In this document: positions 1 through 64,000 of the stretch, one piece after another | Numbering within the stretch: the stretch's first letter is position 1 | Layout of the letters: the number at the start of each line of letters is the position of its first letter | Assembly (NCBI GenBank): GCA_030390025.1 | Contig: CM059432.1 | Coordinates: 86,058,001-86,122,000, forward strand | Direction: 5' to 3' | DNA length: 64,000 nucleotides | DNA from: Squalus acanthias | Lineage: Eukaryota | The notes under the pieces: generated by a model | What the model was told of the DNA's origin: nothing | The model's database searches: none | Seen by the model: the letters and a program-made list of their open reading frames with translations, nothing else | Made by a program: the position numbers and the translations under genes

Positions 1-2484
1 AAGTTCAATTTCTTTCACATCTTCTATAGCAGTTCCCAACTCCAAGAATAAAAATCACCATCAGTGTGCTATGTGGTTGAAATTAGGTATGGGAGAATCA
101 ATAAAGCACAATCACATTTCATTAATAACAACAAAATGAGTTGTGGTTTTAAAAAATACTAGCAGTAATAATAGGAACATGGGAACATAAGTAGACCATT
201 CAGCTCCTCGAGCCTGTTCTGCCATTCAATTAGATCATGGCTGATCTGCACCTCAACTTCATTTATCCACCTTTGTCCCATATCCCTGATACACTTACCC
301 ATCATAAATCTATCTACTTCATTCTTGGAAATTTCAGTTGCCACTTTTAGGAGAGCAAGTTCTAGATTAGCATTTAGATGAGCACTTGAAACGCCATAGC
401 ATACAAGGCTACGGACCAAGTGCTGAAAAATGGGATTTGAATAGATAGGACTTGATGGTTGGCGCAGACACGATGGGCCGAAGGGCCTCTTTCTGTGCTG
501 TATGACTCTTTCACACAAAGAGTAGTGGAAATAAAGTTCTTCCTAATTTCACTCCTAAATCATTAATCTCTCCTTTTTATCTGCCTCTTTCCCTGATTTT
601 ACTTTTACAGTGGAACCTCTATTATATACCATACTGGAGGGGACCCTCCTTGCAGATAATAGAAATTGGCAGATAATCAAGATCTCCAAATGACTATATA
701 TTGCTCTGCCTCCTCCCCCCCGCCTGCCAGTTACCTGCCTCAATCCTCTACACCTTCAATCCAACACTAGCTAGATGAGCAGCTACGGCAACAACCAATC
801 ATTGATCCACAGGCTCACAGCTGCTCTACATACCCACTCATGGCTTCAACCTCCAGACCTGAGATAAAACACTTCCCTGACACCAAACACAGGCACCCAA
901 CTACATAGTTAAAGTAGCATGCAGCCCAGCAATACTGTTGACTCTGGATCTGCTGACTTTAAATCAATACATAGCCTGCCTTTTAAAATGGGATCCCCTT
1001 GTTGAAACAGGTAGGCTCTGCTTTGATTTTAAACATCACCTTTACTAAAATCAGTGCTGAAGAGGGTGCTAACAGGATTGCTGGGGGTGCATTCAATTCT
1101 AGCTAGCATTTAAAGAATGAATACATCATTTACAACAAATATACATTCGTTTAAGGCACAAAAACCCCACCAGAAAAGTGGTCCAACCGTGGCTAACAAG
1201 AGAAGTTAAAGATAGTATTAGATCAAAGGAAGAGGCTTCTAATGTTGCCAAAAAGAGTAGTAAGCCTGAGGATTGGGAGAATTTTAGAATTCAGCAAAGG
1301 AGGGCCAAGAAATTGATAAAGAAAGGGAAAATAGAATGAGAGTAAACTAGCGAGAGACATAAAAACAGACTGTAAAAGCTTCTATAGTTATGTAAAAAGG
1401 AAAAGATTAGCAAAAGTAAATATGGGTCCCTTACAGGCTGAGACAGGAGAAATTATAATGGAGAATAAGGAAATTGAACAAATACTTTGGGCTCAATTTT
1501 AATAGCCCTGAGGAGGCGGATTTGGAGGCGGGTCTACAGCGAAAATCGGAAAAAATGGCTTCAGACACCCAACCCGATTTTCGTGGGTGTCTGTTCATCC
1601 GCTCCCAAACTGATCCAACTGGAACCGGTGGGACAGGTAGTTAAGGCAGTTAACAGCCTGTTAACTGCCTTGCTAATCCTATTTTGATCGTGGTTTCCCA
1701 TTTTCGTGCTTCTGGCTCCTGTTTCCCTGACTTGTCAGAAACAGACCAGGTTCAAGTTGCTGGAGGACATGATTTGTATGCATTGGTGGAATGCTTTAAA
1801 AGCGTCCTTGAAACATAGCTGACATTCAAATGCAACAACTTTGCTGTTGTAGGTATGGGATAAGATTTTGCATATCTACTGACCTTGTGACTGTTCAAGC
1901 TGATACCCATCTGCAGTGTGACATGAATGGAATAATTGCAGGCCACTTCGACTGTGCGCTTGCAAGCTTGTTGCCTCAAATGAAATCTATAGCAAGGGGA
2001 TGGGAAAAATTTATGCCCTCTCATCCTGGTCCTCATAATCGGAGGAGTAGCAGCCGCGTGGCTCAGCGCAGATCTTCCTGGGAAGAGGAGTAGGAGGAGG
2101 ACGAGGGCCACCTTGCATGCCCTGTAGTGACCAATGCAGCTCACTGCTGCCTGTCAAGCAGGGTATGCACACTGCCATGCCACATTAGCATAAGCTTACT
2201 CTTCAACCATAGGTGGCTACCATATGGCTCTGTAATTGCAGGCGACATTTGTCCAACATCATACATCATCTCTGCTATACCCTGTTATTTCCTATCACTT
2301 ACCATCAGCATTACAAAAGCAAGTTGCCCTGAGCCCTCAATGTGCTTTTGCCATTTCCCAAAACATATAGGCCTACACAATCAACTGTTCGCCATCATTT
2401 TTCTTTTACACATCACAAAAGGATACTAAACCAACAACAGTCAGAAAAAAAAAAGACAAATCACCCAAGTGAGTCCCTTTGTGA

Positions 2485-4461
2485 CTATAAGTGCTTAATC
2501 TTTCTCTTATGCGTGCTTCTACGTGGTGCTTCCCCTGTGGCTTCAGCAGCTGTAGAGGCACCTTGCTGACTAGGATGCTGCGCCTGCTTAGACGCCGTTG
2601 GTGGGCGTCCTCTGGGTTTAGGAGCCTGGGAGGGCTCTTCAACAGTCTGCTCTTCCTGCGGCGGTGCAGGGGCTGAAACGGCCATCTCAGTTGTCTCCGC
2701 AAAGTGGGTCTCTGACCGAGGGCTCCGCAGTGGCATGGTCATGTGAGTGCTTTGAAAAAAGCCCATGCTTCCTCTGTCCTGCCAACAACATCCCTCTCAT
2801 GGGTCAGCCACACCTCAGTGCTGGCAAGTAGCTGGAGAGCACCTTGTTGCACATCAGGGGGAACATGAAGACCCGTATCTGCACTGGCAGTCCTCATCAA
2901 AAGGACGTCCATGAAGCTCTGGTCTCTCTGCTCAATAGCTGCCCATTGCTCCTCCAGAGATGACATTCTATTTTGAACAGTCACCATGTTTTCCTGACTC
3001 TGGTGACTTATTTCCTCCATGGAGGTAGCCGTCCTTTCCACTGAGGTAGCCAGCCTTTCCATGGAGGTTGCCATCCTATCCATGGTGCTGCGTTCATGCG
3101 CCATTGCCTCCACCACGGCAGTGCTGATGTTACAGATGGACTCCTTCATTCTCTCCACAGTCGCACTAACCCTGGAGGTAAACGCTTCCAGAGACTCCTG
3201 CACTTGTTCCTGTATTTCCCAAGACGCTCTTTTTCTGGATGGCCCCAGAGGCACAGCGTCTGCATGCAGCTCAGCAGAGCTAGGAGATTGCTGCGATCTC
3301 CGCCAAGGACTCTCCACTGCTGTCGCTGTCTCCACCATCTGCTGATGCTCACTTGTGCGCTGTGATAGACCAGGTGGCAAAACTACTCTAACTCACGAGG
3401 GCCCCACCGAGGTGTGCGTTGCTGCGCTGGTGCTGGGTGCGCTGAGTCCTGGTGACGCTGCTCCCTCTGAGGCTTCAGGTTCCTCTGAGGAGTTGTCCGG
3501 CTCTTCATCCTGGGTCCTGTGGGAGAGTAAAGGCATGATTTAGACATCTGATATTGATGTAGCAGATGATACAACACGATTCTCTATGAGCATCATATGC
3601 CATTGCATTCTGAGAGGGATGAAACTCTATTATGTCACCAGCTTCCTCTAGTGTGCCCGTCTCTCCATCACCCACTTCCAGGTCCTCGCCACCTCCAACA
3701 ATCTGGTATGCAGCCTCCTCAGCTTCTTCTAGTGTGCCCATCTCTCCATCACCCACTTCCAGGTCCTCGCCATCTCCAACAATCTGGTATGCAGCCTCCT
3801 CAGCACTGGTCAATGTGGCTAGGGTAGTAGGTGTTCCTCCTCCAGTCATTGCTCTCTCCCTCTTATTGTGGGCTATCTTTTCGTGCAAGGAGGGACACAA
3901 GTGGTGTTTCAGCCACAGTGATGGAGTGAGTGTGAATAATCCCTACCATAGAAGCTTTGAGGGAGACGAAGATGGGTAAGGTGCCAAGAGGAAGCTAGCT
4001 CCCTGTGCATTGGTAGTTGTCATTGCATGAGAGTGAGAGCGAGTCTAAGGGGTGCATAGGCAGGATGCTGAAATGATTCAGTACAGAGACAGAGATGGAC
4101 AGGTAAGGGTGCAAGGGAAGTAAAGGTAAGGTGGATATGAAGGAGGAGGCTTCCAAAGCAGAGTACTGGTGATGAGAAGAGAAGGGAAGTAGATTGAAGG
4201 CAAGTGTGATGGGATACTCACTTTTGATGTTTGCACAAGATCATTAAACCTTTTTCGGCACTGGATCCATGAGCATGAACATATGGACCTTGTGCTGACC
4301 TCTTCAGCAATGAGCAGCCAGGCTGCCTTGGTCTGCTGAGGAGGCTTCCTCCGGCCATCAGGCGGGAAGAGAATCTCCCTGCGCCCTCTGACAGCATCCA
4401 CAAGAGCATGGAGGGAGTCGTCATTAAAACGAAGAGCTGCTTTGCCTCTCGAAGAAGTCAT
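2485..4461 (-). pseudogene. Harbinger Myb/SANT-like (MSANTD-type) DNA-binding gene; exons ~4461-4222, 3882-3639, 3516-2485; disrupted
   Basis: MTSSRGKAALRFNDDSLHALVDAV...W..IAEEV...SWIQCRKRFNDL, then GTGAGT donor at 4221. Exon 2 EKIAHNKRERAMTGGG has a mutated acceptor (CAC). Exon 3 has coiled-coil heptads, an AT-hook-like KPRGRPP, an internal stop and frameshifts. Confidence 0.8.
3640..3804. repeat. 81-bp tandem duplication inside exon 2 of the Myb/SANT gene
   Basis: Two near-identical copies encoding AEEAAYQIVG(D/G)GEDLEVGDGE(M/T)GTLEEA. Confidence 0.95.
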
Positions 4462-6059
4462 TGCGTATAAATCAATATCAATGAGTCCAGGAATCCACAA
4501 GAGAAAGGCTTGGGCTGAATGGCAGCTTTGACAGCAGCTGCTATGAGGACAGCAGCAGAGGCGGCCAGTCGACCCGATCCCACTCATTGGACCAGCTAGC
4601 GTGGCTCATTGAAATCAACAAGCTCATTGAATCAAAATCGGACAATAGCAGCCGATCCCGTCGGAAGCGGCTCCGGAACCCGCCCACCATGCAACCAGAC
4701 TCCAAACCACCTCAGGAATTAAAATCGAGCCCTTTGTGTCTATCTTCACGGAAGAAGACGTAAAAAACTTCCCGGAAACAGTGGAGAACCAAGGGTCTAG
4801 CGAGAATGAGGAACTGAAAGATATTTGTACTAGTAAAAATTTAGTACTGGAGAAATTAATGGGACTGAAAGTCAATAAATCCCCTGGACCTGATGGCCTA
4901 CATCCTAGGGTTTTGAAAGAGTTCGCTATAGAGATAGTGGATGCATGGTTGTCATTTTCCAAAATTCCATAGTTTCTAGAACGGTTCCCACAGATTGGAA
5001 GGTAGCAAATGTAACCCCACTATTTAAGAAAGGAGGGAGAGAGAAAACGGGGAACTACAGACCAGTTAGCCTGACATCAGTAGTCGGGAAAATGCTAGAA
5101 TCTATTATTAAGGACGTGGAACAGGGCACTTCGAAAATAATAATAGGATTGGGCAGCGTCAACACGGATTTATGAAAGGGAAATAGTGTTTGACAAATCT
5201 GTTGAACTTTTTTGAGGTTGTAACAAGCAGAATAGATAACGGAAACCAGTGGATGTGGTGTATTTGGATTTTCAGAAGGAATTCGATAAGGTGCCACACA
5301 AGAGGTTATAAAACAAAATTAGGGCTCATGGGATTGGGGGTAATATACTAGCATGGATTGAGGATTGGTTAATGGACAGAAAACGGAGAGTAGGAATAAA
5401 CGGGTCATTTTCGGGTTGGCAGACTGTAACTAGTGGGGTACCGCAAGGATCAGTGCTTGGGCCTCAGCTATTCACAATTTATATCAATGATTTGGATGAG
5501 GGGACTAAATGTAATATATCCAAGTTTGCTGATGATACAAAGCTGGGTGGGAATGTAAGTTTTGAGCAGGATGCAAGGAGGCTTCAAGGGGATATAGACA
5601 GGCTAAGTGAGTGGGCAAGAACATGGCAAATGGAATATAATGTGGAGAAATGTGAAGTTATCCACTTTGGTAGGAAAAATACAAAAGCAGAAATGGTGAG
5701 AGAGATTGAGTAGACTAGGCCTATATTCTCTGGAGTTTAGAAGAATGAGATGTGATCTCATTGAAACATATAAAATTCTTACAGGGCTTGACAGGGTAGA
5801 TGCAGGGAGGATGTTTCCCCTGGCTGGGGAGTCTAGAACCAGGGGTCACAGTCTCGATAAGGGATCGACCATTTAGGACTGAGATGAGGAGAAATTTCTT
5901 CACTCAGAGGGTGGTAAATATTTGGAATTCTCTACCCCAGAGGACTGTGGAGGCTCAGTCGTTGAGTATATTCAAGACAGAGATCAATAGACTTTTGAAT
6001 ATTAAGGGAATCCAGGGATATGGGGATAGTGCAGGAAAGTAGTGTAGCGCAGCTCACCA

Positions 6060-7188
6060 CTCCCTGCTGTTTCCTCCTCTTGTCAGCTCTTTCCCCAGGG
6101 TTGAAAAGCTTGCACTGATTGATATGGAACCACTTAGTGCGTCGAGGCATTTTGACCGCATATACCATCGGACTTGCCCTATCCACGATACTGTACGGTC
6201 CCATGTATAGCGGTTCAAAAGTCCCAACCCTGGCGAAGTTTCTAACCATTACTTGATCTCTGACCTTCCACTCGTGGTGCCTCTGAGGCTCAAGCAATAA
6301 ACGATTTCTACGATTTTGCTTTCCCATGTTACTGGCAGCCTGCCAATGGATCTGTCTGAGATGCTCAAACAAATTCTTAACAAACCTGTCCCGGTTCACC
6401 TCTCTCAACTGACCTTCCGTGAGAACCGGGGCCAGTACATGGCTGGGCGTTCTCATGACCCTGCCAGTCACGAGCTCATGCGGGGAATACCCTGTGCTTC
6501 TAGACGGGCTGGCTCGGACCCCCATCAGAACTAACGGCAAGACCTCCGCCCATTTTCTAGGCGAGTCTCCCGTCTCCTTCCTATTCATCCGCTCCACAAT
6601 CCCCAATGACTGCGGGTTGTGTGCGACGTGCCATTTACCCTCTACACCTAGCATCTTCAGAGTCGCCTGCATGACTGCCCCTGTGAAGTGACTTCCCTGA
6701 TCGGACTCCACATACTGTGGTAGCCCCCACCTAGAGAACACTTCTCTCACTAGAATCCTTGCGGTCCCCAAAGCTGTGGCTGTTCGGCATGGGAAGGCTT
6801 CTACCCATTTAGAGAACACATCCACCAGGACCAGGCAGTACTTGTAACCCCCCTGTGCGGTGGGCAGCGGTCCGATATAATCAACCTGTATGGACTGCCA
6901 TGGTCCCTCCACTCTCCTCCTAGTGTGTCCCATGGATACCTTCCATTTCTGGGGGTCAGGGTTGTTTGCAGCACACACCAAGCAATCCGCGCAGAAGTCG
7001 CAGACGTCTTCCCTCAGTTGCGGCCACCACCCTGCCTGTTCCACCCGTTGCCAGGTGGTCTCCGGCCCGGGGTGCCCTGCTCCTGGATCCTCGTGGGCCA
7101 ACTGAAGGAATTCTCTCCGGTGCTGCTGCGGAACTACCCACTGTTCCCCTCTGAAAACCATCCCTTCCTTTACCGTAATACCTGCCAC
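6060..7188 (-). pseudogene. Integrase
   Basis: HHCC (AHEDPGAGH...CLVC), DDE triad (QVDYIGPLP, SDQGSHF, IVERMNR) and C-terminal GPY module. Confidence 0.93.
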
Positions 7189-7260
7189 TCCGTATGGACC
7201 CTCTACCTTATCTCCCTTAGCCAGCGTCTCCAGAACAGTCTTTAGGGCGGGATCCCGTGC

Positions 7261-8359
7261 CTAGACCATCTTTAGGTCCGGAGCCAATGCTACCCCTGCA
7301 CTCCCTTGGGTCCCACCTCTGTCTCTGATTGCTGCTACCAGACTCGACCCATATGGATCCCAAAACGTGCCCGTTCGAGCACCTGCTTTGGTCAGCACGT
7401 CGGCCTGCTGATTGCCCTCCGCACAGGGTTCTGCCTTAGAATGGGCCTTGTCTTTGTGGATATAGAAATCCCCCTGGGTTCCTATCGATGTTATGATCTG
7501 TTGCAACAATGGCTTGGTTGCTAGGGGTTTCCCGTCTGCAGATGTGAACCCGCGACGAGACCAAATGGCTAAATATTCTGTACACGAATTGCAAGTGAAC
7601 ATGCTGTCCGAGCAAATCGTGTAGGGCGTAGGGAACTCTTCGGGGTGGATAACCACATACACCACCGCCGACAGTTCCGCGTGCTGGGCGCTCATGGTGC
7701 TTGGGAGTTTAATGGCCTTGGCAATGCCTGCCTTTGGGTCAAAAATCCCGCATCCAGTGAGTCGCTCCCCGGCCACCACTGTACTGGACCCGTCTACATA
7801 GATCTCGCGGCCCATGGGATGGATCCCAGCCCGAAACCCTATGTCTACGTTCCATACCCCTTCAACAGAGCATTTGTGGACCACCCCTGGGTAGATAAAA
7901 TTTGCGGCGAGCTTGGGCTCACAGAGGCCTTTCACACTCAAATTCATCAGAAAGAGCAATAAAGTCCAGCGAGCAATGCGTGCACTGCTCACCGTGCCGT
8001 CCTTTATCCTCCCATCCAGAAGCATCTGAGTGGGCGTATGATGGGTTAAGAGAGTTATTGGGGACGCCCCCGTGAAGATTTGTGATCTCCTCACGGCCCA
8101 ATGTGTGGCAAGCAGGTGCCTCTCACAATTGGAGTACCCCCTCTCTACATCTGTGAGGATTCTTGATGAGTATACCACAGGCCTCAGCTTGCCATGCCAC
8201 TCCTGGAGCAGCACTGCAGGTCAAACTGTCCCCTGTGGCAGCTACCTCCAAAAAGAACTCCTTTCCCCCATCAATCGCTCCTAAAGCCGGTGCGGTCTGC
8301 AGATCTCTCTTCAGACGACTAAAAGCTGCCATGCAGTCCTCATCCCACTCCCAGCCCAC
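7261..8359 (-). pseudogene. Tether/connection domain (degenerate RNase H) followed by a retroviral-type RNase H
   Basis: RPVVYSSRILTDVERGYSNCERHLLA...ARIARWTLLL, then IYVDGSS...SAQHAELSA...ICSDS...WSRRGFTSADGKP...KAH...GNQQAD. Confidence 0.88.
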
Positions 8360-9755
8360 TCCCTTGTGGAGGAGCCGGAGTAGAGGAGCTGCCGTAGCGG
8401 CACAGTCCTCTATGAAATCCCTGCAGTACCCTGAGTCCCAGGAAGGATCTTACCCCCGTTACCGTGGTCGGGGCAGGTAGCTCCTGTACCGCCTTCCTTT
8501 TCGCCTCATCGATGGCCCTCTCCCCAGCACGCACAGTCAGCCCGAGGAATTTTACTTCCTGCTGGCCGATCTGTGCTTTCTTGGGATTAACCTTGAACCC
8601 AGCTTCCTTTAACAGACTCAGCAGCTCAGCCAACAGGGGGCCATGCTCCTCCCCCTCGTTGGAGAACAAAAGCAGGTCGTCCACGTACTGCACAAGCCGC
8701 TGCGGTCTGCTAAACCCTTTTAAACAGTTGGCCATACATTGGTGGAAAATAGAAGGACTGTTATGAAACCCTTGGGGAAGGCAGGTCCATGTGTACTGCT
8801 GACCCTTGAAAGTGAATGCGAACTTATACTGGTCCTCCCTTTTGAGAGGGATAGACTAGAATCCGTTCGAAATGTCCAGCACCGTGAATGTTTTCGTGGA
8901 TGCTGGGATACTCCCGATCAGGTCGGCTACGGCTGCGACGGTGGGGGCACAGGCTGGGATGTTCTTGTTAAGAACCTGATAGTTCACAGTGGCTCTCCAC
9001 GAATTGTCCGGTTTCCTAACCGGCCAAATCGGAGAGTTCACATGCGTCGCTATGGGTATCAACACACCCTGCTCAACCAATAATCCCAATGCCATCTCTA
9101 AATCCGCCTCTGCCTCTCTGGGGAAGTTGTACTGTTTCTGTGGTCGGGCCATGGGGTCTCCTTCTACTCTGACCTCCACCCCTATTACCCTCCCACAGTC
9201 GTGCTTGTGTGTAGCGAATGCCGCGAGGTTGGCTCGCACATCCGCTATGTACTCCGCCGGTGTAGAAGTGACCAAAAGTTCAAGGTCATAACTACCCTTG
9301 GGCTTCATCGTACACACGGTTCCCTTGCCTTGCTTCCCTGGTATAACTACCACCTCCTTCTCCTTTCCCGTGCATACTGCCCCCCAAAGACAGTGATTCC
9401 GGAAATCCACCAATATCTTGTGGGCCAGTATGAATTCTGCCCTCAAAATGCCTATTCCCTCCCGCTCCCACCGCATCAGGACACATTTCCACTCCGTATG
9501 GAGTGTACCCAGATCGATGGCTAGTGGGATGGAGAAAGACCCAGCCTGTTCGTTCCCTGTGAACCCTACTAAGTTATATGGGACCCCGTTTGATAGAGGT
9601 GATGTGGTCGGGTTATCCGCATAGACAATGGTGCTTGTAGCTCCAGTGTCCAGCAGATAGGTCCCTTGCACCTTCTCCACCCCCATCTTCACGCACGGTC
9701 TCTTCCAAGCATCATAACTTAGTGGGCACAGGTAAACGGGCTGAGAAGCCCCTAG
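8340..9755 (-). pseudogene. Aspartic protease and reverse transcriptase
   Basis: YLLDTGATSTIV; NSPIWPVRKPDNSWR; VLDISNGF; LPQGFHNSP; LVQYVDDLLL; VKFLG. Stop at 8856-8858 and frameshifts. Confidence 0.92.
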
Positions 9756-12650
9756 TCATTGGTCGGGATTGTTCGGGGCGGATGGGAGTACGCTGCCGCG
9801 TCCACCCTGCCCTGCCGGAAAGACTGCGCGGCGAGCAGCCACTAATACCGCGAACGGACCAGTGCTGCTTCCTGCCACAGCTGCGGCTTTCTGCACTGGT
9901 GCTGGAGGATCCCCTTTCCCGCTCCTTTTGTCAGAGACTGGGCAGTCTTTCCTCCAGTGCCCTTTACTCCCGCACCCATAACAACCCTGCTTCTTCTCTG
10001 AGCTACCCCCCTCCTGGCGCCACTCTCGTCTAACATTGCCTCCACCAGGCTTTAACTCGTGTACTCTGCCCTTTTGGTTTGTCATCCTCACCCCTACCAT
10101 TCTTAGAGAGAGTTAACTGCCGGATCTCACACTCGTCTGTGGTCTGGGGATCCCTGGAATCGAACCACCCCTCTGCTTTGGCCTTGATCCTGGGCAGGCT
10201 GTTCGCCACCAGGGTCCTCAGCCAATGAGCCCTAGGCTCCCGCTGCAGCTGCGCCCGGTTGGGCACCCCCGCACAGGCACTCCAGTAGACGGGCCAAAGC
10301 CTGTCCGCGAAAGCCTGCGGTGCCTCCCCAGCTGACTGCAGTGTCCTTTCCACTCGGGAGAAGGGACTTCCATCATTGAGGCCCATAGCCTCTAGGATGT
10401 CATCCTTTATCCCCTCTAACGTACCCTGCCCCCTCTTGCTACCCGCTGAGAGCAACTGGTACAACCTACTATCCAGGGAAAATAAAAGTAATTTGGCTGT
10501 CTCAGCTTCGTTGCAATTATTGATCCCCCCCCCCCACCTGCTCCACATCCGTAAAATGGACAGATAGGTCCCCTGTGCTGGTCAGTTTGGTCAGGTTAGA
10601 GACCATTGCCTGCAGCTGGGGGGTTGTATATGGGACCACGAAGTCACTCTGCAGTGCTCCTTGCTCTTGACCGTCTACGGGCGCACCGTATTTCCGCTGC
10701 CGGACAGGGCACATGGGTCCTGGTCCCGGCCCTTCGGGCGGTGGTCGAGCGTCCTCCTCTGCCTCAGTCCTCCATATCTCCCTCTTGCTCTTCCTCATCT
10801 ACCCAGGCCATTCCCGGAGCTACCAAGCAGACCATCCCTTTGGCCTTAGAGCATCGGTCAAATTCCGGATCTGCTCCTGGCAAAGGACCATGATTACCCG
10901 TATCAAACCCTCCAGTGCTGGCGACTCTGTATTGTAAGGGGTTTTTGTCTCGGGCTTATTTGTAGGTCAGCCAGTTATGTTTTCCTGGACTGTCCTTGCC
11001 CGCTGTGCGGTTGCGAATCGCTATCCCCTTATTAGTTCTGAGCCCAGGACTTATCAAGCGGCAATAAGGACAAACGAACAAACCCGTGGATTGGTGCGAG
11101 GAAAACCAATGTTTATTTAACAGAGATGAAACATAACATGTCAATCTTAACTTCGGTATAAACGAGGGAAATGACAGTAGAACAATACCTCACCCCTCCC
11201 AACCCCACTTTACTAGCTAAGTTAGACTCTTGAGGACCAGGGATAATGCTCACCAAACGAATCCTTTGACAGTTGAGGATATGGTTTAAAGTCCTTTTAA
11301 GTAAAAAGTTTCATAAGGCCCTTGTGCCTCGAGGTGTTTGATGGTCACTGGAACCGTTGCTCTGGTTCCTTGCGTGTCGGTCTGTTTCTGGAGCTGCTGG
11401 CCTTCTTTGTTGAACGGTCTTGTTTCTCTTGAACTGTGTACTGGAGAACTCCTGTGCTTCAGCTGTCCTGCTTGTGGCCTCTCTGTGTAGAACTCCTGCT
11501 TGTTCCAGCACAGGTCTCTGTAGCCCCCGGCTTGTAGAACTCGTCTCTCTCCCCCTCCGGCTTGTTCCAGTCTAAAGTTATACTGTTCGATTGTTCCTTA
11601 TTTGGCCGCCAAATCTTCCCAGTGCTTTGTTTAATTCTGGTCGGCTCGTTAAGGTAGTTAACTTTTAATGGCAGGAGATGGCCTTTAACGATATTAAATA
11701 TTTGTTAAGTGGAGGATGATTGCTGGTCTGATGGTTGTTCATTTGTGTTGCCTTTACTTCTTTGTATAAATGCTAAACAGTTTGATGGGGCTGGAGATAG
11801 GTCGAATATACAACATTGTCTGTAGAGGCCAGCCTCGCCTCCTTTGGCAGCCTCTGAGGTCTGTTTAAAAATGTTTTAAAATGTCCCTGGTCCAATACAC
11901 TCAATTGGTTTTAAAATGTCCAAAGCCCCTTTTTCTTAGGGTCTCTCTCTTTTCCTCTGAGTCTTTTGGGGGTCTGGGAATTTCGCAACTCTCTTACAGA
12001 CCTGGGCATGTCACCTTGCCTGCTGTTTTTGCAGGGCCCTGGTTTCTGTTCAATGTCGCAGGCTTCTGCCATGAGGTCTAGAAGCCACTTTGTCCAGGGT
12101 ACCCCTTATTAATAACTCTGGGGAATGTGGGAATTTTGAGAACCCTACAGTATGCCACCTGAATATCCTTTAACTGCTCTCCCAGCACCTTTACCTCACT
12201 CGACAAGCGAGCGTTCTCCTCCCTAACCACCCTTTCATTCCCCTTTGCCTCAGTTACCTGGCATTGCAGGAACTCCTTATGGTTACGGAAGGTTTCCTCC
12301 TGGCTTATTCTTCCCTGCTTCTCCTCCCTTAGCTCCGTGCATAACCTGCTCCCTGCTACAGCCCTTGCGTCTGACTGTGCCTCGGACTCCCTGAGCTCTG
12401 CCTCTAACTTCGCAACCTGCTTATCTAGCAGTTGGACTTGTCTTTGTAGACAGACAAGCCATATCGCTTTTTCAGTGCTGCGCTTATGCTCCTTGCCCTC
12501 CGTCCATTCTGCCGCTGCGTCCACCAGATGCTCAGCACGCAACAAGCCTAGCACCCACTTCTTAGTGATGTTAACCTTCTTAAACACATATGAAGAAATC
12601 CTTTCCTCCATTTGGGATCTTTCGCCAGAAGCGCTGTCCATGACTGATTT
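9756..12650 (-). pseudogene. gag, interrupted by a solo LTR at 10933-12149
   Basis: Coiled-coil N-terminal ORF 12078-12686 rejoins as DIQVAY|RVAST after removing the insertion; capsid-like ORF 10030-10548; single zinc knuckle CYGCGSKGHWRKDC. Confidence 0.8.
10933..12149 (-). mobile_element. Solo LTR, family B (1217 bp), inserted in gag
   Basis: TGTAAGGG...CCCTACA termini; 4-bp TSD GTAT (10929-10932, 12150-12153); minus-strand AATAAA near 11112-11117. Confidence 0.85.
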
Positions 12651-12667
12651 ACACTCCTTTAACCCAG

Positions 12668-12685
12668 GTCCTGCCACGGTCGCCA
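12668..12685 (-). promoter_or_regulatory. Primer-binding site, probably tRNA-Arg(TCG)
   Basis: TGGCGACCGTGGCAGGAC, 5 nt downstream of the LTR. Complementary to the recalled vertebrate tRNA-Arg(TCG) 3' end GTCCTGCCGCGGTCGCCA with one G:U pair. Confidence 0.75.
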
Positions 12686-12690
12686 AGAGA

Positions 12691-13817
12691 TGTAAGCGGT
12701 TTTGATCCTAGCCCAATTGCTAGACGGACGGTTCGAATCGCCCCCGCCTTACGAAAGTTCTATACCCGGGAATTATTATTCAGAGTGTAAATGAAATAAG
12801 TCACGGACAGGAATGCTTCGGTGAAAAATCGTACTTATATTTATTTGGTCTAACATACACTGGCTAAAACATGCACTACTAAACGAAATTACTGTCTCTG
12901 TGGAGAATAAAAATCCAGGTTACAAACAACATACATACAGTACCCAACTGGGGACTATGACAAGCAGTAATTCACTTGTTGCTGTGGTGGACTCTAATTC
13001 CACCCCTACCAACGAATTACCCAGTCGCATAAGCCCCTTTGCCTGGCTGAACCAAATGAAGCTCCCACCCCGGAATAGCCCAAAAGCTTCACTTCTGAGA
13101 AAAACTCTGAGCCCTCTGGTTACCTGCTTGGGACACTCGAGACCATGCTTACCACCACTCTTGATCGCTCCGCTTAGCTGCTTCTTCCTCTGGTACTACT
13201 TCTTGTTAGGTCGATCTTGGTGCAGCAAGAGAGAGAGAGAATGGCGGGAAAGGGTCTATCTTTATAGGAGTCTCGCTACCCCTATCTTTCCCGCCAATCT
13301 TTAAAATCCTTTTGTTTCTAAGCACTCCGGTGCTTAATCAGTGATGGGTCATCCTCAGACCCATGAGTATTCCGTGATTGGACTAAAGGCCCTAAGTCTG
13401 GGACATCTCTCGGTCTTTGTGTTGGGGAAAAACTGGCTCCTCTCCGGCTGGCTAGGCTAGTGGGTTCATTGTTCTGCTTCTCTTCTGAGATGGAGGTGAG
13501 AAGTGCTTTTGCATATTAGAGTGGCTTTCTAATAGGTTCAAGTTCAACGGGTGCCTCAGGGTCCTCAGCCCCTTTGTCAATGGCCCCCCTTCCTTTTTCC
13601 AGGACTGTCGGGCAAACCCATACATTCGGGATGACTGACAGGTCTTTTGTCACAGCCAACTGCCATGCGTTCTCTGGAGTTTTAACAAACCAGTTTTTCA
13701 CATATCTGCACAGGGTGATCCCATCACAGGGAAAATACCCTCAGAAAAATCCCATAAAGTCCACAAAATATACTCGACTGAGTCCATTCTTCAAACAGAG
13801 ACTTTGCGATCTCTTCA
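12691..13817 (-). repeat. 5' LTR, family A (1127 bp)
   Basis: TG...CA termini; minus-strand TATAAA at 13261-13266 and AATAAA at ~12840-12845; close homologue at 39275-40291. Confidence 0.93.
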
Positions 13818-14158
13818 GTGGAGATGAAGTAGAAGATCAGCCATGATCTTATTCAAAGGACCAAATGGTCTACTCCTGCTCCTATTTCTTAAGTTCTTAT
13901 GTTTCTGCCTATGCTGTGTAAGAATAATCCAGGTTAGTTTCCAGTTTTTCCTTATGCAGAACCGCCTCCACTTGCCAATTTGTCCCTGACAACCTAGCAA
14001 GGATTATAGACTTGCTTTGTAGTGGGGAAAATGGGCCACAACCATCATCCTACAAGTTTTGCACTATGGGACAGAAGATTTTGTCAATTGCAATGCAGAA
14101 ATAAAATTTCAGTATACACGCTGTTTGCATCTTTTATAAACTTTAAATAAAACATATT

Positions 14159-14847
14159 GGCCCAGAAATTCCGTTCGCAGCCCTTTCGGAAAAATCTGCG
14201 CCTGGATCGGAGGGATCCCGGGATGTGCAGGGCACGCGTATCCCAGGGGCGCAGCTACTTCGCAACGTCCCTGGGATCACGTGGGCCATGGGGAGCCAAT
14301 CAGAGCAGGGAATCTCCATTCATAGATTTGACAGGAAGACCTGTCAAATCTATGAATAGAGATCAGCCCCAAAACATAAGTAAAACTAAAAAAAATTTTT
14401 TTAAAAAAACATCACATTTTTAAAATGACTAAATTACATAAATTAACTATTTTAAACAAAAATTTAAATTTTTGAAAAAAAATTAAAGTTTTTAACTGGG
14501 CTAAAAATAAACTTACCTTTCTTTAAAGTATTTTAAAATGATAAATCAGTGGAAATTTTTTTTTTTACTTAAACTATTAGCCTGCTAAAAGCAGGCCTTG
14601 TGCCTGCTTTTCTAGGCGCAGCTGTTCCCGACTTACCTGGACTCAAGCCAGTGTGAAAAAAACGAAAGTTTCTAACATACGCGCTGCCTATCCGGCACAG
14701 GCGTTTGTCCAGTCAACCCTTTCTGCAGAGAACGGAAATGCCAGTTTCCAGCGCATGCGCAGTGCATGCATAAAACCGGCACTTCCGTTGGCCCTACGGG
14801 TGAGTACACAGCGCGTACACACCCGTAGGGAACGGAATTTCTAGGCC
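14159..14847. mobile_element. Hairpin-rich MITE (Harbinger/PHIS-like), same family as 62441-63191
   Basis: TIRs GGCCCAGAAATTCCGTTC / GAACGGAATTTCTAGGCC; A-rich core; internal hairpins. Confidence 0.85.
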
Positions 14848-14959
14848 AATATCACCGCAAATACAAACAGTTGCTTAAAAACTCAAAAGCATTAAATATA
14901 CAAAATTAATTAAACTGCATTTCAATCCACAAAATGTTTTTTCCGATATTAGAGTCATA

Positions 14960-15854
14960 GGGGTAGAAATTAGGTCGCGCCCCATTTGGGGCGCAAATAT
15001 CGTCCGGACGCAAATATTAGCGCCTGGCGCTAATTATCGGCACTGACGGGAAACTTCACTTTTACCGCCCCGGGAGGTGAGTGGAGCGCTAAAGCAGGCG
15101 CTGCACACCTCTCTTAAGGCGCAAAGGCCGAGCAGTGAGGCGCTAACTCGGAGCGCTGGCGAAGCTCATGTAATGTCAGTCAGCAATGGAACACACACAC
15201 AATGGCACGGGCCAGTTCTTAAAGGGGATGGTTAATCTTGCTTTCCATCCACATCCTGTTCATTGCTGCCTTGAATCTCGGCCTGGAGAGACTTGCACAT
15301 CAAATGTGCTGGAAAGAACAATGGAGAGCACCAGGCAAAGAGCTCAGAGTGCAGCTCCCACGGTCTCTGCTAAATCGATACAAGGAATGGCAAATCAAAA
15401 TGAACCTGCAAAGTGCTGCTCAGTACCCAAAACACCTTCACACAACGTTGAATCTCTCCAGAAGTCTCTCCCTCTCTCTCTCAGAATGCGTAGTTCAAAA
15501 ATGCCACCAACAATAAAAGACAGGAAGAGGCCCCCTTTAAATAGCGCCCCCCCCCAGCCCCACAGCGATTGATAGCGTTCCAGTCTTCTGGTCGTTGGAA
15601 GCGCCAGGCGGTAAGGCAGGGGGGCGCCACTCAATTTCCGCTACGGGGCGCCCCAAGGGCGTTGCACCATGGAATGACGTCACAATCTGCGCGCGCAGGT
15701 GGTCGCAGCGGTAAGTTTTAGCGCCGCCGCACAATCTCAAGTTAAGTTCTCGAGCAGCGCAAACATCGCTGCGCCCAGGCGTTAGCGGCTTTGCGCCCCA
15801 TTAGCGCACTCTTAAGGCGCTAACGGGTGGCGCAACCAAGTGAATTTTTACCCC
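14960..15854 (+). mobile_element. Harbinger-type internal-deletion derivative inserted in a CR1 3' tail
   Basis: TIRs GGGGTAGAAATT / AATTTTTACCCC; TSD ATA; GCGC-rich subterminal motifs; possible Myb-start remnant MESTRQRAQSAAP. Confidence 0.8.
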
Positions 15855-17031
15855 ATAGAGTCATACAGCACAGAAAAAGGCCCATCGTGTCCGCGCCGGC
15901 CATCAAGCCCTATCTATTCTAATCCCATATTCCAGCACTTGGTCCGTAGCCTTGTATGCTATGGCATTTCAAGTGCTCATCTAAATGCTTCTTGAATATT
16001 GTGAGGGTTCCTGCCTCTACCACCCTTTCAGGCAGTGAGTTCCAGATTCCAGCCACCCTCTGGGTGAAAAAGTTTTTACTCAAATCCCCTCTAAACCTCC
16101 TGCACCTCACCTTGAAACTATGCCACCTGGTTATTGACCCCTCTACTAAGGGGAAAAGTTCCTTTCTATCTACCCTATCTATGCCCCTCATAATTTTGTG
16201 CCCCTCATAATTTTGTACACCTCAATCAGGTCCCCCCTCAGCCTTCTCTGCTCTAAGGAAAACAACCCCAGCCTGTCCAGTCTCTCTTCATAGCTGAAGC
16301 ATTCCAGCCCAGGTAACATCCTGGTGAATCTCCTCTGCACCCTCTCCAATGCAATCACATCCTGTGGCGACCAGAACTGCACACAGTATTCCAGCTGTGG
16401 CCTAACTAGCGTTTTGTACAGCTCCATCATAACCACCCTGCTCTTATATTCTATGCCTCGGCTAATGAAGGCAAGTATCCCATATGCCTTTTTAACCACC
16501 TTATCTACCTGTCCTGCTGCCTTCAGGGATCTATGTACATGCACACCAAGGTCCCTCTGATCCTCTGTCCTCCCTAGGATCCTACCATTCATTGTGTATT
16601 CCCTTGCCTTGTTAGTCCTCCAAAAATGCATCACCTCACACTTTTCAGGGTTAAATTCCATTTGCCACTGTTCTGCCCATCTGACCAACCCGTCTATATC
16701 GTCCTGTAGCCTGAGGCTTCCCTCCTCGCTATTTACCGCTCCACCAATTTTCGTGTCATCTGCGAACTTACTGATCATACCTCCTACATTCATATCTAAA
16801 TCATTAATGTACACTACAAACAGCAAAGGACCCAGCACCGATCCCTGCGGTACACCACTGGACACAGGCTTCCAGTCACAAAAACAACCTTCGACCACCA
16901 CCCTCTGCCTCCTGCCACGAAGCCAATTTTGGATCCAATGTGCCAAGTTGCCCTGGATCCCATGGGCTCTTACCTTCTTGACCAGTCTCCCATGTGGAAC
17001 TTTGTCAAAAGCCTTACTGAAGTCCATGTAG

Positions 17032-17235
17032 CCTGCTTTCTATCCCACCCCTGACCTTCCCCTTTGTTCTTTCATCCCCTCCCCCTTTTCCCAGCTTTAT
17101 ACTTGCTTTAAATCTATTTCATTTCCTGCTTTTTTCTAGTTCTGACGAAAGGTCTTCGACCTGAAACGTTAACTCTGTTTCTCTCTCCATGGATGCTGCC
17201 TGGCCTGCTGAGTTTTTCCAGTGTTTTCTGTTATT
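17032..17235 (+). mobile_element. Penelope-like pseudo-LTR fragment with hammerhead motif
   Basis: Flanked by TCCATGTAG/TCCATGCAG; homologous to the Penelope ends at 24060-24320 and 41480-41590. Confidence 0.75.
17138..17174 (+). ncRNA. Minimal type I hammerhead ribozyme motif
   Basis: AGTT-CTGACGA-A-AGGTC(TTC)GACCT-GAAA-CG-TT-AACT. Confidence 0.65.
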
Positions 17236-19405
17236 TCCATGCAGACTACATCAACTGCACTACCCTCATCCACACACCTAGTCACCCCCTCTCAAAATTC
17301 AATCAAATTAGTTAGACATGATCTCCCCCTGACAAAGCCATGCTGACTATCCTTGATTAATCCTTGCCTCTCCAAGTGAAGACTAATTATGTCCCTCAGA
17401 ATTTTTTCCAATAATTTCCCTACCACTGATGTTAGGCTCACTGGCCTGTAATTCCCTGGTTTATCCCTACTACCCTTCTTGAATAATGGTACTACGTTAG
17501 CTGTTCTCCAGTCCTCTGGCACCTCCCCTGTGGCCAGAGAGGTTCTAAAAATTTGTGTCAGAGCCCCTACAATCTCCTCCCTTGCCTCACACAGCCACCT
17601 GGGATACATCTCGTCTGGGCCTGGGGATTTCTCCACTTTTAAGCCTGCTAAAACCGCTAGTACCTCCTCCCTCTCAATACTAATTTGTTCAAGTATATCA
17701 CAATCTCCCGGCCTGATTTCTATGCCTACATCGTCCTTATCCATAGCGAACACAGATGCAAAATATTAATTTAAAACCTCACCCACATCTTCCGGCTCTA
17801 CACACAGATTGCTACTTTTGTCCCTAATGGGGCCCTACTCTTTCCCTGGTTATCCTCTTGCCCTTAATATACTTATAAAACACCTTGGGATTTTCCTTTA
17901 TTTTGCCCGCCAGTGTTTTTTCATGCCCCCTCTTCGCTCTCCTAATTTCTTTTTTAAGTACCCCCCTGCACTTTCTATACTCCTCTCGGGCTTCCACTGT
18001 TTTTAGTCCTTTGTATCTGCCAAAAGCTTCCCTTTTTTTCCTAATCCATTCTTGTATATCCCTTGACATCCAGGGTTCCCTGGGCTTGTTGGTCCCACCC
18101 TTGACCTTTACGGGAACATGTTGGCGTTGTACTCTCTCTATTTCCTTTCTGAAAGACTCCCACTGCCGTGATGTGGATTTTCCTACAAGTAGCTGATCCC
18201 AGTCCACTTTGGCCAGATCCTGCCTTATCATATTAAAGTCGGCCTTCCCCCAATTTAGAACCTTTATTTCCGGTCCAGCTTTGTCCTTTTCCATGACTAC
18301 CTTAAATCTCACCGAATTATGGTCACTGTCACCAAAATGCTCTCCTACTAACACTTCTACCACTTGCCCGGCTACATTCCCTAGAATTAGGTCCAGTACC
18401 GCCCCCTCTCTTGTAGGAATTTCTACATGCTAGCTCAAAAAGCTCTCCTGGATGCACTTTAAGAATTCCGCACCTCTAAGCCTTTCACACTCTGACTATC
18501 CCAGTTAATATTGGGGAAGTTGAAATCCCCTACTATTATTACCCTATTATTTCTACACTTCTCTGAGATTTGCCTACATATCTGTTCCTCTATCTCCCCC
18601 TGACTGTTTGGGGGCCTATAGTACACTCCCAGCAAAGTGCTTGCCCCCTTTTTGTTTTTAAGTTCTACCCATATGGCCTCATTAGAGCAACCTGCTAAGA
18701 TATCATCCCTCTTTAAAGCAGTAATTGACTCCTTGATTAATATTGCGACAACCCCTCCTTTTACACCCTCCTCTGTCTCGCCTGAAGATTCTATACCCCG
18801 GAATATTGAGCTGCCAGTCCTGCCCCTCCCTCAGCCATGTCTCTGTGATAGCAACAATATCATACTCCCATGTGTTCATCAACACCTTCAATTGATCTGC
18901 CTTACTCGCAAGACTCCTTGCATTAAAATAAATGCCATCCAGCCTTGCCATACTCCCTTGTGCCATTACATATTTGCTCTGCCTTCCAGGCTGACTTGTT
19001 TTTTCCTCTATATTTGGCTGTGCATCACCCTCTACTATAGCTCCAGTCCATATCCCATCCCCCTGCCAAGTTAGTTTAAACCTCCCCCAACAGTACTAGC
19101 AAACCTCCCCACAAGGATGTTGGTCCCGTTCCGGTTCAGGTGCAACCCGTCCGACTTGTACAGGTCCCACTTTCCCCAGAAGCAGATCCAGGAAACTAAA
19201 GCCCTCCCTCCTGCACCAACTCTTTAGCCACGCATTCATCTGCTCTATCCTCCTATTCCTATACTCACTAGCATGTGGCACCGGGAGTAATCCAGAGATT
19301 ACAACCTTTGAGGTCCTGCTTTTTTATTTAAGCATTAACCCAAAAATGGAAAGAATTGAAGTGTAAAGTCTGTTTCATGAGCAGATGTAGAATAGCAACA
19401 ATATT

Positions 19406-20151
19406 GGCCCGGATTTTTCGGTCAGTGGCGAAGGGACGGGGATCGCTACTGACCTCGTAGAAAGCTGCCCACAAGGATTTAGCGGGCTCTCTGACGTCGA
19501 GTTCCCCTATTCCAATGTAAGATTCAATCTGGTACCATCTATAGGGGATCTGTGGCGTCCAGGAACAGTCATCAAGCAGGCTGAGCAGCAAATCAGACTG
19601 AAGAATTCTCAGATAGCAAACCAGGAAGTAAAAAGCACTGACTATCATTCACTTTTTAATCATTTTACAGAGAGTGAAATAAAGTTTTAGACATACACAT
19701 GGGATTAAGGTAGAAGCTGAAATATCATGAACAAACTTTGAAAAAAAAAGTTTTTTATTACTTTAAAAATCTATGGAATTTTTATGAGGGAATGACACTC
19801 CACACTTATAAATTTCAGGGCCAGAGAGGTTGTTCAGCAGTAATTATGACTTAGTATGCCATTAAAAACTCAGTTACACCTCATTCAACAAGGCTTAACT
19901 TTCTCAATGGTTTTTACAGCAAGAATAGTGCGTAAAAAGTTTCCGTTCACGTCAAATCACTGATTTTGTGTTGATTGCATCTGCGAAGTCTGTAACAGCG
20001 CACCCTATGGAGGAGCAGGGTATCACTGACAGCAACGTCCGGATTTCCGTGTTTAACTGTATATGTGCGGACACCAGAAGTTGTTGGTGTGCTTTTACAC
20101 AGTAATAATGGCGAACAGTTTCACCGTCATTACAACTGTAAATTCCGGGCC
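19406..20151. mobile_element. MITE (Harbinger/PHIS-like)
   Basis: TIRs GGCCCGGATTT / AAATTCCGGGCC; no coding capacity. Confidence 0.75.
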
Positions 20152-20671
20152 AATATCTACGTGGACAATATGTTCAGGATATTAGTCCCACATTATTAAT
20201 TATGAGTGACATCATCACTTGTAAATGCATTTGGCCTTTATTATGTTCTCTGCATAGCAAATAACTAGTAAACCAGTCTTTACAATGAAAACAGTGCAAT
20301 TTCTGTTTGCCTCTTGCATGGTTGTGACATGAGCACTGAAGGGTTACACCATGGGGTGTAATACTCATTCACTTGCATTATTCACTCACTTGTATCAGTG
20401 TATTCAGAATAGAAAGATACAAAAACTGTTCTGCTCTGATTCCTAAGTAAAAGAAGCCTCTTTTTAAGATTTTTGGACACAGTCTAGAAATAGTAAATAA
20501 AACAGCGTTATTCACAAATGGACCATTGGTATATGTTTGTGTTTAAGGAACAAATTTTCACACACATACAACAAACTGATCAGCAATGTTAAATATTGTT
20601 TTAATTATTTTAATTTCCAAATATTTTTGAGTTTTCAACTTGCAGTTTCATGAAGATCTTTATTTCATCAG

Positions 20672-20848
20672 GTCAGTGAGCTCCCAGAAGGACTGAACAC
20701 CCTTATGGCAGAAGGGAGTGAAAACTTCAGCCTGGGCCAGAGACAGCTTTTCTGCATTGCTAGAGCCCTTATCAAGAAATCAAAAATTACTATTATGGAT
20801 GAGGCCACAGCATCTGTTGACATGGAAACTGATGCTGCTCTCCAAACT
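20672..20848 (+). CDS. ABCC (MRP/SUR) family transporter, penultimate coding exon (NBD2 signature and Walker B)
   Basis: AG acceptor ends 20671, GT donor at 20849; 177 nt, phase 0: [59 protein letters not shown]. Confidence 0.93.
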
Positions 20849-21199
20849 GTAAGAAATCTATTTTTGCTGAATACTCATAATATGGTTTGGGTTTTTACAG
20901 TGCACATTATAAAGCCAAGTTATGTACTACTGGATTTTATTTTTTAAGCATAATTTGTTGCAAAATTATTTTTTTTGCCCTGACTAATAAAAAGCCTTCC
21001 ACTGCAGTATGTGGGGGTTATGTTAAGGAGTGCTGTGCATTGTAGATGTAGTTTAATGCAAATGATGTACTGCAATAGTTTTAAGTCACTAGCATATATT
21101 GGTGCATTTGTTTCTGCTCATCATTTACCCAAATAGTGCAGGATCTGTGCAGGATTTATACTGAAAGACTATGTGTTTTGGGTGACAACAGTTGACCCT

Positions 21200-24053
21200 G
21201 CAAAGTCCTCCTCACCAACATCTGGGGACGTGCCAAAATTGGGAGAGCTGTCCCACAAATTAGTCAAGCAACAGCCTGACAAAGTCATACTAACAGAATC
21301 ATACCTTTCAGCTAATGTCCCAAACTCCTCCATCACCATCCCTGGGTATGTCCTGTCCCACCGGCAGGACAGACCCACCAGGGGTAGCGGCACAGTGGTA
21401 TACAGTCGGGAAGGAGCGACCCTGGGAGTCCTCAACATTGACTCCGGACCCCATGAAGACTCATGGCTTCAGGTCAAGCATGGGCAAGGAAACCCCCTGC
21501 TGATTACCACCTACCGCCCTCCCTCAGCTGATGAATCAGTACTCCTCCATGTTGAACACCACTTGGAAGAAGACCTGAGAGTAGCAAGGGCACAGAATGT
21601 ACTCCAGTGTCCATCATCAAGAGAGGCTCGGTAGCACCACTACTGACCGAGCTGGCTGAGTCCTGAAGGACATAGCTGCCAGTCTGGGCCTGCGACAAGT
21701 GGTGAGAGAACCAACACGAGGGAAAAACCGACTTGACCTTGTCCTCACCAATCTACCTGTCGCGGGTGCATCTGTCCATGACAGCATTGGTAGCAGTGGC
21801 CACCGGACAGTCCTTGTGGAGACGAAGTCCCATCTTCACACTGAAGACACCCTTCATCGTGTTGTGTGGCACTACCACCGTGCTAAATGGGATAGATTCA
21901 GAACAGATCTAGCAGCTCAAAACTGGGCATCCATGAGGCGCTGTGGGCCATCAGCAGCAGCAGAATTGTATTCCACCACAATCTGTAACCTCATGGCCCC
22001 GCATATCCCTCACTCTACCATTACCATCAAGCCAGGGGACCAACCCTGGTTCAAGGAGGAGTGTAGAAGAGCATTCCAGGAGTAGCACCAGGTGCACCTA
22101 AAAATGAGGTGCCAACCTGGGGAAGCTACAACACAGGACTACATGCATGCTATAAAGTGGAAGCAACATGTTATAGACAGGGCTAAGTGATCCCACAATC
22201 AACGGATCAGATCAAAGCTCTGCAGTCCTGCTACATCCAGTCATGAATGGTGGTGGACCATTAAACAACTAATGGGAGGAGGAGGCTCCCTGAATATCCC
22301 CATCCTCAATGATGGTGGAGCCCAGCACGCGAGTGCAAAAGACAAGGCTGAAGCGTTTGCAACCATCTTCAGCCAGAAGTGCCGAATGGACGATCCATAT
22401 CGGCCTCCTCCTGAGTTCCCCACCATCACAGAAGACAGTCTTCAGCTAATTCGATTCACTCCACGTGATATCAAGAAACGGTTGAGCGCACTGGATACAG
22501 CAAAGGCTATGGGCCCCGACAACATCCCGGCTGCTGTGCTGAAGACTTGTGCTCCAGAACTAGCCGCACCTCTAGCCAAGCTCTTCCAGTACAGCTACAA
22601 CACTGGCATCTATCTGACAAAGTGGAAAATTGCCCAAGTATGTCCTGTCCACAAAAAGCAGGACAAATCCAATCTGGCCAATTACCGCCCCATCAGTCTA
22701 CTCTCAATCATCAGCAAAGTGATGGAAGGTGTCATCGACAGTGCTATCAAGCGGCACTTACTCACCAATAACCTGCTCACTGATGTCCAGTTTGGGTTCA
22801 GCCAGGACCACTCGGCTCCAGACCTCATTACAGCCTTGGTCCAAACATGGACAAAGGAGCTGAATTCCAGAGGTGAGGTGAGAGTGACTGCCCTTGACAT
22901 CAAGGCAGCATTTGACCGAGTGTGGCATCAAGGAGCCCTAGTAAGACTGAAATCAGTGGGAATCGGGGGGGAAACTCTCCACTGGCTGGAGTCATACCTA
23001 GCACAAAGGAAAATGGTTGTGGTGGTGGTTGGAGGTCAATAATCTCAGCCCCAGGACATTGCTGAAGGAGTTCCTCAGGGCAGTATCCTAGGCCCAACCA
23101 TCTTCAGTTGCTTCAACAATGACCTTCCCTCCAACATAAGGTCAGAAATGGGGATGTTTGCTGATGGCTGCACCGTGTTAAGTCCCATTTGCAACTCCTC
23201 AGATAATGAAGCAGTCCATGCCTACCTGCAACAACACCTGAACGACATTCAGGCTTGGGCTGATAAGTGGCAGGTAACATTCGTGCCACACAAGTGCCAG
23301 GCAATGACTATCTCCAACAAGCAAGAGTCTAACACCGCCCCTTGACATTCAATGGCATTACCATCGCCGAATCCCCCACCATCAACATCCTGGGGGTCAC
23401 CATTGACCAGAAACTTAACTGGACCAGCCACATAAATACTGTGGCAACAAGAGCAGGTCAGAGGCTAGGTATTCTGTGGCGAGTGTCTCACCTCCTGACT
23501 CCCCAAAGCCTTTCCACCATCTACAAGGCACAAGTAAGGAGTGTGATGGAATACTCTCCACTTGCCTGGATGAGTGCAGCTCCAACAACACTCAAGAAGC
23601 TCGACACCATCCAGGACAAAGCAGCCTGCTTGATTGGCACCCCATCCACCACCTTAAACATTCACTCCCTTCACCACCGGCGTACCATGGCTGCAGTGTG
23701 TACCATCTACAAGATGCACTGCAGCAACTTGCCAAGGCTTCTTCGGCAGCATCACCCAAGCCCACGACCTCTACCATCTAGAAGGACAAGGGCAGTACCA
23801 CCATCTCCAAGTTCCCCTCCCAAGTCACACACCATCCTGACTTGGAAGTATATCGCCGTTCCTTCATCGTCGCTGGGTCAAAATCCTGGAACTCCCCTCC
23901 CCTCCCTAACAGCACTGAGGGAGTACCTTCATCACACGGACTGCAGCGGTTTAAGGCGGTGGCTCACCACCTCCTTCTCGAGGGCAATTAGGGATGGGCA
24001 ATAAATGCTGGCCTTGCCAGCGACGCCCAGATCCCATGAACGAATAAAAAAAA
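21200..24053 (+). mobile_element. Non-CR1 APE-RT LINE, clade not determined; copy 1
   Basis: APE (ILTESYL, LDLVLTN, SGHRTV), RT (ALDIKAAFDRVWH, GVPQGSILGP, MFADG), 3' end cgaataaaaaaaa; frameshifted. Confidence 0.85.
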
Positions 24054-24054
24054 C

Positions 24055-25140
24055 TAACAATGTAACAATATCAACAGAAAATGCTGGAAATATTCAGCAG
24101 GTCAGGCAGCATCTGTGGAGAGGGAAACAGTTAACGTTTCAGGTCGGTGACCTTTCATCAGAACTGGAAAATGTTACAGATGTAACCGGTTTTAAGCAAG
24201 TACCGAGACTGGGTAAGGCGGGGATGGAGGGGGCGCAGAGAAAAGAACAAAAGGATAGGTCTGTGATGGGGTGAAAGGCAGGAGTGATTAAATGACAAAA
24301 TGGATGATGGTGCCAGGCAAAAGACTCTATTCTCAGTTTCTCCGTCACATCTGCTCTAATGCAACCTTCCACACCAGTGCTTCCGATACATCTTCCTTAG
24401 TCCTCAACTGAGGATTCCCCTCCACCGTGGTTGACAGAACCCTCAATCTTGCCTGTCCCATTTCCTGCACTTCTGCCTTTAGCCCTTCCCCTCCTTCCAA
24501 GAACCACAATAGGGTTCCCCTTGTCCTCACTTTCCACCCCACCAGCCTCTATATTCAACAGACCATCCTCCACCATTTCCGCCACCTCCAGCGTGATCCC
24601 ACCACCAAACACATCTTCTCCCCCACTCCCCTTTCGGCATTCCGAAGGGACTGTTCCATCCGCAACACCCTGGTCCACTCTTCCATCACCCCAAACACCT
24701 GTTCCCCTTCCCATGCAAGCGCAGGAGATGCAACCATCTGCCCTTTCACCTCCTCCCTTCCCACCATCAAGGTGAAACAGCGATTTACTTGTACTTCTTT
24801 CAAGTTAGTATACTGTATTCTCTGCTCACGATGCAGTCTCCTCTACATTTGGGAGACCAAACACAGATTGGGTGATCGCTTTGCTGAACACCTCCGTTCA
24901 GTCTGCAAGCGTGACCCTGAGCTTCCGGTTGCTTGCCATCTTAACTCTCCGTCCCACTTCCACTCTCACTCTGACCTCTCTGTACTTGACCTCCTGCACT
25001 GTTCCAATGAAGCTCAATGGATGATCACTGCTCCCATTTTTTCGGACAGCAGGTGCTGGTAATGATTCTGCTGTTGCCATTTACACCTCCTCTAGACCCA
25101 TCTTTTGTTTCTTTACATTTTCCAGTTCTGATGAAAAGGC
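24055..25140 (+). mobile_element. Penelope-like element 3' part (GIY-YIG endonuclease) preceded by an inverted pseudo-LTR
   Basis: ORF 24427-25062: RVPLVLTFHP...FTCTSFKLVYCILCSRCSLLYIWETKHRLGDRFAEH...PVACH. 24060-24320 is an inverted copy of the terminal repeat. Confidence 0.85.
24128..24166 (-). ncRNA. Minimal type I hammerhead ribozyme motif
   Basis: CAGTT-CTGATGA-A-AGGTC(ACC)GACCT-GAAA-CG-TT-AACTG on the minus strand. Confidence 0.7.
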
Positions 25141-25874
25141 ACGCATGCACACGTTAATTTTAACATATATATGGAAATGATTTTGTTGTGTTTAGATAAG
25201 ATATTTTTGTTTGTTGGGTTATGGCAGATACCAGCCAATGCACTGTGTATTTCAGTAGCAATATCCACAGTGAAGAATGAATTAGGATGTACAGCTTTAA
25301 TTAGTTTATTTAACAGTTGATTACTAGAAAATGATTCTGCTGTACATATAAATAATGATCGCTACTATTAAATAAAAAATATTTTTTCTGTCATTCTACA
25401 CCTTGCTTAGTCTGCGAGGGAAAAAAAGCGGAAGACTGAGTAGAGACCAGGCATTTTTCTGCAAAATGGATAAATGTTAAAGATAGACTAGTATTACGTA
25501 TTTCCTAGGTACAGATTAAAGTGCATCCTTGGCAGAAATCTTGGAACTCTGCTGAGAATGATGCATGCCATATGAGAAGGGGGGAAATGCATTAATTGAA
25601 TGGGGCAGATAATGCGATAGTGTTCCCAAAGCACTTTAGTCCACATTATTGGGCTCTGCTCAATGAATTCCATAATGCGTTGCGACTACATAGTTGGTGC
25701 GTAGAACCTTGGCAGCAAATGTGTGCAAGACTCATTAACTATTCAGTTTCTTTTTAACTTGGGCCAAAGGCCTGTAATATAACTAAAGAGTCTGAGTGGT
25801 GCTCCAGAAGTTAAGCACCTATTTGGAATGGGCACTTCAGGAGAAGCCTGTCCAAATATTGTAACGTTTTCTTT

Positions 25875-25931
25875 AGGATGGCCCTTTCCTACTAACAGGA
25901 TGGCCCTTTCCTACTAACAGGATAGCCCTTT
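25875..25931. repeat. 22-bp tandem repeat, about 2.6 copies
   Basis: aggatggccctttcctactaac twice, then aggatagcccttt. Confidence 0.9.
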
Positions 25932-26425
25932 GTTTATGTTGCATGCTACGTCTAGTCTCCAAAGGCCAATGATCAATTGTCAATGATCTTTGTTTTCAAA
26001 AAAAATGTTGGTGCTGTCAAGGCAACCAATAGCCATTTAATTGCTGGCGCCCAACTTTCAGACCCGAGTGGTGCTCCCAGGGCATCATTCACAAAATGCC
26101 AGGAATGCCATTAATATGTTCAAATTTACTGACTTTGTATTATTCTATAAGGTCAGTTCATTTGGATACAAGCATATGCAAGACCTTGCACCGCACTGGG
26201 ACGCCATTATACACCCCAGTGTGTTAATAAAGCCTAACATTTTCCCACAAGCAAAGAGCACCCATTGCTGTCACAGTACATTTTCCTGCTTTGTTTAACA
26301 ATCACAAGTTTCAGAGTTGTTTCATTACTAATGTATTAATGTAGAAGAAACTGGTTATATTGCCTTGGCATTTGATATCAGAACTAACATTTATTGTAAC
26401 TCTGTCCATTTGGTTTCTTCTCTAG

Positions 26426-26605
26426 GTTATCCACACTGCATTTACGAACAGTACAGTACTTATTATTGCTCATCGTATATGCACTATTATGGATTGTGAG
26501 AGAGTTCTAGTTATGGAACAAGGGAGGATTGTAGAAGATGGAGATCCAAAGATCCTACAACAAAATAATAGTTTCTTTGCTAAATTAGTCAAGGGAGCCA
26601 AATGA
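26426..26605 (+). CDS. ABCC family transporter, terminal coding exon (H-loop and C-terminus)
   Basis: Pyrimidine tract and TAG acceptor ending 26425; 180 nt, phase 0: VIHTAFTNSTVLIIAHRICTIMDCERVLVMEQGRIVEDGDPKILQQNNSFFAKLVKGAK*. Absent from the ORF track. Candidate poly(A) signals at ~26884 (ATTAAA) and 27221 (AATAAA). Confidence 0.93.
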   Translation, partial: VIHTAFTNSTVLIIAHRICTIMDCERVLVMEQGRIVEDGDPKILQQNNSFFAKLVKGAK

Positions 26606-28606
26606 TGATGACCAGGCATGTAGTGCAATTGCTAAAATGTTGCATGTATTTTTTAAATGCTGTATAGTGGGAAATACCAGCAAGAGGAATCCTTGCCAAA
26701 AAAAGTTATTCTATGGAATAGAAAAAAATGTATCAATGTTTTTTTTTAAAAACACTTAATTATTCATTGAATCCAAAGTAATTTGAGAGAATTTCATTTT
26801 GGTGCTTTTTGTGAAAGTGGTAGATCAAATTTCCCACTATATGGTATTGTCCATTAATGGTTTTCTAGATCATTTTTACTTTGATTAAAATATTATAAAT
26901 TGTCTTTATAAAAAGACTGAATTGTGCATAGGTATGTGACTGAATTTATTTACACATATTTGTTTTTTGTGGCCACTCCTAAAATTGACATTGTAAAAAT
27001 TAGCAGCCTTCCAATTTATAAACTGTATGTCGCTTGACACTTTCCCAGGACCAGCTGTGAGGGATACAAAATGAGAAATACACTCACTTCATTACAATAG
27101 ACTCATGGGGTGACTCCCGGTGAGACCTGATTAGAGTTTCTCCATTGAATATAATGGAGCTCCTGCTGGGACAAGGTAAATGATGTTCCACTGAGAAAAC
27201 ATAACAGTTGGTAGAAGTTTAATAAAAAAACAATCTGAGATAATGGGTTACTTTTCTTTTCACATTATGGGTGAGTAAAGGAACTTAGGAAACCCTTGGG
27301 CCTAGATTTTTTTTTTCTATCCAAGATAATAGGGAACAGTTTTATAAAAACAAGACATTCGGCAAATGAGCAAGATTTAAATAGCAAACTGGACACTAAT
27401 AGATTCAGATTGTTTATGAAAAAAATCAACTGCCTACATTGTTTGGCATATACACCAAATTTAACACAAGATCAAGAACATAAATTATAAAAACCTGCCT
27501 TTTCACTAGCTGTCCAATGTGCTCTGAATGTAAATACACATTATTTCAACATACTTTTCAAACTTAAATTAATCTTTATTACATTGAAACAAAGCATAAA
27601 CAAATATTTCATTATTGGCCTCAGAAGTATTCTGACTACTTTCAACTGTGATGACGTTTACTATGTAACCAAATATCACATACTTCCTATGTTCTTCTCC
27701 ATTCAAGCGTTATGAACAAAAATAAGTGTAAAAATAACAAAATACTCCAACTTAAAGCATGTAAAATATTTAAGGAACTCTTGAAAACAAAAAAAATCCT
27801 TTCCAGACTTGGAATTCAACTCCACTGCCTACAATCTCCAATATCACAAATCTGCATGAATGGCTCACATGATAAATATAAAGTTTGATTGACAACCTGT
27901 GCTGAGTTAAACAATCTCAGCTGGGTAGCAGTTAGTCTTGATTCTTTGGACCTGAGATGGTCAAATAACCTACTGACCTAGGTTCACTCATCAAGCATGG
28001 CTATATGGGCAAGACTGCAACTCGTGGAACTGGATCACAGAAAAAATCAGCACCTTCAAGAAGGAAGCACATTACGAAATACTTTAAAAATGAAAAAGTC
28101 TTTCAACTGTCCTATTTATCCCTGATAACCAACATCTCCAGGGGAGTGGGACTATTTGGATAGCTCTGTCAAAGAGCTTACACAGGCATGATGGGCCGAA
28201 TGGCCTCCTTCTGCTGTGCAAGATTCTATGCTTTCTGTCTGAATGTATTAGCAACTCAGTCTTAATAAAACAATATCTTTGTTATTAACATATATATAAA
28301 CATGGGATGAGAAAAAGCCATTCAGCCCTGTTCCACCAAGCTTGCCCATTTTCAATACAAAATGATTTCATGTAAAATGTAATAATGCAGTTGGTGTTGT
28401 GGTCCTCATTAAAGTAATCTGTAATCTTTAACTCATTCACTTCATTTGTCCAGATCCTCTGAATTGTATAAATCTCCTTTTCACAAGTTAGTTGGCCAGC
28501 TTAGTGTTATCAGCAAATGTTACTGTATTACGAGAAAGATGAGATTGTTCCTGAAGCTTGTATTGAGCAACCGTCTGATTTATTACTTGACTGATCTGTA
28601 ACATCA

Positions 28607-28608
28607 TA

Positions 28609-28653
<45 letters not shown>

Positions 28654-28670
28654 GTGATATATATATATAG
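28607..28670. repeat. (TG)n(TA)n microsatellite
   Basis: Direct reading. Confidence 0.95.
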
Positions 28671-28684
28671 CGTGTATGTGTTTA

Positions 28685-30040
28685 AGTAAACCAGGAAACT
28701 ACAGGCCAGTCAGCCTAACATCGATGGTGGTAAAGTTATTGGAAACCATTATCAGGGACAAAATAAACTTTCATTTGGAAAGGCACAGATTAATCAAGGA
28801 GAGCCAGCATGGATTTGTGAAAGGCAAATCGTGTCTGACTAACTTGATTGAATTCTTTGACGAGGTAACAGAGAAGGTTGATCAGGCAGTGCAGTAGATG
28901 TATATATGGACTTTCAGAAGGCATTGGACAAAGTGCCACACAGGAGGCTTATCAAGAAGATAGTAGCCCATGGAATTAAGGGGAAAGTATGGATATAAAA
29001 TTGGCTCAGTGACAGGAAGCAAAGGGTGGTGGTGGATGAATGTTTTTCAGACTGGGGGGTGGTTTGCAGTGGATCCATTACTCTCAAATTTTATAAACGA
29101 CCTAAACTCAGGTGTAGGGCGCAGCATTATAAAGTTTGCAGATGATACAAAACTTGGCAAAGTAGATAGTGATGTGGAGAGTTATAGGCTTCAGAATGAC
29201 AGACAGGATGGTGAAATGGGCAGAAGCATAACCGATGGAGTTCAATGCGGAGAAGTGTGAAGTGATGCACTTTGTGATGACCAATATGGAAAGACAGTAT
29301 ACTATAAATGGCACGATTTTGAAAAGTGTAGATGAGCAGAGAGACCTTGGTGTCCATATACATAAATCCTTAAAGGTGGCAGGGCAAGTTGATGTGGTGG
29401 TTAAAAAAACATATGGGTTACTTTGGTTTATAAATATAAAAGCAAAGTGATAATGCTAGAACTTTATAAAATACTGGTTAGGCCTCAGCTGGAGTATTGT
29501 GGACAATTTTGGGCACCACACTTCAAGAAAGATGTAAAGGCCTTAGAGGGGCTACAGAGAAGATTTACCAGGATGTTACCAGGGATGAGGGATTTCAGTT
29601 TTGAGGAGAGGTGGAAAAATTAGGACTGTTCTCCTTGGAACCGAGAAGGTTAAGAGGTGACATAATAGAGGTTAAGATGATGAAAAGTTTTGATAGAGTA
29701 GATAGAGACAAGCTATTCCCTCGGGTGAGTGGGTCAATAACCAGAGGTCGTAGATTCAAAATCATTGGCAAAAGATCTAGATGGAAGATGAGGAGAAATT
29801 TTTTCACTGCGTGTTGTTGGGATCTGGAATGCTCTACCTAAAAAGGTGGTGGAAGCTGATTCCATAAATTGTTTTAAAGGGAGTTATGTTCTTATGTTCT
29901 AGTTGGACAGGTACTTGATGAGGAACTTACAGGGTTACGGACAAGAAGCGGGGATGTGGGACTAAGCACAACTGCTCTTTCTAAGAACCAACACAAGCAC
30001 GACGGGCTGAATGGCCTGTGCTGTAAGTTTCTATGATTCT
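28685..30040 (+). mobile_element. CR1 LINE, 3' half
   Basis: [24 protein letters not shown] and a CR1 tail (ctgtgctgtaagtttctatgattcta). Confidence 0.88.
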
Positions 30041-30044
30041 ACAA

Positions 30045-30915
30045 TAATTGGTTTAGCCATTCATCGCCAGATCTGGTTGGACCACATAAAGCACTATTGG
30101 GTCCTGCTCTTCTCTGCCAAAACAGCTCACTATTCCATAATTATCCTGACAATTTAAAATAAAGACATTGCCGGACCGGCACCCAATGTAGGTCAACGAG
30201 CACAGGGGTGATGAGCGAACGGGACTTGGTGCGAGTTACGATACGGGCAGCAGAGTTTTGGATGATCCAGGATTATCCTGGAATACAAAGATAACCCCCA
30301 GCTTCTCCTCACTACAAACCGTCTTCTTACACCCCTGTCCTCTGCACCCTCTACCCTCACGTCCAGCAAGTGCGAGGATATCATGGACTTCTTTGCCACT
30401 GAGATTGAAACCATCCGATCAGCTGCCTCTGCCGCTTCCCTCCCTTCTCCTAGCCCACTGGGCCAAACTTCCCCTAAGTTTCCCCCCTGCTCTCGCCCTG
30501 AACTCACATCTTTTTCTAGTTTCTGCCCTATCTCCCCGCATGCCCTCTCCAAGCTCATCTTGTCTATGAGACCCACCTCCTGCTCCCTCGACCTTATTCC
30601 CACCAAACTGCTGACCAGCCAACTTTCCCATCCTAGGCCCCATGTTAGCTGATATTGTAAACGTTACCTCTCAGATAGTGTCCCCCTCCCCTTCAAATCT
30701 GCCATCACTCTTCCCGCTCCCACACCATTATCTCTGGTGTCCCCCAAGGATCTATCCTTGGCCCTTTCCTATTTCTCATCCACATGCTGTCCCGCAGTGA
30801 CATCATCCAAAAACACATCAGGTTCCACATGTACCCTGACGACACCCAGCTCTACCCCACCTCGACCACACTCTGCCCCTCCAATGCCTGTGATTTGTCA
30901 CGCTGCTTGTCTGAC
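30045..30915 (+). mobile_element. L2-like LINE fragments
   Basis: PTSCSLDLIPTKLL, GVPQGSILGP-like and HMYPDDTQLY remnants. Confidence 0.7.
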
Positions 30916-31594
30916 AAACATAAGAACATAAATAGGAGCAGGAGTAGGCCATTTGACCCCTTGAGCCTGCTCCGCCATTCAATAAGATCATGGCTGATCT
31001 TCTACCTCAACTCCACTTTCCTGCACTTTCCCTATATCCCTTGATTCCCTTCATATCCAAAAATCTATCGATCTCTGTCTTGAATATACACGACGACTGA
31101 GCCTCCACAGTCCTCTGGGATAGAGAATTCCAAAGATTCACCACCCTCTGAGTGAAGAAACTTCTCCTTATCTCAGTCCTAAATGGCCAACCCCTTAATC
31201 TGAGACTGTGACCCCTAGTTCTAGACTCCCCAGCCAGGGGAAACATCCTCCCTGCATCTACCCTGTCAATCCCTGTAAGGATTTTGTATGTTTCAATGAG
31301 TTCACCTCTTATTCTTCTAAACTCCAGAGAATATAGGCCTAGTCTACTCAATCTGTCCTCATAGGACAATCCCCCCATCCCAGGAATCAGTCTGGTGAAC
31401 CTTTGTTGCACTCCCTCTATGGCAAGTATATCCTTCCTTAGGTAAGGAGACAAAAACTGTACACAATACTCCAGGTGTGGTCTCACCAGGGCCCTGTATA
31501 ATTGCATGATGTGGAGATGCCGGCGTTGGACTGGGGTGGACAAAAATGAGAAGTCGCACAACACCAGGTTATAGTCCAACAGATTTATTTAATT

Positions 31595-31633
31595 TTACAA
31601 GCTTTCGAAGCAGTTCGCTCCTTCGTCAGGTAA
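31595..31633 (-). ncRNA. Minimal hammerhead ribozyme motif, mirror copy
   Basis: Exact reverse complement of 31665-31703. Confidence 0.7.
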
Positions 31634-31664
31634 GTTAGCAATGAGAGATTCTCTCATTGCTAAC

Positions 31665-31703
31665 TTACCTGACGAAGGAGCGAACTGCTTCGAAAGCTTG
31701 TAA
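31665..31703 (+). ncRNA. Minimal hammerhead ribozyme motif
   Basis: TTAC-CTGACGA-A-GGAGC(GAACT)GCTTC-GAAA-GC-TT-GTAA. Confidence 0.7.
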
Positions 31704-34224
31704 AATTAAATAAATCTGTTGGACTATAACCTGGTGTTGTGCGACTTCTCATTTCTGTATAATTGCAGTAAGACATCTTTACTCTTATTCTCAAATCCTC
31801 TTGTAATAAAGGCCAACATACCATTTGCTTTCTTAATTGCTTGATGTACCTGCATGTTAACTTTCTGTGATTCGTGTACAAGGACACCCAGGTCCCTCTG
31901 AACACCAACATTTCCCAATCTCTCACCATTTAAAAAATACTCTGCTTTTCTATTTTTCCTGCCAAAGTGGATAACTTCACATTTCTCCACATTATATTCC
32001 ATTTGCCATGTTCCTGCCCACTCACTTAGCCTGTCTACATCTCCTTGAAGCCTCTTTGCAACCTCCTCACAACTTACATTCCCACCTAGCTTTGTATCAT
32101 CAGCAAACTTGGATATATTACATTTGGTCCCCTCATCCAAATCATTGATATAGATTGTGAATAGCTGAGGCCCAAGCACTGATCCTTGCGGTACCCCACT
32201 AGTTACAGCCTGCCAACCCAAAAATGAGCTGTTTATTCCTACTCTCTGTTTTCTGTCCGTTAACCAATCCTCAATCCATGCTAGTATATTACCCCCAATC
32301 CCATGAGCCCTAATTTTGTTTTATAACCTCTTGTGTGGCACCTTATTGAATGCCTTCTGAAAATCCAAATACCCCACATCCACTGGTTCCCCCTTATCTA
32401 TTCTGCTTGTTACAACCTCAAAAAACTCTTAACAGATTCGTCAAACACTATTTCCCTTTCATAAATCCGTGTTGACTCTGCCCAATCCTATTATTATTTT
32501 CGAAGTGCCCTGTTACCACATCCTTAATAATAGATTCCAGCATTTTCCCTACTACTGATGTCAAACTAACTGATCTGCAGTTCCCCGTTTCTCTCTCCCT
32601 CCTTTCTTAAATAGTGTGTTTACATTTGCTACCTTCCAATCCGCGGGAACCGTTCTAGAAGCTATTGAATTTTGGAAAATGACAACCAATGCATCCACTA
32701 TCTCTATAACCACCTCTTTCAAAACCCTAGGATGTAGGCCATCAGGTCCAGGTGATTTATCAGCTTTCAGTCCCATTAATTTCTCCAGTACTATTTTTTT
32801 ACTAATACTAATTTCTTTCAGTTCTTCATTCTCTCTAGACCCTTGGTTCTCCACTATTTCTGGGAGGTTTTTTGCGTCTTCTTGCGTGAGTCTCTCTGTC
32901 CCTTCCTGGCCCACTCTGCTTATTTTTACCAAAACTCTGCTCTGCTTGAGAGCCCTGACATTTCTCTTGCTGCTTTTAAATTTACTCTTTCCTGAATCCT
33001 CCAGGTGGTCTAAAGCCCTGTCTACTGCCCACGTTATTCGATTCGCCAGGACACTGGTTCCAGCCCGGTTTAAGTGGAACCCGTCCCAATGGAACAGCTC
33101 CCTCTTTCCCCAGTACTGGTGCCAGTGACCCATGAAGCAAAACCCCTGCCTCCCACACCACTCTTTTAGCCACACATTTAACCTTCTAATCTGCTTATCC
33201 CTATGCCAATTGGCGCATGGCTCAGGTAACAATCCAAAGATTATTACCTTTGAGGTTCTGTTTTTTAATTTGGTCTCAAACTCTCTCAGCAGAACCTCAC
33301 TCCTAGTTCTACCTATGTCGTTGGTTCCTACGTGGACCACGACAACTGGATCCTCCCCTTCCCACTCCAATTTCTTCTCCAGCCACGAGGAGATGTCTTT
33401 AACCCTGGCACTGGGCAGACAACACAACCTTCGGAACTCCCGGTCGTGGTTGCATAGAACAGTATCTATCCCTCTGACTATACTGTCCCCTACCACAACT
33501 ACATTCCTTTTCACTGCCCCCACTTGAATGGCCTCCTGCGCTATGGTGCCATGGTCAGCTTGCTCATCCATCCTGCAGGCTTTTTCCTCATCCACACAGG
33601 CAGCAAGAACCTCATACCTGTTGGATAAGGACAAATGCTGAGGTTCCTCCAGCATTTCACCTGGGGTCCCCTTACCTGCCTGAGTTGCAGTCACACCCTC
33701 CTGTCCCTGACCACTAACCAGACCTGTACCACTACCTAACCTAAGGGGTGTGACTGCCTCCTGGATCAAAGTGTCCAGGTAACTCTTCCCCCTTCCTGAT
33801 GTCCCGCAATGTCTGCACCTCAGACTCCAGCTCAACAGCTCTGAGCTGAAGTTCCTCGAGATGCAGACACTTACTGCAGACATGGTTGTCCGGGATCACA
33901 ATGCTCTCCCCAACTCCCACATGCTGCAGTTGAGGCACATCACCTGCAAGGCCATCCCTATATGATCTTGTTCTAGTTAATTAAATTTAATTTAAATTTG
34001 TATTTAAGTAACTTAGTTTACAGTTTAGTTTCTTGACTACCTAATTGATCTAGATTAAGTTATGGGTAATGAAATTAAGTATCTACCTGTAACACAAAGC
34101 ACTACAAGTAGTGTAGGCAAAAAGCAGCAACTCCTTCCCCCTCTTCTCCGAATTCCCACTCTTTCCAAATTCCCAAATGAAACACTCTGTTTACGTGCAC
34201 TCCGTTTAATTCCGTCCACTCTGT

Positions 34225-35023
34225 GCAGACCACTTGTCTTCGGTCCCTGCCACAAACTCCATTCCCTAGCCACTGACACCATCCCTTGCCCTGGCCACTG
34301 TCTGAGGCTGATCCAGACCGTTCGCAACTGTAGCGGCCTATTTGAACCTGAGATGAGCTTCCGACCCCATATCCTCTTCCTTAACATCGCCCATCTCCGC
34401 CCTGCCTCAGCTCATCTGCAGCTGAAACCCTCATCCATGCCTTTGTTACCTCTGGACTCGACTATTCCAATTGCTCTCCTGTCCGGCCTCCCACCTTGCC
34501 ACCTCCATAAACTTGAGCTCATCCAAAACTCTACTGCCCGTATCCTAACTCGCACCAAGTCCCGTTCACCCATCTCCCTTGTGCTTGTTCACCTACATTG
34601 GCTCTGGTCCAGCAATACCTCGATTTTAAAATTCTCATTCTTGTTTTCAAGTCCCTCCATGGCCTCGCCCCTCCTTATCTCTGTAACCTCCTCCAGTCAA
34701 CAACCCTCAGAGATCTCGGCGCTCCTCCAATTCTGGCCTCTTGCGCATCTCCGATTTTCATTGCTCAACCATTGGCGGCCGTGCCTTCAGCTGCCAGAGC
34801 CCTAATATCTGGAATTCCCTCCTCAAACCTCACCATCTCTCTACCTCCTTCCTCCTTTAAAAAGCTCCTTAAAACCTACCTCTTTGACCAAGCTTTTGAT
34901 CACTTGTCCTCATATCACCTTATGTGATTCGGTGTCAAATTTTATATGATAGCTGTCCTGTGAAGTGCCTTGGAACATTTTACTATGTTAAAGGCACTGT
35001 ATAAATGAAAGTTGTTGTTGTTG
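34225..35023 (+). mobile_element. L2-like LINE 3' end
   Basis: LELIQNSTARIL, FKILILVFKSLHGLAPPYL, FKKLLKTYLF; (GTT)n tail. Confidence 0.85.
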
Positions 35024-36768
35024 ATTGACGGCGCCTTGGTTTAACATCTTATCCGAAAGACGGCATCTCCAACAGTACTGCACTAAAATTCCCGCAGTAA
35101 AATCTCTCTGTTTCTCTGAGGAAACTCCCTTAGGACTGTACTAAAGTGTCAGCCTAGATCTTGTGCTCAAGTCTCGGGTAACTATAGGCCCATTAGTTTA
35201 ACATCAGTAATAGGTAAGATGCTTGAACGAATTATTAGGGATGCAATATATGAATACTCGGATAGAGAGGGACATATTACGGACACTCAACATGGCTTCA
35301 TAAAATCTAATTGTATTTTTTAAAGAAGTTACAAAGTTGGTGGATGAAGGAAGTCCAGTAGACATTGTCTACTTAGATTTCCAAAACGCTTTTGATAAGG
35401 TACCACATAAGAGGCTTCTCTATAAGATCGAAGCCTCCGGTATTAGTGGTAATATATTGAGCTGGATTGAAAACTGGCTGGCAGGATGTAGGCAAAAAGT
35501 AGTTATAGATGGATTGGGATCTGTTTGGAGACCAGTCACCAGTGGTGTCCCACAGGGATCAGTGTTGGGACCAGTGCTCTTTACTATTTTTATTAATGAT
35601 CTGGATGTAGGTGTTGGGGGCACAATCTGCAAATTTGCAGATGATACCAAGATCTGTGCGGGTGTTAGAACTGCAGATGATGCTCGTCTGCTTCAGGCAG
35701 ATCTTAATGTGTTGGGAGATTGGACTCGACTGGGAAATGATGTATAACTTGGATAAGTGCAGTGTTATGCATGTGGGCAGGGCAAATGCTCAACATTCAG
35801 GGAAAGACATTAAAGATGGTGGAGACAGAAAGAGATTTGGGCATTCTAGTGCATACATCCTTAAAGGTACATGAACAATGCCGTGTAGCAATAGCTAGAG
35901 CAAATCGGGTGTTGGGGTGTATCCATAGGACAATTAAGTACAAGACAGGGCATACTGTTTTGTCCTTGTACAAGACCTTAGTCAGGCTGCACTTGGAATA
36001 CTGTCTCCAGTTTTGGTCTCCTCACATGGTGGGTGATATTGAGGCTTTGGAAAGGTTGCAGAAGAGAGCCACTGGACTAATTCCCAGTCTAAAGCATCTT
36101 AGTTATCAAGGTAGGCTAAAAGAGTTGGCACTCTCTACCTTAGAGAAGCGTAGACTTAGGGGGGGATCTGATTGAGGTTTATAAGATAATGAAGGGAATA
36201 GATTGTGTTCCAGTTGACAGTTTATTTCAATTAAATAGGTTAGGTAGAACCAGGGGTCAGAATTTTAAGTTGTATAAGGCCAGATCTAGGTTAGATGTCA
36301 GGAGGTGGTTCTTTTCCCAGAGAATAGAGGAACTCTGGAACAGGCTGCCGTCTCGTGTGGTGGACGCTGACTCATTGAATTCCTTCAAGCGAGAGCTGGA
36401 TTTGTTTCTGGCTGGGGCGGAGATCACCTCTTACAGAAGGTAGGTACTGCAGAGAATTCAGGGCCAGAGTGATCTCCTGGACTAGTTTCAATCGCCTAGA
36501 TGGGTCGGAGAGGAATTTCCCAGATTTCTTTTCCCCAAATTGGCCTGGGTTTTTTAATCTGTTTTTTGCCTCTCCCAGGAGATCACATGGTTTCGCGTGG
36601 GGTGGAGTGGATATGTTGTGTTACACAAGGTATTGCAATTGTGTGGGGCAGGCTCGATGGACCAGATGGTCTTTACCTGTCTGTCATTGTTGTTTGTCCC
36701 TGGAGTGGAGCTTGAACCCATGACCTCTGACTCAAAGGCAAGAGCGCTACCACTAAACCACGGCTGAC
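35024..36768 (-). mobile_element. tRNA-headed Deu-domain SINE (SacSINE1-like), split by a CR1 insertion; parts 36696-36768 and 35024-35175
   Basis: Minus-strand A box TGGTTTAGTGG and B box GGTTCAAGC; Deu-like GGAGATGCCGTCTTTCGGATAAGATGTTAAACC. Confidence 0.7.
35178..36695 (+). mobile_element. CR1 LINE 3' part, divergent subfamily with longer 3' UTR
   Basis: ORFs 35337-35747, 35762-36175 and 36189-36443 with CR1 RT motifs. Confidence 0.88.
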
Positions 36769-37481
36769 ACCACGATTGATGAAGTCATGAAGTGCTGACT
36801 GTTTAATGAACCCTGCCATAGCTATGCAATAGGTCACTGTGTTTCGCAAAACTTCTATGCTTCAGTCTTACACTCTTGTTTTGCAAACTCCTGAGCTTCA
36901 TCCCCTTACGCCCCCACCTCAATGAATTTCGAACTCGGCATGACGCTGAGCTCTTTTTCTGTCGCCTTCATCTCTGTGCCCACTTCGTTGGCCAGGAGTC
37001 TTTCCCCCGCACAGCTGTCAGAATTCTTGTTCTACCTGGACCCCTCCCTCTGGCCTCTTATCCTCTCTAGATCTTTTCATTGTGAACTGCTGGCGTGACA
37101 TCGGCCGTCTCAATTTCACTGCTCCCCTCACTCACTCCAACCTACCTCCCTCTGAACTTGCAGCACTCCGTTCTCTCAGATCCATTGTCATTAAACCTGC
37201 TGACAAGCGTGGTGCTGTTGTTGTTTGGCGAACTGACCTCTACCTTGTGGAGGCTGAATGCCAACTCTCTGACACCTCCTCCCTCTGGATCATGACCCCA
37301 CTACCGAACATCAAGCTATCGTCTCCAAGACTGTCACTGACCTCATCCGCTCTGGAGAACTTCCCTCCACGGCTGCCAAGTAGCATTGTTGCCCAACCCC
37401 GCACAGCCCGCTTCTACCTCCTTCCCAAGATCCACAAATAGGACTGCCCTGGTAGACCCATCGTTTCAGCCTGTTCTTGCT

Positions 37482-40400
37482 CCAAGGAAACCTCCTGCTG
37501 ATTACCACCTACCGCCCTCCCTCAGCTGATGAATCAGTACTCCTCCATGTTGAACAACACTTGGAAGAAGCACTGAGAGTAGCAAGGGCACAGAATGTAC
37601 TCTGGGTGGGGGATTTCAATGTCCATCACCAAGAGTGACTTGGTAGCACCACCACTGACTGAGCTGGCCGAGTCCTGAAGGACATAGCTGCCAGTCTGGG
37701 CCTGCGACAGGTGGTGAGAGAACCAACACGAGGGGAAAACGTACTTGACCTTGTCCTCACCAATCTACCTGTCGCAGATGCATCTGTCCATGACAGCATT
37801 GGTAGCAGTGACCACCGCACAGTCATTGTGGAGACGAAGTCCCGTCTTCACACTGAGGACACCCTCCATCGTGTTGTGTGGCACTACCACCGTGCTAAAT
37901 GGGATAGATTCAGAACAGATCGAACAGCTCAAAATTGGGCATCCATGAGATGCTGTGGGCCATTAGCAGCAGCAGAATTGTATTCCACTACAATCTGTAA
38001 CCTCATGGCCTGGCATATCCCTCACTCTACCATTGCCATCAAGCCAGGGGACCAACCCTGGTTCAATAAGGAGTGTAGAAGAGCATGCCAGGAGCAGCAC
38101 CAGGCGTACCTAAAAATGTGGTGCCAACCTGGGGAAGCTGCAACACAGGACTACATGCATGCTTAAAAGCGGAAGCAGCATGCTATAGTCAGGGCTAAGC
38201 GATCCCACAATCAACGGATCAGATCAAAGCTCTGCAGTCCTGCCACATCCAGTCGCGAATGGTGGTGGACCATTAAACAACTAACGGGAGGAGGAGGCTC
38301 CATGAATATCACCCTCAATGATGGCAGAGCCCAGCACGTGAGTGCAAAAGACAAGGCTGAAGCGTTTGCAACCATCTTCAGCCAGAAGTGCCAAGTGGAT
38401 GATCCACATCGGCCTCCTCCTGAGCTCCCCGCCATCACAGAAGCCAGTCTTCAGCCAATTCGATTCACTCCACGTGATATCAAGAAACAGCTGAGCGCAC
38501 TGGATACAGCAAAGGCTGTGGGCCCCGACAACATCCCGACTGTCGTGCTGAAGACTTGTGCTCCAGAACTAGCCGCACCTCTAGCCAAGCTCTTCCAGTA
38601 CAGCTACAACACTGGCATCTATCCGACAATGTGGAAAACTGCCCAGGTCTGTCCTGTCCACAAAAAGCAGGACAAATCCAATCCAGATAATTACCACCTC
38701 ATCAGTCTACTGTCAATCATCAGCAAAGTGATGGAAGGTGTCGTCGATAGTGCTATCAAGCAGCACTTACACACCAATAACCTGCTCACTGATGCCCAGT
38801 TTGGGTTCTGCCAGGACCACTCGGCTCCAGACCTCATTACAGCCTTGGTCCAAACATGGACAAAAGAGCTGAATTCCAGAGGTGAGGTGAGAGTGACTGC
38901 CCTTGACATCAAGGCAGCATTTGACCGAGTGTGGCATCAAGGAGCCCTAGCAAGACTGAAGTCAATGGGATTCTGGGGGAAAACTCTCCACTGGCTGGAG
39001 TAATTCCTAGCACAAAGGAAGATGATTGTGGTGGTTGGAGGTCAATCATCACAGCCCCAGGACATCACTACAGGAGTTCCTCAGGGCAGTGTCCTAGGCC
39101 CAACCATCTTCAGCTGCTTCATCAATCGCCTTCCCTCCATCATAAAGGTCAGAAATGGGGATGTTCGCTGATGACTGCACAGTGTTCAGTGCCATTCGCA
39201 ACTCCTCAGATAATGAAGTAGTCCATGCCCGTATGCAGCAAAACCTGGACGACATTCAGGCTTGGGCCGATAGGTGTAAGCGGTTTTGATCCTAGCCCAA
39301 TTGCTAGACGGACGGTTCGAATCGCCCCCGCCTTACGAAAGTTCTATACCCGGGAATTATTATTCAGAGTGTAAATGAAATAAGTCACGGACAGGAATGC
39401 TTTGGTGAAAAATCAACTTATATTTATTTGGTCTAACATACACTGGCTAAAACATGCACTACTAAACAAAATCACTGTCTCTGTGGAGAATAAAATCCAG
39501 GTTACAAACAACATACATACAGTACACAACTGGGGACTATGACAAGCAGTAATTCCCTTGTTGCTATGGTGGACTCTAATTCCACCCCTACCAACTAATT
39601 ACCCAGTCGCATAAGCCCCTTCGCCTGGCTGAACCAAATGAAGCTCCCACCCCGGAATAGCCCAAAAGCTTCACTTCTGAGAAAAACTCTGAGCCCTCTG
39701 GTTACCGGCTTGGGACACTCGAGACCACGCTTACCACCACACACAGTCGGTCTCGATCGCTCCGCTTAGCTGCTTCTTCCTCTGGTACTTCTTGTTAGGT
39801 CGATCTTGGTGCAGCGAGAGCGAGATGGTGGGAAAGGGTCTATCTTTATAGGAGTCTCGCTACCCCTATCTTTCCCGCCAATCTTTAAAATCCTTTTGTT
39901 TCTGAGCAGTCCGGTGCTTAATCAGTGATGGGTCATCCTTAGACCCATGTGTACTCCGTGATTGGACTAATGGCCCTAAGTCTGGGACATATTTCGGTAT
40001 TTGTGTTGGGAAAAACTGGCTCCTCTCCAGCTGGCTAGGCCAGTGGGTTCATTGTTCTGCTTCTCTTCTGAGATGGAGGTGAGAAGTGCTTTTGCATATT
40101 CTGGATGACTGACAGTTCTTTTGTCACAGCCAACTGCCATGCGTTCTCTGGAGTTTTAACAAACCAGTTTTTCACATATCTGCACAGGGTGATCCCATCA
40201 CAGGGAAAATACCCTCAGAAAAATCCCATAAAGTCCATAAAATATTCTCGACTGAGTCCATTCTTCAGACAGAGACTTTGCGATCTCTTCATAGGTGGCA
40301 GGTAACATTCGTGCCACAAAAGTGCCAGGCAATGACTATCTCCAACAAGCGAGCATCTAACTACCACCCATTGACATTCAACGGCATTACCATCGCCAAA

Positions 40401-41063
40401 TCCCCCACCATCAACTTAAGGGGGTCACCATTGACCAGAAACTTAACTGGACCAGCCACATAAATACTGTGGCATCAAGAGCGGGTCAGAGGTTGGGTAT
40501 TCTGCGGCGAGTGTCTCACCTCCTAACTCCCCAAAGCCTTTCCACCATCTACAAGACACAAGTAAGGAGTGTGATGGATTACTCTCCACTTGCCTGGATG
40601 AGTGCAGCTCCAACAACACTCAAGTAACTCGACACCATCCAGGACAAAGCAGCCCACTTGATTGGCACCCCATCCACCACCTTAAACATTCACTTCCTCT
40701 ACCACCGGCGCACCATGGCTGCAGTGTGTACTATCTACAAGATGCACTGCAGCACCTCCCAAACCCGCAACCTCTACCACCTAGAAGGACATGGGCAGCA
40801 GGCGCATGGGAACACCACCACCTCCAAGTTCCCCTCCAAGTCACACACTATCCTGACTTGGAAGTATATCGCCGTTCCTTCATTGTCGCTGGGTCAAAAT
40901 CCTGGAACTCCCTCCCTAACAGCACTGTGGGAGTACCTTCACCACACGGACTGCAGCGGTTCAAGAAGGTGGCTCACCACCACCTTCTCAAGGGCAACTA
41001 GGGATGGGCAATAAATGCTGGCCTTGCCAGCAACGCCCACATTCCATAAACGAATAAAAAAAA
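37482..41063 (+). mobile_element. Non-CR1 APE-RT LINE; copy 2, carrying a solo LTR
   Basis: Closely similar to 21200-24053 (ORFs 37711-38166, 38302-39003, 40658-41014); same A-rich 3' end. Confidence 0.87.
39275..40291 (-). mobile_element. Solo LTR, family A (1017 bp)
   Basis: Homologous to 12691-13817 except for an indel of about 110 bp; TGT...TCA termini; 4-bp TSD TAGG (39271-39274, 40292-40295). Confidence 0.95.
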
Positions 41064-41599
41064 CTTATTTCTTCCTATCTCGACTCTATTTTTTCTCCCC
41101 TTCTCCTCTTCTCACCTACATCCGCGACTCTTCAGACGCCCTCCGCCACTTTAACAGTTTCCAGTTTCCTGGCCCCAACTGTCTCCTTTTCACTATGGAC
41201 GTACAATCCCTCTACACCTGCATCCCCCACCAGGATGGCCTGAGGGCGCTCCGATTCTTCCTTGAACAGAGGCCCAACCAGTCCCCATCCAGCACCACCA
41301 TCCTCGCCTGGCTGAACTTGTTCTCACATTGAACAACTTCTCCTTTGACCCCACTCATTTCCTCCAAATAAAAAGTGTTGCTATGGGGACCCGCATGGGT
41401 CTTAGCTGTGCCTGCCTTTTCGTGAAATATGTGGAACATTCTTTGTTCCAGTCCTACTCGGGTCCCCTTTCTCACCTCTTTTTCCAGTACAGTTCTGACG
41501 AAAGATCATCAACCTGAAACGTTAACTGTTTCTCTCTCCAGAGATGCTGCCTGACCTGCTGAGTATTCCCAGTATTTTCTGTTTTCATTTGAGAATTTC

Positions 41600-43620
41600 C
41601 TGGAGCACACGTCACAGGAGGTGGTCACCCCACAGCTACAGAGAGTTCAGGAGAATAGTAAGAGGGCAGCAATCCGGCCGGGTAGCAAAAGGTAGGCAGT
41701 GCCAGAATCCGCCGAGAGTGTGGCACTCTAAAGCCAGTTTTCAGCACTGAATACCACTGAGGGTGACGACTCCTTGAGGGAGTACAGTCTAGGGCACATC
41801 CACGGCACTGTGGGGCAAATAACTGCACAGGGGGCACAACAAAGTGTAGAAATGCAGTGATCATAGGGGATTCGATAGTCAAGGAGATAGGCAGGCATTT
41901 CTGCAACCATCAACGCAAGTTCCGCATGGTGTGTTGCCTCCCTGGTGCCAGGGTAAAGGACATCACTGAGAGGTGCAGAACATTTTGAGGGGGAAAGGGA
42001 ACAGCCAGAAGTCCATGTGGGAACTAATGACATAGGAAGGAAAAGGGTTAAGGTCCAGCAGTCAGCATTTCAGGAGCTAGGAAAGAAGTTAAAAAGCAGG
42101 ACCTCAAAAGGTAGTAATCTCTGGATTTCTCCCAGTGCCACGCGTATAAGAATAGTAGGATAAAACAGGTTAACGCATGGCTGGAGAAATGGTGCAGGAG
42201 GGAGGGCTTCAGATTCCTGGGGTATTGGGACCTGTTCTAAGTGGACTAAAGGTGTAGAGGTTAAAATGAGACAGTAAAGGGAGACTTATGACAATTGTAA
42301 GGTTCATAATACAGTAGAGAACCAAGCTGAATATAGAAAGTACAGAGGAGAGCTAAAAAAGGAAATGAGAGGCAAAGAGATAGTATGAGAATAGATTAGC
42401 GGCTAACATTAAAGGGAACCCAAAAGTCTTTTATAAACATATAAATAGTTCAAGGGTAATCAAAGGAAGGGTGGGGCCGATTAGGGACCAAAAAGGAGAT
42501 CTTCTTGTGGAAGCGGAGGGCATGGCTGAGGTACTAAATGAGTACTTTGTGTATGTCTTCACTACAGAAGAGGTGAACAGTTGTTTTTCAGACTGGAGGA
42601 AAATATACAGTGGTGTTCCCCATGGGTCAGTATTAGGACCACTGCTCTTTTTGATATATATTGTTGACCTGGACTTGGGTATACAGGGCATTAATTCAAA
42701 GTTTGCAGATGATACGAAAGTCGGAAATGTAGTAAACAATGAGGAAGATAGTAACAGACTTCAGGAGGACATAGACTGGTGAAATGGGCAGACACACGGC
42801 AGATAAAATTTAACGCAAAGAAGCGTGAAGTCATATATTTTGGTAGGAAGAATGAGGAGAGGCAATATGAACTAAATTGTACAATTTTAAAGGGGGTGCA
42901 GGAACAGAGATCTAGGGGTGTATGTACATAAATCTTTGAAGGTGGCAGGACAAGTTGGGAAGGCTGTTAAAAAAGCATATGGGATCCTTGGCTTTATTAA
43001 TAAGGGAATAGAGTACAAAAGCAAGGAAGTTATGCTAAACCTTTATAAAACACTGGTTAGGCCTCAGCTGGAGTATTGTGTTCAATTCTGGGCACTACAC
43101 TTTAGGAAGAAGGTCAAGACCTTGGAGAGGGCGCAGAAGAGATTGACTAGAATGGAACCAGGGATGAGGGACTTCAGTTATGTGGAGAGACTGGTGAAGC
43201 TAGGGTTGTTCTCCTTAGAGCAGAGAAGGTTAAGATGAGATTTGATAGAGGTCCTCAAAATCATGAAGGGTTTTGATAGAGTAAATAAGGAGAAACTGTT
43301 TCCAGTGGCAGAAGGGTCGGTAACCAGAGAAACACAGATTTAAGGTGATTGGCAAAGGAACCAGAGGTGACGTGAGGAAACTATTTTTTACACAGCGAGT
43401 TGTTGTGATCTGGAATGCACTGCCTGAAAGGGTGGTGGAAGCAGATTCACCAGTAACATTCAAAAGAGAATTCGATAAATATTTAAAGGGAAACAAATTA
43501 CAGGGCTATGGGGAAAGAGCAGGGGAGTGGGATTAATTGGATAGCTCTACCAAAGAGCTGGCACAGGCACGATGGACCAAATCACTTCCTTCTGTGCTGT
43601 ATCATTTTTTGATTCTATGA
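41600..43620 (+). mobile_element. CR1 LINE with internal deletions
   Basis: Esterase remnant ~41850-42240; RT pieces 42471-43536; ATTCTATG-type tail. Confidence 0.85.
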
Positions 43621-44304
43621 TAATATCAGCAGATTACCTTTAGAACTTCTTCAAGGTGTTGAACATTTCCCTCATCTGGAAGGAAGACCTCCTAAAAGAA
43701 TGAACTTCGTTGACCTGTTCTTCCTTCTCTTTCCACATAGCCCTGACAGATGACTTTTGGGAAGGGTGTCCTTTACAGCCAAAAATGGCAAATCTTCCTT
43801 TTCATCGCCTCATTAAACATAACTTAAAGGGATTGGTTCAAAAAGGGAGTTGTCATCTCTCCTCTCAAGGTGCTTGTAGGATCCTGGGGTCATCAACAAA
43901 AAGCAAGACAAAAACATCTCCCCTACAGCAAGTGCGGGTGCAACTTTAAGGAGTGACCCCTGTACTTTTCACCTCCTGACACAGATTCTCTGCTCTCCCC
44001 CTCCCCATCATCCCCCCAGTCCTAGTGCTTTGGCTATTCCGTACAGGGAGTGAGCAGACCGTGGAAAGTTGCAGGAGGTTCTCTCCCTGCACCCATAATG
44101 CAGAAGGTGCCAGTGAAGCACTTCAGTGGAAAATCATCCATTAAATTCTTTGATTTTCTTCATAACATAAACTTTACTCATGTGTACCAATATTATACAG
44201 TTCAGAGTCAAAATGACTGGAGGGAACTTGACCACAGTTTTTATTTGTAAAGATTGATTTGAAGAACATGTTTAACACATCTGCCATTATTAGTGCTGTA
44301 TAAT

Positions 44305-47095
44305 GGGGTAGAGTTTCTGCTTTGGGTGCAATCGGGAAACTGGGCACAAATTGTGTTTGAAATTAAGCTGTTTTTTCGAAGTGAAGTTATGGTTCAAGTT
44401 TCTGCCCAAACTCATTTGCCGAATCACAAATATAAAATCTTCCATGAACCAGCACAATCAGTCAGCGTAATAGAACATAATCGCTTTTTTCTTTGCATTA
44501 AAATATATTCATTGATGTATTTTAGAGTGGTAACTTGCTGCAGTTTTATTAACACAGCTGAAAATGGGTTTATCACAAAAATAAGCATTTTTAATAAGAG
44601 TGTCTAGTCCGCCACCTGTGATTAACCTGATTTTAAATCACTGAAAATGAATTTATAAAACTATATTGAGTAATTTACTAAGTTTCATTAGTGGACACTA
44701 GTCAGTTTCTTATAAATTAAACAATTTTTAAGATGTAAAGGGGGAGAAATTCGCGTTCGCCAGCAAAGTTGCCGGTGGAGTTAATGGCCGCTGAAAATGG
44801 CCGCAACGCTAATGGAGCAAAATTGGTCTGGGGGGCAGGAGATTGTTGGTGCAGCGCTTACCTTCCGTGCAACACCGTCCTGGTGACGTTGCTGGAGGCA
44901 TCCGAGACAAAGTTCCTGTCCAGGTGCGGCGTTGCAGCTTCCCACAGCTTCTGGAATCGAGGCTGTGGAGCTCATAAGGAACTGTGGGTAATGAAGAGGT
45001 CCGAGAATTAAAGGGGCCATACACACTGAAGCAATAGAAATTAAAATGAAGTGAGAGAATACAGTTTTCAACTCTTCCTGCCTTTTAAAAAAATATTTAA
45101 CGTTAAAAAGAAGTCCCAAATGTGAATATTCAGCTCTTAAAACTGAATTCCCTTCCTAACCTCAAAAAATTGGAAAAATGCCTCAGCACTAACATAAATG
45201 GCTCAGCAAGCCAGGGAAGGGGCACCCAGGGTCTCGCACTCAGCACTCCAGCTTTGTGCAGGGGGTCAACACTGCAAGAGAGGTTCTCTACCCACAGGGG
45301 CCAGGAGGCCCTCCAGAAAGAACAATGTGGGACCACATCACTGAGGCCATCACTGCCAGCAGTGTCGCCCCCACCACCTGGCTCCAGTGCCCAAAGAAGC
45401 TTCATGACCTCAGTCACTGGTCAAGGTCAGTGAACGCATCTTCAAAAGCCGTCTCCTACCAACTGCACCACTAGCCTCACACACTTCTCAATGCACGACC
45501 CCCACCCCCAATCACTCACCTACCAACAATCTACACCAATCACGAGGCACACCTTCCATTCCTAGCCTCACCTCACCCCCTTGGAGGAGACGGTGCAGAC
45601 CATTCCTGACAGGGGCATGGCTGAGCACTTCGCCAGTGGTGGGGCTGAAAGGATAAAAGATGCTGGTATCCTCATACGTTATCCTCCTTCTGGCATGCAC
45701 CCCATGATTTCCCGCCCTCCCATCACCACAACTCCACCTTTGTGCTTTCCTCATTTCACACACCCAAGAAACGGAGCCTGCCCAGCCAGTGGCTGACCAA
45801 GAAGAGGGAGAGGAGAGTGAAGAAGAAGAAGAAGAAGATTGATTTGACACTCCCAGCCACCAGCTCCCAGCCACCAGCTCCTCAAGGTCAACAGGCAAGG
45901 ACATTTGCAGTGTCGCCCACTGAAAGTCAGCAGCCTTCCACCAGCCATGCTACAGCCACCGTGGTAGCACTGCGTGACATCAGTAGGATAGGCAAAGGCA
46001 CACACAAGACAGTCACTAAGAGAATGCATACGGGTGATGAGTTAATTTCTTGATGTCACATTGGATGGATAGATGTATATAGGTGGATTGGAAAGTTTGC
46101 TTTCTGGTGGCTTTTATTTCAGCATCGTGGCCAAGAGGACGCTGTGATGGTCAGTAACAGATGGAAGGTAAGGTGTGGGACTAATGTTGAAAGGGGAATT
46201 GGGGTTGTGGTCACTGGGACTGAAGGCAGATGATTCCATCCCGGATATCCCGGCCACAAAGGGGCTGTCTGGGATGCATCCTTCCTTCTGATTCCGCCTC
46301 TTCTGCTTCCTCATCTTCTGTGTCTTCCTCTTCCCTCTGCAAGCGAATGTTGTAAATCTGAAATGACAGCATAATATGCTGGAAATACTCAGCTGGTCAG
46401 GCAGCACCTCAATCTGAGACGTGAACTCTCTTTTTCTCTCCACGGATGTTGCCTGACCTGCTGAGTATTCGCAGCATGTTCTGTCTTCTCAAAAGCCTTC
46501 ATTTACGATCCGAGCCCTTGCAAGTGTCCAGCAGCACTCCCTACACACTTAAAAAACTTTTCACATCTATTGCAGCAAGCCACCACTTCAATAAAATCCA
46601 AAAAAAAGGCCAAAACCTTAAATTCAAACTTACCTGAACGATGTGTGTGTCCCTTTAAGAGGTCTAGACATCACCACTGTCAGCCTGCTTGCACACCAGG
46701 TTACCCCAGGAACTGCCAGCAGCTGGCGAAAGAGCGGCGGCCAGCGTTTTAGCATCATTTAATGGCGCTATGGAGTGGCGCTAAAGCCACGAATTTCTAG
46801 CCCAAAAACTTTTAAAATATGCCTACTGGTACCTGTGCGCCAAAAAAGAGCTCAATTTGAAGACCCTCCTCGAATGGACTCAAACGGGCACAATCGGCGG
46901 AAATTCGCCTTCCTCCTTATTTCAATCTGGGTGTAAGGCCAGTTTTGTGGGTGGGACTGGCTTCGGGTGAAATGATTTTTAAAGCAGCGTTAAAGATCGC
47001 GGAAACTCAATTTACACTTGACATAACTTATGTTTAAAATTCACCAATCTTTTGTACTGGTTCGGCCAATTTCACCTATTTTGCGCTGAGCTACG
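44305..47095. mobile_element. Probable outer MITE (left TIR GGGGTAGAGTTTC), right end lost
   Basis: TIR-like start similar to the 14960 element; right TIR not found. Confidence 0.4.
44740..46803 (+). mobile_element. Harbinger-type element with decayed Myb/SANT gene and transposase tail remnant
   Basis: TIRs GGGGGAGAAATTCG / CGAATTTCTAGCCC; TSD AAA; MAQQAREGAPRVS...REVLYP...WDHITEAITASSVAPTTWLQCPKKLHDL followed by a GTCAGT donor; minus-strand acidic tail at ~46210-46340. Confidence 0.8.
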
Positions 47096-47096
47096 G

Positions 47097-49388
47097 CACA
47101 GATCATAACCACAAATTACAATGTTAACTGAGTGCATTGTAAACAGAGTGGGAAGTTGAGAATTTGCTGAGAGTGGAACTCTGGTAAATTAGAGAGTAGG
47201 TCAAACTGAAATTTAGTCTCAATATTTAGAATTTAACTTAGAACTTTAAAAACTCCAAGCCAGTTAGCAATTAACAGTCAATCAGCTGTAAGTGATTGAC
47301 TGAATATGAGTAATTACTGTGAGCGGGAAGCTGACAGAGCACTTGTAACTTGGGTGGGCTCAGAAGGTGTATAAAAGTAGGAGTCTCCTAAGACACAGAT
47401 CATAACCACAGATCGCAACGTAAACGGAGTGCATCGTAAACAGAGTGGAGTGTTGAGAATTTGGTGAGAGTGGGAATTTGGTGCAGAATGGGAAGGAGGT
47501 GTTCCTTTTAGTTAAATTAAATTCATTTAAAATAAGTGAATTAATTACATAAAACTTTACTTAAAAACATATATATTAAAGTTAGATAGAGATGGCAGTG
47601 CAGGAGATGTGCCGCATCTGCAGCATGTGGGAGTTTGTGGAGAGCAGCGTGATCTAGGGTCGAAATTAAAACACAGAACACAAATTGGAATAGAGACAAG
47701 CAATTAGAAGATTAAATGCGTGGCTCAAAGAGTAGTGTGGGAGGCAGGGGTTTCAATTCATGGGGCACTGCATCAGTACTGGGGAAAGAGGGAGCTGTTC
47801 CGTTGGGACGGATTTCACTTAAACCGGGCTGGGATCAGTGTCCTGCCGAATCGAATAACTAGAGTGGTAGATAGGGCTTTAAATTAATGAAGTGGCTGGG
47901 GTTGGGGGGTGGGGGATGGCGTGGGAGGCTTCAAGAAGGGGTAAATTCAAAAGCAGTAAGAGAAATGACAAGGCTGTAGAGCAGTGTAGTGATTGGGGTA
48001 AAAATAAGCAGAGTGGGTCGGGAAGGGACAAAGAGCTTAACAAAGGTAATAGTGACTAAGGTGACATCAGGGAAAATAGAAAAAAGGTAAAGGCACTATA
48101 TCTGAATGCATGAATCATTCGCAACAAAACAGATGAATTAATAGCACAGGCAGAAATAAATCTAATTGGCATTACGGAGATGTGGTTGCAGAGCAACCAA
48201 GGTTGGGAACTAAATATTCCAGGATACTTGACTTTTAGAAGAGATAGGCAAAATGGAAAAGGGGGTGGGGTAGCCCTGAAAATAAAGGATGGGATAAAGA
48301 CAGTAGAGAGAAAGGACCTTAGCTTAGAAAAACAAGATGTAGAATCACTTTGGGTAGAGCTAAGAAACAACAAGGGACAGAAAACATTGGTGGGAGTAGT
48401 TTATAGGCCCCCTAACAGTAGTTGTAGTGCCGTGCACAGTATAAATCAGGAAATTAGGGTGCATGTAACAAGGGTAATATAGTAATCATAGAGGACTTTA
48501 ATTTTCATATAGTCTTGGCAAACCAAATTTGCAGTAATAGTGCGGAGGACGAGTTCATGCAATGGATTCAAGATAGTTTTCTAGATCAGTATGTCGAGGA
48601 ACCAGGGAACAGGTTATTTTAGATCTTGTATTGTGCAATGAGACAGGGATGATTAATTACCATGTAGTAAAGGATCCTCTGGGGAAGAGTGATCATAATA
48701 TGATAGAATTTTATATTGAGTTTGAGAGTGATTTAGTTAAGTTGAAACTAGAGTATTAAATCTGAACAAAGCAAACTACATAGGTATAAGGGGCAAGTTG
48801 ACTAAGGTAAATTGGGAAACTAGTTTAAAAGATATGACAGTAAATAAAAAAAGAAAAGCAGAATATTTTTTTAATGGTGAGAGACTGGGAAATGTTGGAA
48901 TTCAAAAGGGCCTGGGTGTCCTTGTACACGAATCACAGAAAGCTAACATGCAGGTACAGCACGTAATTAGGAAAGCAAATGGTATGTTAGCCTGTATTAC
49001 AAAAGGATTGGTGTATAAGAGTAAAAAGACTTACTGCAATTATATAAGCCCTTGGTGAGAGCACATCTGGAGCACTGTGTACAGTTTTGGTCTCCTTACC
49101 TAAGGAAGGATATAATTGCCTTATAGGGAGTAGAACTAAGATTCACTAGACTGATTCCTGGGATGGGGGGATTGTCCTATGAGGAGAGATTGAGTAGACT
49201 AGGCCTATATTCCCTAGAGTTTAGAAGACTGAGAGGTGATCTCACTGAAACCTATAACATTTTTAAAGGGCTTGACAGGGTAGATGCTGGGAGAATGTTT
49301 CCACTGGGTGGGGAGTCTATAACTAAACTGGGCAGTCTCAGAATAAGAGGTCGGCCATTTCGGACAGAGATGAGGAGAAATTTCTTCA
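47097..49388 (+). mobile_element. CR1 LINE including its 5' UTR, internally deleted
   Basis: ORF1 start MAVQEMCRICSMWEF at 47591, esterase end, APE (YLNA, GITEMW), RT C-terminus. Confidence 0.82.
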
Positions 49389-52300
49389 TAAGAACATAAG
49401 ACGTAGGAGCAGGAGTAGGTCATTTGGCCCCTCGAGCCTGCTCCACCATTCAATAAGATCATGGCTGATCTGATCTTGGCCTCAACTCCACTTCCCTGCC
49501 CGCTCCCCATAACCCTTGACTCCCTTACCTTTCAAAAATCTGTCTATCTCCACCTTAAATATATTCAATGACCCAGCCTCGACAGCTCTCTAGGGAAGAG
49601 AATTCCAAAGATTCACGACCCTCTGAGAGAAGAAATTCCTCCTCATTTCCGATTTAAATGGGCGACCCCTTATTCTGAAATTATGGCCGCTAGTTCTAGA
49701 TTCCCCCACAAGGGGAAACATCTCTCTGCATCTACCCTGTCAAGCGCCTTCAGAATCTTATATGTTTCAATAAGATCCCCTCTTATTCTTCTAAACTCCA
49801 ATGAGTATAGGCCCAACCTGCTCAACCTTTCTTCATAAGACAACCCCTTTTTCTCCGGAAACAACCTCGTGAACCTCCTTGAACTGCCTCCAATGCAAGT
49901 ATATCCTTCCTTAAATAAGGAGACCAAAACTGTACGCAGTACTCCAGGTGTGCTCACCAATGCCCTGTACAGTTGTAACAAGACTTCCCTACTTTTATAT
50001 TCCATCCCCTTTGCAATAAAGGCCAATACTCCATTTGCCTTCCTAATTACTTGCTGTACCTGCATGCTAACTTTTTGTGATTCATGTACAAGGACCCCCA
50101 GATCCCTCTGTACCTCAGCATTTTGTAATCTCTCCTCATTTAAATAATAATTTGCTTTTTTATTTTTCCTACCAAAGTGGATAACCTCGCATTTTCCCAC
50201 ATTAAACACCATCTGCCAGATTTTTGCTCACTCACTTAGCCTATCTATACCCCTTTGGAGATTCTTTGCGTACTCCACACAATTTGCTTTCCCACCTATC
50301 TTTGTATCATCAGCAAATTCGGCTACATTACATTTGATCCCTTCATCCAAGTCATTAATATAGATTGTAAATAGTTGAGGCCCCAGCACTGATCCCTGCG
50401 ACACTCCACTAATTACTGTTTGCCAACCTGAAAATGACCCATTTATCCCGACTCGCTGTTTTCTGTTAGTTAGCCAATCCTCTAGCCATGCTATTATATT
50501 ACCCCCAACCCCGTGAGCTCTTATCTTGTGTAGTAACCTTTTATGTGGCACCTTATCGAATGCCTTCTGGAAATCCAAATACACGACATCTACTGGTTCC
50601 CCTTTATCCACCCTGCTCGTTACATCCTCAAAGAACTCCAGCAAATTTGTCAAACATGATTTCCCTTTCATAAAACCATGCTGACTCTGCTTGACTATAT
50701 TATGATTTTCTACATGTTCTACCACTTCCTTAATGATGGACTCCAGCATTTTCCCAATGACAGATGTTAGGCTAACTGGTCGATAGTTGCCTGTTTTCTG
50801 TCTCCCTCCTTTCTTAAATAGGGGCGTTACATTTGCAGTTTTCCAGTCCACTGGGACCTCTCCAGAATCCAGGGAATTTTGGTAGATTACAACCAATGCA
50901 TCCACTATCTCTGCAGCTACCTCTTTTAAGACTCTAGGATGCAGGCCATCGGGTCCAGGGGACTTGTCCACCTTTAGTCCCATTAGTTTGCCTAGTACTT
51001 TCTCTCTAGTGATAGTGATTGTTTTAAGTTCCCCCCCCGCCACCCCCAATAGCCCCTTGATTATCCAGTATTGGGATGCTTTTAGTGTCTTCTACCGTGA
51101 AGACCGATACAAAATATTTCTTCAAAGTCTCCACCATTTCCCTGTTTCCCATTATTAATTCCCCAGATTCATCCTCTAGTGGCCCAATGTTTACTTTAGC
51201 TACTCTCTTCCTTTTTATATATCTGTAGAAGCTCTTACTGTCTGTTTTTATATTTCTTGCTAGCTTACTCTCATAAGCTTATCATTTTTTCACTTACCCG
51301 GTGAGACAGGGAGGCGAGCCCCGACGGACTCTCGCTTCTGGTCGGAAGCCCCCAGGTGGGCAAGATAAGGCAGTGAAGGGTTATGGGGAGCGGGCAGGGA
51401 AGTGGCTTTGAGCCCAAGATCAGCCATGACCTTATTGAGTGGCGAAGCAGGCTCGAGGGGCCAAGTGGCCTATTCCTGCTCCTATTTCTTATGTTCTTAT
51501 GTAAGCTATCTACTCTCTCTTTATCATTTTTTTAGTCGTCCTTTGCTGCTTTTTAAAAATTTCCCAATCCTCTGGCCTTCCACTATTCTTCGCAACATTG
51601 TATACTTTTGTTTTCAATTTGATACCATCCTTTACTTCCTTAGTTAGCCACAGATGGTTCATCCTTCTCTTAGAGTCTTTCTTTCTCACTGGAATATATC
51701 TTTGCTGAGAGTTATGAAATATCTCCTTAAATGTTTGCCACTGCTTTTCTACAGTCTTACCCTGTAATATATTTTCCCAGTCCACTTTAACCAAGTCTGC
51801 CTTCATACCTTTGTAATTACCTTTGTTTAAGTTCAGGACACTAGTTTGAGACCTAGCTTTCTCACCCTCAAACTGAATTTGATAATCTACCATGCTATGA
51901 TCACTCTTCCCAAGAGGATCCTTCACTTCGAGATCATTAATTAATCCAGCCTCGTTACACATTACCAGATCTAAAATATTCTTCTCCCTGGTTGGTTCCA
52001 CAATGCATTGTTCCAAGAAACCATCCCGTATACACTCTAAGAACTCTTCCTCAAGTCTACCTTTGCCAATTTGCTTTGTCCAATCAATATGAAGATTAAA
52101 ATCTCCCATGATTATAGTCGTACCTTTCTTACAAGCCTCTATCATTTCTTGATTTATACTCTGTCCTACAGTGTGGCTAGTGTTTCGGTGCCTGTAGACC
52201 ACTCCCACCAGTGACTTCTTACCCTTATTATTTCTTATCTCCACCCAAACTGATTCTATGTCTTGATCTTCTAGGCCAATATCATTTCTCATTACTGCAC

Positions 52301-52700
52301 TTATCTCATCCCTTATTAACAGAACTACACCACCTCCTTTTCCTTTCTGCCTATCCTTACGAAATGGCAAATACCCCTGAATATTCAGTTCCCAGCCTTG
52401 GTCACCTTGCAACCACGTCTCTGTAATGGCTATCACATCATACCCATTTATTTCTATTTATGCTGTCAACTCATCTATCTTGTTACGAATGCTGCGTGCG
52501 TTCAGATATAGAGCTTTTAATTTTGTCTTTTTACCATTTTTCCCTACTCTGACCCCTCTTTCTGATGCACTCTTATGTGTATACACTCTGTCCCTTCCTG
52601 TCACACTCTGGTTATCATTACCCCTATCGCTACCCCTGCACTTTTGCCTTCTCATTTTTCTTTGACTTTTTAAATTTCCACTCAGCCTTTACCTCCCCCC
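49388..52700 (-). mobile_element. CR1 LINE, near-complete ORF2 in fragments
   Basis: ORFs 52458-52655, 51510-52436 (APE), 50228-51049 (RT) and 49670-50212. Confidence 0.93.
51278..51501 (+). mobile_element. Chimeric retroposon: 28S rRNA-derived head (51278-51356) and CR1 3' tail
   Basis: TTTTTTCACTTACCCGGTGAG...GGCGAGCCCCGA.GG.CTCTCGCTTCTGG resembles recalled vertebrate 28S rRNA; followed by a CR1 tail ending ttcttatgttcttatg; flanked by TAAGCT repeats (51274-51279, 51502-51507). Confidence 0.75.
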
Positions 52701-52799
52701 GACTATTTATTTTAAGGGATGTGATTCACTCAAAGGGATGTGAATCTTTGGAATTCTCTACCCCAGAGGGCTGTGGATGCTCAGTCGTTGAGTATATTC

Positions 52800-54292
52800 A
52801 ACAACAACTTGCATTTATATAGCACTTATAACGTAGTAAAACATCCCAAGGCACTTCACAGAAGCGTTATAAAACAAAATTTGACACCAAGCCACATAAG
52901 GAGATATTTGGGCGAATGACCAAAAGATTGGTCAAAGAGGTTTTAAGGAGCATCTTAAAGGAGAAAGAGAGGAAGAGATGCGGAGAGGTTTAGGGAGCGA
53001 ATTCCAGAGCTTAGGGCCTTGGCAGCTGAAGGCACAGCCACCAATGGTTGAGCAATTAAAATAGGGGATGCTCAAGAGGCTCGAATTGGAAGAGCGCAGA
53101 TATCTCGTAGGGTTGTGGGGCTGGAGGAGATTACAGAGATAGGGAGGGGTGAGGCCATGGAGGGATTTGAAAGCAAGGATGAGAATTTTTAAATCGAGGC
53201 GTTGCTTAACCCGGAGCCAATGTTGGTCAGCGAGCACAGGGGTGATGGGTGAACAGGACTTGGTGCAAATTAGGACATGGGCAGCAGAGTTTTGGATGAC
53301 CTCAAGTTTACGTAGGGTAAAACGTGGGAGGCCAGCCAGGAGTGCATTGGAATAGTCAAGTCTAGAGGTAAAAAAGGCATGGATGATGGTTTCAGCAGCA
53401 GATGAGCTGAGGCAGGGGCGGAGTCAGGGCAATGTTATGGAGGTGGAAATAAGTCGTCTTAGTGATGGCGTGGATATGAGGTCAGAAGCTCAACTCAGGG
53501 TCAAATATGACACCAAGGTTGCGAACAGTCTAGTTCAGCCTCAGACAGTTGCCAGGGAGAGGGATAGAGTTGATGGCTAGGGAACAGAGTTAGTGGCGTG
53601 GACGGAAGACAATGGCTTCGGTCTTCCCAATATTTCGTTGGAGGAAATTTCTGCTCATCCAGTACTGGATGTTGGACAAGCAATCTGACAATTTAGAGAC
53701 AGCGGAGGGGTCGATAGAGGTGGTGGTGAGGTAGAGCTGGGAGTCGTCAGTGTACATGTGGAAACTGACGCTGTGTTTTCGGATGATGTCGCCGAGGGGC
53801 AGCATGTCGCTGAGAAATAGGAGAGGGCCAAGGATAGATCCTTGGGGGACTCCAGAGGTAATGGTGTGGGAATGGGAAGTGAAGCTATTGCAAGTGATTC
53901 TCTGGCTACGATTAGATAGATAAGAATGGAACCAGGTAAGTGCGTTCCCACCCAGCTTGACAATGGTAGAGAGGCACTGGAGGAGGATGGTGTGGTCAAC
54001 CGTGTCAAAGGCTGCAGACAGGTCGAGAAGGATGAGGAGGGATAGTTTATCTTTGTCACAGTCACATAGGATTTCATTTGTGTCTTTGATAAGAGCTGTT
54101 TCAGTATTGTGGCAGGGGCAGAAACCGGATTGGAGGGATTCAAACATGGAGTTGAGGGAAAGATGGACATGGATTTGGGAGGTAACAACACGTTCAAGGA
54201 TTTTGGAGAGGAAAAGGAGGTTGGAGATGGGATGGTAGTTTGCAAGGATGGAGGGGTCAAGATTGTTTATTTTGAGGAGAGGAGTGATAATG
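52800..54292 (-). mobile_element. L2 LINE RT and 3' end
   Basis: LLDLSAAFDTVDH, GVPQGSILGPLLF, MYTDDSQLY; (AAC)n at the 3' end on +. Confidence 0.9.
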
Positions 54293-54787
54293 ACAGACAA
54301 AGATCGATAGATTTTTGGATACTAAGCGAACCAAGTGATATGGTGATAGTGCAGGAAGGTGGAGTTGTGGTACAAGATCAGTCATGATCTTATTGAATGG
54401 TGGAGCAGGCACAAAGGGCCAAATGACCTACTCCTGCTCCAGCTCCTCGTCCTCCTCCTCCTGCTCCGTAATAGTGGACCTGCAGCTGATAGTCAGCTAT
54501 CGAAATGTGCTACCACCAGGTTTCACATTCGTGGTTCAGAACAGGCGTGCTTCACGTAGAAAAAATCACAAAGGCCTTTCAAAATGGCATTATAGAGGCA
54601 ATTTAGTGCTTGTTAAGGGCCTTAACAGCCTATCCCGCCTCTTAGAGGCGGGACGGAGTCGGGACCAGCAGACACAATTTAATGAAAATTGCGTGGAGGC
54701 GGGCTTGTGCCCGCCTGCCAGTTTTCGCAATTTTAACCCCCCACACGCCTCCAAACCCATCTCCACGGGTCAATGAAAATTCTGCCC

Positions 54788-56765
54788 TAAGAGTCTGCAA
54801 AGAGATATAGATAGACTAAGTGAGTGGGCAGTAAGGTGGCAGATGGAGTATAATGTGGGGAAATGTGAGATTATTCACTTAGGTAGGAAGAATAGAAAAA
54901 GAGAATATTTTTTAAATGGTGAGAAACTTTCAAATGTTGGTGTTCAGAGAGATTTGGGTGTCCTCGTGCAAGAAACACAGAAAGCTAGCATGCAGGTACA
55001 GCAAGCAATAAGGAAGGCAAATGGCATGTTGACCTTAATTGCAAGGGGGTGGAGTATAAGAGTAAGGAAGTCTTGCTACAATTATACACGGCTTTGGTGA
55101 GACCACACCTGGAGTACTGTGCACAGTTTTGGTCTCCTTATCTAAAGAAGGATATACTTGCCTTGGAGGTGGTGCAACTAATGTTCACTAGATTGATTCC
55201 TGGGATGAGAGGGCTGTCCTATGGTGAGAGATTGTGTAGAATGGGCCTATACTCACTGGAGTTTAGAAGAATGAGAGGTGATCTCATTGAAACATATAAG
55301 ATTCTGAAGGTGATTGACAGGGTAGGTGCTGAGAGGTTGTTTCCCCTGACTGGAGTGTCTAGAACTAGGGGGCATAGTCTCAGGATAAGGGGTAGGCCAT
55401 TTAAGACCAAGATGAGGAGGAATTTCTTTACTCAGAGGGTTGTGAATCTTTGGAATTCTCTGCCCCAGAAGGCTGTGAATGCTGAGTCTTTGAGTATATT
55501 CAAGGCTGAGATAGATAGATTTTTGGATTCTAGGGGAATCGAGGGTATGGATGTGCAGGAATAAGCCATATAACCTATTCAGAAAAATACACTAACTTTT
55601 GAAAGAATTCTGACCTTATTAAAACATGACAAACTCGGTTTGGAAATCTAGAAACCTAACTATGAAATAACTATGAAAGCATTCTGGCTATTGAGATAAG
55701 GTAGTTGTTGACCCTGAATAAATAACCTTATTGAAACAGAAGGTTAAAGGCTCCGGCAGGCTGAACCTTTTGGAATGAAACAATGGTTCACCCTGGATAA
55801 GGTGTTCTAATTTACACTTCGTAAAGAAGCACAGAAAAGTAAGAAACATCTGCCTTCGTAAAAATGACATCAAGTAAAAAACACACCTGCCGGCACACCG
55901 TTTTTTATGGTAAACTTAGAACACCTAGAGAGGAGACATGATTCTGTAATGCTACCAGCTGAGGTGACTGTAAGAATTGCAGGGGTCAGCAGAAAAATGA
56001 CTAGAGATAATTAGCTTACATCAGCAGAAAACTTTAAAGGAAATACCACTGGAAAAGGGTATAAATATTGAACTCTCAAATGGGATAGTAGACTCGCTTT
56101 AAAGGGGCAAAGCGATTCTCGGCTTCAGAGGCGGCTCTGTAAGTCTCCAACTCTTTGTACCTCGGGGATCAAAGGTATTTGATTTTGGTGGATATCCTGT
56201 AGAACACTGGGAACTGTAAAACTGTAGCGAAGTTAAGATTTGAAAGTAAGGTTCTCTGATAATAAGATTGTAAGCTTTCTCTTTTTGGAACTGTTAATGT
56301 TGCGATTGACTCACCAACTGTAAACTGCATGTCGGTTCTTTAATAAATCTATATATTTTTAGAATTGTCTCACATAAGACTTCTGTATCAAACTCCCGAA
56401 CTCAATCTCTGTACACTCTTTGGTGAGGAGTTGCAGAATTCTGGGGGAGTTTTCCGGACCCTCATAATATCCGGAATGTTACAGTCTAGCTAAACTTATT
56501 AAAAGTGCTATCTGGAGGACAGTAACATTTTCAGGTTGTTCCTTTCCTTTAGGGAGAGATAGTCCGGACCTTTAGACCCAATTAAGCATCTTTAGAATTC
56601 GGCTACCTCAAACTTTAGTTGAAAGTGAACGTCTGAGAAATACGCCTGATCCGGGGTAGCCCTAAAGGGGCTAGGACTAGTAATTATCCCTTCATGGAGA
56701 TTGGGCGGGAAAAGTGGAGTTGAGATCGATGATCAGCCATGATCTTATTGAATGGCGGAGCAGGT
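54788..56765 (+). mobile_element. CR1 3' part interrupted by a solo LTR
   Basis: ORFs 54843-55100 and 55049-55564; tail resumes at 56695. Confidence 0.88.
55552..56694 (+). mobile_element. Solo LTR, family C (1143 bp)
   Basis: TG...CA termini; 4-bp TSD TGGA (55548-55551, 56695-56698); TATAAA 56060-56065; AATAAA 56342-56347. Confidence 0.85.
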
Positions 56766-56779
56766 TAGGTAATGGTTTA

Positions 56780-59700
56780 GATTTCATTAGTGGTCAGGGA
56801 TAGGAGGATGTGACTGCGACTGAGGCAGGTAAGGGGACTGCAGATGCCGTGGTGGAGGAGCCTCAGCCTTTGCCATTGTCTAACAGATACGAGGTACTTG
56901 GTACTAGTGTGGATGAGAACAAAGACAGGGAGTATGGGCAAATTGACCACGGCACCATGGTACAGGAGGCCAATCAAGTGGGGGGACCGAAAAGGAATGT
57001 GATAGTCATAGGGAATAGTACAGTCAGGGGGATAGTTACTGTTCTCTGCAGCCATCTCCTTATGACTGGAGAAGAATTTGGGGAAGGAGGGGAAGGATCC
57101 AGTTGTGGCCCATGTAGGAACCAACGGCATAGGTAGAACTAGGAATGAGGTTCTGCTGAGGGAGTTTGAGGAGCTAGGGTACAAATTAAAAAGCAGAACC
57201 TCAAAGGTAATAATCTCTGGATTACTACATGAGCCACACACAAATTAGCATAGGAACAAACAGATTAGAGGTTTAAATGCATGACTGAAAGAATGGTGTG
57301 GGACGCAGGGGTGTCAATTCATGGGGCACTGGCACCATTACTGGGGAAAGAGGGAGATGTTCCGTTGGGATGGACTCCACTTAAACTGGGCTGGGACCAG
57401 TGTCCTGGTAAATCGAATAACTAGGGTGGTAGATAGGGCTTTAAACTAATAAGGGGGAATGAGGGTTCAGATAAGGGTAAATTTATAAGTCTGAAGAGAA
57501 AAGTCAAGGCTGTAGAGCAGAGTAGCGATTTGGGTAAAATCAAGCAGATTGTGTCAGGAACAGAAAGAAAGTTTAATAACTGTAATAGGGCATTAGCAAC
57601 TAAGGCCACATCAATGAAAAATAGTAAAAAGTTAAAATCAAAGGTGCTACATCTGAATGCACGAAGCATTCATAAGATAGACAAATTAATGGCACAAATA
57701 GAGATAAATGGGTTTGATCTAATAGCCATTACTGAGATGTGGTTGCAGGGTGACCAAGGTTGGGAACTAAATATTCCAGGGTACTTGACTTTTAGAAAAG
57801 TTAGGCAAAATGGAAAAGGAGGTGGGGTAGCCCTGATAATAAACAATGAGATAAAGGCAGTAGAGAGGAAGGATCTGTGCCAGAAAATCAGGATGTAGTT
57901 CAGTATGGGTGGAGCTACAAAATAACAAAGGGCAGAAAACACTGGTGGGAGTAGTTTATAGGCCCCCTAACAGTAGTTGTAGAGTCAGGCACAGTATAAT
58001 TCAGGAAATTAGAGGAACATGTATAAAGGGCAATGCAATAACCGTGGGGGACTTTAATCTTCATATAGACTGGGCCAACCAAATTGGCAAAAGTAGCTTG
58101 GAGGACAAGTTCATGGAATGCATTTGAGACAGTTTTCTAGAACAATATGTCGAGGAACCAACTAGGGAACAGGCTATTTTAGATCTAATATTGTGTACTG
58201 AGACAGAGTTAATTAGTAATCTTATAGTAAAGGATCCTCTGGGAAAGAGTGATCATAATATGATTGAATTTCATATTAAGTTTGAGAGTGATGTGGTTAA
58301 ATCAGAAAATAGTGTCTTAAATTTAAACAAAGCCAATTACAGAGGTACAAGGGCCGAGTTGGCTTAGGTCGATTGGGAAATTAGATTTTAAAAATGACTG
58401 TTAATAAGCAACAGCAAACATTTAAAGAAATAATTCATAATTCTCAATGAATATACATTCCCTGGAGGAATAAAAACTCCACTGGAAATGTGGTACAGCC
58501 ATGGCTAACTAGAGAAGTTAAGGATAGTATTAGATTAAAAGAAGAAGCTTACAATGTTGCCAAAGTGAGCAGTTAGCCTGAGGATTGGGAGAGTTTTACA
58601 AATCAGCAAAGGATGACCAAGAAATTGATAGAGGGAGATAATAGAATATGAGAGTAAAGTAGCAAGAAATATAAAACCAGATTACATAGGATTACATAGG
58701 ATATATGGCATAGAAACCGGCCATTTGGCCCAACCAGTCCATGCCAGCATTTATGCTCCACTCGAGCCTCCTCCCGTCTTTGCTCATCGAACTCTATCAG
58801 CATAACCCTCTAATCCCTTCTCCCTCATATGCTTATCTAGCTTCCTCTTAAATGCATCTATACTACTTGCCTCAACTACTCCCTGTGGTAGGGAGTTCCA
58901 CATTCTCACCACTCTCTGGGTAAAGAAGTTTCTTCTGAATTTCCTATTTGATTTCTTGGTGACTATCTTATGCACTTCCCCACAAGTGGAAACACTCTGT
59001 ATCTACTCTATCAAAACCTTTCATAATTTTTAACACCTCAATTAGGTCACCCCTCAGCCTTCTTTTTTCAAGTGAAAAGAGACCCAGCCTGTTCATCCTT
59101 TCCTGATAGGTATACCCTCGCATTTCTATATCATTTTTATAATATGGCGATCAGAATTGTACGCAGTACTCCAAGTGTGGTCTAACCAAGGTTCAATACA
59201 AGTTTAGCATAACCTCACTACTTTTCAATTATATCCCTCTAGAAATAAACCCTAGTGCCTGGTTTGCTTTTTTATGGCCTTCTTAACCTGTGTCGCTACT
59301 TTTAGTGATTTGTGTATTTGTACTCCGAGATCCCTTTGCTCCTCTACCCCACCCAGACTCATAATCCTCCAAGTAATAAGTGAGCTCCCTATTCTTCCTA
59401 CCAAAATGTAATACCTCACATTTATCTGTGTTGAATTTCATTTGCCAATTATATGCCCATTCTGCAAGTTTATTAATGTCTTCCTGTAATTTGTTACAGT
59501 CCTCCTCAGTATTAACTATCCCCCCCCCAATTTGGTGTCATCCGCAAATTTAGAAATTGTGTTTTGATTCAAAGTCTAAATTGTTAATATAAATTGTGAA
59601 CAACAGTGGTCCCAGCACTGATCCTTGTAGAACACCACTATCCACCTTCTGCCACTGTGAATAGCTACCCTTTACTCCTACTCTCTGCCTTCTGTCTTGA

Positions 59701-62152
59701 AGCTAGCTAGCTATCCATTCTGCTACTTGTCCCGACTCCGCATTCTCTGACTTTATTCATTAGTCTATTATGTGGTACCTTATTGAAGGCCTTTTGAAAA
59801 TCGAGATAAATTACATCTACTGCATTACCCTTGTCTATTCTCTCTGTTACCTCTTCAAAAAATTGAATGAGGTTGGTCACGTAAGACTTTTCCTTTTGAA
59901 ATCATGTTGACGATTCATTATTATATTTTTGACTTCTAGATGTTCTTCTATTTTCTCCTTTAGTAGGGATTTCAATATTTTTCCTACCACCGATGTTAAG
60001 CTGACTGGTCTATAGTTCCCTGGACATGTTCTATCTCCCTTCTTATATATAGGTATTATGTTAGCTATCCGCCAGTCCTCCGGCACTACACCTTTTTCTA
60101 ATGAATTATTGAATATATGTAGTAATGCTTCTGCTATTGTAAGAGTTTCTACAAGTATGTAAAAAGGAAGAGATTAGTGAAAGTAAGCGTTGGTCCCTTA
60201 GAGGCAGAGACAGGAGAAATTATAATGGGGAATAAGGAAATGGCAGAGACGTTAAACAATTATTTTGTGTCTGTCTTCACAGTAGAAGAAACAAAAAACA
60301 TACCAGAAATTGTGGGGAATCAAGGGGCTAATGAAGTGAGGAACTTAAAGTAGTTAATATTAGTAAAGAAGATCAGCCATGATCTCATTGAATGGCGGAG
60401 CAGGCTCGAAGGGCCGAATGGCCTACTCCTGCTCCTATTTCTTATGTTCTTAAAAAGTACTGGAGAAATTCAGGTGACTAAAAGCTGACAAATCCTATGG
60501 ACCCGATGGCCTACACTCTACGGTTTTAAAAGAGGTGGCTACAAAGATATTGGATGCATTGGTTTTGATCTTTCATAATTCCCTAGATTCTAAAATGGTC
60601 CCCGTGGTTTGGAAGGTAGCAAATGTAACCCTGCTGTTCAAGAAAGGAGGGAGAAAGAAAACAGGCCATTTAGCCTGACATCAGTAGAAAAGGCTAGAAT
60701 CTATTTTTAAGGACATGGTAACAGGGCACTTGAAAAATCACAATATGATTAGGCAGAGTCAACACGGTTTTATGAAAGGGAAATTGTATTTGATGAATCT
60801 ATTAGAGTTTTTTGAGGGTCTAACTAGCAGGGTTGCTAAGGGGGAACCAGTGGATGTAGTATGTTTGGATTTTCAGAAGGCATTCGATAAGGTGCCACTC
60901 GAGGTTGTTACATAAGGTTAGGGCTCATGGGATTGGGAGTAATATATTAGCATGGATTGAGGATTGGTTAACGGAGAGAAAACAGAGAATAGGAATAAAC
61001 GGGTCATTTTCAGGATGGCAGGATGTAACTAGTGGAGTGTATCAATGACTTAGATGAGGGGACTGAATGTAATATATCTAAGTTTGCTGATGATACAAAG
61101 CTAAATGGGAAAGTAAGCTGTGAGGAGGACGCAAAGAGGCTGCAAAGGGATATAGACAGGTTAAGTGAGTAGGCAAGAAGCTGGCAGATGGTGTATAACG
61201 TGGGGAAATATGAAATTATCCACTTTGGTAGGAAGAATAGAAAAGCACAATACTTTTTAAAAGGTGAGAGACTAGTAAATGTTGCTATTCAGAGGGATTT
61301 GGGTGTCCTTGTACACAACAACACCAACAACAACATGTATTTATATAACGCCCTTAACGTAGTAAAATGTCCCAAGGTGCTTCACAGGAGCATTATAAAA
61401 CAAAATTTGACACTGAGCCACATAAGGAGAAATTAGGGCAGATGATCAAAAGCTTGGTCAAAGAGGTAGGTTTTAAGGAGCGTTTTAAGGAGGAAAGGTA
61501 GAGAGGCGGCGAGTTAACATGCAGGTACAGCAAGCAATTAGAAAGGCAAATGTTATTTTAGCCTTTATTGCAAGGGGCTGGGAGTATAAGAGTAAGGTAG
61601 TTTTGCTGCAGTTATATAGGGCTTTGGTGAGACTACATCTGGAGTACTATGTAGTTTTGGTCTCCTTACCTAAGGAACGATATATTTGCCTTAGAGGGGG
61701 TGCAACGAACGTTCACTAGATTGATTCCTGAGAGGGCTGTCTATGAGGAGAGATCGAGTAGAATGGGCCTATAGTCTCTGGAGTTTAGAAAAATGAGAGG
61801 TGATCTTATTGAAATGTATAAAATTCTTAGAGGGCTTGACAGGGTAGATGCCAAGAGGCTGTTTCCCTTGGCTGGAGAGTCTAGAACTAGGGGTCATAGT
61901 CTTAGGATAAGGGATCGGCCATTTAGGACTGAGATGAGGAGGAATTTCTTCACTCAGAGGGTTGTGAATCTTTGGAATTCTCTACCCCAGAGGGCTGTGT
62001 CGATGAGTATAGATTTTTGGACACTAAGGGAATCAAGGGATATGGAGATAGACGGGAAAGTGGAGTTGATGTAGAAGTTCAGTCATAATCTTATTGAATG
62101 GCAGAGCAGGCTCGATGGGCTGAATGGTCGACTGCTCCTATTTCTTACGTTC
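56780..62152 (+). mobile_element. Long CR1 LINE (ORF1 part to 3' tail) with nested insertions
   Basis: Esterase remnant 56810-57440, APE 57530-58300, RT 60470-62074. Nested CR1 tail ~60368-60452 and L2 tail ~61315-61510. Confidence 0.88.
58684..60135 (-). mobile_element. CR1 3' half nested antisense in another CR1
   Basis: ORFs 59877-60086 and 58784-58975; host rejoins as aaaaccag|attgtaagagtttc. Confidence 0.85.
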
Positions 62153-62227
62153 TTACAATACTAGCGCAAACTACTGGAAACATTACCCCAATATTTCTTC
62201 CTAACTCATCTCCTAAAAGACCTATAT

Positions 62228-62411
62228 GAAAGCAAAATACTGCGGATGCTGGAAATCTGAAATAAAAACAGAAAATGCTGGAAACACTCAGCAGTTCAGG
62301 CAGCATCCGTGGAACTGACAAAATGTCATCGACCTGAAACGTTAACTCTGTTTCTCTCTCCACGTATGCTGCCTGACCTGCTGAGTGTTTCCAGCATTTT
62401 CTGTTTTTATT
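62228..62411. mobile_element. Short inverted Penelope pseudo-LTR cassette
   Basis: Inverted arms ~62262-62313 and ~62359-62411 around a decayed hammerhead (CTGACAA...GACCTGAAACGTTAAC). Confidence 0.7.
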
Positions 62412-62440
62412 CCTAAATGACCTATCTGTTTAAACACATC

Positions 62441-63191
62441 GGGCCGTATTTTCAGATCGGAGGCTTCCTGCGTGCGGAGGCCTCCGATCTGGAAAAAATC
62501 TACGGACTTACCTGAGGGCTCCCGAGGTCCAGACACTTCCACTCCTGGGCCTCTCCAACTCGAAATGTGCAGGGCCCACGTATCCCAGAGGCGCATGCGG
62601 TTTGCAAGCGTCCCTGGGATCACGTGGGCCATGGGGAGCCAACAGGAGAAGGGAATCTCCCTTCGTACATTTGACAGATAGACCTGTCAAATATATGAAT
62701 GGAGATCAACCCAAAAACACTGAAAACATTAAATAATTTTTTTTTTTAAATAACATTTTTAAATCAGTTGAAATTACAATAAATTAAATCTTTTTTTTAA
62801 AAATTAATTTTTTGAAAAAATAATTAAAGTGTTTTACGGGGCTAAAAATAAACACCTTTTTTAAAAGTATTTTTAAATGATAAATGAGTGAAACATTTTT
62901 TTTTTACTTTTTTCAAATCTTATGCTGGTAAAAGCAGGCCTTACGCCTGCTTTTACCGGGCATAAGATTTCTAAGGGTTTTATGCGGGCAGAGGTTCTCC
63001 AGAAAGCGGAACTATCTGCCCGCAGAGGCCCTTCTCTAGGGAAGGCATCCGATCTGCCAGAGCATTCTTGACAGATCGGAAATGCCGGTTTTCAGCGCAT
63101 GCGCTTGGCATGCCTGAAACCGGCATTTCCGAAGTCCCTACGGGTGTGGACACAGCGCGTACACACCCGTAGGGATCGGAATATACGGCCC
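62441..63191. mobile_element. Hairpin-rich MITE, second copy
   Basis: TIRs GGGCCGTATTTTC / GAATATACGGCCC; colinear with 14159-14847. Confidence 0.85.
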
Positions 63192-63561
63192 AATATCTAT
63201 TAAAGGGTCTTGGATCCCTGTTGCTGCTATCTACAATTTGCCTTTCTATTATCCACTTACCGAATGTTCCACACACTTCTATAACTAATTTTAATTTTTA
63301 AGAAACCATGGAGCAGGAACGTATGACTAGTCGTTGAAGTAGAGATAGGGATGTGGACACTGAACTGAATTTCTGTTCTGACCTGCACCATAATAAAGAC
63401 TTTATTACATCAGTGTGTACAGCAATATACATTTATTATCTTTTGTAAGGTGCAGGTTGTTTCTACTGGGTTACATCCATCCCATTTAGTTACTTCTTAT
63501 TCAATACTGTTTTGTTTTAACATTGAAAAATGTGACTGACAGTGGGACAATTTAAATATCT

Positions 63562-63695
63562 TCAGCAGTCTGATCTCTTCTTCAGCTTGCGTATTCTTTC
63601 TTGCCGAATAGTATCACATTCCAAACCAGCTAGTTCTGTCAGTCGATGAATGAACGTGGCTGATGCACCATGGAGAGGGTTCTGGTAGTTCTGTA
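63562..63695 (-). CDS. C8orf89: Terminal coding exon of a C8orf89-like gene
   Basis: T-tract and CAG acceptor (alternative CAG 5 nt further in). NYQNPLHGASATFIHRLTELAGLECDTIRQERIRKLKKRSDC* resembles the recalled C8orf89 C-terminus (DPLTGAPSQYLERLS..A.LEYDTIRQE). Minus-strand AATAAA at 63432-63437 and 63401-63406. Absent from the ORF track. Confidence 0.65.
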
Positions 63696-64000
63696 CTGTA
63701 TCAGCAAAAAAAAAATGCAAATGAATTAAGATCACTGTGTAGAAACCATGAGAAAGCTATAATTGGCCTCAGTGTTTCCAGGTAGGGTGGGGAAAAACCA
63801 GCCAGGCTTTCCATACCTGATCACTGTACAGTAACCCCTGCTGGAAAGTACATGTCAGGTTAGACTGTATCAAGCTTAGGTGTTAAGACTCCTATGCCTG
63901 GGCTCATGTATAAAGAATGGTCAGCTTGGAAAGGGCTGTTGGGGCCCATGGAAACAGCATAAGTTATTAACTTCAGAAGAAAAGGGAAGGGAAAAAAGAG

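What the first reader, a model, noticed from the sequence alone, without database searches (positions are those of the whole stretch)
6043..13817. Lokiretrovirus-like provirus: dual RNase H, foamy-like RT/IN, but CCHC gag
Seen: a tether domain followed by a retroviral-type RNase H, LDISNGF and QYVDDLL in RT, DYIGPLP in integrase, a GPY module, one CCHC knuckle, a tRNA-Arg-like PBS, a 1.1 kb LTR and 4-bp TSDs. Known: typical Gypsy elements have one RNase H; retroviruses and lokiretroviruses have tether plus RNase H; foamy gag lacks CCHC. Inference: a basal retrovirus-sister lineage in a probable chondrichthyan, possibly an undescribed family.
Basis: partly seen in the sequence, partly recalled or inferred. 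Interest (0 to 1): 0.75.

Follow-up and report, generated by a model that had tools for sequence, protein, structure and literature searches.

The report
Shark snakehead-like retrovirus fossil, not Loki
This is a broken, one-LTR retrovirus fossil in a probable shark genome whose enzymes group with snakehead-retrovirus-like elements already catalogued in skate, whale shark, frogs and coelacanth, not with lokiretroviruses, and its group likely branches near the base of the ordinary retroviruses.

Summary
The anatomy is real, the label is not. On the minus strand, 13817 to 6043, lie one 1127-bp LTR, a primer-binding site, gag (coiled coil, capsid, one CCHC, split by a second solo LTR), protease, RT, a catalytically dead tether, an intact second RNase H and an integrase with GPY. 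Env and the 3' LTR are missing from this copy. RT and RT+tether trees place it inside the canonical retroviruses. They reject grouping with lokiretroviruses (p-AU 0.018, 0.0015) or Gypsy (0.022). Its kin are SnRV-like 'clade Huo' ERVs. Xu et al. 2018 deposited a skate RT fragment about 82% identical (le_er_ERV4) and a whale-shark Gag with the same motifs and one CCHC (rh_ty_ERV2). Still open and of interest: the group keeps a tether and integrase closer to Loki than to SnRV, it may be a basal grade rather than part of one 'Huo' clade, and gag ends in a UGA-CUAG readthrough context. Earlier scan notes reached an SnRV-like reading for other proviruses in this genome. New member of a known kind; interest 0.3.

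The parts
12691..13817 (-). 5' LTR (LTR A), 1127 bp, TG...CA; TATA-like TATAAA at about 13261-13266 and AATAAA at about 12840-12845
   Evidence: ends defined by the solo copy
12668..12685 (-). Primer-binding site, 5 nt after the LTR, starts TGG; likely tRNA-Arg(TCG) (tRNA sequence recalled)
   Evidence: sequence; paper search for it found nothing
12150..12641 (-). Gag N-terminal part from ATG 12641; predicted coiled coil
   Evidence: ORF; ESM Atlas look-alikes are generic coiled coils with low recognition score; contigs join it to the rest of gag
10933..12149 (-). Nested solo LTR B of another family, 1217 bp, TG...CA, GTAT/GTAT duplication, inserted in gag
   Evidence: contigs in 3 of 4 runs skip 10929-12149
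9759..10932 (-). Rest of gag in four frame pieces (frameshifts near 10780, 10550 and 10070): acidic/proline-rich linker, capsid, nucleocapsid with one CCHC at about 9939-9986
   Evidence: Atlas look-alikes Retrotrans_gag 0.92; motifs shared by eye with rh_ty_ERV2 Gag
9752..9758 (-). Single TGA between gag and protease, same frame, followed by CTAG: likely readthrough site
   Evidence: UGA CUAG described as readthrough-prone; no stable downstream fold (z -0.14 and 0.71)
9350..9755 (-). Aspartic protease (LLDTGA at about 9656)
   Evidence: Pfam RVP E 0.005
8399..9116 (-). Reverse transcriptase; in-frame stop at 8856-8858 and frameshift near 8435
7927..8257 (-). Tether (degenerate first RNase H, catalytic acids lost); frameshift near 8220
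7369..7812 (-). Second RNase H with D-E-D-D intact
6043..7260 (-). Integrase: HHCC, D,D(35)E, GPY near 6200. Preceded by an in-frame stop at 7261-7263, carries a short in-frame deletion after the catalytic Glu, and its frame runs into the flank without a stop
6039..6042 (+). Left target-site copy GTAG
13818..13821 (+). Right target-site copy GTGG
39275..40291 (-). Solo LTR A copy, TAGG/TAGG duplication, about 97% identical, lacks 109 bp; inserted in a LINE

Best explanation
This is a dead, 3'-truncated endogenous retrovirus of the snakehead-retrovirus-like ('clade Huo') group, in a probable shark, which likely replicated like an ordinary retrovirus. Shown: LTR, primer-binding site, gag-pro-pol order, dual RNase H, HHCC/DDE/GPY integrase, 4-bp target duplications, and RT inside canonical retroviruses. 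Inferred: transcription from LTR A; Gag from ATG 12641; Gag-Pol by in-frame readthrough of UGA-CUAG; priming by a host tRNA-Arg; the second RNase H degrades the RNA while the tether is only a linker; the integrase makes the 4-bp duplication. This copy then lost everything after integrase, most simply by a deletion between an internal ...CGCTACA and the LTR end ...CGCTTACA that left the target duplication in place; integration from that internal end would give the same sequence. It was later hit by LTR B and by stops and frameshifts. The family spread as many copies and solo LTRs. Whether it carried env is not shown.
For: RT tree: Loki 100/100 and Gypsy 100/99 are separate clades without the window (same picture in the 77-row quick mixture tree). 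RT+tether: inside retroviruses 96/84 and past the foamy-like row 98/93. AU tests reject Loki (0.018 RT; 0.0015 RT+tether), Gypsy (0.022) and the foamy-like row (0.018; 0.007). RT identity: SnRV 46%, frog/coelacanth/eel-type kin 50-54%, Loki 31-36%, Gypsy 29-31%. Published kin in Xu 2018 S2 Data: le_er_ERV4, 112 of 136 RT residues identical by eye; rh_ty_ERV2 Gag with matching capsid motifs, one CCHC and coiled-coil-like coding upstream. Rh_ty_ERV2, Nan_par_ERV7, An_ro_ERV1 and Ca_mi_ERV1 are listed in the Clade Huo part of S2 Fig beside Snakehead retrovirus. Contigs run on past 6043 by 113 and 414 nt that are not in the window, so the missing 3' part is peculiar to this copy.
Against: Env was not seen. 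Monophyly with SnRV is not recovered: SnRV groups with epsilon/gamma-type rows (87/94 RT, 96/93 RT+tether), and the clade is neither found nor rejected (p-AU 0.35, 0.071). Tether (31-37% vs 24%) and integrase (43% vs 32%) are closer to Loki than to SnRV. le_er_ERV4 itself is not among the tree labels, and I read that figure only as a text list. The 'Huo' region of that tree also holds sequences later called Loki. The reference set had no true foamy virus, ERV-L or class II retrovirus. The stop at the gag-pro border could be a mutation of this copy.
Confidence: 0.85

Rival explanations
1. A lokiretrovirus (or Loki/Odin sister), the first in cartilaginous fish, with the coiled-coil ORF as its smc gene.
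For: Dual RNase H. Tether and integrase are closer in identity to Loki than to SnRV. A coiled coil precedes capsid, as in Loki smc-gag. The NCBI name of the nearest shark protein is NYNRIN-like, as for Loki proteins.
Against: Loki rows form a starred clade without the window in the RT, RNase H, tether and integrase trees. AU rejects the union. Loki RT has CPFGY..SPAEFNIFLHK, the window has CLPQGFHNSP. The coiled-coil piece hit no fetched Loki protein.
Confidence: 0.04
2. A recombinant: SnRV-type RT joined to a Loki-derived integrase or RNase H by domain swapping.
For: Identity pattern differs between domains. Domain replacement is documented for retroviruses (PMC7947760).
Against: In the integrase and RNase H trees the family does not join the Loki+Odin-like clade (100/99 without it); it sits in an open polytomy with its frog and coelacanth kin, and SnRV is a long branch. 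Slow evolution from a shared ancestor explains the pattern without a swap.
Confidence: 0.08
3. The family is an env-less, retrovirus-derived retrotransposon that copied itself inside the germ line (Odin-like way of life). This concerns lifestyle and is compatible with the SnRV-like placement.
For: No env in this copy. An env-less SnRV-like element was reported from a frog transcriptome (PMC4131045, passage).
Against: At least 414 nt of unseen sequence follow integrase in other copies and do not map to LTR A. Ca_mi_ERV1-type kin were defined by a downstream Env (PMC4422223).
Confidence: 0.25
4. An ordinary Gypsy/Metaviridae element or a foamy-like ERV.
For: Capsid looks like Retrotrans_gag. Best PDB integrase match is foamy.
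Against: Dead tether plus second RNase H. AU rejects Gypsy (0.022) and the foamy-like row (0.018, 0.007). CCHC is present.
Confidence: 0.03

Closest known systems
le_er_ERV4, little skate (Xu et al. 2018, PMC6001957, S2 Data)
   Same: RT fragment about 82% identical (112 of 136, counted by eye): same family or a close sister
   Different: Only a short RT consensus was deposited, with no LTR, gag or description seen, and it is not among the S2 Fig labels
rh_ty_ERV2, whale shark, and Ca_mi_ERV1 (likely CmiERV lineage I of Han 2015, PMC4422223); 'Clade Huo'
   Same: Capsid motifs, one CCHC then protease, coiled-coil-like region upstream (rh_ty_ERV2); LDISNGF / LPQGFHNSP / QYVDD RT motifs (Ca_mi_ERV1)
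   Different: More distant families; lineage I has Env, not seen here; rh_ty_ERV2 is printed with gag and protease in one translation, while the window has a TGA between them
Snakehead retrovirus (SnRV; P0028 matches the SnRV RT row)
   Same: RT 46%, LDISNGF motif, dual RNase H; arginine-tRNA primer and Gag coiled coil (both recalled from Hart et al. 1996, not read)
   Different: Tether 24% and integrase 32% only; not recovered as one clade with the window family; SnRV has env and accessory ORFs
Lokiretroviruses and Odin (PMC7947760, PMC9040795)
   Same: Dual RNase H, well-kept tether, NYNRIN-like integrase (40-43%), coiled coil before capsid
   Different: RT 31-36%, different RT motifs, separate starred clades in all four domain trees; F-like Env not testable here

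Membership tests
Lokiretrovirus | RT in the Loki clade, sister to canonical retroviruses | tested here: not met
Lokiretrovirus | Tether plus second RNase H | tested here: met
   shared by all retroviruses, so not diagnostic
Lokiretrovirus | RNase H and integrase in the Loki+Odin clade | tested here: not met
   Loki+Odin-like 100/99 without the window; deeper order unresolved
Lokiretrovirus | Env like mononegavirus F protein | not testable with these tools
   region missing from this copy; no genome held; no locus fetched
Lokiretrovirus | smc-like ORF before gag (some members) | tested here: inconclusive
   coiled-coil look-alikes only; no hit to fetched Loki proteins
Odin retrotransposon | RT motifs TRLPFGYVNSPAEWNIF and (F)VDD; sister to Loki | tested here: not met
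   motifs compared by eye; one Odin-like protein (P0077, my label) stays apart from the window in the RNase H, integrase and tether trees; no Odin RT row in the RT trees
Ty3/Gypsy (Metaviridae) | One catalytically intact RNase H; RT within Gypsy | tested here: not met
Foamy viruses / FLERVs | RT groups with foamy viruses | tested here: not met
   AU 0.018 and 0.007 against one foamy-like fish row identified by motif; no true foamy row available, so the test is partial
Foamy viruses / FLERVs | Gag without CCHC (recalled) | tested here: not met
   one CCHC
SnRV-like / clade Huo ERVs | Pol closest to SnRV and to published Huo members | tested here: met
SnRV-like / clade Huo ERVs | One clade with SnRV | tested here: inconclusive
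   not recovered, not rejected: p-AU 0.35 and 0.071
SnRV-like / clade Huo ERVs | Arginine-tRNA primer site, Gag coiled coil (SnRV features, recalled) | tested here: inconclusive
   site and coiled-coil-like ORF present; tRNA match and SnRV features from recall, paper not held
SnRV-like / clade Huo ERVs | env after integrase, two LTRs | not testable with these tools
   copy truncated at 6043; contigs run on but their sequence was not returned

The most novel reading that the evidence does not exclude
The shark, frog, coelacanth, eel and turtle ERVs around this element are not a side branch of one 'Huo' clade. They are the earliest-branching grade of non-foamy retroviruses, slow-evolving, and keep the ancestral Loki/Odin-type tether and integrase with an orthoretroviral RT, and here a UGA-CUAG readthrough for Gag-Pol. 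They would be the best living picture of the first orthoretrovirus and a candidate source of the domesticated NYNRIN integrase.
Probability: 0.35. Interest if true: 0.6.

Novelty: new member of a known kind. Interest (0 to 1): 0.3.

Why it matters
As one more degraded SnRV-like ERV it matters little, though it gives LTR, primer site, target duplication and gag-pol border for a family known only as an RT fragment. It also shows that dual RNase H, a coiled-coil Gag and a NYNRIN-like integrase do not diagnose lokiretroviruses. The wider group may matter more. The Loki and Odin trees, as far as I read their taxon lists, represent it by SnRV alone, a long branch. Adding these slower-evolving relatives could change where the root of orthoretroviruses lies and how many integrase or RNase H replacements must be assumed.

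Tried and rejected
No host assembly is held, so two-LTR copies could not be sought. Locus searches found nothing of the family: viral contigs 0; metagenomes 0 of 201 and 2 of 14 candidate stretches, at 24-32% identity, of which the one I read (L001) is Gypsy-like. A capsid homologue search gave 0 of 834 candidates. A single-sequence AlphaFold model of the capsid piece was useless (pLDDT 41), so no fold search was run. Rfam: 0 matches. No stimulatory structure after the gag stop. No RNA holder was listed among 24 runs; X17 and X18 are only guessed to be RNA, so nothing is claimed on expression. Contig depth was not used as copy number. The loose end at 6043 was not among the rows shown, so the sequence after integrase stays unknown. 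The careful 77-row mixture tree did not finish; only its quick version is cited, and the careful trees use LG+G4 on 33-42 rows that I chose from about 225 fetched proteins, dropping multi-copy concatenated Gypsy hits and near-duplicates. The purine-rich run before 6043 was rejected as a polypurine tract: it lies in the integrase frame and no LTR follows. My first boundaries for LTR A (12682) and LTR B (10961) were wrong and were corrected. LTR A and LTR B share no significant alignment (best E 0.17), only similar last bases. A 'Huo-like' set including P0187 and P0190 was rejected as one clade (p-AU 7e-7), but those two labels are my guess. Sequence look-ups in the scan's notes returned nothing. 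The NYNRIN paper gave no passage on source lineages, and NYNRIN itself was not in any tree.
Full report
1. What is there. The element lies on the minus strand from 13817 to 6043. LTR A is 12691-13817 (1127 bp, TG...CA). Its ends are fixed by a solo copy at 39275-40291, which has a perfect TAGG duplication and 31 mismatches in 1007 aligned bases. Five bases after the LTR an 18-nt TGG-starting primer site follows (12668-12685); I read it as tRNA-Arg(TCG) from recall, and a paper search for it found nothing. Gag starts at ATG 12641 with a coiled-coil-like part (weak). A second solo LTR (B, 10933-12149, GTAT/GTAT) interrupts it; contigs in 3 of 4 runs skip exactly this stretch. Capsid (Atlas look-alikes Retrotrans_gag) and one CCHC follow. 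One TGA separates gag from protease in the same frame. Pol holds protease, RT, tether, second RNase H and integrase with HHCC, D,D(35)E and GPY. It is broken by stops at 8856-8858 and 7261-7263 and by frameshifts near 8435 and 8220. The tether lacks the catalytic acids that Gypsy RNase H keeps; the second RNase H has them all.

2. Ends. The element splits the 3' end of a CR1 LINE, with GTAG on the left and GTGG on the right; an intact CR1 copy in the window reads GTGG once, and empty-site joints occur in 4 of 4 runs. There is no env and no 3' LTR: the integrase frame runs into the flank. Two contigs align down to 6043 and go on for 113 and 414 nt that are not in the window (direction inferred from the table's strand and record coordinates). 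The loss is therefore specific to this copy. The element ends in ...CGCTACA and the LTR in ...CGCTTACA, so either a microhomology deletion or integration from an internal end explains the intact duplication (inference).

3. Relatives. The nearest proteins are an unnamed 1145-aa Pol (75%) and a Heptranchias perlo 'NYNRIN-like' protein (76%; integrase 88%), which supports a shark-type host. Twenty of 24 listed runs, under several organism codes, hold part of the stretch. A search of 1.84 billion representatives with the natural Pol ranked frog, Xenopus and coelacanth proteins first, with turtle, Loki and epsilon-type proteins further down. A search seeded with SnRV added more of the same group. 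Anchors: P0028 is SnRV and P0012, P0015, P0113, P0200 and P0207 are Loki by motif match to the published RT alignment; P0064 is walleye epidermal hyperplasia virus 1 by name. The other group labels are mine.

4. Trees. In the RT tree of 40 rows, Gypsy (100/99) and Loki (100/100) are clades without the window, which lies among retroviruses; the 77-row quick mixture tree agrees. RT+tether (39 rows) gives retroviruses 96/84, past the one foamy-like row 98/93, and SnRV with epsilon/gamma-type rows 96/93, leaving the window's group as an open basal grade. AU tests reject Loki (0.018, 0.0015), Gypsy (0.022) and the foamy-like row (0.018, 0.007), and do not reject a clade with SnRV (0.35, 0.071). In the integrase and RNase H trees Loki plus an Odin-like protein form a 100/99 clade without the window, and deeper order is open; the tether tree also keeps the Loki rows (95/83) and the Odin-like row apart from it. 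Against a simple reading: the tether is 31-37% identical to Loki but 24% to SnRV, and integrase 43% versus 32%. SnRV is a long branch there, so retained ancestral similarity is the simplest cause. Limits: no true foamy, ERV-L, class II or Odin RT rows, and the careful trees used LG+G4, which is open to long-branch pull.

5. What is in print. Xu et al. 2018 (PMC6001957; passages, section 7, S2 Fig as text, S2 Data rows cut at 400 letters) deposited le_er_ERV4 from little skate, 112 of 136 RT residues identical to the window by my count, and rh_ty_ERV2 from whale shark, whose Gag shares capsid motifs, has one CCHC and runs into the protease. Na_pa_ERV7 and an_ro_ERV1 match the frog and eel-type proteins of my trees by motif. 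These, with Ca_mi_ERV1, are listed in the Clade Huo part of the figure beside Snakehead retrovirus; le_er_ERV4 is not among the labels. Han 2015 (PMC4422223, part 1 of 2) describes an SnRV-like lineage I in elephant shark defined by a downstream Env. An SnRV-like ERV clade is also named in PMC4977317, PMC12193657, PMC4131045 and PMC8922424 (passages). PMC7947760 (parts 1-2 of 4, supplement passages) lists no cartilaginous fish among Loki hosts, and five shark and chimaera genome rows carry no asterisk. PMC9040795: parts 1-2 and one alignment file read. PMC10699275 (part 1, passages) describes a catshark element that groups with foamy-like ERVs. PMC12440569, PMC9447858 and bioRxiv 2023.10.17.562709: passages only. 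Hart et al. 1996 was not held; SnRV's arginine primer and Gag coiled coil are recalled. Ten searches showed no paper describing this family's LTR or layout. Repbase and subscription journals were not searchable, figures were not visible, and the cut supplement rows or closed bioRxiv supplements may hold env or full copies of it.

6. How it likely worked. It was an ordinary retroviral cycle: LTR promoter, tRNA-primed reverse transcription, the second RNase H active and the first a linker, and an integrase leaving 4-bp duplications (shown at three insertions in the window, one of them by LTR B). Gag-Pol was likely made by readthrough: the stop is UGA followed by CUAG, a context described as readthrough-prone (bioRxiv 2021.04.18.440353, one passage), with no stable structure downstream. 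Intact frog Pol proteins also begin just before the protease site, which fits a natural break there, but a coelacanth relative has gag and pol in one frame. Whether the family had env is unknown. Earlier scan notes report SnRV-like proviruses with F-like Env elsewhere in this genome; I read them after forming my view and did not test them.

7. Verdict. Observation confirmed; interpretation partly supported. It works like a canonical retrovirus and belongs with the SnRV-like/Huo ERVs as published, with monophyly of that group unsettled; it is not a lokiretrovirus. New member of a known kind, interest 0.3. Boldest reading not excluded: the group is the earliest-branching grade of non-foamy retroviruses, keeping Loki/Odin-type tether and integrase (probability 0.35, interest 0.6).

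Noticed in passing
window 10933-12149: Solo LTR B ends like LTR A (…AAAACCCCTTACA vs …AAAACCGCTTACA) and also makes 4-bp duplications, so it may come from a related ERV family. Contig joints 6169-10933 and 12146-6166 suggest LTR B also inserted into the integrase gene of another copy.
   Followed up: partly
window 9752-9758 (minus): Gag stop in a UGA-CUAG context, in frame with protease; possible readthrough without RNA structure.
   Followed up: partly
P0010 (unnamed Logan/ENA cluster), with turtle P0093: Full-length 1193-aa Pol of the same wider group with RT and integrase catalytic residues lost but the frame open: possibly a domesticated host gene.
   Followed up: no
P0003 cluster (Aquarana catesbeiana, Lithobates pipiens): 24 cluster members, many with full-length 1207-1218-aa Pol: the frog relatives look recently active.
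   Followed up: no
window 21137-24004 and 37617-41001: Two copies (93-95% identical) of an endonuclease/RT LINE; the second carries the solo LTR A.
   Followed up: no
window 24412-25062 and 36950-37441: Fragments that look like Penelope-type elements (GIY-YIG-like and RT-upstream motifs; label from recall).
   Followed up: no
window 12641-12668: Only 26 nt between primer site and Gag ATG, a very short leader; one contig lacks 68 nt including the primer site.
   Followed up: no

What the first reader, a model, noticed from the sequence alone, without database searches (positions are those of the whole stretch)
9693..9761. gag and pro-pol in frame across a single CAA-UGA-CUAG stop: candidate readthrough
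Seen on -: gag ends PNNPDQ-TGA (9758-9756). It continues in frame CTA GGG GCT... (LGASQPVYLCPLSYDAWKRPCVKMGVEKVQGTYLLDTGA) with no further stop before the protease site. Known: UGA-CUAG is a well-characterised leaky-stop context, whereas gammaretroviruses use UAG plus a pseudoknot and foamy viruses use a spliced pol mRNA. Inference: this lineage makes Gag-Pol by UGA-CUAG readthrough.
Basis: partly seen in the sequence, partly recalled or inferred. Interest (0 to 1): 0.7.

Follow-up and report, generated by a model that had tools for sequence, protein, structure and literature searches.

The report
Alphavirus-style readthrough signal in fossil retrovirus
A dead retrovirus fossil, probably in a shark-like genome, separates its coat gene from its enzyme gene by one leaky-looking stop signal followed by a long predicted RNA hairpin, an arrangement known from alphaviruses but apparently not described for retroviruses.

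Summary
Confirmed and extended. A defective endogenous retrovirus (minus strand; host probably a cartilaginous fish, inferred) has gag and pro-pol in frame across one TGA-CTAG (9758-9752). The stop looks like a family feature, not decay. No variant is listed at these seven bases in contigs from four organisms, a diverged relative has an in-frame TGA-CTG there, and related Gag ORFs end at the same place. The 5' CAA is mostly private to this copy. Codons between the stop and the first Met are under coding constraint. New: about 206 nt starting 10 nt after the stop fold into one long stem-loop (z -5.8; strongest of 95 windows), like the alphavirus type II signal. Its conservation is not shown: most unphased variants break pairs. 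Best reading (~0.85): Gag-Pro-Pol by UGA readthrough; hairpin as stimulator ~0.5; nothing measured. In-frame UGA at gag-pol is already published (XtERV-S, SSSV, ZFERV). I found UGA-CUA with an extended stem for no retrovirus in my searches, yet UGA-CUA(G) sits unremarked at this junction in five published lokiretrovirus consensuses and a frog class III ERV. The scan noted UGA-CUAG earlier in a fungal copia. New variant of a known kind.

The parts
12691..13817 (-). 5' LTR (TG...CA) of the provirus
   Evidence: termini read; 94-97% identical to a solo copy at 39275-40291
12668..12685 (-). primer-binding-site-like 18-mer starting TGG, 5 nt after the LTR
   Evidence: sequence; a match to tRNA-Arg is recalled, not tested (no tRNA gene in the window)
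12150..12641 (-). gag, 5' piece (from the Met at 12641)
   Evidence: tblastn of related Gag ORFs P0045 and P0046, 36-45% identity
10933..12149 (-). unrelated 1217-bp solo LTR inserted in gag, 4-bp target duplication
   Evidence: termini and flanks; single copy in the window
9759..10932 (-). gag, 3' part (capsid-like region and NC); broken by frame changes near 10530 and 10070
   Evidence: tblastn pieces in three frames; retrotransposon-Gag-like features; 13 homologues
9945..9986 (-). CCHC zinc knuckle of NC
   Evidence: PF00098, E 1.9e-5
9774..9785 (-). PSAP motif 9 residues from the Gag end (late-domain-like; function inferred)
   Evidence: also 10 residues from the end of P0045
9756..9758 (-). 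gag stop codon TGA, candidate readthrough site
   Evidence: no variant row
9752..9755 (-). CUAG 3' context (type II readthrough motif); first 4 nt of a 10-nt spacer (9755-9746)
   Evidence: motif tested in PMC4132726
9540..9745 (-). predicted extended stem-loop, 206 nt, 80 base pairs, beginning 10 nt after the stop
   Evidence: -92.4 kcal/mol, z -5.78, 0 of 200 shuffles; lowest of 95 windows; 0 of 300 codon-randomised controls; stable in longer contexts
9555..9707 (-). N-terminal part of the aspartic protease (Pfam RVP match, residues 17-67; catalytic DTG at 9650-9642); first in-frame Met at 9686 lies inside it
   Evidence: (E 6e-4 to 5e-3, just under the curated cut-off)
6040..9755 (-). pro-pol: PR, RT (YVDD), tether RNase H, RNase H, integrase; broken by stops at 8858-8856 and 7263-7261 and frame changes near 8435 and 8220-8265; runs into a LINE near 6040
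   Evidence: Pfam, tblastn of P0001, self-blast
39275..40291 (-). solo LTR of the same family, 4-bp target duplication

Best explanation
This retroviral lineage made Gag and Gag-Pro-Pol from one unspliced RNA by programmed readthrough of the gag UGA. Most ribosomes stop; a minority insert an amino acid at UGA (a near-cognate tRNA; Trp, Cys or Arg by general knowledge) and continue in frame into protease, RT, RNase H and integrase. The signal is of the alphavirus type (Beier-Grimm type II): UGA-CUAG gives basal leakiness, and a long stem-loop starting 10 nt downstream, at the ribosome's mRNA entry site, probably raises it. Shown: the sequence, the frame, family-level constancy of the stop among majority variants, coding constraint after the stop, and a strong predicted fold in this copy. 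Inferred: translation through the stop, its rate, and the role of the hairpin (about 0.5 on its own).
For: (1) laid 481, 522, 15 and 8 contigs from four organisms and four studies. None of the 40 listed variant rows falls on 9752-9758, while private differences of this copy show clearly (9638, 9760, 9832, 9859, 10011 at about 99-100%). The single bridging contigs of X1 and X17 carry no listed difference there. (2) A diverged contig in X8 has an in-frame TGA at the same place followed by CTG-A (loose end at 9743, 1 contig). (3) Related Gag ORFs end 78-82 residues after the first zinc-knuckle Cys (window 75): P0045 (60% identical over the matched piece) ends PSAPSDDAPQ, and P0046, P0058 and P0059 form one further cluster. 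None of the 9 nearest Pol relatives examined (P0001, P0002, P0004-P0010) carries a zinc knuckle or other Gag part. (4) Loose ends of diverged relatives keep QPVYLCPL (5 of 8 codons differ, all at third positions) and YD.W.RP.V (in one contig 5 of 7 kept residues differ synonymously); all lie upstream of the first Met (read by eye). The Pfam protease match starts at residue 17, before Met24. (5) Fold. The 216 nt after three other stops of this copy give z +0.68, +2.2 and -0.97, and after the gag stop of 6 reference retroviruses -1.08 to +1.36. (6) Geometry matches alphaviruses: spacer 8-12 nt and a long loop, stimulating up to 10-fold (PMC3159437). UGA-CUAG supports readthrough in vertebrate genes (PMC4132726). 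(7) The same UGA-CUA context recurs at the gag-pol junction of five lokiretrovirus consensuses and a frog class III ERV.
Against: No readthrough measurement, ribosome profile or protein exists. 52 variant rows were hidden (the weakest shown is about 32% share in its best run), so minority variants at the stop are not excluded, and contigs drop rare variants. Hairpin conservation is not shown. Of 28 listed variants in the stem region, each judged singly against this copy's partner base, 14 break a pair, 7 keep it and 7 are unpaired; one majority variant (9558) breaks a confident pair. pol as a whole folds somewhat better than shuffles (mean z -1.08; next-best windows -3.97 and -3.93). The Met at 9686 is kept in P0001 and in one X8 relative. 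In Tca2, a gag-UGA-pol junction alone did not direct readthrough in yeast reporters (PMC2194720 abstract).
Confidence: 0.85

Rival explanations
1. Readthrough is real but rests on UGA-CUAG alone. The long hairpin is chance or serves something else (packaging, export, protection from nonsense-mediated decay).
For: 14 of 28 unphased variants break pairs. In four human genes 12 nt after the stop suffice (PMC4132726). An extended stem in PSIV has no stimulatory effect (PMC13517186).
Against: The strongest fold of 95 windows begins exactly at the spacer distance known from alphaviruses. By eye, two unphased arms of diverged relatives (X1 9716 and X8 9577) keep 14 of 21 testable pairs, 3 by changes on both sides; this is weak because the arms come from different runs.
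Confidence: 0.4
2. Pol is made separately, foamy-style, from a spliced message or by initiation at the Met at 9686. The TGA is a plain terminator, and CTAG|G is a splice acceptor.
For: The motif ends in AG|G. The Met is conserved in P0001 and one X8 relative.
Against: The Met lies inside the protease match (residue 24; the match starts at 17), only 12 residues before the catalytic Asp. Codons upstream of it are under coding constraint. The 16 nt before the AG are 50% pyrimidine with 2 T. In the diverged X8 contig the AG is displaced by two bases, and Loki-Bsp has CUAA. In the P0002 cluster the called ORFs start with no DTG motif, i.e. downstream of the catalytic site. The element is outside the foamy clade.
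Confidence: 0.08
3. The TGA is a nonsense mutation of this dead copy (for example CpG decay) in a once fused gag-pol frame.
For: The copy has other premature stops and frame changes. Ten of 24 lokiretrovirus consensuses are annotated as fused gag-pol, so fused frames exist among distant relatives.
Against: No listed variant at the stop in four organisms, while other private changes show at about 100%. Related Gag ORFs end at the same place. A random TGA is followed by CTAG in 7 of 2266 cases.
Confidence: 0.03
4. Pol is reached by ribosomal frameshifting or another bypass, with the hairpin as a frameshift stimulator.
For: Long 3' structures also stimulate frameshifting (general knowledge).
Against: The frames are already the same. 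No X-XXY-YYZ heptamer (Y = A or U) was found in 9960-9641.
Confidence: 0.04

Closest known systems
Alphavirus nsP3/nsP4 readthrough (Sindbis, VEEV): Beier-Grimm type II with extended stem-loop (PMC3159437; PMC13517186)
   Same: UGA-CUA context; spacer of about 10 nt; long-range stem over a loop of more than 100 nt; gives access to a polymerase
   Different: Here it is a retroviral gag-pol junction. The predicted stem is longer (206 nt, nearly all paired, against 126 and 177 nt). Neither covariation nor activity is shown.
Gammaretrovirus gag-pol readthrough (MoMLV, type III)
   Same: In-frame stop between the NC zinc knuckle and the protease DTG; same output, Gag plus Gag-Pol
   Different: UAG-G with a compact pseudoknot. 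Nine reference loci have UAG after a CCHC Gag frame and show no long hairpin in the 6 tested. The RT lies outside that clade.
XtERV-S and related frog class III ERVs (PMC8278194)
   Same: gag and pol in frame across TGA, already proposed as suppression; PSAP near the Gag end. The Pyxicephalus relative has TGA-CTAG.
   Different: XtERV-S2 itself has UGA-CAG-G; no zinc knuckle, YIDD, dUTPase, 5-bp target duplication. The paper does not discuss 3' context or structure in the parts I read.
SSSV, ZFERV, RMEV, SnRV (unclassified fish and amphibian retroviruses)
   Same: Single in-frame stop at gag-pol, UGA in three of them (L010 reads UGA-AGA)
   Different: Contexts UGA-AGA, UGA-CGA, UGA-AGU and UAG-GGC; none is UGA-CUA
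Lokiretroviruses (PMC7947760)
   Same: Dual RNase H. Five consensuses (Ofa, Cne, Pyo, Sau: UGA-CUAG-G; Bsp: UGA-CUA-A) have the same junction, in frame.
   Different: The RT signature differs (Loki rows read RCPFGY, this element CLPQGF); not reported from cartilaginous fish; the paper's main text never mentions readthrough or stop codon.
Tca2 of Candida albicans (copia)
   Same: gag-UGA-pol
   Different: Different family; predicted pseudoknot; the junction alone was inactive in yeast reporters

Membership tests
Retroviridae (endogenous) | RT groups with retroviruses, not Ty3/gypsy | tested here: met
   SH-aLRT 100 in two quick trees; the 'gypsy' labels of unnamed rows are my reading of their Pfam lists
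Retroviridae (endogenous) | PR-RT-tether-RNase H-IN order, LTR, PBS | tested here: met
Retroviridae (endogenous) | env gene and 3' LTR | tested here: inconclusive
   absent from the window; IN runs into a LINE near 6040; no genome held
Type II readthrough (UGA-CUA/CGG plus extended stem-loop) | UGA followed by CUA, conserved across copies | tested here: met
   (majority variants only; one diverged contig has CUG)
Type II readthrough (UGA-CUA/CGG plus extended stem-loop) | stem beginning about 8-12 nt after the stop | tested here: met
   predicted, spacer 10 nt
Type II readthrough (UGA-CUA/CGG plus extended stem-loop) | stem supported by covariation or synonymous-site conservation | tested here: inconclusive
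   unphased variants: 14 break, 7 keep, 7 unpaired; 3 two-sided changes by eye across different runs
Type II readthrough (UGA-CUA/CGG plus extended stem-loop) | measured readthrough that depends on context and stem | not testable with these tools
   needs a reporter assay
Gamma/epsilonretrovirus (class I) | RT within the class I clade; UAG stop | tested here: not met
   outside the 97-supported clade; the stop is UGA
Spumaretrovirinae (foamy) | RT within the foamy clade; no CCHC; pol with its own start in another frame | tested here: not met
   outside the 12-row clade (support 100; the foamy label of those loci is recalled from genome size, no call names them); CCHC present; same frame. Fish and shark foamy-like ERVs were not in the tree.
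ERV-L / XtERV-S (class III) | YIDD, dUTPase after IN, no CCHC, 5-bp target duplication (PMC8278194 Table 2 and text) | tested here: not met
   YVDD, CCHC present, 4-bp duplication at the solo LTR; dUTPase not testable (3' end lost). The position among basal, class III-like lineages is unresolved.
Lokiretrovirus | RT sister to sampled retroviruses (PFGY-type signature); F-like env | tested here: not met
   RT signature compared by eye; no named Loki sequence was in my trees; env not testable

The most novel reading that the evidence does not exclude
UGA-CUA(G) readthrough with an alphavirus-like extended stem-loop is a third, overlooked recoding signal for retroviral Gag-Pol. It is shared by deep aquatic lineages (this lineage, frog class III ERVs, one lokiretrovirus subclade) and may be older than the gammaretroviral UAG-pseudoknot signal, or has been re-evolved repeatedly.
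Probability: 0.35. Interest if true: 0.78.

Novelty: new variant of a known kind. Interest (0 to 1): 0.62.

Why it matters
The Gag to Gag-Pol ratio is essential to every retrovirus, and the mechanism is used to classify genera. A 2026 review (PMC13517186, passages read) has experimental retroviral readthrough only for gammaretroviral UAG plus pseudoknot, says the cis-elements of fish retroviruses are unclear, and lists no retrovirus with UGACUA. This junction supplies a specific, cheaply testable signal (UGA-CUAG, 10-nt spacer, 206-nt stem). It also explains why lokiretrovirus and amphibian ERV pol genes get annotated with odd starts, and it links retroviral and alphaviral recoding by convergence.

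Tried and rejected
No genome is held, so copies could not be aligned directly; the window holds no second internal copy. Searches for DNA of close relatives found none: viral contigs, metagenome contigs, genome contigs; one search gave only distant reference retroviruses. The word-based Gag search found nothing. No RNA holder is listed on record. X17 is only guessed to be RNA; it shows no joint at the junction and one contig bridges the stop, but contigs cannot exclude splicing. Folds of 40-126 nt show no signal. A small hairpin at +5 to +18 has probability of 0.06 or less once the long stem can form. A crude pseudoknot search gave only 5-7 bp combinations that compete with the long stem; I gave them no weight. 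Rfam: 0 matches at E <= 1 in 9300-10100. I do not claim reduced variation in the basal stem: listed rows are sparse there but equally sparse in gag. The TGACTAG at the start of Loki-Lch pol is out of frame and was dropped; 12 of the 17 hits lie elsewhere or repeat other rows. The careful tree did not finish; both trees are quick trees, and one search used a chosen subset of 45 rows. The hairpins of the lokiretrovirus and frog junctions were not folded, so their structure is open. The lokiretrovirus supplement was readable for 300 of 318 pages, and line breaks can hide motif hits.
Full report
Observation. On the minus strand the frame 10112-9759 ends ...PSAPNNPDQ at TGA 9758-9756, followed by CTAG, and stays open for 299 more codons with the protease DTGA at codons 36-39. 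The upstream frame carries a CCHC zinc knuckle. TGA is followed by CTAG in 7 of 2266 cases in the window and in 1 of 86 within the element, this junction.

The element. It is a defective provirus: 5' LTR 13817-12691, a PBS-like 18-mer, gag interrupted by an unrelated 1217-bp solo LTR and by frame changes, then PR-RT(YVDD)-tether-RNase H-IN with two internal stops and frame changes, ending in a LINE near 6040. There is no env or 3' LTR in the window. A solo LTR of the family lies at 40291-39275. No genome is held. The host is probably a cartilaginous fish: distant Gag relatives (30-34% identity) are named from Scyliorhinus torazame and Heterodontus francisci; this is inference. The nearest named Pol relatives of P0001 (the closest unnamed Pol, 62% identical to the window) are amphibian and coelacanth proteins at 37-42%. 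Two quick RT trees (52 of 56 rows; a chosen 45 rows) put it inside the retroviruses (support 100), outside the gamma/epsilon clade (97) and outside the foamy clade (100), in an unresolved basal grade. The foamy label of the reference loci is recalled. The MoMLV, SnRV and SSSV labels agree with the length, stop position or context given in PMC13517186.

Is the stop a family feature? Twenty of 24 listed runs, from 10 studies, hold the stretch or part of it. I laid four (organisms D, G, A, H; 481, 522, 15 and 8 contigs) on 9500-10120. None of the 40 listed substitution rows, and no listed indel or joint, falls on 9752-9758. Positions where this copy is private stand out at about 99-100% (9638, 9760, 9832, 9859, 10011). 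Fifty-two weaker rows were hidden, so minority variants remain possible. One diverged contig in X8 has an in-frame TGA at the same place followed by CTG-A. Related Gag ORFs end 78-82 residues after the first knuckle cysteine against 75 here; P0045 ends PSAPSDDAPQ. The more distant P0054 ends after 53, so the spacing is not universal. These protein records do not show which stop codon is used. None of the nine nearest Pol proteins examined includes Gag.

Is the stretch after the stop translated? Loose ends of diverged relatives (table 7, 20 shown, 77 hidden; read by eye) keep QPVYLCPL, with 5 of 8 codons differing, all at third positions (2 contigs). They also keep YD.W.RP.V, with 5 synonymous changes among 7 kept residues (1 contig; similar in two X4 groups of 6 and 4 contigs). 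All of this is upstream of the first Met (codon 24), and the Pfam protease match begins at residue 17. A Pol started at that Met would lack the start of the protease. Against this, the Met is itself kept in P0001 and one X8 relative.

The structure. 126 nt after the stop fold no better than shuffles (z +1.24), but 200-250 nt do (z -3.6 to -6.5). The 216 nt after the stop form one long stem-loop from +11 to +216: -92.4 kcal/mol, z -5.78, 0 of 200 shuffles, 80 pairs. It is the lowest of 95 windows of 200 nt across gag-pol (-5.58; next -3.97; mean -1.08). It beats 300 of 300 protein-preserving codon randomisations (z -4.5). Nothing like it follows three other stops of this copy or the gag stop of six reference retroviruses. 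The core pairs keep probability near 1 in contexts up to 900 nt; the most basal pair varies (0.06-0.96) and is favoured when the first 9 nt are held single-stranded, as on a ribosome. Conservation is the weak point. Of 28 listed variants in the region, taken singly, 14 break a pair, 7 keep it and 7 are unpaired; many are G-to-A changes expected from decay, but they are unphased. By eye, two arms from different runs keep 14 of 21 testable pairs, 3 through changes on both sides; this is a lead only. Rfam has no match.

Mechanism. Most likely programmed UGA readthrough giving Gag-Pro-Pol (0.85), with UGA-CUAG as the basal signal and the stem as a probable enhancer (about 0.5). The arrangement matches alphaviruses, where a stem 8-12 nt after UGA-CUA/CGG raises readthrough up to tenfold (PMC3159437: abstract and passages). 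UGA-CUAG works in vertebrate genes (PMC4132726: passages). Rivals are readthrough without a role for the hairpin (0.4, compatible with the main claim), spliced or separately started pol (0.08), frameshifting (0.04) and copy-specific nonsense mutation (0.03).

What is known. In-frame TGA with proposed suppression is published for XtERV-S (PMC8278194: passages, parts 2-3 of the text, supplement 5 part 1 and supplement 3 part 1). UGA junctions are listed for SSSV, ZFERV and RMEV with contexts AGA, CGA and AGU (PMC13517186: passages). That review lists no retrovirus with UGACUA and has no mention of lokiretroviruses or foamy viruses. Reading supplements, I found in-frame TGA-CTAG-G at the junction of four of 24 lokiretrovirus consensuses (Ofa, Cne, Pyo, Sau) and TGA-CTA-A in a fifth (Bsp) (PMC7947760: parts 1-2 of the text and supplement searches). 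Ten are annotated as fused gag-pol; the rest were not examined or lack gag. The main text has no 'readthrough' or 'stop codon'. The defective Pyxicephalus class III provirus has TGA-CTAG where XtERV-S2 has TGA-CAG-G. Tca2 is a caution that a UGA junction alone may not work in reporters (PMC2194720: abstract). Term searches in PMC9040795, PMC5210030, PMC5512871, PMC10435555 and PMC10699275 found no 'readthrough'. Eight literature searches showed no paper on UGA-CUA plus a stem-loop in a retrovirus. The library lacks most subscription papers, so absence from print is not proven. The scan earlier noted UGA-CUAG in a fungal copia and nothing similar by sequence or place.

Verdict. A real, family-level feature and a new variant of a known kind: retroviral gag-pol readthrough with an alphavirus-type signal, predicted but untested. 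Interest 0.62.

Noticed in passing
window 10933-12149 (-): A 1217-bp solo LTR of another family, with a 4-bp target duplication, sits inside gag; single copy in the window.
   Followed up: partly
window 39275-40291 (-): Solo LTR of this provirus family, 94-97% identical to the 5' LTR, lacking about 106 nt; it is inserted in a LINE.
   Followed up: partly
PMC7947760 supplement (Loki-Ofa, -Cne, -Pyo, -Sau, -Bsp): Five lokiretrovirus consensuses have in-frame UGA-CUA(G) between gag and pol; the authors start pol at downstream TTG/CTG codons and do not mention readthrough.
   Followed up: partly
PMC8278194 supplement 5 (Pyxicephalus provirus): TGA-CTAG at the gag-pol junction of a class III ERV whose Xenopus relative has TGA-CAG-G.
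   Followed up: partly
window 2488-4605 (-): ORF pieces with a Myb/SANT-like DNA-binding domain (PF13873), probably a decayed Harbinger-type transposon gene (family name recalled).
   Followed up: partly
L010:7485-7487: In this reference fish retrovirus, pol and the next long frame (env-like) are also in frame across a single UGA with the same AGA context as its gag stop.
   Followed up: no
window 9790-9803: Many laid contigs differ by short insertions here, in the last codons of gag, 30-45 nt before the stop.
   Followed up: no
window 16000-64000: Dense decayed LINE (RT/endonuclease) copies of several families on both strands.
   Followed up: no
window 8245-8046, 6445-6246, 8445-8246 (-): Further well-folding 200-nt windows in pol (z -3.5 to -4.0).
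   Followed up: no

Follow-up and report, generated by a model that had tools for sequence, protein, structure and literature searches.

A palindromic insert within a LINE

Positions 31507-31754 of the window, the whole 64-kb stretch of DNA analysed here, hold a 248-bp insert comprising two inverted arms and an unpaired extension. The left arm (31544-31648; sense on the minus strand) and the right arm (31650-31754; sense on the plus strand) are each 105 bp long and match one another without a mismatch around a central T at 31649. The 37-nt extension occupies 31507-31543 on the minus-strand copy, and an exact 13-bp direct repeat flanks the insert on both sides (31494-31506 and 31755-31767, read on the plus strand). 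The mismatch-free arms, 1-nt spacer, extension and 13-bp target-site duplication (TSD) had all been proposed in an initial annotation of this DNA, and each is exact on recomputation. At one given position, an exact 13-mer would recur by chance with a probability of 2.3e-8; allowing for 20 x 20 border placements raises this to approximately 9e-6. Within the window, the insert is the longest and cleanest of ten inverted repeats (at least 25 nt, with arms within 400 nt of one another); its palindrome occurs there as a single copy, and the 248 bp carry no ORF.

The insert lies in the reverse-transcriptase (RT) frame of a LINE (31007-32320, minus strand), presumably of the CR1 family, the computed assignment being the Pfam match of ORF 31724-32320 to RVT_1 (E = 1.6e-14). 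The AT-rich left copy of the TSD falls within this frame, and the two minus-strand ORFs, 31724-32320 and 31007-31588, meet at the TSD. When the insert and one TSD copy are removed, the LINE frame is open across the empty site. Moreover, four other LINE copies in the window, at 81-87% identity, span the site without an insert. Because it splits the RT frame, the 248-bp palindrome is a true insertion into an older LINE.

No differences were found in 118 compared positions, which corresponds to a divergence of up to 2.5%. Half of this value per copy, at the epaulette-shark mutation rate of 7e-10 per generation (PMC10587355), which may not be that of the host, gives an age of up to ~1.8e7 generations. 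The insert had been described as very young. It is younger than the family-B cassettes of the window (see below), but the bound that these figures place on its age is too loose to support that description.

Elsewhere in the window, inspection by eye identified a frameshifted Gypsy-type retrotransposon remnant (~5932-12707, minus strand) with gag-, protease-, RT-, RNase H- and integrase-like frames, and a Myb/SANT-like frame resembling a Harbinger-associated protein (~2739-4605, minus strand).

A mirrored hammerhead motif

The right arm contains a minimal type I hammerhead motif (31665-31703, plus strand), called by its pattern and pair counts. Stem I comprises 4 bp (31665-31668 with 31700-31703) and is followed by the core CTGACGA (31669-31675) and an extra A after A9. 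Stem II comprises 5 bp (31677-31681 with 31687-31691), including one G-U pair, and is closed by G10.1-C11.1. GAAA and GC follow, with cleavage predicted after 31699; stem III is the palindrome AAGCTT, and AATAAA stands downstream of the motif. The corresponding motif of the left arm (31595-31633, minus strand; predicted cleavage at 31599) mirrors that of the right arm about 31649. At the motif level, this is the anatomy previously annotated, with one hammerhead per strand and AATAAA downstream of each. An Rfam search up to E = 1 returned four unrelated weak matches, with no hammerhead among them.

When the motif was aligned with four copies from a second Penelope-like family in the window (family B), 45 of the 50 cells paired and 7 of the 10 pairs changed on both sides, a level reached in none of 500 shuffles under a structure set by the analyst. 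Such changes had been taken as covariation-like support. The seven both-sided changes stand, but all of them come from the insert's one sequence set against the four family-B copies; as judged from this alignment, they are a single contrast between two families and not independent covariation.

Folding predictions were made for one arm and for the whole cassette. In one arm alone, predicted pairing is 0.08-0.10 for stem II and 0.37-0.64 for stem I. In RNA of the whole cassette, from either strand, it is 0.0 for all nine pairs of stems I and II, and the full hairpin has a predicted folding energy of approximately -199 kcal/mol. The hammerhead is not recovered by minimum-energy folding (z = -1.8 and -2.0), a result that is no evidence either way. 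Minimal hammerheads are described as not cleaving when monomeric (PMC4209133), and dimeric PLE hammerheads are the work of Lunse et al., as reported in PMC6765202. Since the two motifs of the insert lie on opposite strands, no single transcript would carry two sense copies that could dimerise. The notion of a ribozyme cassette acting as a functional unit thus finds no support, given the strand arrangement and the predicted 0.0 stem pairing of the whole cassette. In these models, the second hammerhead is a mere mirror of the first, and the mirror copy disables the motif. Because whole-cassette stem pairing is predicted to be 0.0, the cassette is likely a dead stump rather than a ribozyme device. 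If transcribed, perfect 105-bp hairpins of this kind could yield long double-stranded RNA; no RNA crossing the centre was seen. Separately, the antisense of the hammerhead core (31626-31635, plus strand) and its mirror read as a splice donor, CAG then GTAAGT, by comparison with the donor consensus.

Abundance and end classes of the insert's family

Parts of the stretch were found in 20 of the 24 sequencing runs listed, the best of which held 0.79 of its 71 words. Records from four runs were aligned on 31400-31660, a segment that covers the left half of the insert and its LINE flank; they numbered 20,448 (run X4, read whole), 19,040 (run X1, 55% read), 2,368 (run X15) and 13. Unrelated flanks begin at two places. 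At the tail end (31505-31506), they were detected in 57 contigs of X1, 13 and 8 contigs of X15 and three reads of a further run, X21; at the tailless end (31541 and 31547), they were detected in 28 and 72 contigs of X4 and 50 of X1, both counts being taken among the best 19 of 488 loose ends. The insert's family is abundant, and it has two end classes, tailed and tailless. These two shared end positions indicate that the extension is no accident of a single copy: the tail is common to the family, whose copies can alternatively end approximately 37-42 nt further in. Many family copies diverge from the insert behind 31590 (47, 30 and 15 contigs), which places the insert in a minor subfamily.

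A 9-nt quasi-palindrome (31645-31653), centred on the T at 31649, forms the head-to-head junction of the two arms. In X15, depth runs 319.3, 318.3 and 70.7; the last value equals 318.3 x 2/9, consistent with coverage that ends at 31653, 4 nt past the centre of the insert. This one depth step, weak in itself, suggests that the source element carries the quasi-palindrome and then diverges, such that the junction sequence may be native to it.

Paralogues of the host LINE were also found joined to the ends of the insert's family in contigs. Of the 15 joints listed (31 in all, their sides only 19-30 nt long), 5 cluster at 31438-31444 and 8 at 31495-31506, and one joint falls exactly at 31506 with the tailless end. 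The clustering suggests insertion hot spots in the host LINE.

Searches for motifs of the insert's family in viral, metagenome and prokaryote collections returned 0, 0 and 0 matches. Matches to a second motif at three loci of the collections were rejected as chance, being GC-rich and confined to the searched 20-21 nt. The family may be undescribed, as a search of the open literature on Penelope, hammerheads and sharks listed no paper on it.

Taken with the layout, these data suggest that the insert is likely the truncated, hammerhead-motif-bearing end of a Penelope-like retrotransposon (PLE), accompanied by a mirror copy and a short tail. The left arm would be a 5'-truncated pseudo-LTR (pLTR) copy, with the Penelope 'tail' at its 3' end; the right arm would be the inverted, tailless pLTR copy, from which the tail is missing. 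Features of EN+ PLEs found in the insert are the hammerhead motif, a head-to-head inverted 5'-truncated copy, the 37-nt tail and an AT-rich TSD. The initial annotation had recognised a Penelope inverted pseudo-LTR with a short tail, a reading supported by the layout, the TSD and the end classes. A MITE or other non-autonomous DNA transposon was rejected: terminal inverted repeats of a MITE reach both ends of the insert, whereas here 37 nt separate the left arm from the TSD and the family has two end classes.

A second Penelope-like family in the window

Two further cassettes, near 46345-46490 and 62228-62411, had been annotated as similar to the insert. They do share its layout, but they belong to a different family, family B, and have a hammerhead remnant only once, in a spacer. 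With borders at 46343-46487 and 62226-62411, neither gives a BLAST match to the insert at E <= 0.01, and outside the hammerhead core no similarity was found between the two families (best E = 1.1). The cassette at 62226-62411 has a 34-nt tail, 53-bp arms with two mismatches, a 45-nt spacer and a target duplication of 14-15 bp with one mismatch. That at 46343-46487 has 37-bp arms with six mismatches and a 40-nt spacer; a target duplication was sought at its borders, and none was convincing. In both of these short cassettes (2/2), the spacer is sense sequence that continues the tailless copy. A sense spacer together with a tail is not obtainable by fold-back of a single cDNA, so both arms of the short family-B cassettes would have been copied from RNA. 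Their geometry thus speaks for arms that were each primed on RNA, and less for copying by fold-back.

A longer family-B insertion (24067-25142) comprises an inverted tailless pLTR of ~250 bp and a 5'-truncated RT-thumb/GIY-YIG-like fragment (24328-25017), after which a family-B hammerhead starts and is cut off by other sequence at ~25143. Neither of the two PLE-like fragments in the window matched Pfam (0/2). The fragment at 24412-25059 was instead identified via eight homologues, which carry RT and GIY-YIG matches; the GIY-YIG match was present in three of the four scanned, in one of the four above the curated cut-off. Five of the eight homologues are named, from rays and whale shark, which makes a cartilaginous fish the probable host. 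Linkage of a pLTR to an RT/GIY-YIG ORF is seen for family B only, the collection scans for the insert's family having come back empty or with chance matches. Within family B, the layout of the insert thus recurs around three different centres, and the copy at 24067-25142 links it to a PLE ORF. The family-B centres in the window are variable and asymmetric.

A pyrimidine tract and AG come before the family-B hammerheads at 17110-17148, 25085-25133 and 41465-41501, where stem I begins. This resembles the intron end of Drosophila virilis Penelope, which maps to helix I (PMC4209133). At 41186-41600, a Penelope-like RT fragment runs straight into a hammerhead pLTR of family B, by internal deletion or template jump. 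An ORF at 36950-37441, without a Pfam match, resembles the N-terminal part of Penelope RT and includes a DKxG-type motif, which we take to be a mark of that enzyme.

Integration of the insert

We think it quite probable that the insert and its TSD are the product of EN+ PLE integration, in which two primings from staggered nicks were probably followed by a head-to-head join. The endonuclease would have nicked AT-rich target DNA at positions 13 nt apart. One nick would have primed synthesis from the RNA's tail end, and the other from a site 37 nt inside it (cf. PMC11167929). Both cDNAs would have run past the hammerhead core and stopped ~20 nt upstream of it. Their same-sense ends could then anneal at the 9-nt quasi-palindrome, with eight of nine positions paired and a central T-T, and annealing at this site would leave arms of equal length around a single central nucleotide. 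The resulting product has no ORF, its hammerhead is predicted to sit locked within a 105-bp duplex, and it would likely be dead on arrival. In vitro, PAc of the anole is described as cleaving and extending both strands at AT-rich DNA, with one start site on either side of the tail and with hammerhead cleavage dispensable; the parts covered give no model of an inverted join (PMC11167929).

Near 31590, the insert departs from most copies of its family, yet its arms are identical, which indicates that both derive from one template lineage. The argument for two primings is drawn from family B and is applied to the insert itself by extension. If true, the two-nick reading would account at once for both the inverted pLTR and the tail. 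No use of the term 'twin priming' for PLEs was found in the openly searchable literature. More tentatively, and with considerable doubt, shark-type Penelope stumps in general might record an integration in which both nicks prime and the cDNA ends join, the native 9-nt quasi-palindrome serving as a hot spot.

The strongest competing explanation, somewhat short of an even chance, keeps the Penelope origin and derives the mirror arm from fold-back self-priming of one cDNA at the junction palindrome, with synthesis up to the tailless site. The perfect identity of the arms fits such a process, and palindromes at junctions have been interpreted in print as the result of self-priming (PMC3846280). 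A 1-nt loop, however, cannot fold, and would leave a stem of 3 bp; the spacers of both short family-B cassettes follow the orientation of the tailless copy; and a stop 37 nt short of the end is directly explained by two start sites (PMC11167929). For the insert itself, we lean slightly towards two primings over fold-back, the two differing in the joining step only.

A non-autonomous family, in which a transcript of the entire 248-bp palindrome is mobilised as a unit by a PLE protein acting in trans, with centre and length shared among copies, is very unlikely. The insert does keep the cis end (tail and start sites), mobilisation of pLTR-only copies in trans has been described (PMC3846280), and a subfamily that resembles the insert in the hammerhead region is abundant in X4. 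Moreover, one of the 19,040 records of X1, which was 55% read, fits two places of the stretch. No record does so among the 20,448 of X4 or the 2,368 of X15, however, and none of the 15 joints listed, of 31, is a strand-change joint. The X15 depth of 318.3 drops to 70.7, i.e. 2/9 of a bin, centres vary in family B, and RNA paired over 105 bp, at about -199 kcal/mol, would probably be a poor template. In X4, the last bin still reaches a summed depth of 21,782, which speaks against the reading of the X15 depth step and by itself leaves room for centre-crossing contigs; coverage there falls off to plateau fractions of 0.03, 0.38 and 0.77 at the right edge versus 0.18, 0.45 and 0.76 at the left, the two edges being clearly different in the last bin only. 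The initial annotation had raised the possibility of an own non-autonomous family with a fixed centre, for which this indirect contig test, by two-place records and joints, gave no support.

Least credible of all is an assembly or library artefact in the form of a fold-back chimera: perfect palindromes are a known artefact class, no contig piece crosses the locus's own left junction among the best 24 of 42,136 listed (its flanks are high-copy, and the runs are represented by contigs) and the best runs contain 0.79 of the words, but the host LINE resumes in register after the exact 13-bp duplication, and the end of the right arm falls in the tailless class of family ends.

The locus itself is of little weight, as one of very many truncated Penelope-like insertions, within another repeat. 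Its value is that of a clean record of a still-unexplained step in PLE integration, and a survey of many stumps of this kind could tell fold-back apart from two-nick priming.

Comparison with known systems

The layout of the insert is an ordinary pattern, already published as a PLE signature (PMC8557442, PMC3846280, PMC4209133). PLE insertions typically comprise an inverted 5'-truncated copy and a tail of 30-40 bp (PMC8557442, PMC8969392), and an inverted pLTR with a 31-bp tail, TSDs of 8-10 bp and palindromes at the inverted junction has been described (PMC3846280). Tandem and inverted structures of this kind have been ascribed to undefined features of the PLE cycle (PMC8557442). Like EN+ PLE insertions of the Penelope/Poseidon and Neptune groups (PMC8557442, PMC3846280), the insert features a head-to-head inverted copy, a one-ended tail, a TSD and a junction palindrome; unlike them, it is truncated to the point of having no ORF, with equal arms and a 1-nt centre. 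Its TSD is 13 bp long, against 8-10 bp in the rotifer PLE examples (PMC3846280).

Minimal hammerheads of metazoan PLEs possess an extra base at 9/10.1, a G10.1-C11.1 pair and a palindromic helix III, and dual motifs on opposite strands, 100-700 bp apart, were reported in 2014 (PMC4209133). The insert's motif resembles these in being type I with a short helix I, the extra base at 9/10.1, G10.1-C11.1 and a palindromic helix III, and differs in its helix II of 5 bp with a G-U pair (PMC4209133). Unlike the metazoan pairs, the two motifs of the insert lie ~40 bp apart and are fully complementary, and neither is predicted to fold. Non-LTR retrozymes are likewise non-coding and PLE-derived, with type I hammerheads, but form head-to-tail tandems with at least two hammerheads on the same strand, whereas the insert is arranged head to head with one per strand (bioRxiv 10.64898/2026.07.22.740005). 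Membership in that group was ruled out, as the insert has no same-strand tandem hammerheads.

The further comparison is with PAc, a Poseidon element of Anolis carolinensis (PMC11167929). The ORF of PAc begins inside its hammerhead, whereas the insert has the core CTGACGA with no frame continuing from it. As in PAc, the end classes of the insert's family lie one tail length apart and the target is AT-rich, and in both the hammerhead lies upstream of the ends (PMC11167929).
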